From the NCBI GenBank assembly GCA_965221855.1, contig CBDCSV010000001.1, positions 365,592 through 429,591 of the forward strand: DNA of 64,000 nucleotides, read 5' to 3'. This stretch comes from Rhodospirillales bacterium. GTDB taxonomy: Bacteria; Pseudomonadota; Alphaproteobacteria; Rhodospirillales; UBA2165. The position numbers and the translations under genes are program-made. This document shows, piece by piece, positions 1-64,000 of this stretch; the stretch's first letter is position 1, and every line of letters begins with the position of its first letter. The notes under the pieces were generated by a model. That model made no database searches. It saw only the letters and a list, made by a program, of their open reading frames with translations, and was not told where the DNA came from.

Positions 1-898
1 CCACGAAGCGCTGATCCTCGCGATAGATCACCATGACCGACGGCCGCTCATAGAGCGGGTTGCCGGTCTTCTTGGAGGCCTTGACCTTCCAGCCCTGGGA
101 CAGGATGGGTTTCAGCGATTTGATCTGCTCGTCGAATTCGTGGGACGTGGTGCCGGTGAGCGGCACCTCGTGCCAATTGAGGGCGGCCGCCGACGTGACG
201 CTGCCCGGCATCAGCTGCGGCGCCTCGCTGTAATAGAGGTTGGTGACCACCAGCACCGTCGCCGGGTGCTCGAAGAACCGGTCGGACATCTTTTCGAGAC
301 TGAGGCGGACGTCCTCGAGACTGATTTCCTTGCCGACGATGACGAACGGGACCGTGGGATGGCGCCGGTGCATGTCGCGCATCACCCGGGTCAGCACAGT
401 GCCGTCGCCCATGCCCGCATCGAACAGCCTGAGCGCCGGCGGTTTGGGGTGAACCTGGGCGAGTTCCATGCCGACCCGCTCGGCGACCACCCACTTCTCC
501 GAGCAGGTGTTGACGAACATCAGGTATTTCTGACGGTTGTCGTAGAACCGGAACGCCTTGGGTTCGCCGTTTTCGTCGAGGGGCGTCACCCGCGAATAGA
601 CCTTGGCCTTCTTCCTCCCTTCGGCGCCGTTGTCTTTCGGCGCCGCCTCGCGCTTGAGGGGCAGGTTGTCGGGCAGGGCCGCCGTTTCCGCGCCGTTGTC
701 CCTGGGCGCCGCCGGCTGGTCCTTGGTCATGTATTTGCGCACCCGGTCGACGGTGCGCAAGGTGACCCCGCGTCCGGCGCGCAGGCGGCTGACGAATTTG
801 CCGTCGTTGACGGTGAGGCGGCCAAAGGTCGACTCGGCGATGGCGTTATCGCGGCAATAATCCTCGATCTCACCGATGAATGTCTGAATGTCCTCCAT
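1..898 (-). CDS. Hypothetical protein, N-terminal part only (gene runs off the left edge). HTH-like N-terminus, then a Rossmann/SAM-methyltransferase-like segment.
   Basis: Hand translation of the minus strand from ATG (complement of 896-898): MEDIQTFIGEIEDYCRDNAIAESTFGRLTVNDGKFVSRLRAGRGVTLRTVDRVRKYM...LRLFDAGMGDGTVLTRVMRDMH... Open to position 1 with no stop, so it is absent from the ORF track. The track ORFs 140..961(+) and 48..494(-) look like shadows of it. Confidence 0.55.
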   Translation of the reverse strand, partial: MEDIQTFIGEIEDYCRDNAIAESTFGRLTVNDGKFVSRLRAGRGVTLRTVDRVRKYMTKDQPAAPRDNGAETAALPDNLPLKREAAPKDNGAEGRKKAKVYSRVTPLDENGEPKAFRFYDNRQKYLMFVNTCSEKWVVAERVGMELAQVHPKPPALRLFDAGMGDGTVLTRVMRDMHRRHPTVPFVIVGKEISLEDVRLSLEKMSDRFFEHPATVLVVTNLYYSEAPQLMPGSVTSAAALNWHEVPLTGTTSHEFDEQIKSLKPILSQGWKVKASKKTGNPLYERPSVMVIYREDQRFV

Positions 899-1074
899 TG
901 CCCAAGTCTTCGACCGGCGGACCAAGGAGTCAACGAAAATCCCATTAATTTAGTGGGATGAAATAGTAGGATTTTTCCTACATACCAGATGGGGCGTGGG
1001 ATTGAAGTGGGCTGTTTCGGTCACTCGGAAATTCCGTATATTGAGATTTCTGAATCTTGTGGTAGGTTGTTTAC

Positions 1075-3390
1075 ATGGACGCAATTGCCCCAAAACCTCT
1101 GGTCAATCCGGCCTTCGACGGCGGCGCCACGGCCCTGCCCGATGGCCAGTACAAATCGGCCTGCCGCATGTGTCATGGGGGCTGCGGCACCATCATGCAC
1201 GTGGAAGCGGGTAAGCTGGTCCACATCGACGGCGATCCCGACAACCCGATGAACCGGGGCAAGCTGTGCCCCCTGGGAGCGGCCAGCCTGGAGCAGGTCT
1301 ACAATCCGTCCAGGCTCAAATATCCCATGCGCCGGGCCGGCGAACGAGGCGAGGGCAAGTGGGAGCGCATCTCCTGGGACGACGCCTACGACGAGATGTG
1401 CGCCAGGATTCGCGAGGCCACCGGGCGCGACGGCGCCGAGAGCATCTGGGTGGGCACCGGGACCGGACGCCACCATTTCGGTTATGTCTCCCGATTCGCC
1501 AACGCCATCGGCACCCCCAACTGGTGCGAGCCGGGCACCGCCCAGTGTTTCCGGCCCAGGGTTCACGGATCGATCATCACCATGGGCCAGCTGCCCATCT
1601 GCACCTATACCAACGAGGCGCAGCCGGACCTGATCCTGTTCTGGGGCCACAACCCCATCTATTCCGGGCCCGACGGCGAATTGGGCTTCGGGGTGAAGGA
1701 TGCCTTGGCCCGCAAGCCCAAGATCATCGTCGTCGACCCGCGCGAGACCATGCTCGCCAAGAGGGCCGACTACTTTCTCCAGCTTCGCCCCGGCACCGAC
1801 GATGCGTTGGGGCTCGCCATGCTCAACGTAATCATCGGCGAAGAGCTCTACGACAAGGAGTTCGTCGGGAAATGGACCCACGGCTTCGACCGGCTCGCCG
1901 AACGGGTCGAGCAATACACGCCCGAGTGGGCCCAACCCATTACATGGGTGAAGGCGGACGACATCCGGGGCGCGGCGCGGCTCTATGCCGAGACTAGGCC
2001 CTCCATGCTGGAATGGGGGTGCGCCATCGAGCACACGCCGGCCTGCTTCCAGACCGTCCGCGCGCTGCTCTGCCTGCCGTCGATCACCGGCAATATCGAT
2101 CAGCCGGGGGGCTGGGCGTTCGGCATGATGGGCATCGCGCCGCTGCCGCAGCTGTTCGACAAGATGCCCATGGAACAGCAGAGGAAGCGCCTGGGCTATG
2201 ACGACTACAAGGTGCTGTCGGGCGAGTTGGCGCAGCTGCCCTCGGCCCACATCCCCAGCATCTTCGATGCCATCCGCACCAGGAAACCCTATCCGGTCAC
2301 CACCGGACTGATCTTCGGCAACAATGCGCTCTCCACCTACGGCGAGGTGGACGTTGTCTACGAGACCCTGACGGCCCTCGACTACCTGATGGTCGCCGAG
2401 CTCTACATGACGCCGACCGCCGAGCTCGCCGACCTGGTGCTGCCGGTGTCCACCTGGGCCGAGGTGGACGCGCTGCCCGCCGTGCCGTTTTACGGCCAGA
2501 ACGTGTTGCTCGCCCAGCAGAAGGTGGTGCAGGTGGGCGAGTGCGTGCAGGACGAAGTGATCATGACCGAGATCTGCCGCCGCCTCGGCACCGAGTTCGG
2601 CCGGGAGAGCCCGGAAGAGGTCTACGATTCCATGCTGGCGCCCAAGATGGGCATGAGCTTCGCCGAGCTGCGGGAGAGGGGGTTCGTCCAGCCCGAGTTC
2701 AAGTACCGCAAATACGAGGAGAACGGCTTCAACACGCCGACCGGCAAGATCGAACTCTATTCCACCCGGATGGAGGAATGGGGCGACGACCCGCTGCCCT
2801 ATTTCGAGGAACCCCCCGAAAGCCCCTATGCGACGCCGGAACTGGCCGAGGAATATCCCTTCATCCTGATCACCGGCGCGCGGCTGCCCACGTATTTCCA
2901 GTCCGAATACCGGCAGATGCCGACGCTCCGGCGCGGGCGGCCGGAACCCGAATGCGAACTACACCCGGAGACGGCGGCCGAACTGGGCGTAGAGAACGGC
3001 GACTGGGTGTCCATCGAGACCAAGAGGGGCAAGTGCCGCCAGAAGGTGCGCATCTTCGAGGGCATCGATCCCCGGGTCGTCCATGCCCAGCACGGCTGGT
3101 GGTTCCCGGAGGACGACGACAGCCCCGACCACGGCATCTGGCGCTCCAACGCCAACACGCTCACCTCCATGCAGCCGCCCTATTGCAAGTCCATGGGCAC
3201 CTATCAGCTCCGCGCGCTGTTGTGCAAGATGGTCAAGGCCGACGAGGCGGACGAGCCGTGGCGGCCGCCCCGCATCGCCGCCATGGACGGCAAGTGGCGC
3301 TCCAACGTCGCGGACGTCCAGGACTGGGACGAGGCCGAGATCAAGGCTTGGCGCGAAATGCGCGGCGGCAAGAAACAGCGCCGGGTTTAA
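1075..3390 (+). CDS. Molybdopterin-dependent oxidoreductase catalytic subunit (MopB / DMSO-reductase superfamily), apparently cytoplasmic
   Basis: 771-aa ORF. N-terminal [4Fe-4S] motif CxxCxxxC...C (CRMCHGGCGT...GKLCPLG). Length and layout are typical of bis-MGD enzymes. No twin-arginine signal. Charged ~60-aa C-terminal tail. Confidence 0.85.
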   Translation: MDAIAPKPLVNPAFDGGATALPDGQYKSACRMCHGGCGTIMHVEAGKLVHIDGDPDNPMNRGKLCPLGAASLEQVYNPSRLKYPMRRAGERGEGKWERISWDDAYDEMCARIREATGRDGAESIWVGTGTGRHHFGYVSRFANAIGTPNWCEPGTAQCFRPRVHGSIITMGQLPICTYTNEAQPDLILFWGHNPIYSGPDGELGFGVKDALARKPKIIVVDPRETMLAKRADYFLQLRPGTDDALGLAMLNVIIGEELYDKEFVGKWTHGFDRLAERVEQYTPEWAQPITWVKADDIRGAARLYAETRPSMLEWGCAIEHTPACFQTVRALLCLPSITGNIDQPGGWAFGMMGIAPLPQLFDKMPMEQQRKRLGYDDYKVLSGELAQLPSAHIPSIFDAIRTRKPYPVTTGLIFGNNALSTYGEVDVVYETLTALDYLMVAELYMTPTAELADLVLPVSTWAEVDALPAVPFYGQNVLLAQQKVVQVGECVQDEVIMTEICRRLGTEFGRESPEEVYDSMLAPKMGMSFAELRERGFVQPEFKYRKYEENGFNTPTGKIELYSTRMEEWGDDPLPYFEEPPESPYATPELAEEYPFILITGARLPTYFQSEYRQMPTLRRGRPEPECELHPETAAELGVENGDWVSIETKRGKCRQKVRIFEGIDPRVVHAQHGWWFPEDDDSPDHGIWRSNANTLTSMQPPYCKSMGTYQLRALLCKMVKADEADEPWRPPRIAAMDGKWRSNVADVQDWDEAEIKAWREMRGGKKQRRV

Positions 3391-3947
3391 CCTCGGAAAA
3401 TCAAGAGACGCTCCAGTCCGTCGTCGACGCCGAACAGGCCGGATTTGTATGAGTGGACGGTGTGGTGGTAGTCAAAGGATAGACCTACCCGTAGCCAACC
3501 GCCCGGCGGCTTCTTACCTGGGAACAAATAGTTCCACCCGCCGCCAAGAGCCTCATGCTTGTCGACGGATCCGAGGCTTTCGATGGGATGCGAAACCTCA
3601 CGTGTGCCGAGAAGGTTGCGAACGATCAAAACGCGGTGATCGGTGATCGCATAGAGGTACCGGCCGGCTGCAAGCAGATACCAGACCGGTCGGAACAGCA
3701 TGACGATGCCCACGCCGACAAACAGCAGGCCGGCGAGAAGAAATAGAACCAGCACTTGCTCCGCATTGATTCTCTCGATGGTGCCGGGGATGTCGCCCCA
3801 ATCGACGAAGAAGCCCAGCCAGAAATACATGAACACCAGAAAGACCGCGCCCATAAGCACCTGGATGCGGCCAAGCTGCCAAGCCATGGCCAAGGGCCGG
3901 GGCCGGCCGGCCCAGCGGAGGCTTTCGCCGGGCTCGATCAGCGCCAT
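3387..3947 (-). CDS. Small membrane protein, two TM helices plus a PH-like (bPH) soluble segment
   Basis: 186-aa ORF. Hydrophobic helices VLMGAVFLVFMYFWLGFFV and VLVLFLLAGLLFVGVGIVMLF are followed by YAITDHRVLIV. 4-nt convergent overlap with the previous gene. Confidence 0.55.
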   Translation of the reverse strand: MALIEPGESLRWAGRPRPLAMAWQLGRIQVLMGAVFLVFMYFWLGFFVDWGDIPGTIERINAEQVLVLFLLAGLLFVGVGIVMLFRPVWYLLAAGRYLYAITDHRVLIVRNLLGTREVSHPIESLGSVDKHEALGGGWNYLFPGKKPPGGWLRVGLSFDYHHTVHSYKSGLFGVDDGLERLLIFRG

Positions 3948-4032
3948 GGCATCGGAATAGGGATCGGACAGGGAGGTTCGCCAACAAATTCTTGTTGGGT
4001 GGAAAGTAGAGCAGCGCGGCTACCCGATCAAT

Positions 4033-4611
4033 CTAAGCATTCCGCGGCGGATCGAAGTGGAAGAAATCGCGGAAGCCGTCGGCGATCTTCTTGCCGAAAT
4101 CGGCCTCCACCCCTTGCACGATGGAATCCGGGATCGAAACGTCGTCCCGGCCTTCCTCGACCCCGGTGATCACCGTCAGCTGCACCGCGTCCGTATCGCC
4201 GATGTTCTTGAACCCGCGATAGACCCGGGGCGGGCACGAGAAGGTATCCCACTTGTTGAGCACCAGCGTGTGCTCGACGGGATCGCCGATATAGTACTCG
4301 ATGGTGCCTTCGAGGCACATGAAGGTCTCGAATGTGGAATTGTGGCTGTGCCGGCACGGGCCCTGGCCGGGCGGCATGATGGAAATGAACATGGTCGAGC
4401 CGGCGGCGCCGACGATGGGCGAATCGTTGCCGAACGGGTTCTTGGTATCGTCCAGAATGATCGGCATCAGCTTCCGCGCATAGAACACGTCCATGGCGTC
4501 CTGGCCGACCCATTCCAGATCGTCGGCCGTCGACATCTGCCGGAGATCGCCGAACCGCCCGATCCGGCTTTCGATTTCCTCGGCGGTAGGTGTGTAAATC
4601 TCGTTGCTCAT
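4033..4611 (-). CDS. Cupin domain protein
   Basis: 192-aa ORF preceded by GGGAGG. Cupin-like His/Glu cluster (GPCRHSHNSTFETFMCLEG...FSCPPRVYRGF). Confidence 0.7.
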   Translation of the reverse strand: MSNEIYTPTAEEIESRIGRFGDLRQMSTADDLEWVGQDAMDVFYARKLMPIILDDTKNPFGNDSPIVGAAGSTMFISIMPPGQGPCRHSHNSTFETFMCLEGTIEYYIGDPVEHTLVLNKWDTFSCPPRVYRGFKNIGDTDAVQLTVITGVEEGRDDVSIPDSIVQGVEADFGKKIADGFRDFFHFDPPRNA

Positions 4612-4693
4612 CGGTTTCCTCCCATCCCTGGTGGATCAGTTCGTCCCGTGAAAAAAGGTTAGCACGAATCCCGGCGGGGGTGGCCAGCCCCGC

Positions 4694-5443
4694 TTACCTG
4701 ACGCTGATCTTGTCGAGCACCCAGAGCGCCCCGAACAGGATCGGCTGGTGGATCAAATAGATCAGCAGCGTCGTCCGGCCCATCCAGCGGAGCAGGTCCG
4801 GAATCCGGCCCTCGGGCTTCCACCCTTCCAGCCGCCGCATGATCCCGGGCGAGCCGAGCAGCAACTGCATGAAGGCGAAGCCCAGCAGCGTGGCGCCGAA
4901 CCACGGAAAGATGGGCACGTAATCGACGGAGAAGGGCGGGTTGGCGGCGAACCCGATCCAGGCGAGCTGGCGGATGTCGAAGAACGAAAGGTTGACGTCG
5001 AGCCCGAGAAATATCACCGCCGCGCCGCAGAGCGCGACGGCCCAATAGGGAAGGCCCGCGAAGACGACGATCAACAGGCTGGCGATGGCGAGGTTGTGGA
5101 GGATGCCGAAGAACACGAGGCCCTCCTCGAACACCGTCGCCGTGGCGATGGTGACGACGATGGCCGCGGCGAGGATGCGCGTAAACCGGTTGAGGAATTT
5201 CTGCGGGTCCATGGCCGTGCGCCGCGCAAGCGCATGGCTGATCCCGGAGGCAACCAGGAAGATGCTGATGATGAACGTCCGGGCGGCGAGCCAGAAGGGG
5301 TCGTTGAACAGGTCCACCTCGGCGTAGCCGAAGAACGACAGGTCCCAGGACAGGTGGTAGAGGATCATCAGGGCGATCCCGACCCCGCGGAGCAGGTCGA
5401 GGGCGTCGATGCGGGCCGGCGCCGCTGATGCCGGCGGCGCCAT
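4694..5443 (-). CDS. Multi-pass membrane protein, DUF1624 / heparan-alpha-glucosaminide N-acetyltransferase-like acyltransferase family
   Basis: Track ORF 4694..5617 trimmed to Met59 (MAPPASAAPARIDALDLLRGVGIALM...) because the upstream part runs into the repeat element. Many TM helices and the RIDxLDxLRG N-terminal motif. Confidence 0.65.
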   Translation of the reverse strand: MAPPASAAPARIDALDLLRGVGIALMILYHLSWDLSFFGYAEVDLFNDPFWLAARTFIISIFLVASGISHALARRTAMDPQKFLNRFTRILAAAIVVTIATATVFEEGLVFFGILHNLAIASLLIVVFAGLPYWAVALCGAAVIFLGLDVNLSFFDIRQLAWIGFAANPPFSVDYVPIFPWFGATLLGFAFMQLLLGSPGIMRRLEGWKPEGRIPDLLRWMGRTTLLIYLIHQPILFGALWVLDKISVR

Positions 5444-5540
5444 TAGGGCGCCCGGGGCCGGGAGATACCGATTTCGGTCATGGCGCCATTTGACAATGGC
5501 CCGGCGGGACGCGCTACCGTTTTCTAGTCCCTGGCGGCGG

Positions 5541-5745
5541 CACGAAATCCCCCTCACCCAGCTACGGCTAAGCTCAGCTATCGCTTCGCCAAGCCTCCGC
5601 AACCCTCTCCCCCTCAACGGGGGAGAGGGAGTCGTCGCCGCATCGTGTCCCCTCTCCCCCTGCTTCAGGGGGAGAGGGTTAGGGTGAGGGGGTCAAAAGA
5701 GATGAGGATGAGGGGGTCACAGGATATGAGAGTGAGGGGGTGCGG
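5541..5745 (-). repeat. REP/MITE-like intergenic repeat, copy A (inverted relative to copies B and C)
   Basis: Two perfect hairpins CCCTCTCCCCC-loop-GGGGGAGAGGG (5603-5629, 5650-5678) plus three GTGAGGGGGT motifs. The reverse complement aligns module by module with 9412-9593. Confidence 0.8.
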
Positions 5746-5759
5746 TCCGGCTGCCTCGA

Positions 5760-6437
5760 TTACGGACCTCGGGCGGCCGCGATCGGCGGCAGGCCGCGGA
5801 TGGCGTCGTGGATCGTTTCCCCCGTCAGCACCTTGAAGTCCCCGGACGCCAGCGCGAGCGCGCCTTGCCGCTCGGCTTCCAGATTCCCGTGGCCCGAGCG
5901 CACGTGCATGGCGCCCTCGCAGCCGGCATTCCGGGCGGCGCCCACATCGATGGCGCGGTCGCCGACCAGCCATGACCGCGAAAGGTCGATGTTGAGCGCC
6001 CGGGCCGCCTTGACCAGCATGCCGGGGTTGGGCTTGCGGCACGGATGGCCGCCGTGCCGGTAGGGCGGGCGCGCGTCGGCATGAAACGGGCAGGCGAAGA
6101 CCGCCGACAGATGGACCCCGGCGCGGTCGAGTTCCCGCTTGATGGCGTCCTGCACCTCGGCGAATTGGGGCCAGTCATAGTAGGCGAGGCCGATTCCCGC
6201 CTGATTGGTGACGATGACCACCGGAACGTCCGCCCGGTTGGCCCCGGCGATGACGTCCGCCGCCCCGGGAATCAGGCGCACGCCGCCGGCGCGGTGCAGA
6301 TAGCCGGCCTCCTCGATCACCACGCCGTCGCGGTCGAGGAACAAGGCCGGCCGCTCCGCGCCGGCGGCGGGCGGCGCCGCGATCTCGGCCCAGATGCCGT
6401 CGGAATCGACAAACCCGAATTCAGGATAGCCGGCCAT
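5760..6437 (-). CDS. gmhB: HAD-IIIA phosphatase, D,D-heptose 1,7-bisphosphate phosphatase (GmhB)-like
   Basis: Last 225 codons of the 805-aa track ORF. HAD motifs FLDRDGVVIEE, VTNQAGIG, CRKPNPGM, GDRAIDVGAA. The upstream 580 aa of that ORF is an antisense shadow of ilvD. Confidence 0.75.
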   Translation of the reverse strand: MAGYPEFGFVDSDGIWAEIAAPPAAGAERPALFLDRDGVVIEEAGYLHRAGGVRLIPGAADVIAGANRADVPVVIVTNQAGIGLAYYDWPQFAEVQDAIKRELDRAGVHLSAVFACPFHADARPPYRHGGHPCRKPNPGMLVKAARALNIDLSRSWLVGDRAIDVGAARNAGCEGAMHVRSGHGNLEAERQGALALASGDFKVLTGETIHDAIRGLPPIAAARGP

Positions 6438-6491
6438 GCCGTATTGTATCGCCTTCGCCCGCTGATATTCTCGAAATCCTCGTAAGCCCGA

Positions 6492-8210
6492 ATGATGAAG
6501 GATTCGATGACGGAAGACAAAAAGCTCCGGTCCCGCATCACGACGGACGGTCTCGACCGGACCCCGCACAGGATTTTCATGCGCGCCATGGGGATGGACG
6601 ACGCGGCCATCGCCCGGCCGATCATCGGCGTCGCCTCGACCGCCGGCGAGGTGACGCCCTGCACCATGACGCTCGCCGTTCAGTCCAAGGCGGCGCAGAA
6701 GGGCGTCGTCGAGGCCGGCGGGACGCCGCGCGAGTTCACCACCATCTCGGTCTCCGACGGCGTTTCCATGAACCATCCGGGCATGAAGATGTCCCTGGTG
6801 TCCCGCGAGGTCATCGCCGATTCCGTGGAGCTGGTCGTCCAGGCCCACGCCTATGACGGCCTCGTCGCCTTCGGCGGCTGCGACAAGAACCTGCCGGGCA
6901 TGATGATGGCCATGGTGCGGTGCAACGTGCCGGCGGTGTTCATGTACGGGGGCAGCGCGCTGCCCGGCAGGTGGCGGGGCCGGGACGTGAGCGCCATCGA
7001 CGCCTACGAAGGCGTCGGCGCCGTGATGACCGGCTCCATGTCCGAGGCCGACCTTGCGGAGCTGGAGCGGGTCTGCCTGCCCACCATGGGCGCCTGCGCC
7101 GGCCAGTTCACCGCCAACACCATGGCGATGGTGTCGGAGACCCTGGGCCTCGCCCCGCTGGGCTCCGCGATGATCCCGGCGGTCTACGAGCAGCGGCTGG
7201 CGGCGGCGGAGCATGCGGGCCGTCTGGTCATGGACATCCTCGAAAACGGCGGGCCGCTGCCCCGCGACCTGGTGACCCGGGCGTCCATCGAAAACGCCTG
7301 CGCGGTGGTCGCGGCGACCGGCGGCTCGACCAATGCCGGCCTCCATATCCCGGCCATCGCCCACGAGGCCGGGATCGCCTTTTCCCTGGAAGATGTCGCG
7401 GCGGTGTTCGACCGGACACCGCTGATCGCGGACCTCAAGCCGGGCGGCGCCTATCACGCCAAGGACGTCTACGAGATCGGCGGCGCGCCGGTCATCCTGA
7501 AGGCGCTGCTGGACGCGGGACATTTGGACGGGACGTGCCCGGCCATCGACGGGCGGCAATTGGGCGATGCGCTCTCCGATACCCCGGCGCCCGACGGCAG
7601 CGTGGTGCGTCCGGCCTCCGACGCCATTTCCGAAACCGGCGGCGTCGTGGTCCTCAAGGGCAACCTGTGTCCCGACGGCGCGCTGATCAAGGTCGCCGGT
7701 CTCGGCAAGCTGGTCCACGAAGGCCCCGCCCTGGTCTTCGACGGCGAGGAGGCCTGCACCCGGGCGATCGAAAAGGGCGATTACGCGGAGGGCTCGGTCA
7801 TCGTCGTCCGCAACGAGGGCCCCAAGGGCGGGCCCGGCATGCGCGAAATGCTGGGCACCACCGCCATCATCTACGGGCAGGGGATGGGGGAGAAGGTCGC
7901 GCTGATCACCGACGGCCGGTTTTCCGGCGCCACGCGGGGCATGTGCATCGGCTACGCCTCGCCCGAGGCGGCGGTGGGCGGCCCGCTGGCGCTGATCGAG
8001 AACGGCGACATCATCCGGATCGACTGCGAGGCCCGGACCATCGAGCACATGGTGCCGGCGGACGAGTTCGAGAAGCGGCGGGCCCGTTGGTCGCCGCCGG
8101 TCCGCGACGGCCTCGCCGGCGCCCTCGAAAAATACGCGGCGACCGTCGGCCCGGCCAACCTGGGCGCCGTCACCCATTCGGGCAACGCCCGGTGGGAAGG
8201 GGATGCCTGA
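6492..8210 (+). CDS. ilvD: Dihydroxy-acid dehydratase (IlvD/Edd family, short ~570-aa form)
   Basis: 572-aa ORF with IlvD/Edd signatures ([40 protein letters not shown]). Alternative start ATG 6507 is preceded by AAGGA. Confidence 0.88.
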
Positions 8211-8225
8211 GCGGCGTTCCGCCGC

Positions 8226-8372
8226 TACCCCCTCACTCTCATTTCTGTGACCCCCTCACCCTGACCCTCTCCCCCTGGCCTACTCCGCCGAAGTAGCCTT
8301 CGGCTACGAAGGCCGGAAAGAAGGGGGAGAGGGGACTATTCTCAAACCCTCGCCCCCTTGGGGGGTGAGGGG
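8226..8372 (+). repeat. REP/MITE-like intergenic repeat, copy B (short variant)
   Basis: ACCCCCTCAC motifs, CCCTCTCCCCC...GGGGGAGAGGGG arms around an inner GTAGCC-TTC-GGCTAC hairpin, then CCCTCGCCCCC-TTGG-GGGGTGAGGGG. Confidence 0.75.
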
Positions 8373-8469
8373 GGCGGCCTCGTTCCGCCCCCGCCCTTTA
8401 CGGAACCGATCCAGGCGATATTGTGGGCGTCCCTTAAACCAAGCATACGAGCGCGTCCCCGAATACGCC

Positions 8470-9399
8470 ATGACTGCGCCTCTCATAAAGGTCACGACGC
8501 GGAGTTTCTCCCGCCATCCGGTGTTGCGGGCGGAGCTGCTCGCCGAATTTCCCGGCGCCGTTTTCAACGAACAAGGCGCCCGGTTCGGCGGCGCGGCCCT
8601 CGTCCAATACCTCGACGGGGCCGACGGCGCCGTGGTCGGGCTCGAACCGGTCACCGACGAGGTGCTCGCCGCCCTGCCGAACCTCCGGATCGTCTCCAAG
8701 TACGGCGTCGGGCTGGACAACATCGACGAGGATGCCTGCCGCGCCCGCGGCGTGACCGTCGGCTGGACCGGCGGGGTGAACGCCCTCGGCGTTGCCGAAA
8801 TGACCGTGTGCTTCCTGGCCGGGCTGTCGCGCAACGTGCTCCGATCGGGGACCCGGCTGTCGGCGGGCGAGTGGGAGCAGTCCGGCGGACGCCACCTCTC
8901 AGGCCGCACCGTCGGCATCATCGGCGTCGGCCATGTGGGCAAGGAGGTCGTCCGGCTGCTGGCGCCCTACGGCTGCCGGATCATGGCCAACGATATCGTC
9001 GAGCAGGCCGATTACTTCGCCGAAAACGGCCTGATCGCCGCCTCCAAGGAGGAAATCCGCGCCGAGGCCGACTTCGTCACCATTCACACGCCCCTGACCC
9101 CGGAAACCCGGGGCATGGTCGACGAGGCTTTTCTCGCCGCCATGAAGCCGTCGGCGTACCTGGTCAATACGGCGCGGGGCGGCATCGTCGATCAGGCGGC
9201 GCTCAAGCGGGCGCTGACGGAGGGCGCCATCGCCGGCGCCGCGTTGGACGTCTTCGAGGAGGAGCCGTGCGGGGACCTGGAGTTCCTGAGCCTGCCCAAC
9301 CTGTTTTCGACGCCCCATATCGGGGGCTCGGCCGAGGAGTCCATCCTTGCAATGGGCCGCAGCGCGATCGGCCATTTGTCCAGATATTTCAATAGGTAA
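8470..9399 (+). CDS. D-isomer-specific 2-hydroxyacid dehydrogenase (phosphoglycerate dehydrogenase-like)
   Basis: Track ORF trimmed to MTAPLIKV. NAD-binding GIIGVGHVGKEV. Catalytic-region motifs YLVNTARGGIVD and PHIGGSAEE. Confidence 0.82.
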   Translation: MTAPLIKVTTRSFSRHPVLRAELLAEFPGAVFNEQGARFGGAALVQYLDGADGAVVGLEPVTDEVLAALPNLRIVSKYGVGLDNIDEDACRARGVTVGWTGGVNALGVAEMTVCFLAGLSRNVLRSGTRLSAGEWEQSGGRHLSGRTVGIIGVGHVGKEVVRLLAPYGCRIMANDIVEQADYFAENGLIAASKEEIRAEADFVTIHTPLTPETRGMVDEAFLAAMKPSAYLVNTARGGIVDQAALKRALTEGAIAGAALDVFEEEPCGDLEFLSLPNLFSTPHIGGSAEESILAMGRSAIGHLSRYFNR

Positions 9400-9411
9400 G
9401 GGCAGGGAGTT

Positions 9412-9593
9412 GCCGCACCCCCTCACCCTGACCCTCTCCCCCTGAAGAAGGGGGAGAGGGGACGACTCCCTTACCCTCGCCCCCTTGGGGGGAGAGGGAC
9501 GCGAAGGCTTGGCGAGTTAGGGCACAAAGCGAAGCGACTGCCCAGGCGAGCCTTAGCCGGAGCTGGGTGAGGGGGAATTTGTGCCGACTCTTG
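9412..9593 (+). repeat. REP/MITE-like intergenic repeat, copy C
   Basis: ACCCCCTCACCCTGA, CCCTCTCCCCC-TGAAGAA-GGGGGAGAGGGG, CCCTCGCCCCC-TTGG-GGGGAGAGGG, then a tail (...GCGAAGCG...AGCTGGGTGAGGGGGAATTTGTGCCG) that mirrors 5541-5600. Confidence 0.8.
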
Positions 9594-9626
9594 CGCCCGC
9601 TGTCTCACGGGCTATCTATTGTGACG

Positions 9627-9657
9627 ACGCCGCCCCATCCGGGCGGCGTTTCCTGTT
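9627..9657 (+). terminator. Hairpin, possible terminator downstream of the dehydrogenase gene
   Basis: ACGCCGCCC-CATCC-GGGCGGCGT (9-bp perfect stem) followed by TTCCTGTT, a weak U tract. Confidence 0.3.
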
Positions 9658-9867
9658 GGCCGACGAGCTATGCAAGTTTGTACGTGCCAAATGGGAGGTA
9701 CCCCCGAAAAGGATGACACTAAATGACTATTAATGTCCATGAATGACTATTACGCCGAAAACGCCGTTTTTTGCCATTTCAATGATTTCAATGACTTGGA
9801 GCTATGCAAAAATTGCATGGCTCGGGCGGGTTCATGTGGGTTCGGGCAGGTCAACGCTTCCCGATTT

Positions 9868-9886
9868 GATAATGATAATGATTTGC
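9868..9886. promoter_or_regulatory. Fur-box-like operator upstream of the Fe(III) ABC transporter
   Basis: GATAATGATAATGATTTGC matches the classical 19-bp Fur consensus GATAATGATAATCATTATC at 16/19 positions. It lies about 85-100 nt upstream of the binding-protein start. A weaker second match (12/19) is at 9917-9935. Confidence 0.55.
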
Positions 9887-9970
9887 ATTTTCGTTTCTGG
9901 TCTGATAGTTGTTGTTGATAATGGTTCGCAAAATTGAACCGCCAACCAAATGCACAAGGACTCGACTAGA

Positions 9971-10999
9971 ATGAAAAAAACCATCTCTCTCATCGCCGCC
10001 GCCGCGGCCATGCTGCCGGTGTTCGGCGCGGGAAGCGCCGCCGCGGAGGAAGTCAATCTCTATTCCTACCGCCAGCCGTTCCTGATCCAGCCGTTCCTCG
10101 ATGAATTCACCAAGAAGACCGGCATCAAGGTGAATGTCGTCTACGCCCAGAAGGGGATGCTCCAGCGCCTCAAGGCGGAAGGCCGCAACACGCCGGCGGA
10201 CGCCGTATTGACCGTCGATATCTCGCGTCTCGACGCGCTGACCAACGCCGAGCTGCTGCAGCCCGTCTCGTCGCCGGTCCTGAACAGGAACGTTCCGTCA
10301 CAGTACCGGCACCCGCAGGGCTTTTGGTATGGCCTGACCACCCGCGCCCGGATCATCTACGCCCACAAGGACAGGGTGAAGCCCGGCGAGGTCGCGTCCT
10401 ACGAGGACATTGCGAAACCCCACATGAAGGGGCGGGTCTGCACCCGTTCCGGCAAGCACGTCTATACGGTCTCCCTCATCGCCTCGATCATCGAAGCCAG
10501 GGGCGAGAAGGCGGCCGAGGCGTGGCTCAGGGGCGTCAAGGCGAACCTCGCCCGCAAGCCGCAGGGCAACGACCGGGCGCAGGTCAAGGCCATCAAGGAG
10601 GGCGTCTGCGACGTGTCCCTCGGCAACACCTACTACATGGGCAAAATGGCCACCAACAACAAGAATCCGGAACAGAAGGAATGGGCCGCTTCGGTCAACA
10701 TCCTGTTTCCCAACCAGGCCGGCCGCGGAACCCACGTCAACATCAGCGGCGCGGCCGTCACCGAGCATGCCAAGAACAAGGCCAACGCGGTCAAGCTGCT
10801 CGAGTTCCTGAGCGAGAACTTCGCCCAGAAAATGTATGCCGACCAGAACTTCGAGTATCCGGTCAAGGCCGGCGTCGAATTGCATCCGATGGTCGCCGGA
10901 TGGGGCACGTTCAAGGCCGATGCGGTGAACCTGGACAACGTCGCCAGGCATCGCGCGACGGCGACGAAACTGGTGGACCGGGTCGATTTCAACGGCTAG
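9971..10999 (+). CDS. fbpA: Fe(3+) ABC transporter periplasmic substrate-binding protein (FbpA/AfuA family)
   Basis: Signal peptide MKKTISLIAAAAAMLPVFGAGSAAA, then VNLYSYRQP...; ~340 aa. AAGGA lies 10 nt upstream of ATG 9971 (the track start 9950 is also possible). Confidence 0.85.
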   Translation: MKKTISLIAAAAAMLPVFGAGSAAAEEVNLYSYRQPFLIQPFLDEFTKKTGIKVNVVYAQKGMLQRLKAEGRNTPADAVLTVDISRLDALTNAELLQPVSSPVLNRNVPSQYRHPQGFWYGLTTRARIIYAHKDRVKPGEVASYEDIAKPHMKGRVCTRSGKHVYTVSLIASIIEARGEKAAEAWLRGVKANLARKPQGNDRAQVKAIKEGVCDVSLGNTYYMGKMATNNKNPEQKEWAASVNILFPNQAGRGTHVNISGAAVTEHAKNKANAVKLLEFLSENFAQKMYADQNFEYPVKAGVELHPMVAGWGTFKADAVNLDNVARHRATATKLVDRVDFNG

Positions 11000-11101
11000 G
11001 TTTCGCACCGCTTCGATTTGGGGGAGCCGCGGCAACGCGGCTCCCCTTGATTCCGGGAACCCGTTGGCCGCGCCGTTTTTGATGCCGCGGCAGGATCGCC
11101 G

Positions 11102-12808
11102 ATGACTACCGCACCCGCCATCACCCGACGCCAACCCCGCCCGGTATTCGCCGCCGCCGGCCTCGACGGCTGGACCGTCGGCGCGCTGGCGGTGGCCGGA
11201 TGCGTCGCCGTTCCCATCGTGGCCGTGCTGGTCCTCGCGACCGGAACGGGCAGCGACATCTGGGGGCATCTGATCGACACGGTTCTCGCCCGCTATGTCG
11301 GGACGACCCTCGGCCTCATGGCCGGCGTCGGGGCGGGGACGCTGATCATCGGCGTCGGAACCGCCTGGCTGGTCACCAATTTCCAGTTTCCGGGGCGGGG
11401 ACTGTTCGAGTGGTCGCTGCTCCTGCCGCTGGCCATTCCGTCCTACGTCATCGCCTTCGTCTTCACCGACTTCCTCGAGTTCGCCGGGCCGGTGCAGGGG
11501 CTGCTCAGGGAACTCGGCGGCTGGACGTCGCCCCGGGACTACTGGTTCCCCGAGATACGCTCCCTCGGCGGCGCCATCGCGGTCATGTCCCTGGTTCTCT
11601 ATCCTTACGTCTATCTGCTGTCCCGCGCCGCCTTTCTCGAACAGTCGGTTGGGATGATGGAGGTCAGCCGCTCCCTCGGCCGGGGGCCGTGGCGCAGTTT
11701 CCTGACCGTCGCGGTGCCCCTGGCCCGCCCGTCCATCGCCGTCGGCGTTTCGCTGGTGCTGATGGAAACGCTGAACGATTTCGGCACGGTGGATTTCTTC
11801 GCCGTCCAGACCCTGACCCTCGGCATCTTCGACGTCTGGTTCAACCTCAACAGCGTCGCCGGGGCCGCCCAGATCGCCGGCGTCATCCTGCTGTTCGTCA
11901 TGGTCCTGCTGACCGCCGAGCGTTTCAGCCGGCGCCGCCAGCGCTACCACGGACAGGGGGGCGCGCTGCGCCGCGCCGTTCCCCGCCGGTTGGCGGGTTT
12001 CGCCGCGCTGCTCGCCACGCTGGCGTGCGCGCTTCCCCTGGCGCTCGGATTCCTGCTGCCCGTCGGCCTCTTGTCGGCGGACGTGATGGCCAATCTCGAA
12101 CTGGTCGGCGGCGCCGCGTTTCTGACCAGCGCCGGCAACAGCCTGCTTCTCGCGGCCCTTGCCGCCGTGGTCGCGGTGCTGATCGGACTGCAGCTCGCCT
12201 ACGGCGTCCGCCTGAGCGGCAACCGGGCCCTCAAGAGCCTCACCCGGTTCGCGAGCCTCGGTTACGCCATTCCCGGCGCCGTCCTGGCGGTGGGCGTGAT
12301 GATCCCCTTCGGGCTCCTCGACAACTGGATCGACGCCCAGTCGAGCCGCCTCTTCGGGATTTCCACCGGCCTGATATTGAGCGGCACCGGCGCCGCCCTG
12401 GTGTTCGCCTATGTGGTCCGGTTCCTGGCCCTCTCCCAAGGCGCCGTCGAGAGCGGCCTCGAACGGGTGACGCCCAACATCGACGGCGCGGCGCGCACCC
12501 TGGGCTGCCGTCCGGCCGGGGTTCTGTGGCGGGTTCACGTCCCGCTTCTGCGCGGCAGCATGCTGACCGCCGTCATCCTGGTGTTCGTCGACACCATGAA
12601 GGAACTTCCCATGACGGTGATCATGCGGCCCTTCAACTTCGAGACCCTGGCGACCCAGGTGCATCAGTTCGCCGCCTCCGAGCAATTCGCCGAGGCTTCG
12701 CCGTCGGCGCTCGCAATCGTTCTTGCAGGCATCCTCCCGGTGATTATTCTCAGCCGCGCCATGAGAAACACGGTTCACATCGACGCCAACGCCGAGGCAT
12801 GGAAATGA
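11102..12808 (+). CDS. fbpB: Fe(3+) ABC transporter permease, duplicated two-domain form (FbpB family)
   Basis: 568-aa polytopic ORF with two permease halves, each carrying an EAA-like loop (MEVSRSLGRGPWRSF and DGAARTLGCRPAGV). Confidence 0.85.
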   Translation: MTTAPAITRRQPRPVFAAAGLDGWTVGALAVAGCVAVPIVAVLVLATGTGSDIWGHLIDTVLARYVGTTLGLMAGVGAGTLIIGVGTAWLVTNFQFPGRGLFEWSLLLPLAIPSYVIAFVFTDFLEFAGPVQGLLRELGGWTSPRDYWFPEIRSLGGAIAVMSLVLYPYVYLLSRAAFLEQSVGMMEVSRSLGRGPWRSFLTVAVPLARPSIAVGVSLVLMETLNDFGTVDFFAVQTLTLGIFDVWFNLNSVAGAAQIAGVILLFVMVLLTAERFSRRRQRYHGQGGALRRAVPRRLAGFAALLATLACALPLALGFLLPVGLLSADVMANLELVGGAAFLTSAGNSLLLAALAAVVAVLIGLQLAYGVRLSGNRALKSLTRFASLGYAIPGAVLAVGVMIPFGLLDNWIDAQSSRLFGISTGLILSGTGAALVFAYVVRFLALSQGAVESGLERVTPNIDGAARTLGCRPAGVLWRVHVPLLRGSMLTAVILVFVDTMKELPMTVIMRPFNFETLATQVHQFAASEQFAEASPSALAIVLAGILPVIILSRAMRNTVHIDANAEAWK

Positions 12809-13920
12809 CGGCGGCCCTGGAGATCTCCGGCCTTTCGCACGCATTCGGCAGGACGCGCGTCCTGGATGACGTGTCGTGCACCGTGGAGCCGAGGGAAATC
12901 GTCTGTCTGCTCGGGCCGTCGGGGTGCGGCAAGACGACGCTGCTCCGGCTGGCGGCCGGGCTGGAGCGGGTCCAGACCGGCGCCATCAAACTTCACGGGC
13001 AGACCGTCGGGGAACCCGGCTGGCACGTGCCGCCGGAATCCCGCCGCATCGGACTGATGTTCCAGGACTATGCCCTGTTTCCTCACCTGACCATCGCCGA
13101 GAACGTGGCGTTCGGACTCTCCGGCCTTCCGGCCGGCCGGCGCCGGCCGCGCGTCCACGAGGTGCTTTTCCAGGTCAATATGCAGGCTTACGCGGATTCC
13201 TATCCGCACACGCTTTCCGGCGGCCAGCAGCAGCGGGTGGCGCTGGCGCGGGTGCTGGCGCCCAAGCCCGAGGTCGTCTTGCTGGACGAGCCGTTTTCCG
13301 GCCTGGACGAGACGCTGCGCATCCAGGTCCGCGAGGAGACGCTGCGGGTGCTCGGTCAGGCGGGTACGGCGGTCCTGATGGTTACCCACCACCCGGAGGA
13401 AGCGATGTTCATGTCGGACCGCATGATGGTCATGGGACCGGGCGGCATCATCCATCAGGTGGGCGCGCCGGCCGAGGTTTACGCCAACCCGGCGAACCGG
13501 TTCGTCGCCACCTTCTTCGGCCGCACCAATTTGATGTCGGGCGTCGTGCGCAACGGCGTGGTCGACACGCCGCTCGGGTCGGTGGCGGCCGGCGGCCGGG
13601 GCGAGGGGTGCGCGGTCGACGTCGTATTCCGGTCGAACGGGGTTACCCTGTCGAGCACCGACGAGCGGGCCTGTCCCGTCGAAATCGTCTCCGCGCGTCC
13701 CATGGGCCGGGATACCCGGGTCCGGTTCAAGCTTGCGGGCGACGAGGCGGGCGCCACCTATCTCTGCCGGGTTCCCGGCATTTTCACGGCCGACGGCTCG
13801 GCCAAGGTGACGGCGAGGCTGGACCCCGCCGGGGCGTTCGTGTTTCACCGCGGCGGCCCGGAAACCGAGAGGACCTCGGCCTCGGGCCCGGATTTCGGCC
13901 CGTCCGCGGCCGACGCATAA
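12799..13920 (+). CDS. fbpC: Fe(3+) ABC transporter ATP-binding protein (FbpC family)
   Basis: Real part of the 906-aa track ORF. Walker A GPSGCGKTT, signature LSGGQQQR, Walker B VVLLDEPFSGLD, C-terminal TOBE-like domain. ATG 12805 overlaps the permease stop (ATGA); ATG 12799 is in frame. Confidence 0.88.
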   Translation: MEMTAALEISGLSHAFGRTRVLDDVSCTVEPREIVCLLGPSGCGKTTLLRLAAGLERVQTGAIKLHGQTVGEPGWHVPPESRRIGLMFQDYALFPHLTIAENVAFGLSGLPAGRRRPRVHEVLFQVNMQAYADSYPHTLSGGQQQRVALARVLAPKPEVVLLDEPFSGLDETLRIQVREETLRVLGQAGTAVLMVTHHPEEAMFMSDRMMVMGPGGIIHQVGAPAEVYANPANRFVATFFGRTNLMSGVVRNGVVDTPLGSVAAGGRGEGCAVDVVFRSNGVTLSSTDERACPVEIVSARPMGRDTRVRFKLAGDEAGATYLCRVPGIFTADGSAKVTARLDPAGAFVFHRGGPETERTSASGPDFGPSAADA

Positions 13921-14018
13921 CTCTCTGTTTCGTAAGGAGTTCGCCATTTGCAGGCGGCATTGGGCGTGGCATAGTAACCGCAACGAAACTGCGGCCATAA
14001 GAAAGGTCTCGACCAGGG

Positions 14019-15239
14019 ATGAAGAGCGGACGCGACCACGCGCGCGTACTAATCTACAGCCATGACAGCTTTGGACTGGGGCACCTTCGCCGGTGCCGGG
14101 CGATCGCCCATGCCCTGGTCGGCTCGTCCGGCGGACTATCAGTTCTGATACTGTCCGGCTCGCCGATCATCGGCAGTTTCGATTTCCGCGCGCGCGTCGA
14201 CTTCGTGCGCGTGCCCGGTGTCATCAAGCTGCGCAACGGCGAGTACACCCCGCTCAATCTGCATCTGGATATCGAGCATACCATGGACCTGCGCGGCTCC
14301 ATCATTCGCCATACGGCGGAGGCCTTCGATCCGGATCTGTTCATCGTCGACAAGGAGCCCCTCGGACTTCGCGGCGAGGTGAGCGAAACGCTCCATGTGC
14401 TCAAGGAACGGGGGACGGCGTTGGCGCTCGGTCTGCGGGACGTGATGGATGAGCCTGCGCTCCTCGGACCCGAATGGGAACGCAAGAACGTCATGCCGGC
14501 GCTGATGGACCTCTACGACCAAATCTGGGTCTATGGCCTTCCCCAAATCTACGACCCGTTGTCCGGGCTGGACATTCCAGATCAGGTTCGCCGCAAGATG
14601 GTCTTCACCGGATACCTGCGCTACGGCGTACCGGATGCGGCCTCGGTCTCGCCGGCGCCCGATATTCAGGAACCCTATATTCTGGTAACCGCCGGGGGCG
14701 GCGGCGACGGCGACGCGCTGGTCGACTGGGTGATCCGCGCCTATGAGACCGACCCCGATATCCCGCACCCGTCGCTGATCGTTTTCGGACCGTTCATGCA
14801 GCCGGAAAGTCAGGAGGCGTTTCTTGACCGCATTGGGAGGTTGGACGCGGTCGAGGCCATCACTTTCGATGCCCGTCTCGAACACTTCGTCAAGGCGGCG
14901 GTCGGCGTCGTCGGCATGGGGGGATACAATACCTTCTGCGAGATCCTCTCGTTCGACAAGCCCGCCCTGATCGTGCCGCGAACGCGGCCCAGGATGGAGC
15001 AGTACATCCGGGCGGCGCGGGCGCAGGAAACCGGCCTGCTTTCCATGCTGGAGGATGACGGTATCCGGGACGCGAAATCCATGGCGACGGCGCTCAGGCA
15101 ACTGACCCAGCAGAAGCGGCCGTCCGAAGTGGTCGTTCCCGGACTGCTCGATGGTCTCGGGAATATTTGCCGCCTGACCGATACGTGGCTCGACGAGGAT
15201 CGGCGTCCGGACATCAAGGTCGTCGAAGAAAGGGCCTGA
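14019..15239 (+). CDS. GT-B fold glycosyltransferase of the 'predicted glycosyl transferase' type (GT1/GT28-like; I believe COG4671), paralogue 1
   Basis: 406-aa ORF. N-terminal YSHDSFGLGHLRRC; C-terminal VTAGGGGDG...MGGYNTFCEILSFDKPALIVPR, typical of a Glyco_tran_28_C-like donor-binding half. Confidence 0.7.
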   Translation: MKSGRDHARVLIYSHDSFGLGHLRRCRAIAHALVGSSGGLSVLILSGSPIIGSFDFRARVDFVRVPGVIKLRNGEYTPLNLHLDIEHTMDLRGSIIRHTAEAFDPDLFIVDKEPLGLRGEVSETLHVLKERGTALALGLRDVMDEPALLGPEWERKNVMPALMDLYDQIWVYGLPQIYDPLSGLDIPDQVRRKMVFTGYLRYGVPDAASVSPAPDIQEPYILVTAGGGGDGDALVDWVIRAYETDPDIPHPSLIVFGPFMQPESQEAFLDRIGRLDAVEAITFDARLEHFVKAAVGVVGMGGYNTFCEILSFDKPALIVPRTRPRMEQYIRAARAQETGLLSMLEDDGIRDAKSMATALRQLTQQKRPSEVVVPGLLDGLGNICRLTDTWLDEDRRPDIKVVEERA

Positions 15240-16486
15240 TGACCACGGCTATCGTCCTGAAGGGCTACCCGAGGCTTTCCGAGACATTCATCGCGCAGGA
15301 AATTCTGGCTCTGCAGGAGGCGGGTCTCGACCTCTGTATCGTCTCGCTGCGTCACCCGACGGACGGCGCCGTCCATCCGGTTCACCGCCGGATCGACGCT
15401 CCGGTCAATTACCTGCCCGAATATCTGTGGCGTGAGCCGGTCCGCGTACTGAGATCCTGGCGGCGGGTCCGTAAATTCGAGACCTATGCCGAAGCGCGCC
15501 GGGCGTGGCGCAGGGATCTTGCGCGCGATCCGACGCCGAACCGGATTCGGCGCTGGGGGCAGGCGCTGGTGCTGGCCGCCGAATTGGGGCCCGAGGTCGA
15601 CCGCCTGTACGCCCACTTCCTTCATACGCCGTCATCCGTGGCGCGGTACGCGTCGATCCTCCGGAACATTCCATGGTCCGCTTCGGCGCACGCCGTCGAT
15701 ATCTGGACCACCCCCGAATGGGAATTGCGGGAAAAGCTCGCCAGCGCCGACTGGGTGCTGACCTGCACCAGGGCAAACCGGGAATACCTGGCGCCGCTTG
15801 CCCCTGATCCGGATCGGGTGTCGCTGGCCTATCACGGCGTTGATCTCGACCGGTTTCCAGCCGGAGGGGGGAAGGAAAATTCCCGTCGTGTACCAAATCC
15901 GGACTCGCCCATCCGTATTTTGTCCGTCGGCCGGCTGGTACCCAAGAAAGGGTACGCGGATCTCCTCACGGCCCTGGCGAAACTGCCGAGGGAACCGGCC
16001 TGGCGGTTCGAGCACATTGGCGGGGGCCCCGAAAAGAAGCGGCTTCGGCGGATGGCCGCGGGGCTGGGGATCGGGGATCGAATCGACTGGCGCGGCGCCC
16101 AGCCGCAGGACGTGGTCGCCGAGGCTTACCGGACGTCGGATATATTCGCGCTCACCTGCGTGGTCGCGCCCAACGGGGACCGGGACGGATTGCCGAACGT
16201 CCTGATGGAAGCGCAGAGCCAGGGCCTGCCTGTCGTCGCAACCAACGTGTCCGCGATACCCGAGCTGATCCTCGACGGCAAAACCGGCTTGCTTGCCGAG
16301 CCGGGAGACACGGAGGCCATTGCGGCCCACCTGGAGTTGCTGATCCGCGACGCCGGTCGCCGGGATGCGATCGGCGCCGCGGGAGCGGCGCGGGTCCGGC
16401 GCAGCTTCGCCTTCTCCGATTGCATCGGTTCGGTCGTCGAAAGATTTGGTCTGCAGGCGCGCCCTTCGGTTTCGCGGGTCGCATGA
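15239..16486 (+). CDS. Family 4 (GT4, WcaL-like) glycosyltransferase
   Basis: ATG 15239 overlaps the upstream stop (ATGA). MTTAIVLKGYPRLSETFI... N-terminus. E-x7-E region EAQSQGLPVVATNVSAIPE. Confidence 0.75.
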   Translation: MTTAIVLKGYPRLSETFIAQEILALQEAGLDLCIVSLRHPTDGAVHPVHRRIDAPVNYLPEYLWREPVRVLRSWRRVRKFETYAEARRAWRRDLARDPTPNRIRRWGQALVLAAELGPEVDRLYAHFLHTPSSVARYASILRNIPWSASAHAVDIWTTPEWELREKLASADWVLTCTRANREYLAPLAPDPDRVSLAYHGVDLDRFPAGGGKENSRRVPNPDSPIRILSVGRLVPKKGYADLLTALAKLPREPAWRFEHIGGGPEKKRLRRMAAGLGIGDRIDWRGAQPQDVVAEAYRTSDIFALTCVVAPNGDRDGLPNVLMEAQSQGLPVVATNVSAIPELILDGKTGLLAEPGDTEAIAAHLELLIRDAGRRDAIGAAGAARVRRSFAFSDCIGSVVERFGLQARPSVSRVA

Positions 16487-17610
16487 AGATCGCCTTCTAT
16501 GCGCCGATGAAATCTCCCGATCACCCGATACCGTCGGGGGATCAAATTGTCGGCAGGGCGTTGATTTCGGCGCTGGAGAGCGCCGGCCACGACGTCGACC
16601 TGGGTTGCCGGATACGAACCTGGCAGAAGTTTCCCGATGCCCGCCGGCAGGAACGCCTCGCGGGACTGAGCGAGCGGGCGGCGGAGCTGCTGGTCCGCCG
16701 GTATCGCCGCCGGCCGGAACAGCGGCCGGACCTCTGGTTTACCTACCACCTCTATCACAAGGCGCCCGACTGGCTTGGTCCCGCGGTGAGCGAAAGAATG
16801 GGAATTCCCTATGTGGCGGCCGAGGCGTCCTTCGCGCCGAAACGGGCGGAGGGTCCCTGGGACGTGGGACACAAGGCCGCCGAGGCGGCAATTCGCCGGG
16901 CCAAGGTCATCTTCGGCATGAATTCCCTCGACGCCAACTGCGTGGCGCCGCTGGTTTCCGATGGCGCCCGGATGGTTCAGCTCAAACCCTTCCTCGCCGG
17001 AGAACCCGGTCCCGGCCGCGCCGGACGCGCGCAGGCACGGTGGGCGTTGTCGGCCCGCTACGGGTTGGATCCGGAGATTCCCTGGTTGCTGACCGTGGCG
17101 ATGATGCGCGACGGCGCCAAACTGCGCTCCTATGAAACCCTTGCCGCGGCCCTCGACCGGATTTCGGGCGCGTCCTGGCAATTGGTTGTCGCCGGCGACG
17201 GCGAAGCGCGATCAACGATAGAACGACTTTTTCCGTTGGACCGGACCGTGTTTACCGGCCGGCTCGGCGCCGACGGGCTCGCCGTGCTGTATTCCGCGGC
17301 CGACCTGTATGTGTGGCCCGCCATCAACGAAGCCTACGGAATGGCTCTTCTGGAGGCCCAGGCGGCGGGATTGCCGGCCGTCGCCGGCGATACCGGCGGG
17401 GTAGGCGATATTGTCCGTCACGGCGAGACGGGTCTGCTGGTGCCGGTGGGCGATGCGGCCGCGTTCGCCGAGGCCGTCATGTCGATGCTCGGGGATGAAG
17501 ACCGCCTCGGGGACATGGGCGGCCGGGCGGCCGAAGTGGCCGAACGGGAACATGGTCTCGAGGCCGCCTCGGCTGCCATGGGGCCTGTTCTGGAGGCGCT
17601 CGTCCAATGA
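16483..17610 (+). CDS. Family 4 (GT4) glycosyltransferase
   Basis: ATG 16483 overlaps the upstream stop (ATGA). MKIAFYAPMKSPDHPIPSGDQIVGRAL... E-x7-E region EAQAAGLPAVAGDTGGVGD. Confidence 0.75.
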   Translation: MKIAFYAPMKSPDHPIPSGDQIVGRALISALESAGHDVDLGCRIRTWQKFPDARRQERLAGLSERAAELLVRRYRRRPEQRPDLWFTYHLYHKAPDWLGPAVSERMGIPYVAAEASFAPKRAEGPWDVGHKAAEAAIRRAKVIFGMNSLDANCVAPLVSDGARMVQLKPFLAGEPGPGRAGRAQARWALSARYGLDPEIPWLLTVAMMRDGAKLRSYETLAAALDRISGASWQLVVAGDGEARSTIERLFPLDRTVFTGRLGADGLAVLYSAADLYVWPAINEAYGMALLEAQAAGLPAVAGDTGGVGDIVRHGETGLLVPVGDAAAFAEAVMSMLGDEDRLGDMGGRAAEVAEREHGLEAASAAMGPVLEALVQ

Positions 17611-18194
17611 CGATTCTCGCCATGATCCGGCACGGCAATACGGACTGGAACAGGCAGGGGCTTATCCAGGGCCACAGCGACATCGGGCTGGGCCCGGAGG
17701 GGAAGCGGGAAGTCGCCGGCTGGCGGGTTCCCGACGACCTCGACGGTCATGACTGGATCGCCAGCCCGCTCAGCCGGGCCATGGAGACCGCCCGAATTCT
17801 CATCGGACGGCCGCCGGAGATCGATCCGCGTCTTTCGGAAATGAGCTGGGGGGAATGGGAAGGACGCACCCTAGAAGATTTGCGGGCCGAACTGGGCGAT
17901 CTCATGGCGGCCTGGGAGGCGAAGGGATTGGATTTCCGCGGGCCCGGCGGTGAAAGTCCGAGGGAGGTCCAGGACCGGGTCAAACCCTTTTTGGCCGAGC
18001 GCTCGGAGGCCGGCCGGCCAACGGTCGCGGTTTGCCACCGCGGTGTCGTGCGCGCCGTCTACGCCCTGGCGACCGGCTGGGACATGGTGGACAAACCGGA
18101 AACCAAGCTCCTGGACAACTGTGTTCACTATTTTCGGCTCGAGGCCGGCGGCCGGCCGGTGATCGACCATCTCAACGTCAGCCTGGAGTCTTGA
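17607..18194 (+). CDS. Histidine phosphatase superfamily protein (phosphoglycerate-mutase-like branch)
   Basis: 195-aa ORF. Catalytic RHG motif (MIRHGNTDWN) and a second His (VAVCHRGVV). ATG overlaps the upstream stop (ATGA). Confidence 0.8.
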   Translation: MTILAMIRHGNTDWNRQGLIQGHSDIGLGPEGKREVAGWRVPDDLDGHDWIASPLSRAMETARILIGRPPEIDPRLSEMSWGEWEGRTLEDLRAELGDLMAAWEAKGLDFRGPGGESPREVQDRVKPFLAERSEAGRPTVAVCHRGVVRAVYALATGWDMVDKPETKLLDNCVHYFRLEAGGRPVIDHLNVSLES

Positions 18195-19381
18195 GGAACG
18201 TGCCCTCGGTCCTTTTCCACGTCCAGCATCTTCTGGGTATTGGCCATTTGAAACGGGCGGCGACCCTGGCGCGCGCCATGTCCGCCCGGGGGATCGAGGT
18301 GACGCTCGTCTCGGGGGGTGAGCATGTCCCGGTCCTGGATGACAGCGGCATGCGGTTCGTTCAGTTGCCGCCGGTGAAAGCGTCGGATCGGACTTTCGGA
18401 TCCGTCGTCGATGCGGACGGCCGGGAAATCGGCAGCGAAATCCGGACCGAACGCCGGGATATGCTGATCAGCCTGCTTGATGAAATCCGGCCCGATGTCC
18501 TGATAGTGGAGCTCTATCCCTTCGGCAGGCGCCAATTGCGCTCCGAATTGACGCCGCTGATCGAGACGGCGCGGGAGATGTCGCCGCGCCCCACGATCGT
18601 CTCTTCCGTCCGCGACATCCTGGTCGAAAAGAATCGGCCCGAGCGGGACCGGGAGCTGGTCGATACGGCGAAACGGTTGTTCGATGCGGTCTTCGTCCAT
18701 GGCGACCCGGCGCTGATCCCGTTCGATCGAACGTTTCCGCTGGCCGGCGAGATAGCGGATCTTCTGCACTACACCGGCTACGTGGTCGAGCACCGGAAGA
18801 TCGAGAATGCAAAGGGCGGGCAGGGGACGGGAGAGGTCATCGTCTCGTCGGGCAGCGGCGCCGTCGGCGAACTGCTTCTGAGGACCGCCGTCGAGGCGCG
18901 GCCGCATACATCCTATTCGGACACCCCCTGGCGACTGCTGGCCGGGTACAGCCTGCCGGACCACATCTTCGAGGAAATTGCCGGGACGGCGCCCGATGGC
19001 GTGGTGGTCGAGCGCGCCCGGGAGGATTTCGTCACGCTGCTGAAGAATTGCCGGTTGTCGATCAGCCAGGGCGGCTACAACACCATCATGGAAGTGTTGG
19101 CCTGCGGCGCGCGGGGAATCGCCGTGCCTTACGCCGGCGGTCACGAGACCGAGCAAACCCTGCGGGCGCGTCTCCTGGAGGAGCGGGGGTTGATCCAGCA
19201 GATACCGGAAGGAGAACTCACCGTCGAAAGACTGGTCGCCGCCATCGAGCGGGCGGAACATCTGGACCCGCCGGGTCCGGACGGCATCGATACCGGCGGT
19301 GCGGATGAAACCGCGCGGCTGGTCGAGCATCTGATTCCGGCCGCCGGGGCCGGCAATGACAACGGCAATATCGGCGCCTAA
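18191..19381 (+). CDS. GT-B fold glycosyltransferase, paralogue 2 of 14019..15239
   Basis: In-frame TTG 18191 overlaps the upstream stop (TTGA); GTG 18200 is an alternative. HVQHLLGIGHLKRA, PDVLIVELYPFGRR, YTGYV and SQGGYNTIMEVLACG are collinear with the motifs of paralogue 1. Confidence 0.68.
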   Translation: MRNVPSVLFHVQHLLGIGHLKRAATLARAMSARGIEVTLVSGGEHVPVLDDSGMRFVQLPPVKASDRTFGSVVDADGREIGSEIRTERRDMLISLLDEIRPDVLIVELYPFGRRQLRSELTPLIETAREMSPRPTIVSSVRDILVEKNRPERDRELVDTAKRLFDAVFVHGDPALIPFDRTFPLAGEIADLLHYTGYVVEHRKIENAKGGQGTGEVIVSSGSGAVGELLLRTAVEARPHTSYSDTPWRLLAGYSLPDHIFEEIAGTAPDGVVVERAREDFVTLLKNCRLSISQGGYNTIMEVLACGARGIAVPYAGGHETEQTLRARLLEERGLIQQIPEGELTVERLVAAIERAEHLDPPGPDGIDTGGADETARLVEHLIPAAGAGNDNGNIGA

Positions 19382-19392
19382 GTCATTGGAAC

Positions 19393-22300
19393 ATGGCGGG
19401 GTATTCGCTACGCTGGCGCCCAAGTCGGCGATGCGGCCGCGGTGAGCCGGGCAATGGAACGGGCCGAGGAGAGGTAGACCAGTTGGAGAAGGGGCTCTTT
19501 TCCTACATCTGGCGTCACAGCAAGGTGCAGCAGCTGTTCCTGCTCATGTTGAGCGTGGCGGCGATGCCGTTCTATTTCTACACACTCGAAATTCCCAAGC
19601 AGGTCGTCAATGAGGCCATCGGCGGCGAGGATTTCCCGCGGGAAATCCTCGGGTTCGAGTTCGATCAGATTGCGTTTCTGATGTTCCTGTCGGGGGTGTT
19701 TCTGCTCCTGATCCTGGTCAATGGCGGTTTCAAATACGCCAACAATGTCTACCGCGGCATTGTCGGCGAGCGAATGCTTCGCCGCCTTCGCTTCGAGTTG
19801 ATTTCACGGGTGATGCGATTCCCGCTGCCCCAGTTCCGCAAGACCTCGCAAGGCGAAGTGGTCTCCATCGTCTCCCAGGAGACCGAGCCCTTGGGCGGGT
19901 TTTTCGCCGATGCATTTGCGCTGCTCATTTATCAGGGCGGGCTGCTGGCGACCCTGATGGTGTTCATGTTCAAGCAGGATTGGAAGCTGGGTCTCGCGGC
20001 GATCATCCTGTATCCGCCGCAGGCATATCTAATCCCCATACTCCAGCGGAAGGTCAACGCCCTGGGTAAACAGCGGGTGCAGGCGGTTCGGGAGCTCTCG
20101 GAGCGGATCGGCGAAGCGGTCGGCGGGGCGTCCGAAATTCACGCCAACGATACCTCGCAGTTCGAATTGGCCGACTTTTCCCGCCGTCTCGGGATCATCT
20201 ATCGGGTCCGGTTCCGGATTTACGTCCTCAAGTTCCTGATCAAGTTCATCAATAACACCCTCGCCCTGCTGACGCCGTTCTTCTTCTATTCGATCGGCGG
20301 CTGGCTGGTGATCCGCGGCGATCTCACACTGGGGGCGCTGGTCGCCGTGCTCAGCGCCTACAAAGATGTGTCGGCGCCGTGGAAAATGCTGCTGACCTAC
20401 TACCAGCGCATGGAAGACGCCCGGATCAAGTTCACGCAGATCGCCGATAAGTTTCAGCCGGCGGGAATGCTCGAAGAGGAGACCCAGACGGAAGAACCCG
20501 AAAGTTTGCCCGAGTTTTCCGGCAAGCTGGTCGCCTCGAACATCAGCCTTTCCGAGGATGACGGCCTGCGGGTTATCGACGGCGCCTCCCTGTCGATCGA
20601 TCTTCCCCGGCATGTGGCTCTGGTCGGGCCCGGCGGCAGCGGCAAGAATGAATTTTCGCAGGTGCTTGCCCGGCTGCTCGCGCCGGACAGCGGCCGGCTT
20701 AGTATCGGCGGCCACAATCTCATCGAGCTTCCGGAAACCGTCGTCGGCCGAAAGATTTCCTATGTGGGTCAAAACGCCTACATGTTCGCGGGAACCATCC
20801 GGGACAACCTGCTCTACGGCCTGAAGCACCGGCCCCAGGCCGAGCGGCCGATGGAGGGCGACGACGCCAAGCAGCGCGAATGGGAAATTCGAGAGGCGAA
20901 GAGTTCCGGCAACCTGGAATATGACCGGATGGCCGATTGGGTCGATACGGCGGCCGTCGGAGGCCCAGGCAACCTGACGGCGCGGATCAATGACGTCCTT
21001 CGGGTGGCCGGCCTCTCGACCGAAGTCTATCAGATAGGTCTGCGCCGGACGGTTGACCCGCGGGAGAAGCCCGAGCTTGCCGCCCTTGTTCTGGAAGCCC
21101 GAAAGAAGATGCGCCGGCGGCTGGAGGAACCCGAGGTCTCGCAGTTCGTTGAAAGCTTCGATTCGGAAAAATTCAACACCAATGCTTCCGTGGCGGAGAA
21201 TATCCTGTTCGGTAAGCCGGTGGGCGACGAATTCGCCATCGACCGGATGGGTGAAAACGCCTACGTGCTCGGTGTTCTGGAGACGGTCGGTCTCAGCGGC
21301 GATTTTCTCGAAAAAGGCCTGCGGCTGGCCGAAATCATGGTCGACCTGTTCCAGGGGCTGCCGGCGGATCACGAATTTTTTGAACGCTTCAGCTTCATCG
21401 GTTCCGACGATCTGCCGGAGTTTCAGGCCATACTGGCGCGCGTCGCGCAAAATGGCCTCGAGTCCATCGGCGATGAAGACATGGCCCGCCTTCGGGCCTT
21501 GCCGTTCCGGCTTATTCCCGCCCGCCACCATCTGGGCCTCATCGACGAATCGTTCCGGCCGCGCATTTTGGAGGCCCGCAAGGCATTCCACGCGGGCCTG
21601 CCCGACGAGATGACTGCCTCGGTGGAGTTCTTTGATGTCGAGGCCTACAACGCGGCGAGCCCGGTTCAGGACAATATCCTTTTCGGCAAGCTCGCCGGCG
21701 AGCGCGCCGGCAGCGCGGAAAAGGTCGGCGATCTGGTCTCCGAGGTGGTGGATGAAGCCGGCCTCCGCCAGCACATCGTCGACCTTGGCCTCGACTACAA
21801 TGTCGGGATCGGCGGCGCGCGGCTTTCCATCGGACAGCGGCAGAAGCTCGGTATCGCGCGCGGGATCATCCGGAAGCCCGACATCTTGGTTATCAACGAA
21901 GCGCTCAGCGGCCTCGACCCGGACAATCAGTCCTTGCTTCTCGAAGGCGTTCGCCGCGCCCAGGATGGCCGCTCGCTGATCTACGTGGACGGCCAATCGC
22001 CGGGCAGCTCGGACTTCGAGCAAGTCGTGTCGATGGCGAGCGGCAGGGTGGTGGACCAGGGCCTCGGCGCCCAGCCGGCGCCCGTCGAGGAGGCCGGCGA
22101 ACGAGAGGAAGGGGCCGGCGGATTCGGGGACGAAATCGATGTCTTGTCGTCGATCCCGCTTTTCGAGGGCATGGACCGCTCCCGGCTCAAGCTGCTGACC
22201 TTTGCCTCGGACCGCCATATCTACGATCCGGGCCAGGTGGTTATCCGTCAGGGTGAAGTCGGCGAGACCGCGTACATCATACTCGGCGGGACCGCGGATA

Positions 22301-23091
22301 TCATTCTGGAAACCGCCGACGGGCCGACCAATATCGCCACGCTGGGGCGCAATGATCAGTTTGGCGAATTGGCGCTGCTGTGCGAGGCGCCGCGGACCGC
22401 CACCGTCATGGCCGGCGAGCCGCTGACCGTGCTCAGCATTTCCAAGGACGTGTTCATCAAGCTGATCGCCGAGGATGCGGAGATGTCGGCCCGGATTACG
22501 CGCTCCATAGCGGAGCGGCTGGAGAGGACCACACGCGACCTGAGTGCCGCCTCCACCGTGCGGGACCCGGTCACCAACCTTCCGGACGCCCGTATTTTCC
22601 GGGATCGCCTCCGGCAGTCGACGGCCCGTTTCCGCCGCTTCGGCGAGCGGGCCGCTATCCTGAGCTGGACCCTCGACGATATTCACGGCGCCAATGGCGG
22701 GTTGCCGGCAGCCGCCCGCGACAGTTTGTTCAAGGAGATTGCCGAGCGTCTGACGGCTTGTACCCAGGAAACCGATACCCGGGCCCGTCTCTCCGAGACC
22801 GAGTTTGGACTTATCCTCGGCGCCATGGACCCCGGCGCCGACCCCCTGGCGATGGCTCAACGAACCGTGGATGGCATTGCCCGGCCCGTCGAAGTGGACG
22901 GTCACACGGTGAATTTGGGTGATGCGGGAGAAATCAGGTTCCTCGTGCTCGATGATCGGGACGCCGATACTCAACTGGAGGCTTGCCGGTCGGGAGAGGG
23001 GCGGGTTCTCGTTCCGTCCGGTATTCCCGCGGAAACCGGGCGGGCGGCCGGGGAGCAGACCGGGGACGATAGCGATCGTCCGGGGTCATGA
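19393..23091 (+). CDS. Multidomain fusion: ABC type-I exporter TMD + degenerate NBD with ~320-aa repeated insertion + cyclic-nucleotide-binding domain + degenerate GGDEF-like domain
   Basis: 1232-aa ORF; alternative start TTG 19483 is preceded by GGAGAGG. TMD covers about aa 45-340. Walker A is GPGGSGKN (aa 412-419) and the Q-loop is VGQ (460). Signature LSIGQ does not appear until aa 811, and Walker B is ILVINE (831-836). CNB cassette is FGELALLCEAPRTATV (990-1005). The GGDEF-like start is RDPVTNLPDARIFRDRL, with SETEF (1134-1138) in place of GGDEF. Confidence 0.8.
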   Translation: MAGYSLRWRPSRRCGRGEPGNGTGRGEVDQLEKGLFSYIWRHSKVQQLFLLMLSVAAMPFYFYTLEIPKQVVNEAIGGEDFPREILGFEFDQIAFLMFLSGVFLLLILVNGGFKYANNVYRGIVGERMLRRLRFELISRVMRFPLPQFRKTSQGEVVSIVSQETEPLGGFFADAFALLIYQGGLLATLMVFMFKQDWKLGLAAIILYPPQAYLIPILQRKVNALGKQRVQAVRELSERIGEAVGGASEIHANDTSQFELADFSRRLGIIYRVRFRIYVLKFLIKFINNTLALLTPFFFYSIGGWLVIRGDLTLGALVAVLSAYKDVSAPWKMLLTYYQRMEDARIKFTQIADKFQPAGMLEEETQTEEPESLPEFSGKLVASNISLSEDDGLRVIDGASLSIDLPRHVALVGPGGSGKNEFSQVLARLLAPDSGRLSIGGHNLIELPETVVGRKISYVGQNAYMFAGTIRDNLLYGLKHRPQAERPMEGDDAKQREWEIREAKSSGNLEYDRMADWVDTAAVGGPGNLTARINDVLRVAGLSTEVYQIGLRRTVDPREKPELAALVLEARKKMRRRLEEPEVSQFVESFDSEKFNTNASVAENILFGKPVGDEFAIDRMGENAYVLGVLETVGLSGDFLEKGLRLAEIMVDLFQGLPADHEFFERFSFIGSDDLPEFQAILARVAQNGLESIGDEDMARLRALPFRLIPARHHLGLIDESFRPRILEARKAFHAGLPDEMTASVEFFDVEAYNAASPVQDNILFGKLAGERAGSAEKVGDLVSEVVDEAGLRQHIVDLGLDYNVGIGGARLSIGQRQKLGIARGIIRKPDILVINEALSGLDPDNQSLLLEGVRRAQDGRSLIYVDGQSPGSSDFEQVVSMASGRVVDQGLGAQPAPVEEAGEREEGAGGFGDEIDVLSSIPLFEGMDRSRLKLLTFASDRHIYDPGQVVIRQGEVGETAYIILGGTADIILETADGPTNIATLGRNDQFGELALLCEAPRTATVMAGEPLTVLSISKDVFIKLIAEDAEMSARITRSIAERLERTTRDLSAASTVRDPVTNLPDARIFRDRLRQSTARFRRFGERAAILSWTLDDIHGANGGLPAAARDSLFKEIAERLTACTQETDTRARLSETEFGLILGAMDPGADPLAMAQRTVDGIARPVEVDGHTVNLGDAGEIRFLVLDDRDADTQLEACRSGEGRVLVPSGIPAETGRAAGEQTGDDSDRPGS

Positions 23092-23124
23092 AGTTGCCGC
23101 CGGAGAAGGATTAAGTAGAACCCT

Positions 23125-23607
23125 ATGTCGAACGATCCCCTTGGATATCCTCTATCGAAAATCGGTGCGGATTATCTTCGCTCGGCGATCGGGGCGGCTC
23201 TCTGCCTGCTGCCGCTGGCCTTCGGGACTCCGCTCAAGGGCGGCGTGTGGCTGCTGGCCGCGCTGGCCTTGATGTTCGTTTTGTTCGCGGTCCGCACCTT
23301 CGCGCGCCAGATGACCAGGGTTTGGGTGAGCGACGAAGGCATTGCCGTCAGCGGCTTCATCAAGCAGATTTTACGCTGGGAGACGTTGAGTGAGGTTACG
23401 CTGTCCTACTACTCGACATTTCGCGGCCGGGGAAAAGGTTGGATGCAACTGAGACTTCGGGGGGACGGGCAGACATTGCGGCTTGAATCGTCCCTGGACG
23501 GTTTCGACCGGGTCGCGCGATATGCCATCGATGCGGCCCGGCGAAACGGTCTGGCGCTGCAGCCGTCGACGGTAAAGAACTTCAGTGCCATGGGAATCGA
23601 GTACTGA
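23125..23607 (+). CDS. Small membrane protein (two TM helices + PH-like soluble domain), last gene of the glycosyltransferase/ABC cluster
   Basis: 160-aa ORF. Helices AIGAALCLLPLAF and VWLLAALALMFVLFAV, then VWVSDEGIAVSG... It starts 34 nt after the fusion gene. Confidence 0.5.
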   Translation: MSNDPLGYPLSKIGADYLRSAIGAALCLLPLAFGTPLKGGVWLLAALALMFVLFAVRTFARQMTRVWVSDEGIAVSGFIKQILRWETLSEVTLSYYSTFRGRGKGWMQLRLRGDGQTLRLESSLDGFDRVARYAIDAARRNGLALQPSTVKNFSAMGIEY

Positions 23608-23608
23608 G

Positions 23609-25537
23609 ATGGCCGAGCTGTTCGATCAGGACATCCTGACGGTAAATGACCTGAAAGTTGAGTTCCGGGTCCCGTCCGGAGTCGTGAGAGCCGTCGACGG
23701 CGTCTCATTCGCCGTGGGGCCCGCGGAAACCGTCGCCATCGTCGGCGAGTCGGGATCCGGCAAATCCACCATCGCCCAGGCGGTGATGGGTATCCTGCCG
23801 AAGGTCGCGCGGATCACCGGCGGTCAAATCCTGTTCAACGATCCCGCCCGGCTTTCGGAACGCGGAGACCGGCGGGAAGGGCGTTCGGGCGTTACCGATA
23901 TTGCCGCGTTGCCGGCGCGCGGACGCGCCATGCAGTCGATCCGCGGCGGCCGCATCTCGATGATCTTCCAGGAGCCCATGACGTCGCTGTCGCCGCTCCA
24001 CACCATCGGCGACCAGATCAGCGAAGCCAATATGCTGCACTGCGACTCCACCAGGAACGATGCCATCCAGGCGGTGGTCGAAATGCTCCGGCTGGTCGGC
24101 TTCCCCAATCCCGAAAAGGCGGTCAAGACCTACCCGTTCGAGCTTTCCGGCGGGCTTCGCCAGCGGGCCATGATCGCCATGGCGCTGGTCTGCAACCCGG
24201 CCTTGCTGATTGCCGATGAACCGACGACCGCCCTCGACGTGACGATCCAGGCGCAAATTCTGAAGCTGATGGACGATCTTCAATCTCATTTGAAGATGTC
24301 GGTGCTGATCATCACCCATGATCTGGGCGTGGTCGCCAACGTCGCCGATCATGTCGTCGTCATGTACAGCGGCAAGGTCATGGAGTCCGGATCGAGCCGG
24401 CTGATATTCGACAATCCCGAGCATCCCTATCTCAAGTCGCTGTTCCGCGCGGTTCCGCACTTCGATATGAAACCCGGCGAGCGGCTGGTGCCGATCCGCG
24501 AAATAGAGCACACGACCGGCCACCTGTTGGCGCCCAAGGAAAACGACGGGGCCGGCGCCGGCGATTCCCGGCCCATGCTTTCCGTCAACGGCATCTCCAA
24601 GTCGTTCACCATCCGCAAGGAAGGCCTGTTCGGCGGCGGCCAATCGACCATCAAGGCGGTCGAGGACGTGAGCTTCGACATCGCCCGCGGCGAAACCCTG
24701 GGGCTGGTCGGGGAGAGCGGCTGCGGCAAAACGACGCTCAGCAAGATCATTATGGGGGCTCTCCGGCCCGACAGCGGAGAGGTCCTGCTTCGGGATGACG
24801 GGAAGACGGTCGACGTCACCAAGCTTTCGCCCAGGGAAATGATCCCCTACCGCAGGGTCTACCAGTACATCTTCCAGGATCCGTTCGGCTCCTTGAATCC
24901 GAGAATGACCGTGTTCGACATCATCAGCGAACCATTGGTCATTCACGATATCGGCGATCGCGACTATCGGGTGGAGATGGTGAAGGAGTTGATGAATCTG
25001 GTCGGCCTGGACCCCCGGTTCCTCAACCGTTACCCCCACAGTTTTTCGGGCGGCCAGCGTCAGCGTATCAGCATCGCGCGCTCGATGGCGCTGAAACCCG
25101 ATCTCCTGTTGTGCGACGAGCCGGTATCGGCGCTCGATGTTTCGGTTCAGGCCCAGATCCTGAACTTGATGAAGGACCTGCAGGACGAGCTTGGCCTGAC
25201 CTATCTGTTCGTCTCGCATAATTTGGCGGTGGTCGATTACGTTTCCGACCGCATCGCCGTGATGTGCGCCGGGCAGCTGGTTGAACTTGCCGGCCGGGAA
25301 GCGCTGTTCCGCGATCCGGTTCACCCGTACACCAAGGCCCTGTTGGCGGCGGTGCCGTTTCCGGACCTCAACCGCCGCCTCGATCTATCCGCGCTCATGG
25401 AGGGAAAAGCATCGGTTCCGGCCGCCTGGCCGGAGCCCTTCACGGTCGGCAACAAGAAACCGAAACTGGTCGATGTCGGGGACGGTCATTTCGTGAGGAT
25501 GACCGGGGACGCCCCCGAAATAAGGAAGGCATCATGA
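23609..25537 (+). CDS. ABC transporter ATP-binding protein with duplicated NBDs (peptide/opine type, YejF/GsiA-like)
   Basis: Two complete cassettes: GESGSGKST...LSGGLRQR...[12 protein letters not shown] and GESGCGKTT...FSGGQRQR...[12 protein letters not shown]. Start trimmed to ATG 23609 ([12 protein letters not shown]). Confidence 0.88.
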
Positions 25538-27435
25538 GAGGATCACCGGGTACGCTTGCCGCCGGCGCATCGTTATGGGCATTTTTGATTTCGGCCCCGG
25601 CCCTGGCCGCCTTCGACGAGACCCCTAGCCTGAAGGCCGAGGTCGAGGCCGGTAAATTGCCGCCGGTCGCAAAGCGCCTGCCGGCCGAGCCGTCGGTGGT
25701 GAAGTTCGACGGCAAGTCCAAACAGGCCGGCAGGCATGGCGGCAAGCTGAACATCCTCATGGGGCGCGCCAAGGACGTCCGCCAAATGGTGGTGTACGGC
25801 TATGCCCGGCTGGTCGGATACGACGAAAAGTTCAATCTCGTTCCCGACATTCTCGAGAGCGTCGATGTCGAGGACGGCCGGCAATTCACCCTGAACCTGC
25901 GCAAGGGCCACCGTTGGTCGGACGGCCATCCCTTTACCGCCGAGGATTTCCGCTACTGGTGGGAGGATATGGCCACCGACCCGGATATCTCCCGTCTCGG
26001 ACCGCCGGCATTCATGCTGGTCAATGGAAAGCCGCCGAAATTCGACGTGATCGACGAAACGACGATCCGTTATACCTGGGACGCGCCGCACCCGAAGTTC
26101 CTGCCGCTGCTCGCCGGCGCCCGGCCCGAGTTCATCTACCGGCCCGCTCACTACATGAAACGGTTTCACGCCAAGCATCAGGACGCGGCGAAGCTCGATG
26201 GGATGGTCAAGGCCGCCAAGCGGCGCAACTGGGCCTCGCTGCATTTCCGCTACGACCGGCCCTACAAGAACGACAATCCCGACTTCCCGAGTCTCCAGCC
26301 TTGGGTCCAAACCACCAAGCCGCCGTCAAAGCGGTTCATCTTCAAGCGCAACCCGTACTTCCACCGGGTCGACGAACGCGGCCGGCAGTTGCCCTATGTG
26401 GACGAGGTGATCCTTACGGTGGCGAGTTCGAAGCTCATTTCGACGAAGGCCGGTACCGGCGATACGGATCTTCAGGCCCGCGGCATTGCGTTGAAGAATT
26501 TTCCGTACCTCAAGAAGGCGGAAAAGCGGAACAACTACACCATCAAGCTGTGGCCCACCGCCAAGGGCGCCCAGATGGCGCTTTATCCCAATATGAACCA
26601 CTCCGACCCGGAATGGCGGAGGCTCTTTCGGGACGTGCGATTCCGGCGCGCTCTGTCGCTCGCGATAGACCGCCGGCAGATCAGCAAGCTGATCTACTTT
26701 GGCTTGGCATCGCCGACCGGCAACAGCGTCCTGCCGGAGAGCCAGGTGTACAAAAAGAAATACGCCGAACGCTGGGCCGAGCTGGACATCAAGAAGGCCA
26801 ATGCGCTGCTCGATGAAATCGGGTTCGAGAAAGCGGGGCGGTGGCGGCGGCTTCCCGACGGACGCCCGTTGGAGATCACGGTCGAGACCTCCGGCGAGGA
26901 GTTGGAGCAGACCGATATCCTTCGGCTGGTCAAGGACACTTGGGCGAAGATTGGCGTCAAGATGCTGATCAAACCCTCTCAGCGGGAGGTCCTGCGGAAC
27001 CGGGTCTTCGCCGGCTCGACGCAGGTTGCCGTCTGGTTCGGTCTGGAGAACGGTATTCCGACGGCCGAAACGTGCCCGTCCGCCCTGGCCCCGACCAGCC
27101 AGCAACACCTGCAGTGGCCGAAGTGGGGGCAGTATGTCGAGACCAAGGGCAAGGCGGGCGAGCCGGTCGACATGGAGGGCCCAAGGAAGCTGCTGGAACT
27201 GAACGAGGCGTGGAACGTCTCGACGTCCAAGGACGAGAAGGCCGGGATCTGGCATCGGATGCTCGATCACTTCACCGATCAGGTCTACACCATCGGTCTC
27301 GTCTCCCGGGTTCCGCAGCCGGTCGTGGTCAACGCGCGCCTGCGGAACGTTCCCAAGAAGGCGATCTACAATTGGGAACCGGGCGCGCACTTCGGTGTGT
27401 ACCGGCCCGATACCTTCTGGTTCGCGGGCAACTGA
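25534..27435 (+). CDS. ABC transporter substrate-binding protein, family 5 (peptide/nickel/opine; YejA-like)
   Basis: 633-aa ORF with signal peptide (...WAFLISAPALAA). The large SBP_bac_5-like body includes GHRWSDGHPFTAEDF. ATGA overlap with the ATPase gene. Confidence 0.82.
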   Translation: MRGSPGTLAAGASLWAFLISAPALAAFDETPSLKAEVEAGKLPPVAKRLPAEPSVVKFDGKSKQAGRHGGKLNILMGRAKDVRQMVVYGYARLVGYDEKFNLVPDILESVDVEDGRQFTLNLRKGHRWSDGHPFTAEDFRYWWEDMATDPDISRLGPPAFMLVNGKPPKFDVIDETTIRYTWDAPHPKFLPLLAGARPEFIYRPAHYMKRFHAKHQDAAKLDGMVKAAKRRNWASLHFRYDRPYKNDNPDFPSLQPWVQTTKPPSKRFIFKRNPYFHRVDERGRQLPYVDEVILTVASSKLISTKAGTGDTDLQARGIALKNFPYLKKAEKRNNYTIKLWPTAKGAQMALYPNMNHSDPEWRRLFRDVRFRRALSLAIDRRQISKLIYFGLASPTGNSVLPESQVYKKKYAERWAELDIKKANALLDEIGFEKAGRWRRLPDGRPLEITVETSGEELEQTDILRLVKDTWAKIGVKMLIKPSQREVLRNRVFAGSTQVAVWFGLENGIPTAETCPSALAPTSQQHLQWPKWGQYVETKGKAGEPVDMEGPRKLLELNEAWNVSTSKDEKAGIWHRMLDHFTDQVYTIGLVSRVPQPVVVNARLRNVPKKAIYNWEPGAHFGVYRPDTFWFAGN

Positions 27436-27471
27436 TACCGCCCGGACGGGTAGCGGGGAGACGGGCCTGAC

Positions 27472-28470
27472 ATGCTGAACTATCTCGCGCGCAGGACACT
27501 GGTGATGGTGGTCACGCTGGCCGTCATCAGCGCGCTGGTATTCATCATCGTAAACCTGCCCGAGGGCGACTACCTCTCATCGGTCATTGCCGAGTTGGAG
27601 AGCCAGGGCGAGAGCGTCGATCGGCAGAAGATCCAATTCCTGCGCGAGCAATATGGGCTCGATAAACCGTTGTGGCAGCAATATCTGGTCTGGGTCGGCG
27701 GCTTGCTGCAGGGTGATCTCGGCTTCTCGTTCGAATTGGATTTGCCGGTTCAGGACGTATTGGGCGACCGAATATTTCTGACCATCGTCGTCAACTTCTT
27801 CTCGGTGCTGTTCATTTACATCGTTGCCTTCCCGATCGGGGTCTATTCGGCGACCCACCAGTACAGCTGGGGCGATTACGGCCTGACCTTCGTCGGGTTC
27901 CTGGGATTGGCCACGCCCAACTTCCTTTTGGCCCTCATTCTCATGTATGCCGCCAACCGGTTCTTCGGCACGTCCATCGGGACGTTGATGGCGCCGGAGT
28001 TTCTCGATCAGCCCATGTCCTTCGCCAAGGCGCTGTCGATCCTCGAACATCTGGCGGCGCCGGTGATCATCATCGGCACGGCGGGAACGGCGGGCATGAT
28101 CCGGCGGCTGCGCGCGAACCTTCTCGATGAACTCTATAAGCAATATGTGGTGACCGCCCGGGCCAAGGGCCTCGCCGAGGGCAAGCTGCTGGTCAAGTAT
28201 CCGCTGCGGATGGCGCTCAATCCATTCATCGCGGATATCGGCAACCTGCTGCCGCAAGTGGTATCGGGATCGGTCATCGTCTCCATTGTCATGGGATTGG
28301 AGACGGTCGGTCCGCCGCTCGTCCGCGCGCTCCAGAGCCAGGACTTCTTCCTGTCCGGCGCGGTCCTGATGTTCGTCGCGGTGTTGACCGTGATCGGCAT
28401 GTTCCTGTCCGACCTAGCGCTCGCCGTTCTCGATCCCCGAATTCGCCTGACCGGGGGGGCGGCGAAATGA
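27472..28470 (+). CDS. ABC transporter permease (DppB/YejB-like)
   Basis: 332-aa polytopic ORF. N-terminal MLNYLARRTLVMVVTL and the EAA-type loop VVTARAKGLAEGKLLVKYPLR. Confidence 0.85.
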   Translation: MLNYLARRTLVMVVTLAVISALVFIIVNLPEGDYLSSVIAELESQGESVDRQKIQFLREQYGLDKPLWQQYLVWVGGLLQGDLGFSFELDLPVQDVLGDRIFLTIVVNFFSVLFIYIVAFPIGVYSATHQYSWGDYGLTFVGFLGLATPNFLLALILMYAANRFFGTSIGTLMAPEFLDQPMSFAKALSILEHLAAPVIIIGTAGTAGMIRRLRANLLDELYKQYVVTARAKGLAEGKLLVKYPLRMALNPFIADIGNLLPQVVSGSVIVSIVMGLETVGPPLVRALQSQDFFLSGAVLMFVAVLTVIGMFLSDLALAVLDPRIRLTGGAAK

Positions 28471-29621
28471 GCAACGGCAATCGGCATTTCGTCTCCTCGG
28501 AGCCGTTCAACCCGCAGCAAATCGAGGCCCTGACGGCCGAGCAGGAAAAATACTTCCTGGCGTCGCAGTGGAAGATGATGTGGTGGCGGTTGAAGCGCCA
28601 TCGCCTTGCCGTCGCTTCGGGCATCGTGCTGGCGGTCATGTACTTCAGCGTCCTGATCACGGAGTTCCTGGCGCCTTACGAACTGTCGGCCCGGAACGAG
28701 GATTTCCTGCATGCCCCGCCGCAGGGCATTCACTTCTTCCATGAGGGCGAATTTGTCGGGCCCTTCGTTTACGGCCTGGATCAGACGCTGAACCTCGAGA
28801 CGTTGCAGCGGGAGTATTCCGCCAACCGCGACAAGGTACAGCCGCTCAGATTTTTCTGTTCCGGCGATCCCTACCGGTTCTGGGGCATGGTGGAGGCGGA
28901 TTTCCACCTGGTCTGCCCGGCCGAAGGCGGGACGTTCTTCCTTCTGGGTACGGACCGGCTGGGACACGACATGTGGTCCCGGATTCTCTATGGCGCCCGC
29001 ATTTCGCTGACGGTCGGGCTGATCGGCATCACCCTCAGTTTCATTCTCGGCATCGTCATCGGCGGCCTCGCCGGCTATTTCGGCGGCTGGGTCGACAATC
29101 TGGTGCAGCGGGTGATCGAGATTCTTCGCTCGCTGCCGGAACTGCCCCTCTGGATGGCGCTGTCCGCGGCGCTGCCGGCCAGTTGGAGTCCGATTCTGGT
29201 CTATTTCGGCATCACCCTCATTTTGGCGCTGGTCGACTGGCCGGGGCTGGCGCGGGCGGTCCGGTCCAAATTGCTGGCGCTCAGGGAAGAGGATTTTGCG
29301 ACGGCCGCCACCCTCATGGGCGCGAAGCCGTCGCGGGTCATTGGACGTCACCTGTTGCCTAACTTCATGAGCCACTTGATCGCCTCGGCGACCCTGTCCA
29401 TCCCGACCATGATCCTGGCGGAGACCGCCCTCAGTTTCCTCGGGCTTGGCCTTCGTCCGCCGATCACCAGCTGGGGGGTCCTGCTCATCGAGGCCCAGAA
29501 TATCGAGGCCGTGGTGTTGTTCCCGTGGCTGATGACTCCCATGGTGCCGGTGATCATCGTCGTCCTCGCCTTCAATTTCCTGGGCGACGGACTGCGCGAC
29601 GCGGCCGATCCCTACAAGTAG
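28467..29621 (+). CDS. ABC transporter permease (DppC/YejE-like)
   Basis: 384-aa polytopic ORF. ATGA overlap with the previous gene. Loop EDFATAATLMGAKPSRVIGRHLLPN. Confidence 0.85.
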   Translation: MSNGNRHFVSSEPFNPQQIEALTAEQEKYFLASQWKMMWWRLKRHRLAVASGIVLAVMYFSVLITEFLAPYELSARNEDFLHAPPQGIHFFHEGEFVGPFVYGLDQTLNLETLQREYSANRDKVQPLRFFCSGDPYRFWGMVEADFHLVCPAEGGTFFLLGTDRLGHDMWSRILYGARISLTVGLIGITLSFILGIVIGGLAGYFGGWVDNLVQRVIEILRSLPELPLWMALSAALPASWSPILVYFGITLILALVDWPGLARAVRSKLLALREEDFATAATLMGAKPSRVIGRHLLPNFMSHLIASATLSIPTMILAETALSFLGLGLRPPITSWGVLLIEAQNIEAVVLFPWLMTPMVPVIIVVLAFNFLGDGLRDAADPYK

Positions 29622-29661
29622 CCGTCTCGACGGCGGCGGGCGGGCCCGCTAGGTTTCGTCC

Positions 29662-30399
29662 ATGAAATTCGACGATGTCCGCGCCGCATTGGACGGCATT
29701 CCGTACCTGGGTGTCGACGAGGGCTGGGAGCTTTACCAGTTCGTCGTCAACCATCGCCCCGAGCGGTGCCTGGAACTGGGCCATGCCCATGGCGTGTCAT
29801 CGGTCTATTTGGCCGCGGCCATGGAGGAGGAAGGCTGCGGGCATCTGGATACGGTCGACCTGCTCACCGCCGGCGGCCGGGACCCAAATCTCGAAGGGTT
29901 GCTCGAAAGGACGGGGCTCGGCGGCCGGGTCACCATTCACCGGGAAAAGAACTCATACACCTGGTTTCTGAAAAAGCGGATCGAGGCGCGTTCCGGGAAC
30001 GGGGTGTGCGAGCCGTGCTATGACTTCTGTTTCATCGATGGGGCGAAGAATTGGACCATAGACGGGCTGGCATTTTTTTTGGTGGACAAACTCATGCGGC
30101 CCGGCGGCTGGCTGTTGTTCGACGACTATACGTGGACGATGGGGAAACATCCCGGCCGGATGCAGAGCGACGGAATTACCGTGCGGAGCCTGAGCCGGGA
30201 GGAAGTGTCGGTTCCCCACATCGAGGCCATCTACCGGCTGCTCGTCACCCAGCATCCGGACTACGGGAATTTCGAGGTCCAGGACAATTGGTGGGCCTGG
30301 GCGCAAAAATTGGGCGCGGAAGCGGCTGGGACCGACCGGACGATCCGGGAGACCCGGATGAAATGGCATGAACGCAAAGATTTGCGCTCAAACGGCTGA
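29662..30399 (+). CDS. Class I SAM-dependent methyltransferase-like protein (Methyltransf_24 / O-MT-like)
   Basis: 245-aa ORF. Motif-I-like CLELGHAHGVSSVYLA and acidic-loop FCFIDGAKNW. Confidence 0.55.
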   Translation: MKFDDVRAALDGIPYLGVDEGWELYQFVVNHRPERCLELGHAHGVSSVYLAAAMEEEGCGHLDTVDLLTAGGRDPNLEGLLERTGLGGRVTIHREKNSYTWFLKKRIEARSGNGVCEPCYDFCFIDGAKNWTIDGLAFFLVDKLMRPGGWLLFDDYTWTMGKHPGRMQSDGITVRSLSREEVSVPHIEAIYRLLVTQHPDYGNFEVQDNWWAWAQKLGAEAAGTDRTIRETRMKWHERKDLRSNG

Positions 30400-30459
30400 C
30401 CTCGGTTTTATGGGTCACGGTGGTTGCCAAGCGGCAACACCGTTCACATATAATGGAGT

Positions 30460-30921
30460 ATGAACGAGATCGAGATTCCGGGTAAAAGCAGCGGCCCACC
30501 ACCGCCAAGGGACAACTGCCCGGTTCCCGTCGCCGGCCCCGTGCTCAAGCCGGTGCTGATTGGCGCGGGCGTGTTCTTTGTCGTCCTCGGCGCCGTCGGC
30601 ACGGTTGTTCCCGGATTGCCGACGACAATCTTCCTGATTGTTGCCGCGTGGTGTTTCGCCCGTTCGTCGGCGCGATTTTACGGCTGGCTATACAGCCGGC
30701 CGCGTTTCGGCCCGTTGTTGATCAATTGGGAACGGCACAGAGTCATCCCGGTCTACGCCAAGGTCCTGGCCATCGGTTCCATGATCGCGAGTTTGGTCTA
30801 TGTGAGCCTGTTCGTGGCCCAGGATTGGGTGGCGCCGGCATTGATGTTCCTGGTCATGGCGCCGGCCTCCATCTACATCCTCACCCGCGCCAGCCGGGCG
30901 CCCGGCTCAGAGCTTGCGTAA
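30460..30921 (+). CDS. DUF454 (YbaN-like) inner-membrane protein
   Basis: 153-aa ORF. GAVGTVVPGLPTTIFLIVAAWCFARSSARFYGWL is characteristic of the YbaN family. Confidence 0.7.
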   Translation: MNEIEIPGKSSGPPPPRDNCPVPVAGPVLKPVLIGAGVFFVVLGAVGTVVPGLPTTIFLIVAAWCFARSSARFYGWLYSRPRFGPLLINWERHRVIPVYAKVLAIGSMIASLVYVSLFVAQDWVAPALMFLVMAPASIYILTRASRAPGSELA

Positions 30922-31821
30922 CCACAGGCTGGTTTCAAGGGCCCCTTCGTTGAGGGGCAGCCCCGCCGCCGCCGTTTCCTCGAAGGAATTTCGCAGCCGC
31001 GTCACCGCATAGCGGCTGGAAAACAGAATTTCGTAGGCGCCGCCCTGAAGCAGCAGGGCGACGCCCAATTGCTCGTTGTACCCGCGCCACGTCCAGGTGT
31101 CGGGGTAGGGGTCCGGCAATGGAATGTCGTGGATGTGGACCAGAACGCCGGACGGCAGGCGGGGCAGAACGGAGTTGAACAGGTAATCGACATCGGTCCC
31201 GGGCATCAGGATGTGGCTCGAGTCGATGAACAAAATGTCCCCGGCGCCGAGTTCCCCGAACAGCCCCGGGGGAACCTCATGGACCAGTTCAGGGACCGTC
31301 TCCACATCCAGGCCGTCGATCATGGCGCGCGGTCCCGGATCGACGGCGGTTATTCGGGTCGGAAGAGCTCCGTCCCGGACCGCCCGCGCCATAAAACGGG
31401 TGGAGTGGCCGGAGCCGACTTCGATGATCCGTCGAGGTTGGCGTTCGCGCACCATGACATAGGCGGCCACGGCGTCCATCCGGGGGAACCAGTCCTGATC
31501 CCATCGAGGTTCCGGTGGACTATTTTCACCAATTTTTTCAATGTCTTCAGCGTATTTCTTGATGTTCGTTAGGAATTCCCGCTGGCGCTCTTCGGCGACC
31601 GTGAACAAGTCCTCGATGGCGGGATAGGCGGTCGCGTCCCGCGGCGGCATTTCCGCCGCATGGCGGTACGGAATGAAGTACCCCTTCGGCCGGTTTCCCA
31701 GCACCGTCGAGATCGCCATATGGAGGAGCTTGAAAGCGGATCGGGCCAATTCCGGCACCCCGGCCGTTGAAGATGAGAGGGCAGGACGGTGTTGGGAAGC
31801 CGCCCATTCCGGCTGCGGCAT
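30907..31821 (-). CDS. Class I SAM-dependent methyltransferase-like protein
   Basis: 304-aa ORF. Motif I RIIEVGSGHSTRFMA and a later ILFIDSSH. Alternative start is Met35 at 31719. 15-nt convergent overlap with the ybaN-like gene. Confidence 0.6.
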   Translation of the reverse strand: MPQPEWAASQHRPALSSSTAGVPELARSAFKLLHMAISTVLGNRPKGYFIPYRHAAEMPPRDATAYPAIEDLFTVAEERQREFLTNIKKYAEDIEKIGENSPPEPRWDQDWFPRMDAVAAYVMVRERQPRRIIEVGSGHSTRFMARAVRDGALPTRITAVDPGPRAMIDGLDVETVPELVHEVPPGLFGELGAGDILFIDSSHILMPGTDVDYLFNSVLPRLPSGVLVHIHDIPLPDPYPDTWTWRGYNEQLGVALLLQGGAYEILFSSRYAVTRLRNSFEETAAAGLPLNEGALETSLWLRKL

Positions 31822-31904
31822 CCAGTTGTAGATTCTTTTCTTCGTCCCGTGAACTGATATGATTCCGGGCGAACGGGCACGGTTAATTTCTGGGAGCGCG
31901 CGGC

Positions 31905-33569
31905 ATGGCCGGGGAGGCGGACGAAGGACGGTTTTTGCGGCCGATCGACGAGATCGGCGCGCTGCTCGACATTCCGGCGGAGGCCCTTGATTTCTACGGG
32001 ACTCGAAAGGCCAAGCTCTCCTCGAAATTCCTGGATCGCCTCGACGGGCAAACCGACGGCAAACTGATCCTCGTCACGGCGATGACCCCCACTCGCCATG
32101 GCGAAGGAAAGACCACCACGAGCATCGGACTGGCGGACGGTCTCTCGAGGATCGGCGAACGGGCGGTCGTTTGCCTCCGCGAACCCAGCCTGGGTCCCGT
32201 ATTCGGCATGAAGGGCGGCGGGACCGGCGGCGGCAGGTCGACCATCGAGCCGTCGGACGACATCAACCTGCACTTCACCGGGGATCTCCACGCCGTGACC
32301 GCCGCGCACAATCTGTTGGCGGCGATGATCGACAATCACATCTATTGGGAAAACGGGGCCGGTCTGGATTCCCGGCGGGTCAGTTGGCCGCGTGTCCTTG
32401 ACATGAACGATCGGGCCCTTCGGCAGGTGGCTCTCTCGCTCGGCGGGGCCTCGAATGGATTTGCCCGGGAAGGCGGTTTCGATATCACCGCGGCTTCCGA
32501 GGTCATGGCCATCCTTTGCCTTGCCGAGGGATTGGATGATTTCACGGAGCGGCTCTCCCGCATCGTCGTCGGCCGGACCCGGCAGCGGGAGATGGTCACC
32601 GCCGGAGATATCGACGCGGCGGGGGCAATGGCCGTCCTGCTGAAGGATGCCGTCCGGCCAAACTTGGTTCAGACCGCCGGGGGCACGCCGGCCCTGGTTC
32701 ATGGTGGCCCGTTCGCCAACATTGCCCACGGGTGCTCGTCCGTCGCGGCGACGCGCGCGGGCTTGAAGCTCGCCGATTTCGTGGTGACCGAAGCCGGTTT
32801 CGGCGCCGATCTCGGTGCGGAGAAGTTTATCGACATCAAATGCCGGCTTGCCGGTCTTCGCCCGTCGGCGGCGGTGATCGTTGCGACGATCCGCGCCCTC
32901 AAGTCCCATGGCGGGGTGGGATTGAACGACATCGAAAACGAAAACGTCGGTGCCGTCGCCGCGGGGTTTGCGAACCTGGGCCGCCACGCGGAAAACATGA
33001 GGAATTTCGGGCTGCCGGTGATCGTCACCCTGAATCGCTTCGCGGCCGATGGAGATGCCGAGGTGGCGAAACTGGCCGAACTCTGCGCCGCCGACGATAT
33101 TCGCTTCGAGGAGAGCACCCACTTCGCGGACGGCGGAGCCGGCGCGGAAAGCCTCGCCCGCGCGGTCGTCGAGACGACGGCCGGGGAGCCGGCCGAGCCC
33201 GACTTCACCTACGATCTGGACGCCCCCATTGCCGAGAAAATCGGCGCAATCGCGCACAAGGTCTACCGGTCCGGCGGCATCGAACTGTCGAGCGCGGCTG
33301 CCGCGCGGATTCGGGACCTGGAAGCAGCCGGGTGGGGCAACGTGCCGGTGTGCATCGCCAAGACCCAATTCAGTTTCTCGACCGACCCGAAAGCCCTCGG
33401 GGCGCCGGCGGATTTTCCATTCCCGGTGAGGGAAATCCGGCTCAGCGCCGGGGCCGGATTCATCGTCGCGGTCTGCGGCGACATGATGACCATGCCCGGA
33501 CTGCCCCGGGAACCGGCGGCCAATGGAATCTCAATCGGTTCGGACGGCGAGATCGTGGGGATGTCATAA
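31905..33569 (+). CDS. fhs: Formate--tetrahydrofolate ligase
   Basis: 554-aa ORF. P-loop PTRHGEGKTTTSIGL, DINLHFTGDLHAVTAAHNLL, FANIAHGCSS. The first ~10 residues differ from the usual SDIEIA start. In-frame stop at 31884. Confidence 0.88.
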   Translation: MAGEADEGRFLRPIDEIGALLDIPAEALDFYGTRKAKLSSKFLDRLDGQTDGKLILVTAMTPTRHGEGKTTTSIGLADGLSRIGERAVVCLREPSLGPVFGMKGGGTGGGRSTIEPSDDINLHFTGDLHAVTAAHNLLAAMIDNHIYWENGAGLDSRRVSWPRVLDMNDRALRQVALSLGGASNGFAREGGFDITAASEVMAILCLAEGLDDFTERLSRIVVGRTRQREMVTAGDIDAAGAMAVLLKDAVRPNLVQTAGGTPALVHGGPFANIAHGCSSVAATRAGLKLADFVVTEAGFGADLGAEKFIDIKCRLAGLRPSAAVIVATIRALKSHGGVGLNDIENENVGAVAAGFANLGRHAENMRNFGLPVIVTLNRFAADGDAEVAKLAELCAADDIRFEESTHFADGGAGAESLARAVVETTAGEPAEPDFTYDLDAPIAEKIGAIAHKVYRSGGIELSSAAAARIRDLEAAGWGNVPVCIAKTQFSFSTDPKALGAPADFPFPVREIRLSAGAGFIVAVCGDMMTMPGLPREPAANGISIGSDGEIVGMS

Positions 33570-33585
33570 ATCCGGCTAGAGCGTT

Positions 33586-34257
33586 TCATATTTTGACGGA
33601 AGCGTATCCTGCGTTTTTGAAGTAGTTGGCGCATTGCTGTGGCTCGATGGTGTCGATGAGGCTCCCGAGATGGCGCCATAAGTCGTCGATCTCCCGCTTC
33701 TGGGCGTTTCTCATCCAGTGCTTGATTTGGGCAAAGGTCTGCTCGATGGGATTGAGGTCGGGGGAATATTTGGGCAGGAGCCACAGCTTGGCTCCGGCGG
33801 CACGGATGGCGTTTCGCACGGCTTTTGACTTGTGGCTGCCGAGATTGTCCATGATGACGATGTCGCCGGGCACCAGGGTCGGCACGAGCAGCTGCTCGAC
33901 GTAGGCGCGGAAGCACACGCCATTGATGGGGCCGTCGAAGACGCAGGGCGCGGTGAACCGGTCGCAGCGCAGCGCGCCGATGAAGGTCAGGGTGTGCCAC
34001 CGCCCATGGGGGGCAAAGCCGCGGACCCGCTCCCCTTTCGGCCCCCAGCCGCGCAGCGGGGCCATATTGGTCCGGATCCAGGTTTCATCAATGAATACCA
34101 GCCGTTCGGGATCAAGCTTTGCCTGCCACGCCTTCCAGCGCCTGCGATGGCGGGCGATGTCCGCGCGCGCCCGTTCAACGGCGAACAGGGTTTTTTTTAA
34201 AGCGCAGCCCTTCACGGCGCAGAAACAGCCATACCGTGCTGTGGGATACCCTGACAC
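33586..34257 (-). CDS. IS630-family transposase, DDE catalytic part (orfB), +1 frame relative to orfA
   Basis: LVFIDETWIRTNM..., IVIMDNLGSHKS..., LPKYSPDLNPIEQTFAQIK form the DD(34-35)E-type triad context of IS630/Tc1-mariner. The frame joins orfA if one A of the A8 run is skipped. Confidence 0.85.
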   Translation of the reverse strand: MSGYPTARYGCFCAVKGCALKKTLFAVERARADIARHRRRWKAWQAKLDPERLVFIDETWIRTNMAPLRGWGPKGERVRGFAPHGRWHTLTFIGALRCDRFTAPCVFDGPINGVCFRAYVEQLLVPTLVPGDIVIMDNLGSHKSKAVRNAIRAAGAKLWLLPKYSPDLNPIEQTFAQIKHWMRNAQKREIDDLWRHLGSLIDTIEPQQCANYFKNAGYASVKI

Positions 34258-34534
34258 CCCGAGCGGCCAACTCGTCTCTCAACCGATGCAGCGTCAGATG
34301 CGGCTCCTGGTCGATCCGGCCGACAATGAACTCCCGATGGGGCTCAAGAACCCGGCGGCGGTGACCGCCCATCTTGCCGGGCGCAACACTCCCCGTCCGC
34401 CGGTAGCGCTGCGACCACTTAACCACGCTCGAAACCGCAACCCCAAACCGAGCCGCTACAGCGCGGCAACTCTCCCCCGCCAAAACCGCCAAAACAACAC
34501 GCTCTCGCAAATCAATCGAATAAGGTCTCGCCAT
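34175..34534 (-). CDS. IS630-family transposase, N-terminal HTH part (orfA)
   Basis: MARPYSIDLRERVVLAVLAGESCRAVAARFGVAVSSVVKWSQRYRRTG... Ends just after an A8 run (complement of 34191-34198). Confidence 0.85.
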   Translation of the reverse strand: MARPYSIDLRERVVLAVLAGESCRAVAARFGVAVSSVVKWSQRYRRTGSVAPGKMGGHRRRVLEPHREFIVGRIDQEPHLTLHRLRDELAARGVRVSHSTVWLFLRREGLRFKKNPVRR

Positions 34535-34627
34535 GAATGCTGGCCTCCTTGCCCAGCATCCATCTTGAATCATGGTTCGCCCATACTTGGGAATCCCTAA
34601 AATGATTCAATCAATCTCAAATACGCT

Positions 34628-35485
34628 CTAGCCCGCCGGGGTCCAATCGAGCCCGATATTCGCCGCGGGCGCCGAGTGGGTCAGCCGCCCCACCGACACG
34701 TAATCGACACCGGACGCCGCCACCGCCTTGATGTTGTCCAGGGTGACGTCGCCCGACGCTTCGGTGGTGCAGCGGTTATCGATGATTTCGATGGCCCGGC
34801 GCATGTCGTCCGGGCTCATGTTGTCCAGCAGGATGCGCTCCGCGCCCGATTCGGCGGCCTCGGCGACCTGCTCCAAGGTGTCGCACTCCACTTCGACGTG
34901 CTTCAGGCCGGCGTCGATGGCCCGGCGAACCGCCTCGCCGATGCCGCCCGCGACCGCCACATGGTTGTCCTTGATCAGCACGCCATCGTCGAGGCGCATG
35001 CGGTGGTTGGTCGCCCCGCCCATCCGGGTCGCGTATTTCTCCAACTGCCTGAGGCCCGGAATGGTCTTGCGGGTGTCCAGAAGCACCGTGTTCTCCGGGG
35101 CGATGGCGTTGGCGTAGGCCCGCGTGAGCGTTGCGATGCCGGAGAGGTGCTGGACGAAATTTATCGCCGTGCGTTCCGCGGCGAGAAGCTCGCCCGCGGG
35201 ACCGGAAATCCGGGCCAGGGCGGTTCCCGCTTCAACCGCTTCGCCCTCGGCGACGAGTGTTTCGAATGAAATTCCGGGCGACAGCTTTTCGAAAACCAGC
35301 TCGGCGATCCCCAGCCCGGCGACGACAACGGGTTCCCGCGCCGCCATGACGCCCTCGAAATCCATCTCCTCGGGGATGACGGCCCGGGACGTGATGTCGC
35401 CCTTGCCCACATCTTCGGCGATGGCCGCATCGACGATCCGGTTGACCTCGTCGGCATCCAGGTCGGCTGGCAGATTGGCGGTCAT
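34628..35485 (-). CDS. nadC: Nicotinate-nucleotide diphosphorylase (carboxylating)
   Basis: Track ORF trimmed to MTANLPADLDADEVNRIVDAAIAEDVGKGDITS... Motifs LLDTRKTIPGLR and MLDNMSPDDM. Its TAG stop is the CTAG at the IS end. Confidence 0.88.
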   Translation of the reverse strand: MTANLPADLDADEVNRIVDAAIAEDVGKGDITSRAVIPEEMDFEGVMAAREPVVVAGLGIAELVFEKLSPGISFETLVAEGEAVEAGTALARISGPAGELLAAERTAINFVQHLSGIATLTRAYANAIAPENTVLLDTRKTIPGLRQLEKYATRMGGATNHRMRLDDGVLIKDNHVAVAGGIGEAVRRAIDAGLKHVEVECDTLEQVAEAAESGAERILLDNMSPDDMRRAIEIIDNRCTTEASGDVTLDNIKAVAASGVDYVSVGRLTHSAPAANIGLDWTPAG

Positions 35486-35615
35486 GAGAATCCCGTGAGC
35501 GGCGCAGGAATAGAAACTTGGCCCATGGAAACGGCAAGTCAAGGCCGAGGCGGTGGTTGAGCAAACGGCCCGCATTGGCCAAACTCCCGGGGCACGGTCT
35601 GGAAAGGGAGATACG

Positions 35616-36779
35616 ATGCCGGTCATCAAGGAACTCGACGCCCTCAAGGACGAAATGGCGTCCTGGCGGCAGGATATTCACGCTCATCCGGAAACCGCGT
35701 TTGAAGAGCATCGGACGTCGGACTTGGTGGCCGAAAAGCTCTCGGCGTTCGGCATCGAGATTGACCGGGGCATGGCGACGACCGGCGTTGTCGGCACGCT
35801 GGTCAATGGCGACGGCCCCTCCATCGGCCTTCGCGCCGACATGGACGCCCTCGACATGCCCGAGCAGACCGACCTTCCGTACAAATCCCAGGTGCCCGGC
35901 AAGATGCACGCCTGCGGGCACGATGGGCACACGACCATGCTGTTGGGCGCCGCCAAGCACCTCGCGGAGACGAAAAATTTCAACGGCACCGTTCATTTCA
36001 TCTTCCAGCCGGCCGAGGAGATGGCGGGCGGCGGCCAGGTGATGGTGGAGGAGGGACTGTTCGACAAGTTTCCCGCCGACACCGTCTACGGCATGCATAA
36101 TTGGCCCAACATGCCGGCCGGCAAAATCAGCATCGGCGAGGGGCCGGGAATGGCATCGGCGGCGAAATTCGAGATCGTCGTCAAAGGGCGCGGCAGCCAC
36201 GCCGCGGCGCCCCACCAGGGGATCGATCCGGTGGTGATCGGTGCGGAAATCGTCTCGGGACTTCAGACCATCTCGAGCCGGGCCACCAATCCCATCGACG
36301 CCATCGTCGTATCGGTAACCCAGTTCCACGCAGGCGACGCAATGAACGTGATCCCCGACCAGGCGGTGCTGGGCGGGACCGTCCGGTCCTTCGCCCTGGA
36401 TCCGGAGAAGACCATCAAGCCGCGGATCGAGCAGATCGCCGGCGGAATCGCGTCGGCCCACGGCGGCGGCGCGGACGTCGCCTACGAGCAGCTTTATCCG
36501 GTGCTGGTAAATAACGGCCCGGAAAGCGAGATCGCCCGTTCGGTGGCGGTTGACGTGGTCGGCGAGGAAAATCTGGAACAGGCCTATCCGCCGACCATGG
36601 CGTCCGAGGATTTCGCGTTCATGCTGAATGAGCGGCCGGGCACCTTTGTCCGCCTTGGCGCCGGATTTCCGGACCGGGAAACATATCCGCTCCACAATAC
36701 GCGCTACGAGTTCAACGACGAGATTCTCCCCATCGGGGCATCGTTTTGGGTGCGGCTGGTGGAGAAGGTGCTGGGCTAG
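35616..36779 (+). CDS. M20/M25/M40 amidohydrolase (hippurate hydrolase / N-acyl-L-amino-acid amidohydrolase-like)
   Basis: Start ATG 35616 follows GGGAGA. WRQDIHAHPETAFEEHRT, MHACGHDGHTTMLLGAAK, FIFQPAEE. Confidence 0.82.
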   Translation: MPVIKELDALKDEMASWRQDIHAHPETAFEEHRTSDLVAEKLSAFGIEIDRGMATTGVVGTLVNGDGPSIGLRADMDALDMPEQTDLPYKSQVPGKMHACGHDGHTTMLLGAAKHLAETKNFNGTVHFIFQPAEEMAGGGQVMVEEGLFDKFPADTVYGMHNWPNMPAGKISIGEGPGMASAAKFEIVVKGRGSHAAAPHQGIDPVVIGAEIVSGLQTISSRATNPIDAIVVSVTQFHAGDAMNVIPDQAVLGGTVRSFALDPEKTIKPRIEQIAGGIASAHGGGADVAYEQLYPVLVNNGPESEIARSVAVDVVGEENLEQAYPPTMASEDFAFMLNERPGTFVRLGAGFPDRETYPLHNTRYEFNDEILPIGASFWVRLVEKVLG

Positions 36780-36843
36780 GCGCCAGCGGGATTGGACATT
36801 GAGGATTTCCCCGTCGTCCCCGTCTTCGATTGTTTTTGGACAA

Positions 36844-36861
36844 GATTACCAAATGGTAATC
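36844..36861. promoter_or_regulatory. Perfect palindrome upstream of degP (candidate operator)
   Basis: GATTACCA-AA-TGGTAATC, 8-bp arms, about 120 nt upstream of the degP ATG. Confidence 0.3.
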
Positions 36862-36945
36862 CACCGGACAGGCAGCGGTTAGACGGCAATCGTTAGCCTC
36901 AATTCTCGACGGCATTGGAAATCAAGCCGGTTGGCGCTTCCGATG

Positions 36946-36970
36946 CCATGAAATTCCTTCGATTTCATGG
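36946..36970 (+). promoter_or_regulatory. 5'-leader hairpin overlapping the degP Shine-Dalgarno
   Basis: CCATGAAAT-TCCTTCG-ATTTCATGG (9-bp perfect stem). The 3' arm ends in the GG of GGAG, and the ATG is at 36980. Confidence 0.35.
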
Positions 36971-36979
36971 AGAACTGAG

Positions 36980-38518
36980 ATGCGAAAACACCTCTTGCAT
37001 ACACCGAAGTCAAAGCTTCTCGCCCTGACGGCGATCACCGCTCTCGCGACCGGCACCATCGTCGGCGGGATCGCATTCGCCGACCAGTTGGACCGTAAAT
37101 CCGCGGCGAATTCCGCCGAAGCGGTGAAATCCATTCAGACGGCGTCCGTCCCGGCGATGCCGGTGAATATCGCCGATGTGGTGGAGCGGGTGAGCCCCGC
37201 CGTGGTCACCATCCGGGTCGAGAAACGGGCCGCCGGTCCGGCATTCTCGTCCGGCCGGGTGCCTCCCCAATTCGAAGAGTTCTTCCGGCGCTTCTTCGGC
37301 GAAGACGGAAGCCGGCAATTCGGAATGCCCGAGATGCCCCAATTCCGAGGCGAGCCGCGCGGTCACCGGGCCCAGGGGCTCGGCTCCGGCTTCATCATCG
37401 AAAAGGACGGGCTGATCGTCACCAACCATCATGTCATCGATGGCGCCGACGAAATCACGGTCGTCATGCATGACGGCAAGAAGTACGAGGCGAAGCTCAT
37501 CGGACAGGATGACAAGACCGATCTCGCGCTTTTGAAAATCGATGCCAAGCGCGATCTGCCGACGGTTTCGTTCGGATCGTCCGCGGATATGCGGGTCGGC
37601 GACTGGATCGTGACAATCGGCAATCCTCTCGGCGTCGGCAAGACGGCGACGATCGGAATTATCTCGGCCCGCGATCGCGACATCGGCGCGGGACCGTTCG
37701 ACGACTTCCTGCAGATCGATGCGCCGATCAACCAGGGCAATTCCGGCGGTCCGGCCTTCAACCTGCGGGGCGAGGTGATCGGGGTAAATACCGCCATCTT
37801 CTCGCCGTCGGGCGGCAACGTGGGTATCGGGTTTGCCATTCCCTCGTCGCTCGCCGAGACCGTCATCGAAGACTTGAAGGACGATGGGCGGGTCCAGCGG
37901 GGCTGGCTCGGCGTCCACATCCAGGCCGTCACCGAAGAACTGGCGGCGAGCCTCGATCTCGAAGAAGCCGCCGGCGCGCTGGTGTCCCGGGTGACCGATG
38001 ACAGCCCGGCGGACAAGGCCGGACTGAAGCGCGGCGACGTGATCCTGGAGGTCAACGACAAGACCGTCGAGCGCCTCAAGGATCTGCCCCGGATCATTGG
38101 TTCCCTGCAGGCCGGGGACGAGGCCGAGATGGAAATCTGGCGCGACGGCCGGAAGCTTGACATGGAGGTGCGTATCGGAAGCTCGCCCGATGCCGAACCG
38201 GTTGCCAAGGCGAAGACCGGCGATGCGCTGGGCCTCGGGTTGGCGGCGCTGGACCCCGAGACCCGCCGCGCCTTCGGGCTGGACCGGGATACCAAAGGCG
38301 TCGTGATCACCGCCATCGAGCCCGGCAGCCCCGCGGCGCGCAAAGGCCTCGGCCGGGGCGACGTGATCGTCTCGGTCGCCGGCCAAGCGGTCGAAACCCC
38401 GCGAGATGTCGCCGATGCGATTGAGCGGGCGGGGGCCGTCGACCGGTCCGCTGTGCTGCTGCTCGTGGAGCGGCGCGGCAATGAGCGCTTCGTCGCGCTG
38501 CCCCTCGGCAACGCCTGA
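36980..38518 (+). CDS. degP: Periplasmic serine endoprotease DegP/HtrA (Do family) with two PDZ domains
   Basis: 512-aa ORF. Signal/anchor LLALTAITALATGTIVGGIAFA. Catalytic residues in TNHHVI, DLALLKI and GNSGGPAF. Two PDZ-like regions. Confidence 0.88.
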   Translation: MRKHLLHTPKSKLLALTAITALATGTIVGGIAFADQLDRKSAANSAEAVKSIQTASVPAMPVNIADVVERVSPAVVTIRVEKRAAGPAFSSGRVPPQFEEFFRRFFGEDGSRQFGMPEMPQFRGEPRGHRAQGLGSGFIIEKDGLIVTNHHVIDGADEITVVMHDGKKYEAKLIGQDDKTDLALLKIDAKRDLPTVSFGSSADMRVGDWIVTIGNPLGVGKTATIGIISARDRDIGAGPFDDFLQIDAPINQGNSGGPAFNLRGEVIGVNTAIFSPSGGNVGIGFAIPSSLAETVIEDLKDDGRVQRGWLGVHIQAVTEELAASLDLEEAAGALVSRVTDDSPADKAGLKRGDVILEVNDKTVERLKDLPRIIGSLQAGDEAEMEIWRDGRKLDMEVRIGSSPDAEPVAKAKTGDALGLGLAALDPETRRAFGLDRDTKGVVITAIEPGSPAARKGLGRGDVIVSVAGQAVETPRDVADAIERAGAVDRSAVLLLVERRGNERFVALPLGNA

Positions 38519-38526
38519 TACTGCCT

Positions 38527-38578
38527 CGGGACGGGGTAGACGGTGTCCGGCGCCCGATTGGGGCCGGGCACCGTCCCG
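38527..38578 (+). terminator. Long imperfect hairpin after degP (possible terminator/attenuator)
   Basis: Outer arms CGGGACGG / CCGTCCCG with inner TGTCCGGC / GCCGGGCA pairing, then TT. No strong U tract. Confidence 0.25.
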
Positions 38579-38645
38579 TTCGAGCCCAGGTGAAATCCGC
38601 CGAAATTTGAACTACCTTAGTCTCGCCCGAAGAATGAGAGCCGCC

Positions 38646-39323
38646 ATGCGAATTTTGGTGATCGAGGATGATCTGGAAGCCGCCGGCTACATGCGGCGGG
38701 GCCTGTCCGAGAGCGGTCATGTGGTTGATCATGCCGCCGACGGCGAGGAGGGCTATGCCCTGGCGGCCGGGGGAGGCTACGACGTCCTTGTGGTCGACCG
38801 CATGCTGCCCAGAATGGACGGCCTGAGCGTGGTCAACCGGCTGCGCGCCGAAGGCATGGACGAGCCCATCCTGTTCCTGAGCGCCCTCGGCGACGTCGAC
38901 GACCGGGTCAAGGGACTGAAGGCCGGCGGCGACGATTATCTCGTAAAGCCCTATGCGTTCGCCGAACTGTTGGCGCGGATCGAGGCGCTCGTCCGGCGCC
39001 GCAATCCCGAGCAGGTGGAAACCCAACTGTCCGTCGCCGATCTGGAAATGGATTTGCTGAGCCGCCGGGTCAGGCGTGCGGGCGTGGAGCTCGCCCTGCA
39101 GCCCCGGGAGTTCCGGCTCCTGGAGTACCTCATGCGCCATGCCGGCCAGACGGTGACGCGGACCATGCTGCTGGAGAACGTCTGGGACTATCATTTCGAT
39201 CCCCAGACCAACGTTATCGATGTCCATGTCAGCCGGTTGCGGGCCAAGATCGACAAGGACTTCGGCCGACAACTCCTCCATACGGTCCGGGGGGCGGGGT
39301 ATTGTCTTCGTGAACCTTCCTAA
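38646..39323 (+). CDS. OmpR-family two-component response regulator
   Basis: MRILVIEDD...VLVVDRMLPRMDG...DDYLVKPYAF receiver domain plus a winged-helix C-terminus (LTPREFRLLEYLMRHAG...VRGAGYCL). ATG 38634 is an alternative start. Confidence 0.88.
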   Translation: MRILVIEDDLEAAGYMRRGLSESGHVVDHAADGEEGYALAAGGGYDVLVVDRMLPRMDGLSVVNRLRAEGMDEPILFLSALGDVDDRVKGLKAGGDDYLVKPYAFAELLARIEALVRRRNPEQVETQLSVADLEMDLLSRRVRRAGVELALQPREFRLLEYLMRHAGQTVTRTMLLENVWDYHFDPQTNVIDVHVSRLRAKIDKDFGRQLLHTVRGAGYCLREPS

Positions 39324-40689
39324 GCTGTTCAAGACGTCGACCTTCCGGCTGTCGCTGATCTACCTGTCGGTGTTCGGCGCCTCGGTTCTGTTGCTGCTTG
39401 GCTTCATCTATTGGTCGACCGCCCGGCTCACCACGTCGCAGACCGACGAGACCATCGCCGCGGAGATTACCGGCCTCGCGGAACAGTATCGCCGGTCGGG
39501 GCTGGTGGGGCTCGCCGATGTCGTCCGGGAGCGCAGCCGCAATCAGCGCCAGAGCCTCTACCTGCTGACCGACGGCAACCGGTTCGTGATTGCCGGGAAC
39601 CTGAACGCCTGGCCCGAGGCGGAGACCCAGCCGGGGGGATGGCTGGAATTTCCCTATCGGCGGCCCATCGGGGGCAGGGTCGAAACTCATCCGGCCCGCG
39701 CGCGGCACCTGATCGTTCCCGGTGAATTTCAGCTGCTGGTCGGCCGGGACATTCACGGCCAATCCGAGGTTATCGAGTTCATCCGCACCTCGCTGGCATG
39801 GGCGCTGGCGTTGACCTTGGCGCTGGGCTTGGCGGGCGGCATTCTCATGAGCCGCAACCTGCTGCGCCGCGTAGAGGTCATCAACCGGATCAGCCGGGAA
39901 ATCATGGCCGGCGAATTGGATCAGCGAATCCCGGTCCGGGGCGCCAACGACGAGTTGGACCAACTGGCGCTCAACCTCAACGAGATGCTCGACCAGATCG
40001 AGCGGCTGGTGAACAGCCTCCGCGAGGTTACCGACAATATCGCCCACGATCTTCGCAGTCCCTTGAACCGGCTCAGAAGCCGTCTCGAGGTTACGCTCAT
40101 GGGCGGGGGGAGCGCGGAACAGTTCCGCGACGCGCTCGAGGCGACGATCTCCGAAGCCGATGAACTTCTGGCCACCTTCAACGCTTTGCTGGACATCGCC
40201 AAGGCCGAGGCGGGGCAACTGGAGATTTCGCTGGAGACGATCGACCTCGGCCCGTTCATCGACGATCTCGCCGAACTCTATGAGCCGGCGGCGGCGGAGA
40301 AGGGCCTCGGCCTCTCGGCGGCGGTTCACGGGAAAATCGGCTTCGCGGGTGACCGGCAACTCCTGTCCCAGGCGCTGGCCAATCTCATCGACAACGCCAT
40401 CAAGTATTCGGAAACCGGCGGCGCCGTCGTGATTCGCGCCGACCGGTCCGGGGACGCAGTCGAAATCTCGGTGACCGATTCGGGCCCGGGAATTCCCGAA
40501 AACGACCGCGAACGGGTAACCCAGAGATTTGTCCGGCTCGAAGCCAGCCGCAACAGTACCGGCAGCGGCCTGGGCCTGAGTTTGGTCCGCGCAATCGCTC
40601 ACCTGCACGATGGCGAACTGTGCCTCGAAGATGCCCGGCCCGGTGTGCGGGCGTCCCTGCGTCTCCCGTCTCGAAACCCCGAAGAATGA
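39310..40689 (+). CDS. Sensor histidine kinase (2 TM, HAMP, HisKA, HATPase_c)
   Basis: GTG 39310 overlaps the regulator gene by 14 nt. H-box NIAHDLRSPLN, N-box NLIDNAIKY, G-boxes DSGPGIP and GSGLGLSLV. Confidence 0.85.
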   Translation: MNLPKLFKTSTFRLSLIYLSVFGASVLLLLGFIYWSTARLTTSQTDETIAAEITGLAEQYRRSGLVGLADVVRERSRNQRQSLYLLTDGNRFVIAGNLNAWPEAETQPGGWLEFPYRRPIGGRVETHPARARHLIVPGEFQLLVGRDIHGQSEVIEFIRTSLAWALALTLALGLAGGILMSRNLLRRVEVINRISREIMAGELDQRIPVRGANDELDQLALNLNEMLDQIERLVNSLREVTDNIAHDLRSPLNRLRSRLEVTLMGGGSAEQFRDALEATISEADELLATFNALLDIAKAEAGQLEISLETIDLGPFIDDLAELYEPAAAEKGLGLSAAVHGKIGFAGDRQLLSQALANLIDNAIKYSETGGAVVIRADRSGDAVEISVTDSGPGIPENDRERVTQRFVRLEASRNSTGSGLGLSLVRAIAHLHDGELCLEDARPGVRASLRLPSRNPEE

Positions 40690-40704
40690 CCGTATACTCC
40701 GCAC

Positions 40705-41607
40705 ATGACCGGCGAGCTCAAATTCCGGCGCGGCTTCGATGCCGAGTATGCGGTGATCGAGACGGTTTCGCCGTTGATCCGGCGCATCGTCGCCCGTAAT
40801 CCCGGCCCGTTTACCTACAAGGGGACGGGCACCTACATCGTCGGCCATGGAGAGGTGGCGATCATCGATCCCGGCCCGGACCTGGAGGAACATATCGACG
40901 CCCAGCTGAGGGCGCTTTCCGGCGAGACCGTGTCGCACATCGTCGTCACCCATACGCACCACGATCATTCCCCGGCGGCCGGACCCGTGCAGGAGGCGAC
41001 GGGCGCCATGACCTATGCCTACGGCCCCCACGGTTCGGGCCAGACCGGGGACAGCCCGACCCTGGAGGAAGGAGGAGACCGGGACTTCATCCCCGATGTG
41101 GAGGTCCGTGACGGCGATGTCATCGAGGGAGAGGGGTGGAGCCTGGAATGCGTCTTCACGCCGGGCCATACCTCGAACCACATGTGTTACGCGCTCCGGG
41201 AAGAGAACGCGCTGTTTCCCGGCGACCATGTGATGGGCTGGTCGACCACCGTCGTCTCCCCGCCGGATGGCGACATGGGCGCTTATATGGCGAGTCTTCA
41301 GCGTCTCGCCGAACGGGATGAAGCCGTCTATTGGCCGACCCACGGCCATCCCGTGGAAAACCCGAGGCCGTACGTCCGGGCGTTGATCGGCCACCGCCGG
41401 CAGCGGGAGACCCAGATCGCCATGTGTATCGAACAGGGGTTGAATCAAATCCCCGAGATGGTTACTTCCATGTACCAGGGGCTCGATGAGCGGCTTGTTC
41501 CCGCGGCCCGGCGTTCGGTTCTCGCCCACATCATCCATATGGTCGACACGGGCCGGCTGGTTTCCGCGGGAGAAGTTTCGCCGGATGGGGAATACCGACT
41601 GGCGTAA
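40705..41607 (+). CDS. MBL-fold metallo-hydrolase (LACTB2-like with C-terminal winged-helix)
   Basis: VVTHTHHDHSPAAG (HxHxDH), later TPGHTSNH and DHVMGW. Confidence 0.78.
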   Translation: MTGELKFRRGFDAEYAVIETVSPLIRRIVARNPGPFTYKGTGTYIVGHGEVAIIDPGPDLEEHIDAQLRALSGETVSHIVVTHTHHDHSPAAGPVQEATGAMTYAYGPHGSGQTGDSPTLEEGGDRDFIPDVEVRDGDVIEGEGWSLECVFTPGHTSNHMCYALREENALFPGDHVMGWSTTVVSPPDGDMGAYMASLQRLAERDEAVYWPTHGHPVENPRPYVRALIGHRRQRETQIAMCIEQGLNQIPEMVTSMYQGLDERLVPAARRSVLAHIIHMVDTGRLVSAGEVSPDGEYRLA

Positions 41608-41657
41608 GTCATTTATCAGCGGGGCGGTCACCCACTGTTGCTGATGGAGAGCGCGCG

Positions 41658-42140
41658 ATGAAGAAGATTATCTTGTGGTTCCTTTTGGGCGGCGTCGCCG
41701 GCACCGGTTTCGGATTTGCGGTCGGCATCTTCGTGTTCCCGTACCTATTCCAGTCTGAAATAGTTGCCGACGAAGCCATAGCCGGCACCAAGGCGGTGGT
41801 CGCGACCGGCACGTTCGTTCACGCAAATCCCTCCGATCCGTTCCATTTCGGCTCCGGCAAGGTGACGGTATTCGCCGACGAGGTTCACCTGGGCAAGGAT
41901 TTCAACGTCGGCCCCGGGCCGAAGTACCACGTCTATTTGTCGAAGGCGGCCGGCATCAAACGCTCGGCGGACGTCAAGAACGCCGAGTATTTCGACCTCG
42001 GCGGGCTTCGCGCCTTCAAGGGCAGCCAGAACTACGCCATCCCCGCCTCGGTGAACCTGAAGGACTTCAAGAGCGTCGTCATCTGGTGCGAGGCCTTCGG
42101 CGTCTTGATCTCGCCGGCCATGCTGGACTTCAATAGCTGA
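41658..42140 (+). CDS. DM13 domain-containing protein with N-terminal membrane anchor
   Basis: 160-aa ORF. MKKIILWFLLGGVAGTGFGFAVGIFVF, then GKVTVFADEVHLGKDFNVGPGPKYHVYL...SVVIWCEAFGVLISPA. Confidence 0.65.
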   Translation: MKKIILWFLLGGVAGTGFGFAVGIFVFPYLFQSEIVADEAIAGTKAVVATGTFVHANPSDPFHFGSGKVTVFADEVHLGKDFNVGPGPKYHVYLSKAAGIKRSADVKNAEYFDLGGLRAFKGSQNYAIPASVNLKDFKSVVIWCEAFGVLISPAMLDFNS

Positions 42141-42237
42141 CCGAGCGACGGACAACCGGGGCGGCCCAATATGGGCGGCCGCCCGCGGGTGCTAATGTCC
42201 GCCGCGAACAACGGTCGTTCATCATGGGTGGGGAAAA

Positions 42238-43233
42238 ATGGCTATTGTAGGTGTCGATCGCGTGGTCTTCGGCGTCGAGAGCATGAAGAAGGCGCGGCAG
42301 TTCTATACCGACTTCGGGCTCAAGAAGATCAAGAGTTCGCCGAAGCATTCGATCTACGAAGCGTCCAATAAATCCCGCGTCGAGATCTTCCCGCGGACGG
42401 CGAAGCACCTGCCGCCGGCCTTCGAGAAGGGCTCCACCATCCGGATTCTGGTCTGGGGCGTCGATACCCGGGACAACCTGAAGGCGCTCAAGGCCAATCT
42501 CGCAAGGGATCACGAAATCACCGAAGACAAGGACGGCACGTTCTATGTGACCGATCCGATGGGATTGTGCCTCGGCTTCCGGGTCAGCCGGCGGATCAAC
42601 GTGAAGCCCGTGATCATTCCGATGAACGGTCCGGAAAACGTCCACCGGGTCGACGAGCGCGCGATCTATTACGACCGCGCCAAACCGGTGGGAATTGGCC
42701 ACATCGTCTTCAATGTCCCCGACCTGAAGGCGATGGAGAACTTTTACCGCAAGCGGCTGGGATTCCACCTCACCGACCGCTACACGGGCCGCGGCGTGTT
42801 TCTCCGCTCGGCCATCCGCGCCGGACACCATCAGGTGTTTTTCCTTCACGACGATGCGCCGGGCCTCAACCATCTGGCCTTCGCGGTGCGCGACGTCAGC
42901 GAGATGATCGGCGGCGGCCAGTATATGCAGAAGAACGGCTGGGAAACCGCCGTCGGACCCGGCCGGCATATCGTCTCGTCGTGCTACTTCTGGTATGTCC
43001 AGAGCCCCGTCGGCGCCCCCAACGAATATTTCTGCGATGAGGACTTCTGCACCGAGAACTGGAAGCCCAAGAGCTACGACCCCCATCCCGATACCTTCGC
43101 CGAGTGGTTCCTGACCGGCTTGCCCAAGGGCAAGCGTCTGCCGCCCACCCGGACCAAGAAGGATGTGAACGAGGCCAAGGGCCGCGTTTCACGGGTCAAG
43201 GCGGCGCGGAAACAGTCCGAGGTCAGAGGCTAG
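42238..43233 (+). CDS. VOC family protein (glyoxalase / extradiol dioxygenase fold, two modules)
   Basis: 331-aa ORF. MAIVGVDRVVFGVESMKKARQFYTDFG and GIGHIVFNVPDLKAMENFYRKRLGF are repeated beta-alpha-beta-beta-beta modules. Second-module HHQVFF and NHLAF. Confidence 0.7.
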   Translation: MAIVGVDRVVFGVESMKKARQFYTDFGLKKIKSSPKHSIYEASNKSRVEIFPRTAKHLPPAFEKGSTIRILVWGVDTRDNLKALKANLARDHEITEDKDGTFYVTDPMGLCLGFRVSRRINVKPVIIPMNGPENVHRVDERAIYYDRAKPVGIGHIVFNVPDLKAMENFYRKRLGFHLTDRYTGRGVFLRSAIRAGHHQVFFLHDDAPGLNHLAFAVRDVSEMIGGGQYMQKNGWETAVGPGRHIVSSCYFWYVQSPVGAPNEYFCDEDFCTENWKPKSYDPHPDTFAEWFLTGLPKGKRLPPTRTKKDVNEAKGRVSRVKAARKQSEVRG

Positions 43234-43366
43234 CCGGCGGTCGGCGCCTCGCCGGGCGGCAGATACCTCACCTGGCGCCCGCGATCGCTTGCGGGATGAA
43301 ACGGATATGGCGGCGTCCATGCGATCCGTGCTCGCCGAATCCGTCCCGGCCCGGTAAAACGCTTCC

Positions 43367-43825
43367 ATGAACGACACACCCCCTGCACCGGTCCCCAACC
43401 CCGCATTGCGAACCCGCGAGGGCTATGCGACGTGGGTCACCGAGCGAATCCGCTACAACGATCTCGACCCCAACAACCATGTCAACAACATCGCCATCAA
43501 CCAGTTCTTCGAGGACGGCCGGGTCGATTTTCGTATCGCCAAGATGCCCGGCGAGGCCGTGGATATTCTCGCCGGCTTCGTGGTTGTGAAGTTCACCGTG
43601 GAATATGTTTCGGAGTTGACCTACCCGGGTGAGGTGGATGTGGGAACCGTCGTCCTGCGGGTCGGCGGCAGTTCCTACACGATGGGGCAGGGGATATTTC
43701 AGGGAGACAAATGTATCGCCGTCGCCGAGACCGTCACCGTGTATGTGGATGGGGAGACCGGGAAGGCGTCGCGGATCGAGGGCGACCTGCGGACCGCGCT
43801 GGAGGACAACCTGCCGGCTTCCTAG
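43367..43825 (+). CDS. Acyl-CoA thioesterase, hotdog fold (4HBT/YbgC-like)
   Basis: 152-aa ORF. RIRYNDLDPNNHVNNIAINQFFEDGR carries the catalytic Asp context of the 4HBT family. Confidence 0.7.
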   Translation: MNDTPPAPVPNPALRTREGYATWVTERIRYNDLDPNNHVNNIAINQFFEDGRVDFRIAKMPGEAVDILAGFVVVKFTVEYVSELTYPGEVDVGTVVLRVGGSSYTMGQGIFQGDKCIAVAETVTVYVDGETGKASRIEGDLRTALEDNLPAS

Positions 43826-44619
43826 TCGATCGACCCGACACCGTTGCGCCGTTTGGCGGCCCGTTCCCGTGCCGCGTCCCCGAAGGCCTCGAACAGCTTT
43901 TTCGACAGTTCATGTTCGCCGGGCTTCCATTCGGCATGCCATTGCACACCGACGGCAAACGACTTGGCGCCGCCTAGGTTAATTCCTTCGATGACCCCGT
44001 CCGGCGATACGGCTTCCACCTCCAAGCCGTCCGCAAGCCGGTCCACGCCCTGACCGTGCAGCGAATTGACCATCACCTCGTCCTTGCCGACGAGGGTATG
44101 AAACAGGCCGCCGCTGGTCAGTTTGACGGTGTGTTTGGGACCCATGATTTCTTCGACGGTGACGTCGTCGTCCCGCGGCATCCGGTGGTCCTTCTTGCCG
44201 GGCAGCAAATGAATCCGGTAGTGCAGGCTTCCGCCGAGAGCGACGTTCATTTCCTGCAGGCCGCGGCAGGTTCCGAAGACCGGCACACCGGCATCGACGC
44301 AGCCGCGGATCAGCGGCAGGACCATGTTGTCCCGATCGGGATCGATGGGTTCGTCGTCGGGAAACGGCGGCCCTCCGTAGTGATGGGGCTCGATGTTCGC
44401 CCGCCCGCCGGAGAGCAGCAGTCCGTCGATCTGCGCGCAGGTCCCTTCGACGTCGAGGTCATGCGCGCGCGACGGCAGGAGAACCGGCATCGCTCCGGAG
44501 AACACTGCCGCCACCTCCGGGTAGTTCAGGCCGATGTAATGGGCCCGATGACGGCGGCTGGTAAGCTCCATCACGCTGGTGGGAATTCCGACGAGGGGTC
44601 TCGGCGCAGGGCTGGACAT
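43822..44619 (-). CDS. Class-I glutamine amidotransferase-like hydrolase, peptidase C26 (gamma-glutamyl-GABA hydrolase PuuD family)
   Basis: 265-aa ORF. Nucleophile elbow FGTCRGLQEMN. Late VQWHAEW. 4-nt convergent overlap with the thioesterase gene. Confidence 0.78.
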   Translation of the reverse strand: MSSPAPRPLVGIPTSVMELTSRRHRAHYIGLNYPEVAAVFSGAMPVLLPSRAHDLDVEGTCAQIDGLLLSGGRANIEPHHYGGPPFPDDEPIDPDRDNMVLPLIRGCVDAGVPVFGTCRGLQEMNVALGGSLHYRIHLLPGKKDHRMPRDDDVTVEEIMGPKHTVKLTSGGLFHTLVGKDEVMVNSLHGQGVDRLADGLEVEAVSPDGVIEGINLGGAKSFAVGVQWHAEWKPGEHELSKKLFEAFGDAARERAAKRRNGVGSID

Positions 44620-44668
44620 TCGATTTGGCTATCACTTCAGCGGGGGGGCGGCAAGCACTTGGCGGCTG

Positions 44669-45457
44669 TCAGGAGGGGTCGGGGGTGATCACCGTCTCGA
44701 TGGGGCCTTCGGCGCGGCTGTGGATGAACTGATCGAGATAGGGGTTGCCCGCGGCATCCACCTGATCCGTCGGTCCCTGCCAGATGATCCTGCCGTCATG
44801 GAGCATGGCGATACGGTCTGAAATCATCCGTGCGCCCGACATGTCCGACGTGATCGACAGCGTCGTGGCGCCGAGCCGGCGGACCCCGTCGAGGATCAAT
44901 TCGTTGATGATATTGCTCATGATCGGATCGAGACCGGCGGTGGGCTCGTCGAGGAAGACGATCTCCGGATCGCCGGCAATCGCCCGGGCGAACCCGACCC
45001 GCTTTTGCATGCCGCCCGAAAGTTCCGCCGGCAACAACTCGGCGACCTCCGGGTCCATTCCCACCTGGGAAAGCTTTTCCACCGCCAGCCGGCGCGCCTC
45101 GGTACGCGGCACCCGCCGGCCTTGAATCAGCCGGAAGGCGATATTCTCCCAAATGCTCAGGCTGTCGAACAGGGCGGACTGCTGAAACAGCACGCCGACC
45201 CGCCGCAATAGCTGCTCCCGCTCGTCGGGGGTAAGGCCGACGGTTTCCTCGCCGTCGATCTTGATCGACCCGGAATCGGGCGGGATCAATCCGACAATAC
45301 ACTTGAGCAGCAAGGTCTTGCCGCAGGCCGACGGGCCGACAAGCACCACCGACTCGCCGCCGCCGACCTCCAAATCGATGCCGCGCAGCACATGCTCGTC
45401 ACCGAAGCTTTTGGTCACGCCCTCGAGCTTGATCTTGGGATTTGCCGTTCCGTTCAC
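44669..45457 (-). CDS. ABC transporter ATP-binding protein (MlaF/Ttg2A-like), no cognate permease adjacent
   Basis: Walker A GPSACGKT, signature LSGGMQKR, Walker B IVFLDEPTAGLD; 262 aa. Confidence 0.8.
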   Translation of the reverse strand: MNGTANPKIKLEGVTKSFGDEHVLRGIDLEVGGGESVVLVGPSACGKTLLLKCIVGLIPPDSGSIKIDGEETVGLTPDEREQLLRRVGVLFQQSALFDSLSIWENIAFRLIQGRRVPRTEARRLAVEKLSQVGMDPEVAELLPAELSGGMQKRVGFARAIAGDPEIVFLDEPTAGLDPIMSNIINELILDGVRRLGATTLSITSDMSGARMISDRIAMLHDGRIIWQGPTDQVDAAGNPYLDQFIHSRAEGPIETVITPDPS

Positions 45458-45532
45458 TTGTCTGGTTTAGCGCGTTTCCCTGGTCATGACCATGGCCGCG
45501 CTTATCGGGATTTGTCCATCGGCCGGGCCGAA

Positions 45533-46426
45533 TTAATCGCGTTCCATGCCGGCCATATTCTCCAGTACCGCGCAGACCGAGGCGGTATCGCTGTTCTCCA
45601 ATCCCTGGGACAGCGCGGCCTTGTAGAGGTCGAGCGTCGCCTTGAATAACGGGGCGGGCGCGCCCACTCCGTCGATGAAAGCGTTGATGATCCCCATGTC
45701 CTTGTCCTGGGTGATCATGGTGGCGGACACTTTCGAATCGTAGTCGTTGGCCACCATCATCGGTCCCCGCATTTCCAGCATGCGGGAGTTCCCGGCGCCA
45801 TCCCGAAGGACGGCCAGCAAGGTCGCCGGGTCCAACCCCGCCTTTTGTCCCAACACCAATGCCTCGGCGGCCGACACGTTGTGGATGGCAACCAACAGGT
45901 TGGCGACGTATTTGGTCTTGGAGCCGTTGCCGAAGGCGCCGACATAGTGCGCGTTTCGCGAAAAGCTCTCGAGTATGGGTTTTGCCTTCCGGAAGGCCGT
46001 CTCGTCGCCGGACCCGAGTATGGCCAGATCGGCATTGGCGGCTTGCGCGCCGGTGCCGCTCACCGGACAGTCGAGCAGGATGACATCATGGGGCGCGAGG
46101 GCATCGAACGCCTTCTGCTTGTCCTCGACGGTGAGGGTGCAGGTGTCGGCGACCACCAGACCGGCCTTGCCCGACGACGCGAGACCGTTCTCCCCGGTCA
46201 TCACCGTGTGGAAGGCGGCCGGCGAGGGAAGGGAGGTGATCACCACGTCCGCCTGGCGGGCGACGTCGGCCGGAGACCCGGCCCGCGTCAGCCCCTCCTT
46301 GGCCAAGCCGTCCAGTTTGCCGTCATCGATGTCGTAGCCGATGACCCGGACGCCGTTTTTCATCATATTCCGGCTGAAGGCCGATCCCATGATACCCAAG
46401 CCGATGATGCCCGCCGATTGTCCCAT
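45533..46426 (-). CDS. NAD(P)-dependent oxidoreductase, 3-hydroxyisobutyrate / 6-phosphogluconate dehydrogenase-like (HIBADH family)
   Basis: MGQSAGIIGLGIMGSAFSRNMMKNG Rossmann motif. GAGGA lies 8 nt upstream of ATG 46426 (46435 is an alternative). Confidence 0.78.
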   Translation of the reverse strand: MGQSAGIIGLGIMGSAFSRNMMKNGVRVIGYDIDDGKLDGLAKEGLTRAGSPADVARQADVVITSLPSPAAFHTVMTGENGLASSGKAGLVVADTCTLTVEDKQKAFDALAPHDVILLDCPVSGTGAQAANADLAILGSGDETAFRKAKPILESFSRNAHYVGAFGNGSKTKYVANLLVAIHNVSAAEALVLGQKAGLDPATLLAVLRDGAGNSRMLEMRGPMMVANDYDSKVSATMITQDKDMGIINAFIDGVGAPAPLFKATLDLYKAALSQGLENSDTASVCAVLENMAGMERD

Positions 46427-46557
46427 TCCGTCCATCCTCGAAGTTCGATATGGCTTCAAATTCCGGCAATTAGCGTTCAATATTGGGCGAATGTCCACCC
46501 GAAGAAGGGTGGCGAAATATGGGACGCATGTGGACGGCCAGGTGGGAGCCTTGGGTC

Positions 46558-47562
46558 ATGGCAAGTGATGATCGTTTAGTCGAAATCGGTGAGCTGCCGG
46601 TGCTTGATACCGGCCCCTTTCTCGCGGGCGAGGAAGGTGCGCTGGAAGCGTTGGCGGATCAATTCCGCGATGCGTGCGAGAATGTCGGCTTCTTTTTCAT
46701 CCGCAATCACGGGGTCGGTGACGACCTGATCGAACGGATATTCGCCGAGACCCGGCGCTTTCACGATTTGCCCATCGAAGAAAAGATGAAGCTCGAGATC
46801 AACGTGAACCAGCGGGGCTATATCAAGCCCGGCTTCACCATGGTCAAGCACTCCACCTATAACGAGAACACCAAGTTCGACAGCACCGAAGTGATGGTGT
46901 TCGCGACCGAATATCCCGAAGACGACCCCAACCGGCAGGCAGGCAAGTTCTTTTACGACGAAAACCAGTGGCCGGACGATTTGCCCGGTTTCCGGGAAAC
47001 GGTTCGGGAATACATGACCACGCTGACGAATCTCGGCAAGACGCTGTTGCCGGTTTGGGCGACGGCGCTGGATTTGGAGAAGGACTTCTTCAAACCGTAT
47101 TTCGAGAACAACTACACCTATTTCCGGATGGCCCACTATCCGCCGGTGCCGGATCTGGGGGACAACGAGTTCGGGCTGGGCCCGCATGCCGATACGGGCT
47201 TCATGACCTTCCTGCCGCAGGCCGATGTGGACGGGCTGGAAATTCTCGACGTGGACGGCAACTGGTTCCGCCCGCCGCGCATGGACGACGCCATTCTGGT
47301 CAATACCGGCCAATTTCTGGGCCGCTGGTCCAACGACCGGTTCCGCGCCACGCCCCACCGGGTCATTCCGCCCAGGGACACGGATCGCTACTCCATCGCG
47401 CTGTTCGTGAACAGTGCGTTCGAGCCGGTGTGCGAATGTCTGCCCACCTGTACCGGTCCCGGCAATCCTCCCAAGTACCCGGCCGAGTCCTACTGGGAAT
47501 TCTATCGCTGGTACATGGCCAATACCTATCCCCATTACGGCGAGTTCGACGCCGCCGAATAG
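46558..47562 (+). CDS. 2-oxoglutarate/Fe(II)-dependent oxygenase (isopenicillin-N-synthase family)
   Basis: Start trimmed to MASDDRLVEIGELPVLD. HxD facial triad GLGPHADTGFMTFL, distal His and Arg in RATPHRV. Confidence 0.78.
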   Translation: MASDDRLVEIGELPVLDTGPFLAGEEGALEALADQFRDACENVGFFFIRNHGVGDDLIERIFAETRRFHDLPIEEKMKLEINVNQRGYIKPGFTMVKHSTYNENTKFDSTEVMVFATEYPEDDPNRQAGKFFYDENQWPDDLPGFRETVREYMTTLTNLGKTLLPVWATALDLEKDFFKPYFENNYTYFRMAHYPPVPDLGDNEFGLGPHADTGFMTFLPQADVDGLEILDVDGNWFRPPRMDDAILVNTGQFLGRWSNDRFRATPHRVIPPRDTDRYSIALFVNSAFEPVCECLPTCTGPGNPPKYPAESYWEFYRWYMANTYPHYGEFDAAE

Positions 47563-47685
47563 CCCGGTTCCGCGGACCGAATGCGGCGGAACGCACCGCC
47601 TGGAACGTTATCGCCAAGGCTCGATCGCTGCTTTAAGGTGGCGACAGTCTTGGGACTAGGACCCGAGCGAAACGTGGAGAATTAA

Positions 47686-48333
47686 ATGAGCTTAGAAGAA
47701 AAACTTGCCGCTATCCGCGAGGCCGGCGCCAAGCGGATGCCGGAGGAAGTTCGGGCCGTTATGGGCGCCGCGACCAAGGAACTGGCGGAATCCGGTATCC
47801 TCGATACCTGCATCAAGGTCGGCGACGCGCTGCCGGCCTTCTCGCTCCCCAACTCGCGGGGCGAGACGGTGAATTCGGCCGATCTGCTGGCCAAGGGCCC
47901 GGTGGTCCTGACCGTCTATCGAGGGGAATGGTGACCCTACTGTAATGCGGAGCTGTATGCTTTGCAGGAAGTACAGGACCAGATCGAAGCCGCCGGCGCG
48001 ACCTTGGTGGCGCTTTGCCCCCAGCTGGCCGAAAAGACCCAGGCCATGGTCGAGAAGCATGACCTGACCTTCGACATCCTCACCGACGCCGGCAACGACT
48101 ATGCCGCCGAGCTCGGCATCAAGTTCCAGGTGCCGGACGAGGTGAAGAAGATTTACGAGGGTTTCGGTCTCGACCTGCCGGGAACCAACGGCGACGACAG
48201 CTGGACGCTGCCCATTCCGTCGCGGCTGGTGATCGACGGCTCCGGCGTCGTCCGCGCGGCCGATATCCACCCGAACTACACGACCCGGCCCGAGCCCGAG
48301 AAGACCTTGGCCGATCTCGAGGCCCTCGGCTGA
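47686..48333 (+). CDS. Peroxiredoxin-like thiol oxidoreductase (AhpC/TSA, PRX_like2 type) with in-frame TGA at the catalytic Cys position: candidate selenoprotein (alternative: pseudogene)
   Basis: Track ORFs 47686..47934 and 47962..48333 are in the same frame. The joined sequence reads ...VVLTVYRGEW-[TGA 47932-47934]-PYCNAELYALQE..., where the family motif as I recall it is (F/Y)RGxWCPYCN. GGAG lies upstream of ATG 47686. Confidence 0.6.
47940..47967 (+). other. Candidate bacterial SECIS hairpin immediately downstream of the in-frame TGA
   Basis: CUGUAA/UUGCAG (6 bp including one G-U), a U-U mismatch, GC/GC, and a 10-nt apical loop GGAGCUGUAU. The hairpin starts 6 nt after UGA. Confidence 0.3.
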
Positions 48334-48354
48334 GCCGCCGGTTCGAGCGAAAGG

Positions 48355-48396
48355 AAAAGGCGGTCCCCGGGTCTCGAGCGGGGCCGCCTTTTTTTT
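48355..48396. terminator. Bidirectional rho-independent terminator between the convergent prx-like and GYD genes
   Basis: AAAAGG-GGCGGTCCCC-loop-GGGGCCGCC-TTTTTTTT. GC-rich stem flanked by an A run on one side and a T8 run on the other. Confidence 0.75.
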
Positions 48397-48399
48397 CGT

Positions 48400-48693
48400 C
48401 TACGGAAGGGAACTGACGATGGCCTCGGCCTCGTCCGAATCGAACGCCCGGAGCGTGGTCGTCGATAGAAATCCGAGACCACCGAGCGCCAGGGCGAATC
48501 TGGCGACGGCTTCGCCGTCCGGCGCCTCGACGATGCCGACCCGGTCATAGGAGCCCATGGTCAGGTAATTGGCCACGATATTCACCCCGCACTTTTCGGC
48601 GAGGTCCTCCGCCTGTTTGCGGCGGTTCGGGGTGTCCTTGATCCCCGCCACGCCGTCCTGCGTGAAGTTCATGAGCATGATGAACGTTGCCAT
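48400..48693 (-). CDS. GYD domain-containing protein
   Basis: Last 97 codons of track ORF 48400..49077, starting MATFIMLMNFTQDG... Contains TMGSYDRVGIVEAPD (GxYD). GGGAGAG SD upstream. Confidence 0.72.
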   Translation of the reverse strand: MATFIMLMNFTQDGVAGIKDTPNRRKQAEDLAEKCGVNIVANYLTMGSYDRVGIVEAPDGEAVARFALALGGLGFLSTTTLRAFDSDEAEAIVSSLP

Positions 48694-48885
48694 AAGTCTC
48701 TCCCGGATTAAGTGGTGTGGTGCGTCTCTTGATGTGCGGCATGTCCATCCCCTGGAATGGACGATTGGCCGCTGGTCCCATGCTAACTCAATTCCACGGA
48801 ATCCTGAACATTCCGTGAGGACTGGAACGGCGCCTGGTGGCGTTCTATGATCAGGTGTCGACAACCGAGCCGCCGGAAGCGTTCC

Positions 48886-49155
48886 ATGAAGCGCCTCGTC
48901 CGACCACTGACCGCATTTATGCTCGTTGCTCTGGCCTTTGCGCCCGAACCCGCGCCGGCAAGCGAGAAGGGCCGGAAATGCGATGGCGAGCAGGTTGTGG
49001 TGACTCAAATGGGGCTGACCATCCCCCGAATCGTCCGAGAGGTATCGTTGCGTTGCGATCCCGAGGTCGGCCTGCACGTCGGTGAGGCAGGCTGTTCTTG
49101 CCGGGTGGAGATGCGGATGTCGCTCTTCTGGCCTTCCGGCGCGGTTCAGACCTGA
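48886..49155 (+). CDS. Hypothetical secreted protein (possibly the 5' part of a frameshifted gene)
   Basis: MKRLVRPLTAFMLVALAFAPEPAPASE looks like a signal peptide. No family recognised. Confidence 0.3.
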   Translation: MKRLVRPLTAFMLVALAFAPEPAPASEKGRKCDGEQVVVTQMGLTIPRIVREVSLRCDPEVGLHVGEAGCSCRVEMRMSLFWPSGAVQT

Positions 49156-49445
49156 TCGTAAGGCTGCGGGACACCACCGGTGAATTCGGTCTTCCCGAAA
49201 AGAAATTCATCAGGATGCCGCTCAAAGGGCTGCCCATGGAGCAGCGGGATTTCGCCGTCTATCGGTCACTGCCCGAGGACCGAAAATTCGGCAGGGGTCC
49301 GCCTCCGCTCGCGATCAACCCCGTCTTTCGTTTACGGGAACCCGTGCCCGGAAAAATCAGGGTCTCGGTCGTGAATTTGAATCCCCCTCCAAGCCCGGCA
49401 CCCCGGCTGTTCCTAGACCGCCTTCGTGAGCTGTTTGAGCAGTAG
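49098..49445 (+). CDS. Hypothetical protein (TTG start; possibly the 3' part of the same frameshifted gene)
   Basis: 115-aa ORF overlapping the previous ORF by 58 nt in another frame. Its 3' end overlaps the convergent DUF427 gene by 33 nt. Confidence 0.25.
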   Translation: MPGGDADVALLAFRRGSDLIVRLRDTTGEFGLPEKKFIRMPLKGLPMEQRDFAVYRSLPEDRKFGRGPPPLAINPVFRLREPVPGKIRVSVVNLNPPPSPAPRLFLDRLRELFEQ

Positions 49446-49964
49446 GCCGGCGCCGTCGCCCTCCAGCGACCACTCGTAGCGGGCGGCGTAGCGCTGAACG
49501 TCGAAGATTTGGAACGCCGCCGGCAGGTCCGCCGCCGGGATCTTGGTGATCTCCTCCACCTCGGACGCCGTGAACTCGGATTTCTCCGGATGACGCAACA
49601 GCCAGCAAAGGGCCGGCCAGCCGGTGAGGTCGCCGAGCCGGCTGGGTTCGGGCTCGAACTTGCCCTTGTCCTCCGGCGCCCCTTCGATCTCGACGCCGTT
49701 CCAGAACGCCACCCGGTCCTTGATTTCGGCGGCCTGCTCGTAGGGCTCATCGTAGTACCAGGCCGCGCCTTCGTTGGCCGCCTCGCCCACCGTGACGTCA
49801 TAGTAATCGGCGAAGCCCTTCCAATGGCAGAAGGTGCGGGGGCTGTCGCTCTTGGTCAGCACGCCGTCCTTCACCGAGCCGATGGGGAAATAGGGGTTGG
49901 CCTCGACCATGACGATGTCGTCGCTCTCGGCGATCACCTCGCCGTTCCAAACAGCCTTTGCCAT
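49413..49964 (-). CDS. DUF427 domain protein with an extra ~85-aa C-terminal domain
   Basis: Last 183 codons of track ORF 49413..50528. AGGAGG SD. MAKAVWNGEVIAESDD...CHWKGFADYYDV...AAWYYDEPYEQAAEIKDRVAFW. Confidence 0.7.
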   Translation of the reverse strand: MAKAVWNGEVIAESDDIVMVEANPYFPIGSVKDGVLTKSDSPRTFCHWKGFADYYDVTVGEAANEGAAWYYDEPYEQAAEIKDRVAFWNGVEIEGAPEDKGKFEPEPSRLGDLTGWPALCWLLRHPEKSEFTASEVEEITKIPAADLPAAFQIFDVQRYAARYEWSLEGDGAGLLLKQLTKAV

Positions 49965-49975
49965 CGGCGGACCTC

Positions 49976-50794
49976 CTAGTCGTTGAAGAAGGCGAGGGTG
50001 CGGACCTCGATGCTTTCCCGGGGTGCGACGCCTTCGGGGGCCGCGATGCGGGCGGCGCCGTGGGCGTTGAAACGGGTACGGTCGGTCTCGGTGTCGAAGC
50101 ACTTGATCAGCACCGCCTCGCTCATGGTCATCTCGGGGAAGAAGTACCATTTCTGGCCGTCCGAATGGGCAACCCGGAAGGTTTCGCCCCGCCGATAGGT
50201 GTAGATATGATCCGCGGCGATCAAATCGCCCTCGCCGAGGGTCGTGGCATCGCAGAGAACCAGGGGATCGGTCATCACCGGCTCCATGATGGGCCGCCAG
50301 ACATTGACGCTCACCACCCGGCGGGTCAGCCGGTCTTCGGCCTCGTCCTCGGGAAAGATGTCGTGCACCCGCTTGCGTCCCGACCAGTCGGTGAAGTCGT
50401 TGTGGACCGACGGCACCGGCGCGCGGACATCCATCTCCTTGCGCTTCGCCTCGTCCTGAACCCGGATGGTGTGGTCGATGACCACGATCTCGTCGGCGCC
50501 GGTGTGTTCCTTCACGATGGCCATGCATTCGTCGTAGTAGGCGCCCTTGACGGCGTCCTCATCGTAGAAATCGGTGGTCGCCGTCGTGCTGTCGAGCAGT
50601 ATGAAGCCTTCCTTGTCGAGGCTGAGTTGATCGCGGATCAGGCGCCCGTTGTGCAGCTCCACCTGACGGTCTTCATACTTGCCGGTGGCGCGGGTCGGAT
50701 CGTTGACGTCCTTTTCCGGGTAGGTGACCGGCTTTTCGCCGATATCGACGGCGAAGGTGAGAGTCCCCGTGATGGTTTCCGGCTGGTCGAGCAT
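49976..50794 (-). CDS. CmcJ/NvfI (AsaB-like) family oxidoreductase / non-haem Fe oxygenase-like protein
   Basis: Last 272 codons of track ORF 49976..51724. MLDQPETITGTLTF...VPSVHNDFTDWSG...VNVWRPI... matches my recollection of the CmcJ family. Confidence 0.55.
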   Translation of the reverse strand: MLDQPETITGTLTFAVDIGEKPVTYPEKDVNDPTRATGKYEDRQVELHNGRLIRDQLSLDKEGFILLDSTTATTDFYDEDAVKGAYYDECMAIVKEHTGADEIVVIDHTIRVQDEAKRKEMDVRAPVPSVHNDFTDWSGRKRVHDIFPEDEAEDRLTRRVVSVNVWRPIMEPVMTDPLVLCDATTLGEGDLIAADHIYTYRRGETFRVAHSDGQKWYFFPEMTMSEAVLIKCFDTETDRTRFNAHGAARIAAPEGVAPRESIEVRTLAFFND

Positions 50795-50873
50795 CTTCCG
50801 TTCCTTCTTGCGTGGAGGCGGCGAAAAGTCTACCTCCTGAGCAGATAGTCTCACAATATCACTTACGCCAGCC

Positions 50874-50907
50874 TGATCGGCCAGCTTGATCGGCCACATT
50901 GATCGGC
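50874..50907. promoter_or_regulatory. Three direct repeats TGATCGGC(CA) with a 13-bp period upstream of the pirin gene
   Basis: TGATCGGCCA at 50874 and 50887, TGATCGGC at 50900. The repeats end 22 nt before ATG 50930, in the divergent intergenic region. Confidence 0.35.
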
Positions 50908-50929
50908 TGGGGGACAGGGAATCCAGGAA

Positions 50930-51775
50930 ATGTCCGAAAAGCGTACGCTGACCCAGGTTCACGCCGGCATGCCCACTTCCGACGGCGCGGGAGTCCAGCT
51001 GACCCGCATGATCGGCACCCCGTCCCTCGACATGGTCGATCCGTTTCTCATGCTCGACAGGATGAACAACGACGACCCGGACACCTACATGGCGGGGTTT
51101 CCGGACCATCCCCACCGGGGGTTCGAGACCGTGACCATCATGTTCGAGGGGCTGGTGCGGCATAGGGATTCGGTGGGCAACGAGGGCGTGCTGGGCCCGG
51201 GCGACATCCAGTGGATGACCGCGGGCAGGGGCATCATCCACTCCGAGATGCCGGAGATGGTCGAGGGCCGGCTGCGCGGCTTCCAGCTCTGGGTCAATCT
51301 GCCGGCGGCGCTCAAGATGACCGAGCCCCGCTATCAGGATATTCCGGCGGGCGACGTGCCGTCGGTGGATGTCGAAGGCGGCGTGGTCCGGGTGTTCGCC
51401 GGGGAATATGACGGCGTCACCGGCCCGGCCCGGGCGCATACGCCGATCCGTCTGCTGGACGTGACCCTGGAGCCGAACGCCGGCTGGGCGGCCATGACCG
51501 ATACCGGCAACGGCCTCTTCATGTGCGTTCATGAGGGATCCATCACCGCCGCGGACAATTTGGGACGCGATCGGCAGGCGCCGGCGCCCTCGGTGGCGGT
51601 GTTTCACGGCGAAGGCGAGGCCGGCGTCACGGCGGGACCCGGCGGCGCGCAAATCCTCTATTGCGAGGGCAGGCCGATCAACGAGCCGGTGGCCCGCTAC
51701 GGACCGTTCGTGATGAACACCCATCAGGAACTGGAGCAGGCCGTGCGGGATTACCAGTCGGGCGCGCTGGCTTAG
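50930..51775 (+). CDS. Pirin family protein
   Basis: 281-aa ORF. GFPDHPHRGFETVTIMFEG, QWMTAGRGIIHSEMP. C-terminal cupin with GPFVMNT. Confidence 0.88.
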   Translation: MSEKRTLTQVHAGMPTSDGAGVQLTRMIGTPSLDMVDPFLMLDRMNNDDPDTYMAGFPDHPHRGFETVTIMFEGLVRHRDSVGNEGVLGPGDIQWMTAGRGIIHSEMPEMVEGRLRGFQLWVNLPAALKMTEPRYQDIPAGDVPSVDVEGGVVRVFAGEYDGVTGPARAHTPIRLLDVTLEPNAGWAAMTDTGNGLFMCVHEGSITAADNLGRDRQAPAPSVAVFHGEGEAGVTAGPGGAQILYCEGRPINEPVARYGPFVMNTHQELEQAVRDYQSGALA

Positions 51776-51780
51776 GCTCC

Positions 51781-51867
51781 ATGCTCGGGATCGAGTTTGC
51801 CGCCTACGTCACCTACGTCCTCGCCTGCATCGCCGGCGGCGTGTGGCTCGCGTTCTCGAAACGCTAG
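51781..51867 (+). CDS. Possible 28-aa hydrophobic peptide
   Basis: MLGIEFAAYVTYVLACIAGGVWLAFSKR, starting 6 nt after the pirin stop. No SD and no family, so this is a weak call. Confidence 0.15.
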   Translation: MLGIEFAAYVTYVLACIAGGVWLAFSKR

Positions 51868-52479
51868 TCACATTTCCAGCGGCTTGCCCTCCAGCCATGC
51901 CCTGCCGTGCGCGTAGAGCGCTTCGACTTCCGGCCCCTTGAGGCCGGGCATGTCCCGCTTGACGTCGTAGCCGAGGCCGGCCTGCAAATAGGCCAGGTGC
52001 CGGTAGCCGGCGGGATAGCCGTCGAGAATGGATTGATCCAGCGTGAGCGTCGCGTTGGGGTCGAGAGGCGTGATCCAGTCCTTTTCGTAGATCGGCTGGC
52101 GCACCACGAACCCCCACTTGCCGTCCCGCTTTTCCAGGAAATCGTAAAACCGGCCGAGACAGACCACGTCGCACCACACCCCCTCGACCTCGGCCCGCTG
52201 GTTGATGGTCATCTTGGTCTGCGCGATGGCCCGGTTGCCGGCGATATCCGCTGTGGTGCCGCCCAGAAAGTGGATGATGCTGACGTCGCTCTCGAACACC
52301 TTCCTGGAGCCGGCGATGAACGTATCGCGATCGGCCTGAAGCCAGGTCGCCATCATCCGCCCGTCATCGTGCCAGACCGTGCGGAACCGCTCCCAGTCAC
52401 CCGAATCCCGCCATATGGCCCAGTTTTCCACCAGCTCGCGGATCGTAAGGCGCTCGATCATCTCGTCGCTCATCGGCAT
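51868..52479 (-). CDS. NTF2-like / SnoaL-like domain protein
   Basis: 203-aa ORF. IRELVENWAIWRDSGDWERFRTVWHDDGRMMATW is typical of SnoaL_4-type proteins. Confidence 0.65.
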   Translation of the reverse strand: MPMSDEMIERLTIRELVENWAIWRDSGDWERFRTVWHDDGRMMATWLQADRDTFIAGSRKVFESDVSIIHFLGGTTADIAGNRAIAQTKMTINQRAEVEGVWCDVVCLGRFYDFLEKRDGKWGFVVRQPIYEKDWITPLDPNATLTLDQSILDGYPAGYRHLAYLQAGLGYDVKRDMPGLKGPEVEALYAHGRAWLEGKPLEM

Positions 52480-52633
52480 CTTTTCGTTCTCCCGTGGTTC
52501 ACCGGCTTCGCTTATAGAGGCCGCGCGCCTCCGCCGAAACGCGGCTCTCCCGGATGTCCGCCGGGCGGCTTGATAATCCCCACGAGCCGCCTACAGTACC
52601 GGCCAACCCGCAAACGAAGTCCCTGGAGGGAAA

Positions 52634-53134
52634 ATGGCCCGAGCCCGACTGAAGGAAGTGGTTACCGCTTCCACCCGCACGGCCGTCGCCGAGAGCGGCG
52701 GCGGCGTCCAAAGCAGGATCACCACCTCGACCGGTCACGCCTGGATCATCGACGAGCCGCCGTCCCGGGGCGGCCGGGACGAAGGGGCCGCCCCCCTCGA
52801 GCACTTCACCGCCTCGTTGGCGTCGTGCCAGATGGTTCAGGTGGTGAAGGTCGCCGAGGCCATGCGCTTCAAGCACGGCGCCATCAGGATCACCGCCGAT
52901 ATCGGCACCAACATGGTGGTCCGCGACGAGGAGAAAAACCTGCTTTTGCGCTTCACCGAAGCGGAAATGACCATCGACATCGAAACCGAGGAGCCGGACG
53001 CCAAACTGGAGCGGCTGGCGGTCCTGGCCGAGGATCGCTGCCCGGTCGGCACGCTGCTGGGCGACGGCGGCATCGAGGTGAAATGCACCTGGAACCGGCT
53101 GCCCCTCCCGGAAGCCGTGCCGGCGAACGCCTAG
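52634..53134 (+). CDS. OsmC/Ohr family peroxiredoxin-like protein
   Basis: 166-aa ORF with a GGAGGG SD. SLASCQM and EDRCPVG contain the two OsmC Cys motifs. Confidence 0.78.
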   Translation: MARARLKEVVTASTRTAVAESGGGVQSRITTSTGHAWIIDEPPSRGGRDEGAAPLEHFTASLASCQMVQVVKVAEAMRFKHGAIRITADIGTNMVVRDEEKNLLLRFTEAEMTIDIETEEPDAKLERLAVLAEDRCPVGTLLGDGGIEVKCTWNRLPLPEAVPANA

Positions 53135-53188
53135 TCCGCATTTCCAGCCGGGGTTACCGCCCGCGCCGCGTCCAGGCGGCCGAACGGC

Positions 53189-53257
53189 AAAAAAACCGCC
53201 GAAAACGGCGGCTGCGGTTCGAACGGCTGGACCGATGCGCACGGCTCCCGATCCTAG
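53189..53257 (-). ncRNA. Candidate ~70-nt small RNA delimited by a promoter-like element and an intrinsic terminator
   Basis: Minus strand reads TTGCGA-18nt-TATGGT, then ...CCUAGGAUCGGGAGCCGUGCGCAUCGGUCC (hairpin GGAUCG/CGGUCC)...CCGCCG-UUUU-CGGCGG-UUUUUUU. No protein-coding potential. It sits between the convergent OsmC and DMT genes. Confidence 0.35.
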
Positions 53258-53263
53258 GAAAAA

Positions 53264-53320
53264 ACCATACCATATCTGTCGCATATGTCGCAAGCTTTTT
53301 TTTATTTTTTTTCAAAAAAA
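53264..53320 (-). promoter_or_regulatory. Sigma-70-like promoter with A/T-rich UP-like element (drives the sRNA candidate)
   Basis: -35 TTGCGA (53288-53293), 18-nt spacer, -10 TATGGT (53264-53269). Upstream is TTTTTTTGAAAAAAAATAAAAAAAAGC (53294-53320). Confidence 0.35.
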
Positions 53321-53521
53321 TATGAAATTTTCGTAAAACCACGGAAAACCGGGAAAAACAGCGGCAAAAAAAGGTGCCGAGACATGGAAGTTGTTGTCCA
53401 TACGGCGCAAACGGCCGGTCTTGGAATTAAATATTCAGATTATGCTAATTCAATGGGCTGATGGAAGAACCCGGCCCCCCGGCAGCGCCGCGCGGACCAT
53501 GACCATTGTGACGAATGCGGC

Positions 53522-54421
53522 CTAACCCCGGCGGTGGGCGAGGGCTTCCCGCCGGGCAACATAGACCGTGCTGGCGAAAATAACCGCGGCGCCGATCCAC
53601 ACCCACATATCCGGGACCTGATCGAAGAACATGAACCCGATCACCGCGACCATGGGTATCCGAATGAAAAGCACCGGCGAGACGATGCTCGCCTCGGCGT
53701 TGATATAGGCCTTGGATAGGCTGAACTGCGCCCCGAAGGACAAGGCCGCCATCGCCAAGATCCATGGCCAGTCGGACAGCGCCGGTGTGGTCCAATGCAT
53801 GATCGCCAGCGGCAGCAGGAGCGGCACCTGGATGGCAAAGCTCAGGAAGACGATGGAAATGGTGCCGTCGGTGCGGGCGACCTTGCGCAGGAAGGCGTCG
53901 CTGAATCCGTAAAAGGCGGCGGAGGCCACGGCCGCGGTCATTCCCAGGCTGATCTCGATGACGCCCGGCTGCAGGATGACCAACGCGCCCGCGAACCCGA
54001 TCATCACCGCGGCCCAGCGGTGAGGCCCCGGCCGCTCGTCCACCACCAGCATCGCGAATATGATGGCGAAAAACGGTATGGTCGATTGCAGGGTCAGCGA
54101 CTGGGCAAGCGGAATCAGCGTGACCGCCCAGAATGCCAGGACGAGCGCCACCGCGTTGGTGACCACGCGGATCAGATTGGCGATCGGCTGGCGGGTGCGA
54201 ACGCTCGACAGTCCGTGGCGAAGGATAACCGGCAGGAAGACCAGCGTCCCGAAGACTTGGCGAAAGAAAGCCTGTTGGAAGGCGTGGATATCGCTGTTGT
54301 CGGACAGGTGCCGGACCACGCCGAACGAGACCGAGAAGAACACGGCCGCCGCCGCCATCCACAGGATGCCGCGCAGGGGTGACTGCTGGTGGAGGTGGCC
54401 CCCGGACGCGGGTTGGTTCAT
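53522..54421 (-). CDS. DMT superfamily (EamA-like) transporter
   Basis: Track ORF trimmed to MNQPASGG... Ten hydrophobic segments in two EamA-like halves. Confidence 0.75.
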   Translation of the reverse strand: MNQPASGGHLHQQSPLRGILWMAAAAVFFSVSFGVVRHLSDNSDIHAFQQAFFRQVFGTLVFLPVILRHGLSSVRTRQPIANLIRVVTNAVALVLAFWAVTLIPLAQSLTLQSTIPFFAIIFAMLVVDERPGPHRWAAVMIGFAGALVILQPGVIEISLGMTAAVASAAFYGFSDAFLRKVARTDGTISIVFLSFAIQVPLLLPLAIMHWTTPALSDWPWILAMAALSFGAQFSLSKAYINAEASIVSPVLFIRIPMVAVIGFMFFDQVPDMWVWIGAAVIFASTVYVARREALAHRRG

Positions 54422-54594
54422 CGGTCTCTCTGAACGGAGTTTCGGCTGGACGGGAAGCCTAGGCCGATCGGACACGGCGGGCAATGAAGTCCCGCCCGAA
54501 GAGACCGGCGAACGGAACGGAAGCGGGCGGCGCCCGCAACATTGCGATCAGGCTAGCCGGGCTTGTCCGTCGGCACGGTCCGGACCCCGCTAAG

Positions 54595-54627
54595 GCGGTG
54601 GCGGAGTTCCGGAAGACCCGCCACCGC
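54595..54627 (-). terminator. Perfect 10-bp GC hairpin 16 nt downstream of the symporter gene
   Basis: GCGGTGGCGG-13 nt-CCGCCACCGC. No U tract, so possibly rho-dependent or stabilising rather than a classical intrinsic terminator. Confidence 0.35.
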
Positions 54628-54642
54628 AATGCCGCGCCGTCA

Positions 54643-56019
54643 TCAGAGCGGTTTGCCCAAATCCTCGAAATACTGGCGCGTGACCTTGAACACCATCGGC
54701 GCGAGCAACAGCAGGCCGATCAGGTTGGGCACCGCCATCAGCCCGTTGAGCGTGTCGGCCAGGTTCCACACCAGGTCCACCTTCACATTGGCGAAGGCGA
54801 GAGCCGCCAGCACCCACAGCGCGCGGTAGATCACGAGGCTCCGTTCCTTGAACAGGTACTGCCAACACCGCTCGCCGTAATAGGACCAGCCGAGGATGGT
54901 GGTGAAGGCGAACACCGCCAGCGCGATGGTGACGATGTACTGCCCGCCCGCCATCGAGGTCTCGAAGCCGGTCGAGGTCAGCACCGCCCCGGTCAGCCCG
55001 CCGCCGTCCGAGCCGGTCATGACCCAGGCGCCCGAGGTCAGGATCACCAGCGCGGTCATCGTGCACACCACGATGGTGTCGATGAAGGTGCCCAGCATGG
55101 CGATGATGCCCTGCCGTACCGGGCTGTTGGTCTGCGCCGCGGCATGGGCGATGGCGGCCGAGCCAAGCCCCGATTCGTTCGAGAACACGCCGCGCGCGAT
55201 GCCGAAGCGGATCGCCGCCGCCACCGCCGCCCCGGCAAAGCCGCCGGTCGTCGCCGCCGGCGTGAAGGCGTGGGTGAAGATCAGCCCGATCGCGCCGGGG
55301 ATCGCCGTCACGTTGATCGCGAGGATCACCAGCGCCGCGCCGAGATAAAGCACGATCATCGCCGGCACCAGCTTTCCGGCCACATCGCCGATGCGCCGGA
55401 TGCCGCCGATCACGACGACGCCGACCAGCGCCGCGACGACCACCCCGGTGGACCATTCCGGTATGCCGAAGCTGTTGTCGAGCGCGGCGGCCATCGAGTT
55501 GACCTGGACCGCGTTGCCGATGCCGAAGGCCGCCACGGCGCCGAAAATCGCGAACGCCAGCCCCAGCCACTTGCCGAGTTCGGGCGCGAACTCGCCGACG
55601 CCGTTGCGCAGATAGTACATCGGCCCGCCGACATACTTGCCGTTCGCGTCGACCTCGCGATAGGTGACCGCGCACACCGCCTCGGCGTATTTCGTGGCCA
55701 TGCCGAACAGCGCGATCAGCCACATGTAGAAGATGGCGCCCGGGCCGCCAAGCGCGATGGCGGTAGCGACGCCGGCGATGTTTCCGGTGCCCACCGTGGC
55801 GGACAGTGCCGTCATCAGCGCGTTGAAGGGTTTGACCTCGCCCTCGCCCGTCGCGCCGTCCTTGTCGAACAGCAGGCGGAACCCGTACCCCACCTTGCGC
55901 CACGGCATGAACATGAGGCCGAGGGTGAGCAGCACGCCCGTCACCCCCAGAATGCCGAGCATGGGCGGGCCCCACGCGAACGCGTTAATCTCGTTGATGA
56001 TTGTGTTTAACCGGTCCAT
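54643..56019 (-). CDS. Alanine/glycine:cation symporter (AGCS family)
   Basis: 458-aa ORF. FNALMTALSATVGTGNIAGVATAIALGGPGAIFYMW is the hallmark AGCS N-terminal motif. Confidence 0.88.
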   Translation of the reverse strand: MDRLNTIINEINAFAWGPPMLGILGVTGVLLTLGLMFMPWRKVGYGFRLLFDKDGATGEGEVKPFNALMTALSATVGTGNIAGVATAIALGGPGAIFYMWLIALFGMATKYAEAVCAVTYREVDANGKYVGGPMYYLRNGVGEFAPELGKWLGLAFAIFGAVAAFGIGNAVQVNSMAAALDNSFGIPEWSTGVVVAALVGVVVIGGIRRIGDVAGKLVPAMIVLYLGAALVILAINVTAIPGAIGLIFTHAFTPAATTGGFAGAAVAAAIRFGIARGVFSNESGLGSAAIAHAAAQTNSPVRQGIIAMLGTFIDTIVVCTMTALVILTSGAWVMTGSDGGGLTGAVLTSTGFETSMAGGQYIVTIALAVFAFTTILGWSYYGERCWQYLFKERSLVIYRALWVLAALAFANVKVDLVWNLADTLNGLMAVPNLIGLLLLAPMVFKVTRQYFEDLGKPL

Positions 56020-56122
56020 CCCATCCCCCGTCGTTTCCCTGCTACAGTCGAACGCCGCGTCGGCGCACTATTCCGGTCTACCGCGCCCGTGGGGACTCCT
56101 CCACCTGGAAGGCTAGAGCGTT

Positions 56123-56794
56123 TCATATTTTGACGGAAGCGTATCCTGCGTTTTTGAAGTAGTTGGCGCATTGCTGTGGCTCGATGGTGTCGATGAGGCT
56201 CCCGAGATGGCGCCATAAGTCGTCGATCTCCCGCTTCTGGGCGTTTCTCATCCAGTGCTTGATTTGGGCAAAGGTCTGCTCGATGGGATTGAGGTCGGGG
56301 GAATATTTGGGCAGGAGCCACAGCTTGGCTCCGGCGGCACGGATGGCGTTTCGCACGGCTTTTGACTTGTGGCTGCCGAGATTGTCCATGATGACGATGT
56401 CGCCGGGCACCAGGGTCGGCACGAGCAGCTGCTCGACGTAGGCGCGGAAGCACACGCCATTGATGGGGCCGTCGAAGACGCAGGGCGCGGTGAACCGGTC
56501 GCAGCGCAGCGCGCCGATGAAGGTCAGGGTGTGCCACCGCCCATGGGGGGCAAAGCCGCGGACCCGCTCCCCTTTCGGCCCCCAGCCGCGCAGCGGGGCC
56601 ATATTGGTCCGGATCCAGGTTTCATCAATGAATACCAGCCGTTCGGGATCAAGCTTTGCCTGCCACGCCTTCCAGCGCCTGCGATGGCGGGCGATGTCCG
56701 CGCGCGCCCGTTCAACGGCGAACAGGGTTTTTTTTAAAGCGCAGCCCTTCACGGCGCAGAAACAGCCATACCGTGCTGTGGGATACCCTGACAC
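56123..56794 (-). CDS. IS630-family transposase orfB (copy 2)
   Basis: Identical to 33586..34257. The A8 run is at the complement of 56728-56735. Confidence 0.85.
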   Translation of the reverse strand: MSGYPTARYGCFCAVKGCALKKTLFAVERARADIARHRRRWKAWQAKLDPERLVFIDETWIRTNMAPLRGWGPKGERVRGFAPHGRWHTLTFIGALRCDRFTAPCVFDGPINGVCFRAYVEQLLVPTLVPGDIVIMDNLGSHKSKAVRNAIRAAGAKLWLLPKYSPDLNPIEQTFAQIKHWMRNAQKREIDDLWRHLGSLIDTIEPQQCANYFKNAGYASVKI

Positions 56795-57071
56795 CCCGAG
56801 CGGCCAACTCGTCTCTCAACCGATGCAGCGTCAGATGCGGCTCCTGGTCGATCCGGCCGACAATGAACTCCCGATGGGGCTCAAGAACCCGGCGGCGGTG
56901 ACCGCCCATCTTGCCGGGCGCAACACTCCCCGTCCGCCGGTAGCGCTGCGACCACTTAACCACGCTCGAAACCGCAACCCCAAACCGAGCCGCTACAGCG
57001 CGGCAACTCTCCCCCGCCAAAACCGCCAAAACAACACGCTCTCGCAAATCAATCGAATAAGGTCTCGCCAT
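56712..57071 (-). CDS. IS630-family transposase orfA (copy 2)
   Basis: Identical to 34175..34534. Confidence 0.85.
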   Translation of the reverse strand: MARPYSIDLRERVVLAVLAGESCRAVAARFGVAVSSVVKWSQRYRRTGSVAPGKMGGHRRRVLEPHREFIVGRIDQEPHLTLHRLRDELAARGVRVSHSTVWLFLRREGLRFKKNPVRR

Positions 57072-57285
57072 GAATGCTGGCCTCCTTGCCCAGCATCCAT
57101 CTTGAATCATGGTTCGCCCATACTTGGGAATCCCTAAAATGATTCAATCAATCTCAAATACGCTCTAGCCGCAATCCGGATCGATGTCCATAAATCTCCG
57201 CGCGCCGCCGTTCGCGGCCCTTATGGCCGCGGACGCGGCAGGTGACGACGGCGAGGGTTTTGACCAAGGCCGGCGCGGGTTCCGG

Positions 57286-58482
<1,197 letters not shown>

Positions 58483-58484
58483 GG

Positions 58485-58901
58485 CTACTCTCCTCCGGCG
58501 GGGATCACCGCCGTCGCCTCGATCTCGATCAGGGCTTCATCTTCCAACAGGGCGTCGACGAATACCAGCGCCATCGCCGGGTAGTGATCGCCCATCAAGT
58601 CCCGCCAAATGGGACCGAGCGCCTTGCGCGCGGCCAGGTAGGCGGGCTTGTCGGTGCAGTAGGCGGTCATCCGGCAGATATGCTCGGGTCCTCCGCCGGC
58701 TTCCGCCAGCACCGCCAGAATGTTCCTGACCGCCTGGCCGAACTGTTCGGCCAGGTCGCGGGTTTCGAACTTCTCCTCCGCCGTCCAGCCGACCATGCCG
58801 GCGATGAACACAGGCCGGCCGTTCGCCGGTCCGGCGATGCCGTTGGCGTAGCCGACCGGCTGTTTCCAGCCGTCGGGCAACAATTGTTCAAATTCGCTCA
58901 T
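58485..58901 (-). CDS. RidA/YjgF/TdcF family protein
   Basis: 138-aa [11 protein letters not shown]...[10 protein letters not shown]...[10 protein letters not shown], the C-terminal signature of the family. Confidence 0.75.
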
Positions 58902-59174
58902 GGTGCCCTTCGGGCCTAAAGAGGCAGAAAAACTAGTCTCTTCGGCGGAATGGGTAAAGCGTGAGCTTCAGTTCTCGATTTTCTCAATCGATCTTTGACG
59001 GTTATCCGGGGCGCCTTCTATATCAGTCGAATGTATTTTCGTCTTCCTTGAGAAAAATTAAGTGGATTAAATGAAAATGAATCAATCAGTTACGATAATC
59101 TTCCAAGATTTTTTTTATGTATATTTGTCAGAAAAATAATATTATTATCTAACAAATATAAGGAAGGAAACATC

Positions 59175-59807
59175 GTGCGTTCCACCGTTACCGATAGGAT
59201 TCTTCGCCGGATTCGCGGCAAGGGCCGCGGGTGGGTCTTCATTCCAAAAGACTTTTTGGATTTCGGCAGCCGCGCGGCCGTGGATCAGGCTTTGTCGCGC
59301 CTTGTTCGTGCAGGCAGGATTCGCCGAATTGCGCATGGGATATATGACTTCCCGAAGGTCAGTAAGCGTCTCGGCGTACTCTCCCCGCCCGATGTCGGCG
59401 TCGCTCGGGCGATTGCGAGGAAATCAAATAGCAATTTGTATGTATCCGATGCAGAGGCCGCCAACGCTCTTGGGTTGACGACCCAACTATCCGCAAAGCC
59501 CGTCTACCTTACGGATGGCCCGTCAAGGAAGTTGCAAATTGGCAATCGCCAATTCGTATTTCAACATACGAGAAGTGTCGGTTCCGGGTACAAGGATAAG
59601 TGGGTTCAATTTGCTCGACAGGCTTTGAATTTCGTTGGACGAGATGGTTTCGACGACCAGGTGGCTGACAGAATTCTGCGGATTGCCGACTCTCGGCAGG
59701 CGACGGATCTCTTGCTCAAAAATGTTCCATCGTGGGCTCAGAAAAAGTTCCTTGATCGGCTGAACGCCCGGGACTCGGCTCCAACCGAAGGCGCGGCAAG
59801 TGGATGA
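59175..59807 (+). CDS. AbiEi-type (type IV TA) antitoxin-like protein, winged-helix N-terminus
   Basis: GTG start after AAGGAAGGAAA. ...FLDFGSRAAVDQALSRLVRAGRIRRIAHGIYDFPK... is typical of antitoxins paired with AbiEii nucleotidyltransferases. Visibly lower GC. Confidence 0.65.
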   Translation: MRSTVTDRILRRIRGKGRGWVFIPKDFLDFGSRAAVDQALSRLVRAGRIRRIAHGIYDFPKVSKRLGVLSPPDVGVARAIARKSNSNLYVSDAEAANALGLTTQLSAKPVYLTDGPSRKLQIGNRQFVFQHTRSVGSGYKDKWVQFARQALNFVGRDGFDDQVADRILRIADSRQATDLLLKNVPSWAQKKFLDRLNARDSAPTEGAASG

Positions 59808-60822
59808 GGTCGCGGGGTGGTCCCCGGATGATCGCCGCGATCTATTCAGCGAGGTTTCGGCGGCAAGAAACCTGAGAGCCGAAATCATCGAAAAAGATTT
59901 CTGGGTGTGTTGGGTGCTTAGACGGCTATTCACCGATCTCGATCCCGGCATACCCCTTATCTTCAAGGGTGGAACTTCCCTTTCGAAGGTCTACGACGCG
60001 ATAAAACGATTTTCGGAAGATATCGATCTCTCGATAGATCGGAGCCATTTCGGTTTTTCGGAGAAAATGGACCCGATGAATGAAGATCTTTCCGGCAAGG
60101 AGCGAGCGCGTCTACTGAATCAAATTGTCGCCACGTTGAATGAACACGTGGAGAAGGTATTGGTGCCCAAACTCCAGGGAATCATGGCTGGGCTTCTGGG
60201 TGAAGATGGCTGGGCGCTGAAGTTATCTGAATTTGATCCGGCGACGATACTCTTTCACTACCCCATAGCGACGAATTCGGTTGACGAATCAAATTACCTT
60301 CAGCCGGCGGTGCGTCTGGAGTTCGGGGCGCGTGGCGAAACCTGGCCGTCGGATAAGCGCTCGGTCACACCTTATGCGGCGGAAGCGTTCCCGGACCAAT
60401 TCGAGAAGCCCGATACGCCGGTCACGGTCCTGAGCGCCGAACGGACCTTCTGGGAGAAGGCGACCATCCTGCACGCGGAATTTCATCGGCCCGAGGCCAA
60501 GGCCGATGCCGACCGGCAATCAAGGCATTACTACGATCTGGTCATGCTGGCGGCGACTGCCATCAAAACCGAGGCGTTGGAGAACATCGATTTGCTGTCC
60601 GCGGTCGCCGAACACAAGCAGGTATTCTTCCGGTCGGGATGGGCCAACTATGAAGCGGCCCGGCGCGGATCATTGCATTTGGCGCCCCACGACGACCTGC
60701 GAATCCTGCTTGAGCGGGACTACAAGACGATGATCGACAATGGGATATTTTTCGACGACCCGCCGGAATTCGGCGAACTCATAACCCGGCTCACGAGTCT
60801 CGAGGACGAAATAAACGCCTAA
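59800..60822 (+). CDS. Nucleotidyltransferase AbiEii/AbiGii toxin family protein (DUF1814)
   Basis: GTG start overlaps the antitoxin gene by 8 nt. IEKDFWVCWVLRRLF...LIFKGGTSLSKVY..IKRFSEDIDLSI is the NTase G-G-T-S...D-I-D motif of this family. Confidence 0.75.
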   Translation: MDEVAGWSPDDRRDLFSEVSAARNLRAEIIEKDFWVCWVLRRLFTDLDPGIPLIFKGGTSLSKVYDAIKRFSEDIDLSIDRSHFGFSEKMDPMNEDLSGKERARLLNQIVATLNEHVEKVLVPKLQGIMAGLLGEDGWALKLSEFDPATILFHYPIATNSVDESNYLQPAVRLEFGARGETWPSDKRSVTPYAAEAFPDQFEKPDTPVTVLSAERTFWEKATILHAEFHRPEAKADADRQSRHYYDLVMLAATAIKTEALENIDLLSAVAEHKQVFFRSGWANYEAARRGSLHLAPHDDLRILLERDYKTMIDNGIFFDDPPEFGELITRLTSLEDEINA

Positions 60823-60840
60823 CGAAACGGCGAGCGGTGC

Positions 60841-61815
60841 TCAGCCGGCCAATTCCTCCGTCAGACGGCGGGCCAGGGCGCCGACGACACGGCGGCGGTA
60901 CCAGGGCGCGACCGTCGTGGTCCGCATGGGCTTGGCCTGCTTGCGGACCAGTTCACGGATTTCATCGAGCGCCTCGCCGGTGAGTTCCCTGCCCACATAG
61001 GCGTCCGTGCCCTTGACGATCTGCGGGTAGGGGTTCACCGCGGTGAGCGCGACGACGAAGTCCTTCACCGTCTTTCCGTCCATCTCCAGCCGGACGGCGG
61101 CGCCGGCCAGCGGAAAATCGATGGAGCCGCGGACCCGGGCCTTTTCGTACCTGGAGGGCGATCCGGCCAACGCCTTCGGCAGGTGGACCGCTGTCAGCAT
61201 GTCGCCGGCCTCGAGGGTCAGGTGCGCCATGCCGTCATTGCGGTAGAGACCGGTGAGCGGCATCCGCCGCCGCCCGTTGGGGCCCGCCACATCGATTTCG
61301 GCTTCGTAGACCAGCATGGAGGGCGCCACGTCGCCCGAGAACGCCGCGAAGCAACGCTTGCCGCCGGGCGCCACATGGCAGGTATCGCCCCGCTCCTTGA
61401 GGCAATAGTCGTTGGACTGCCGCCACCATTCGGACTGGTTATAGAACAGGCATCTGGTGTCGAGGCAGAGATTGCCGCCGACGGTGCCGTACTCCTGGTG
61501 GGTCGGTCCCGCCACGGCCCGGGCGGCGTCCGCGACCGCCGGGTAATCGCGGAGCACGTCCTCGCTGGATTGAAGTTCCTTCAACGAGACACCGGCGCCG
61601 ATGTGCAGGCCGTCGCCGTCCGGGAGGATGGATTTCAGCTCCTCGATGGCGGTGATGTCGATCAGGTGCTTGGGCTGCTCGATGCCGCGCCGGACGTTGA
61701 CGATCATGTCGGTGCCGCCGGCGACGAACAGGGCATCCGATTCCTCGGCGCGCAGCTTGACCGCGTCCTCGATATTGTCGGGGCGGTGGAGCTTGAAGTC
61801 GGGCATGTATTCCAT
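60841..61815 (-). CDS. hcrB: FAD-binding subunit of a xanthine-dehydrogenase-family molybdoenzyme with Cys-rich insertion (4-hydroxybenzoyl-CoA reductase beta-like)
   Basis: Start trimmed to MEYMPDFKLHRP. FAD motif FVAGGTDMIVN. Insertion NLCLDTRCLFYNQSEWWRQSNDYCLKERGDTCHVAPGGKRCFAAFSGD has five Cys, as in the [4Fe-4S] loop I recall for HcrB. Confidence 0.6.
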   Translation of the reverse strand: MEYMPDFKLHRPDNIEDAVKLRAEESDALFVAGGTDMIVNVRRGIEQPKHLIDITAIEELKSILPDGDGLHIGAGVSLKELQSSEDVLRDYPAVADAARAVAGPTHQEYGTVGGNLCLDTRCLFYNQSEWWRQSNDYCLKERGDTCHVAPGGKRCFAAFSGDVAPSMLVYEAEIDVAGPNGRRRMPLTGLYRNDGMAHLTLEAGDMLTAVHLPKALAGSPSRYEKARVRGSIDFPLAGAAVRLEMDGKTVKDFVVALTAVNPYPQIVKGTDAYVGRELTGEALDEIRELVRKQAKPMRTTTVAPWYRRRVVGALARRLTEELAG

Positions 61816-61825
61816 CGGACTGCTC

Positions 61826-64000
61826 CTATTCCGCCGCCACGGACGAGTCTTGGGCGGCGGCGACCCGCTCCTCGGTTTCACGCGCCTCGATCAGCTCCAT
61901 CAGCCGGTCCGGCGTGACCGGGAGATCGATGGGCCGCACGCCCAAGGCGTCGGCGATGGCGTTGGTGTAGGCGGGGATGAACGCCGCGAGGGACGTTTCG
62001 CCCGCCTCCTTGGCGCCGTAGGGGCCGTTGGGGTCGACGCTTTCGACGATATGGGTGTCGATGGGCGGCGACTCGACGATGGACGGCACCCGGTAATCCA
62101 GCATATTGCCGGTGATCGGCAGCCCGTTGTGGAAGCGGGTGCCCTCGCAGAAGGCCTGTCCCATGCCCATCCAGACCGAACCCTGGATCTGGCCTTCGAC
62201 CGAGAGCGGATTGAGCGCCCGGCCGACATCCTGCGCGACCCAGACCTGTTCGACCTCGACCTCGGCCGTGTCCGGATCGACGGCGACCTGCACCACCTCG
62301 GCGGCATAGGCATAGGCCATGGAGCCGCCGATGGCGCCGCCCCGGAACTTCTTGGTGCCGTGACTTTCGGGGAGAGTGTCGAAGTTGCCCTTCACGGTGA
62401 TCGTGCCGGTGCCCTCGAGAGCCGCCATCACCACTTCCTCGAAGGTCAGGCCCTCGTCCTGACTGGCGGCCCGGTAGACCTCGCCCAGACACTCGATGTC
62501 TTCGGGCCTGGCGTCGAGCTTCCTCGCCGCCGCTTCGATCAGGATGGTCTTCAGGTTCTGCGCCGCCTCGATGGAGGCGTTGCCGACCATATAGGTGATC
62601 CGGGACGAATAGGCGCCGTTGTCCTTGGGCACCAGTTTGGAGTCGCCCGAATGGACCTGGAAGCGGGTCATGTCGAGCCCAAGCACCTCGGCGGCGCACT
62701 GGGCGACCATGGTCGATGAGCCTTGACCGATTTCCGGGGCGCCCGTCAGCACGGTAATGGACGCGTCCCAATCCAGTTTCAGGTGAACCGTGGCGTGGGG
62801 CTCGCCGGTCCAGTTGACCGGCTTGGAGGCGCCGCAGGGATAGTGGGCGCATCCGACGCCCAGGCCGCGATACTTGCCGTCCTCGCCCTTGCCCTGCTTG
62901 CCGCGCTTGTCCTTCCAGCCGGACTCCTTCTCGACGATATCGAGGGCTTCGGGCAGGCCGTACGAGTTGATGAACATCTCGTTCAAGGTTTCGTAGGGTT
63001 CCTTGAGCAGGTTCTTTCGCCGCACCTCGATGGGGTCGAGGCCGAGTTCGACGGAAAGCTCGTCCAAAATCGCTTCGAACCCGTAACGCACATCCACCGT
63101 TCCGTGGCCGCGCATGGCGCCGGGCGGCGGGGTGTTGGTCAGCACCCGGAGGCCGTTGTAGCGGACCGCATCCAACTGATAGATGCCGTTGATCAGCGAG
63201 CCCGCGTAGAGAATGGTCACGATGCCGTAGCCGCCATAGGCGCCGCCCCGCTGGATGGCCTGGCAGTCGACGGCGGTGATGGTGCCGTCCTTCTTCATTC
63301 CGACCTTCAGCTTGACGTCGGTCTCGGGCCGGCCGCGATGGGTGATGAAGGTCTCCTCGCGGTTGACCACCAGACGCACGGTGCCCTTGGCCTTGCGGGC
63401 GAGGAGGGCGCAGATCAGTTCCACGTTCAGGCACTCGGTCCGGCAGCCGAACCCGCCGCCGATATGGGGCTTGATCATCCGGATGCGGGACTGGTCCATC
63501 TTGAGGGTCTTGGCCAGCATCAGGTGGACGTAGAACGGCACCTGGGTGGAGGCGCGAACCGTCATGTAGTCCTGTTCGGCGTCGTACTCGGCGATCGCCG
63601 CATGGGGCTCGGACTGGACCTGGCAGATCTCCGCGCAATTGTACTCGCGCTCCAGGACGAGATCGGCGTCGGCAAATCCGCCATCCACGTCGCCGAGATC
63701 GTAATCCACGTCCCGTTCGATATTGCCTTCCCGGTGCTCGTGCAGCGAGATGGCGTCGGGGGCCATGGCTTCCTCGGAGGTGAAGTAGGCGGGGAGTTCC
63801 TCGTACTTGAACTCGATCAGGTCGAGGGCCTTCTGCGCGGTCTCGACATCCACCGCCGCCACGGCGGCAACGGGCTCGCCGCGGTAGCGCACCCGTTCCC
63901 GGGCCATGGGGTATTCGTAGCGGGCGATGGGGAGCACGCCGAACCCCTCGTCGCAGTCGTCGCCGGTGACCACGCCCAATACGCCCTCCAGCGCTTCGGC
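61826..64000 (-). CDS. hcrA: Molybdopterin-binding large subunit of the same enzyme (aldehyde oxidase/xanthine dehydrogenase family; HcrA-like), N-terminus off the right edge
   Basis: Open on the minus strand to position 64000 (...[15 protein letters not shown]...). [17 protein letters not shown] and YGAKEAGE motifs of the XDH/CODH large-subunit family. Stop lies 8 nt before the FAD-subunit start. Confidence 0.7.

Follow-up and report, generated by a model that had tools for sequence, protein, structure and literature searches.

A peroxiredoxin-like gene with an in-frame UGA codon that is probably read as selenocysteine

Introduction

The 64-kb stretch of DNA analysed here, in the following termed the window, carries a peroxiredoxin (Prx)-like gene whose reading frame contains a TGA triplet in the context VYRGEW-TGA-PYCNAEL. 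The locus thereby raises the question whether translation ends at this codon or continues through it and, if so, which amino acid is inserted. A sequence-only reading had placed the TGA at the catalytic cysteine codon of the family, had noticed a hairpin shortly behind it and had considered read-through as selenocysteine (Sec) more likely than a fresh nonsense mutation. We followed up this proposal by comparing the locus with its relatives on the level of codons, RNA folding, selection and protein structure, and arrive at a probability of about 0.93 that codon 83 of the gene is recoded as Sec.

Results

Gene layout

The frame that starts with the ATG at 47686-88 and terminates with the TGA at 48331-33 is indeed a single one, broken at 47932-34 and nowhere else (Table 1). 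The strong terminator announced for the gene end is present as well; it consists of a stem GGCGG-CCCCG / CGGGG-CCGCC followed by a run of U, and the segment folds with -32.3 kcal/mol (z -3.5). The GC contents of the three codon positions are 0.66/0.48/0.84 before the TGA and 0.66/0.34/0.80 after it, such that coding quality, as had been stated, is undiminished past the TGA. Within the 64 kb, no in-frame TGA other than that at 47932-34 is flanked by 50 stop-free codons with a good coding composition, and a composition scan of the window for further in-frame TGAs yielded none. TGA is at the same time the commonest stop codon in the window and ends 15 of the 34 compositionally well-supported open reading frames. 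A looser scan for in-frame TGAs on related loci returned mostly antisense-frame false positives. One candidate from a related locus, the TGA at position 5292 of L117, was rejected because it is the true stop of an IscA-like gene, with an exonuclease-like open reading frame next in the same frame.

The source genome is GC-rich (63.6 %) and its closest relatives are Rhodospirillales MAGs. Two identical IS630-like copies lie on either side of the Prx-like gene (33574-34633 and 56111-57170); it seems doubtful that they delimit a composite transposon on which the gene resides.

Table 1. Features of the Prx-like locus, numbered from the first nucleotide of the window
Feature	Position	Strand	Remarks and basis
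Shine-Dalgarno-like GGAG	47676..47679	+	6 nt 5' of ATG; direct sequence reading
Prx-like gene, probable selenoprotein	47686..48333	+	215 codons and stop; Sec would be codon 83
UGA codon 83, probable Sec, first residue of U-P-Y-C	47932..47934	+	TGA conserved among related loci
TGT codon 86 (C86), partner Cys of UxxC	47941..47943	+	invariant in family; aligns with peroxidatic Cys
Predicted bacterial SECIS hairpin within the coding sequence	47946..47966	+	fold energy and orthologue comparison
Ordinary TGA stop of the Prx-like gene	48331..48333	+	sequence reading
Intrinsic terminator, G+C-rich stem 48359-48388, then U8 48389-96	48359..48396	+	fold of segment

Conservation of the UGA codon

When homologues are aligned for Cys versus TGA at codon 83, relatives with 45-97 % identity to the window protein keep TGA and distant homologues have TGT or TGC. 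All retrieved loci taken together (n=167), TGA is found in 97, TGT/TGC in 69 and TCA (Ser) in one, and the TGA-bearing loci represent 76 distinct contexts. In a scan of one genome per species (80 loci), TGA occupies the position in 11 of 11 loci with 66-97 % identity, which stem from Rhodospirillales/Alphaproteobacteria MAGs including a 4.56-Mb chromosome (OZ243926.1, a 95 %-identical relative, locus L010), and TGT or TGC is present in all 69 loci with identities of 48 % or less (cyanobacteria, Ktedonobacteria and others). TGA is present in 15 of 15 loci that are at least 66 % identical, 11 of these being GTDB species genomes, and a scan of JGI metagenomes added 80 loci with 45-67 % identity to the window protein, every one of which has TGA.

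Protein collections convey a different picture of the same genes. Six of the 15 closest protein matches are only 122-123 aa long and cover the C-terminal 57 %, five of these short matches being 93-96 % identical and others 63-67 %. Fragments of this kind are expected if gene callers stop at the same TGA; in fact, the DNA of four such contigs exhibits an 82-aa open reading frame, the TGA, 27 nt and then a 123-aa open reading frame, all in one frame. An alignment of 68 family members has Cys at position 83 in 61 proteins and Trp in the remaining seven. Together with the match P0001, Trp occurs at the Sec position in eight of 72 full-length matches examined. In the DNA for P0001 the Trp codon is really TGA, the caller having used code 4, and the Trp in the seven aligned proteins is likewise put down to mistranslated TGA.

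Coding continuity across the UGA

Purifying selection acts on the Prx-like gene before as well as behind the TGA. Nei-Gojobori dN/dS values amount to 0.05-0.30 in codons 1-82 as well as in codons 84-214, for close and for distant pairs including those with dS >1, and the downstream half of the gene is free of further stops and frameshifts. These results bear on a first alternative, that is a recent nonsense mutation (TGC to TGA) creating a pseudogene, or a sequencing error, with a stop at codon 83 and decay of the rest of the gene. Such an event would take just one base change and public gene callers do end the protein there, giving open reading frames of 82 and 123 aa. Its probability is nevertheless close to nil, since the TGA recurs in 97 independently assembled loci spanning 45-97 % identity and 76 distinct contexts, since the region behind it evolves under constraint even at dS >1, and since GC3 is still 0.80 downstream. 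The preference for Sec read-through over fresh nonsense in the sequence-only reading is thus upheld by the distribution of TGA, by purifying selection and by a hairpin restricted to TGA-bearing genes (see below).

A second alternative takes the gene calls at face value and assumes two polypeptides, a piece of 82 aa and one of 123 aa re-initiated at TTG 47962. Callers open a reading frame at this codon because TTG or ATG sits there in many orthologues, and this is also what speaks for re-initiation. However, the "restart" codon is CTG, CTT, CTA or CTC in 28 of the 76 Sec-type genes, and the 12 genes with CTT, CTA or CTC have a codon that is not a bacterial start. Furthermore, the 27-nt spacer between TGA and TTG 47962 corresponds to nine codons (P-Y-C-N-A-E-L-Y-A) that change only synonymously in the clade of the window gene; C86, a residue invariant in the family, would come to lie in this untranslated spacer, and the split would cut the redox motif and its helix in two. 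We regard a split gene as very improbable. The selection pattern, the spacer with exclusively synonymous changes and the "restart" codons that are not starts exclude pseudogene, sequencing error and two-polypeptide split for practical purposes.

A SECIS-type hairpin downstream of the UGA

Eleven nucleotides past the UGA begins a stem with the 5' arm UGCGGAGC (47946-47953) and the 3' arm GCUUUGCA (47959-47966), which enclose the apical loop UGUAU (47954-47958). Counting the U of UGA as nt 1, nt 15-22 pair with nt 28-35 and nt 23-27 form the loop. Folded alone, the hairpin reaches -10.1 kcal/mol with a z of -3.8, and none of 200 shuffled sequences is as stable. An initial fold of 71 nt around the UGA gave a z of only -1.25; the signal is clear for the hairpin alone and in comparison with orthologues. 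For bacterial SECIS elements a loop of 3-9 nt, an upper stem of 4-16 bp, an MFE of -7.5 kcal/mol or lower, a G at loop position 1 or 2, after which G or U is usual, and a distance of 16-37 nt between UGA and loop have been put forward (PMC13188914). With a 5-nt loop reading U-G-U, 8 bp, a spacing of 19 nt and -10.1 kcal/mol, the hairpin lies within every one of these limits. Searched at gathering thresholds over the whole window, Rfam models gave no match.

The element had originally been drawn at 47940-47967 with a loop starting with GG. A hairpin does exist inside this interval but the register was not the conserved one: with a stem 47940-48 / 47959-67 and a 10-nt GG loop, 70.5 % of positions are paired among 66 orthologues, which is no better than in shuffles, and two central pairs are mostly unpaired. 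In the register 47946-66 with the UGUAU loop, standard pairs occupy 91.7 % of cells (66 distinct orthologues) as opposed to 26-53 % when the 3' arm is slid, and none of 500 shuffles scored as high. Pair 16-34 is G-C in 47 orthologues, C-G in seven and U-G in three, and pairs 18-32 and 19-31 alternate among G·U, A-U and G-C, the latter with a G·A mismatch in seven of the 66. Covariation is present but modest: true double-sided changes affect three of eight pairs, among phylogenetically related sequences, and for the three apical pairs the evidence is conservation, because they show no variation, or almost none, with one exception in 66. Part of the conservation stems from the overlap of the hairpin with the conserved residues E-L-x-A-L.

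Codon choice provides the most telling evidence for constraint on the RNA. Glu at codon +6 is encoded by GAG in 76 of 76 distinct Sec-type genes, whereas Cys-type genes with the same residue use GAA (35) and GAG (13). Leu at codon +7 is CTG throughout the Sec-type genes (76/76) compared with 28 of 59 Cys-type genes, and Ala at codon +9 is GCT in 75 of 76 compared with six of 60. The 21-nt segment has a mean MFE of -8.95 kcal/mol in Sec-type and -1.22 kcal/mol in Cys-type genes, without overlap between the two sets (Mann-Whitney p ~1e-15). The resulting core, GAGC-UGNNN-GCU, is family-specific, and the same nucleotides encode E-L-x-A.

The Ser variant L088 is instructive in this respect. It has TCA at codon 83, is placed inside the Sec clade of the window gene on the tree, and its stem has decayed (CTG to GTG, TAT to TGT, GCT to GCG and TTG to CTG). 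Locus L087, which is as distant (59 % identity) and lower in GC, retains both the TGA and an identical hairpin core. The two loci together amount to a natural experiment. The hairpin at 47946-66 is a predicted SECIS-type element that is conserved only in TGA-bearing genes and is absent from Cys-type genes.

Identity of the inserted amino acid

If the UGA is read, it might be decoded as something other than Sec, either by a near-cognate tRNA (Trp or Cys) stimulated by the hairpin or because UGA is a sense codon in the organism (code 4/25). Some gene callers wrote Trp in orthologues, and no Sec machinery was seen in the window and the 1.67 Mb of flanking sequence: searches by tblastn with E. coli SelA, SelB and SelD gave no match in the 64-kb window or in the 1.67 Mb flanks of related loci, and ARAGORN identified no tRNA in the window and only tRNA-Met, no tRNA-Sec, in the flanks of related loci. 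Absence of sel genes from these regions is uninformative because they are usually located elsewhere in the genome. The genetic code is not reassigned, because TGA ends ordinary genes, among them the Prx-like gene itself and 15 of the 34 well-supported open reading frames, and because an in-frame TGA occurs once in 64 kb. Homologues without TGA all have Cys, except for three Ser variants nested in the Sec clade, and Trp would destroy the CxxC centre. The spacing of the hairpin and the G in its loop match the SelB-type SECIS model, and the adjacent genes in some hosts are members of established selenoprotein families. On balance, decoding as an amino acid other than Sec appears highly unlikely.

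These neighbours deserve closer description. The Sec-type loci L118 and L129 have an adjacent AhpD_rel_CFYUT gene (NF041238, 5.7e-144) with an in-frame TGA, the Sec-type locus L128 has a neighbouring UGSC gene (PF24696, 2.9e-44) with an in-frame TGA, and L108 carries a tandem second Prx-like copy with the motif W-U-Q-Y-C. Established selenoprotein genes adjoining Sec-type orthologues lend indirect support to Sec decoding in those hosts. The organism from which the window derives is presumably Sec-competent as well; Sec systems are documented in Alphaproteobacteria, in many of which selC lies within the 3' end of selB (PMC8124441).

Active site and fold of the predicted protein

With U read as C, the protein matches Pfam AhpC-TSA (PF00578, 1.3e-25, 90.2 bits against a cut-off of 26) and Redoxin (1.9e-20), and these matches span the TGA (residues 45-191). 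NCBI designates the Cys homologues as 'peroxiredoxin-like family protein', a name compatible with the PRX_like2 family cited in the sequence-only reading. In alignments to solved structures, the counterpart of U83 is the first Cys of W-C-P-Y-C in the thioredoxin-family protein 3hdc and the Ser of F-S-P-V-Cp in the Aeropyrum BCP 2cx3. C86, which all 68 aligned family members share, corresponds to the peroxidatic Cys (Cp) of the BCPs 2cx3 and 5epf. The TGA is therefore at a catalytic Cys codon insofar as it replaces the first Cys of a thioredoxin-like CxxC, but the equivalent of the peroxidatic Cys is C86. Compared with the PxxxT/SxxC motif, the Pro position is taken by Arg79, which is invariant in the family, and the Thr/Ser position by U83, which is Cys in the homologues. 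The site is best described as a putative thioredoxin-like UxxC superimposed on a Prx active site without the canonical Pro and Thr. R180 (…SRLVID…), the candidate for the conserved active-site Arg of canonical Prx, is present in the Sec clade but in no more than 48 of the 68 aligned proteins; sequence alignments to PDB entries stop short of this residue. Around U83 the sequence reads GEW-U-PYCNAELYALQEVQDQIEAAGATLVALCPQLAEK.

As a structural model, we used the AlphaFold (AF2) prediction for the Cys homologue P0003, which has the same length and is 57 % identical to the window protein. The model (pLDDT 96.7) displays a thioredoxin/Prx fold after two N-terminal helices (residues 3-17 and 20-34), and residue 83 directly precedes a helix formed by residues 84-95. 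Its best PDB matches are peroxiredoxins of the BCP/PrxQ type (3hjp with a TM of 0.90 on target, and 5epf), and ResA-type oxidoreductases come next. Sequence reading and model agree in a hydrophilic, helical N-terminus devoid of an obvious signal sequence. The gene product is thus predicted to be a 215-residue cytoplasmic redox protein with a BCP/PrxQ-like Prx fold and an N-terminal two-helix extension.

Distribution of Sec, Cys and Ser

A neighbour-joining tree of 252 distinct family members (163 Cys, 86 Sec and 3 Ser), which is distance-based, midpoint-rooted and rough, has a Cys root and calls for at least five changes of state. Sec-type genes fall into at least two blocks and the Ser variants are nested in the Sec clade of the window gene. 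This pattern fits the known dynamic exchange between Sec and Cys.

Discussion

The proposed course of events is as follows. The UGA at 47932-34 would be recoded as Sec, and the hairpin at 47946-66 would expose the G of its small apical loop. As in E. coli fdhF, SelB·GTP·Sec-tRNA(Sec) could bind this hairpin, and SelB would deliver Sec while the UGA is in the ribosomal A site and release factor 2 competes for the codon. Translation would then run on as far as the ordinary stop, TGA 48331. In the folded protein, U83 would cap the N-terminus of helix 84-95, with C86 in the first turn of this helix, and the two residues together would form a U-P-Y-C redox centre. U83 and C86 presumably cycle between the selenol/thiol and the selenenylsulfide form, and the centre may have a peroxide or a disulfide as its substrate, with a thioredoxin- or glutathione-type system restoring the reduced state. 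We infer SelB-dependent insertion, selenenylsulfide chemistry and substrate alike, and any function that goes past a selenol/thiol redox centre is likewise tentative.

One could go a step further and regard the UxxC subfamily as a mechanistically distinct selenoperoxidase rather than a simple thiol-disulfide oxidoreductase. This idea is suggested by the BCP/PrxQ-like fold, in which the Thr slot would be taken by Sec and the peroxidatic slot by Cys: the selenol of U83 at the helix N-cap could attack peroxide and C86 could serve to resolve the intermediate. If true, the roles of the two residues would be reversed relative to known Prx and PrxU. We consider this rather unlikely. To our knowledge, no member of the UxxC Prx-like subfamily has been characterised biochemically.

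The scientific weight of the finding is small, as it adds one more well-supported gene to a selenoprotein family that was catalogued on the basis of ocean metagenomes in 2005-2008. Its practical value lies in annotation. Prx-like genes of this family are routinely mis-called in the public collections searched, being split or given a Trp, and the SECIS core GAGC-UGNNN-GCU is a clean marker that could serve to rescue them. The hairpin is moreover an example of an RNA element that limits the choice of codons and amino acids within an open reading frame. The analysis also yielded a corrected SECIS register and a SECIS signature specific to the family, and it demonstrated systematic gene-call errors.

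Several known systems invite comparison. The predicted hairpin shares with the bSECISearch consensus, whose prototype is E. coli fdhF, the position within the open reading frame just past the UGA, the small loop and the G at loop position 2. The SECIS element of fdhF has a bulged U, and the hairpin described here has none. On the protein level, the selenoperoxiredoxin PrxU (TxxU, NF040737) and the Sec-containing Prx of marine metagenomes share the Prx fold and the presence of Sec in the active-site turn. In PrxU, however, Sec replaces the peroxidatic Cys (T-x-x-U), whereas in the window protein it would be situated three residues upstream in the Thr slot with Cys at Cp. Identity with PrxU was rejected, as the score with the NF040737 model is 17.6 bits, the cut-off being 270, and Sec is at a different position. 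Structural similarity to BCP/PrxQ (3hjp, 5epf, 2cx3) is high, with TM values of 0.85-0.90 on target and an rmsd of 2.4 Å, but sequence identity is just 18-22 %, the family of the window protein adds an N-terminal two-helix extension of about 40 residues, and a peroxidase role is putative. Oxidoreductases of the ResA/TlpA/DsbE type (W-C-x-x-C) have a motif of the W-C-P-x-C type at a helix N-cap in common with the window protein and are second-tier matches in sequence and structure. They are membrane-anchored or periplasmic, unlike the window protein with no obvious signal, which scores far below the respective NCBIfam cut-offs.

The closest counterpart is a family that has already been published. 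UxxC Prx-like selenoproteins, mentioned in the sequence-only reading, have been described from bacteria as 'Prx-like protein' by Zhang, Fomenko & Gladyshev 2005 (PMC1088965) and were listed in the GOS study as 'Prx-like 1, pfam00578, UxxC' with 225 selenoproteins and 2,740 Cys homologues (Zhang & Gladyshev 2008, PMC2398784). A 2026 review names the family 'Prx-like thiol:disulfide oxidoreductase' (PMC13188914). Entries under "#Prx-like 1" in Dataset S1 of the GOS study (PMC2398784) include …VFRGHWUPYCNAELYALQEV… and …NGDESWTLPIPSR…, and one of them, JCVI_READ_1565530, shares 53 % identity with the window protein over 189 aa (E 2e-73). Since the GOS list contains orthologues, the orthologous group is already published as selenoprotein. 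No NCBIfam model reaches its cut-off with the window protein, which fits the fact that public gene calls miss the gene. The window protein has the same Pfam domain and the same UxxC with U in first position as Prx-like 1 and does not differ from it in kind; what sets this copy apart is that it resides in a GC-rich genome and that it is split, or given a Trp, in public gene calls. The gene is of the known Prx-like 1 selenoprotein kind and represents a gap in annotation, not a discovery.

Amino-acid coupling through the SECIS stem

In Sec-type loci, that is those with TGA at the position of codon 83 of the Prx-like gene, the SECIS stem links the residues encoded at the fifth and the eleventh codon after UGA (window positions 47947-49 and 47965-67). 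Alanine (GCR) at +5 pairs with glutamine or arginine (C..) at +11, and leucine (CUG) at +5 pairs with glycine or glutamate (G..), the G-C to C-G swap at SECIS pair 16-34 (counted with the U of UGA as nucleotide 1) being the outcome of these joint codon combinations. Cys-type genes, which have a cysteine codon in place of TGA, mostly encode leucine at +5, and the coupling between +5 and +11 is absent.

Two homologues, P0002 (encoded in L088) and P0004, carry serine in the motif W-S-P-F/Y-C and are nested in the Sec clade. A single mutation separates TCA from TGA, and the SECIS stem of L088 has decayed. Both proteins are probably the result of Sec-to-Ser losses that left an SxxC protein. A tandem pair of Sec-type genes is present in L108, and the SECIS core of the second, AAUGCAGAGCUGUAUGCUUUGCAG, is the same core.

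Public gene calls mask this selenoprotein family in two ways, as observed for proteins P0001, P0016-P0019, P0023, P0025 and P0026 and loci L001-L015. Some of the genes are split into ORFs of 82 and 122/123 amino acids, and others appear in full length with tryptophan at the Sec position, TGA being translated under code 4. The latter is shown from DNA for P0001 (locus L087).

Genomic surroundings

In the close relative L001 the selenoprotein gene is flanked by the same genes as in the window. A conserved operon is absent, because the window's neighbour genes are lacking around the Prx-like genes of L003 and L004. The two 1,060-bp repeats are identical IS630-like copies, 22.5 kb apart, since each contains a minus-strand ORF of 230 amino acids matching the Pfam DDE_3 transposase (5.3e-37). 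They flank the interval 34634-56110, inside which the selenoprotein gene resides, and it is therefore possible that the IS630-like pair and the intervening DNA form a composite transposon.

Features in the window and in related loci
Feature	Location	Strand	Remarks
2OG-Fe(II) oxygenase gene (DIOX_N + 2OG-FeII_Oxy)	window 46483-47562	+	upstream neighbour of selenoprotein gene
GYD-domain protein gene	window 48400-49077	-	downstream neighbour, opposite strand
Direct repeat, exact, 1,060 bp	window 33574-34633 and 56111-57170		copies identical in sequence
Ser variant P0002	L088 102-770		TCA codon
Sec-type Prx-like gene, first of tandem pair	L108 3001-3642	+	
Sec-type Prx-like gene, second of tandem pair	TGA at L108 4008	+	W-U-Q-Y-C
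AhpD_rel_CFYUT gene	L118 about 4026	-	NF041238, 5.7e-144; C-F-Y-U-T-T-S-H
AhpD_rel_CFYUT gene	L129 about 4034	-	NF041238, 5.7e-144; C-F-Y-U-T-T-S-H
UGSC-family protein gene	L128 1493	+	PF24696, 2.9e-44

Sec-type Prx-like genes are adjoined by further selenoprotein genes, of the AhpD_rel_CFYUT type in L118 and L129 and of the UGSC family in L128. Each of these adjoining genes has an in-frame TGA with a hairpin downstream. A pairing of Prx-like with AhpD-like genes has already been remarked in a study of marine metagenome selenoproteins (PMC2398784), and the arrangement with AhpD_rel_CFYUT found here resembles it.
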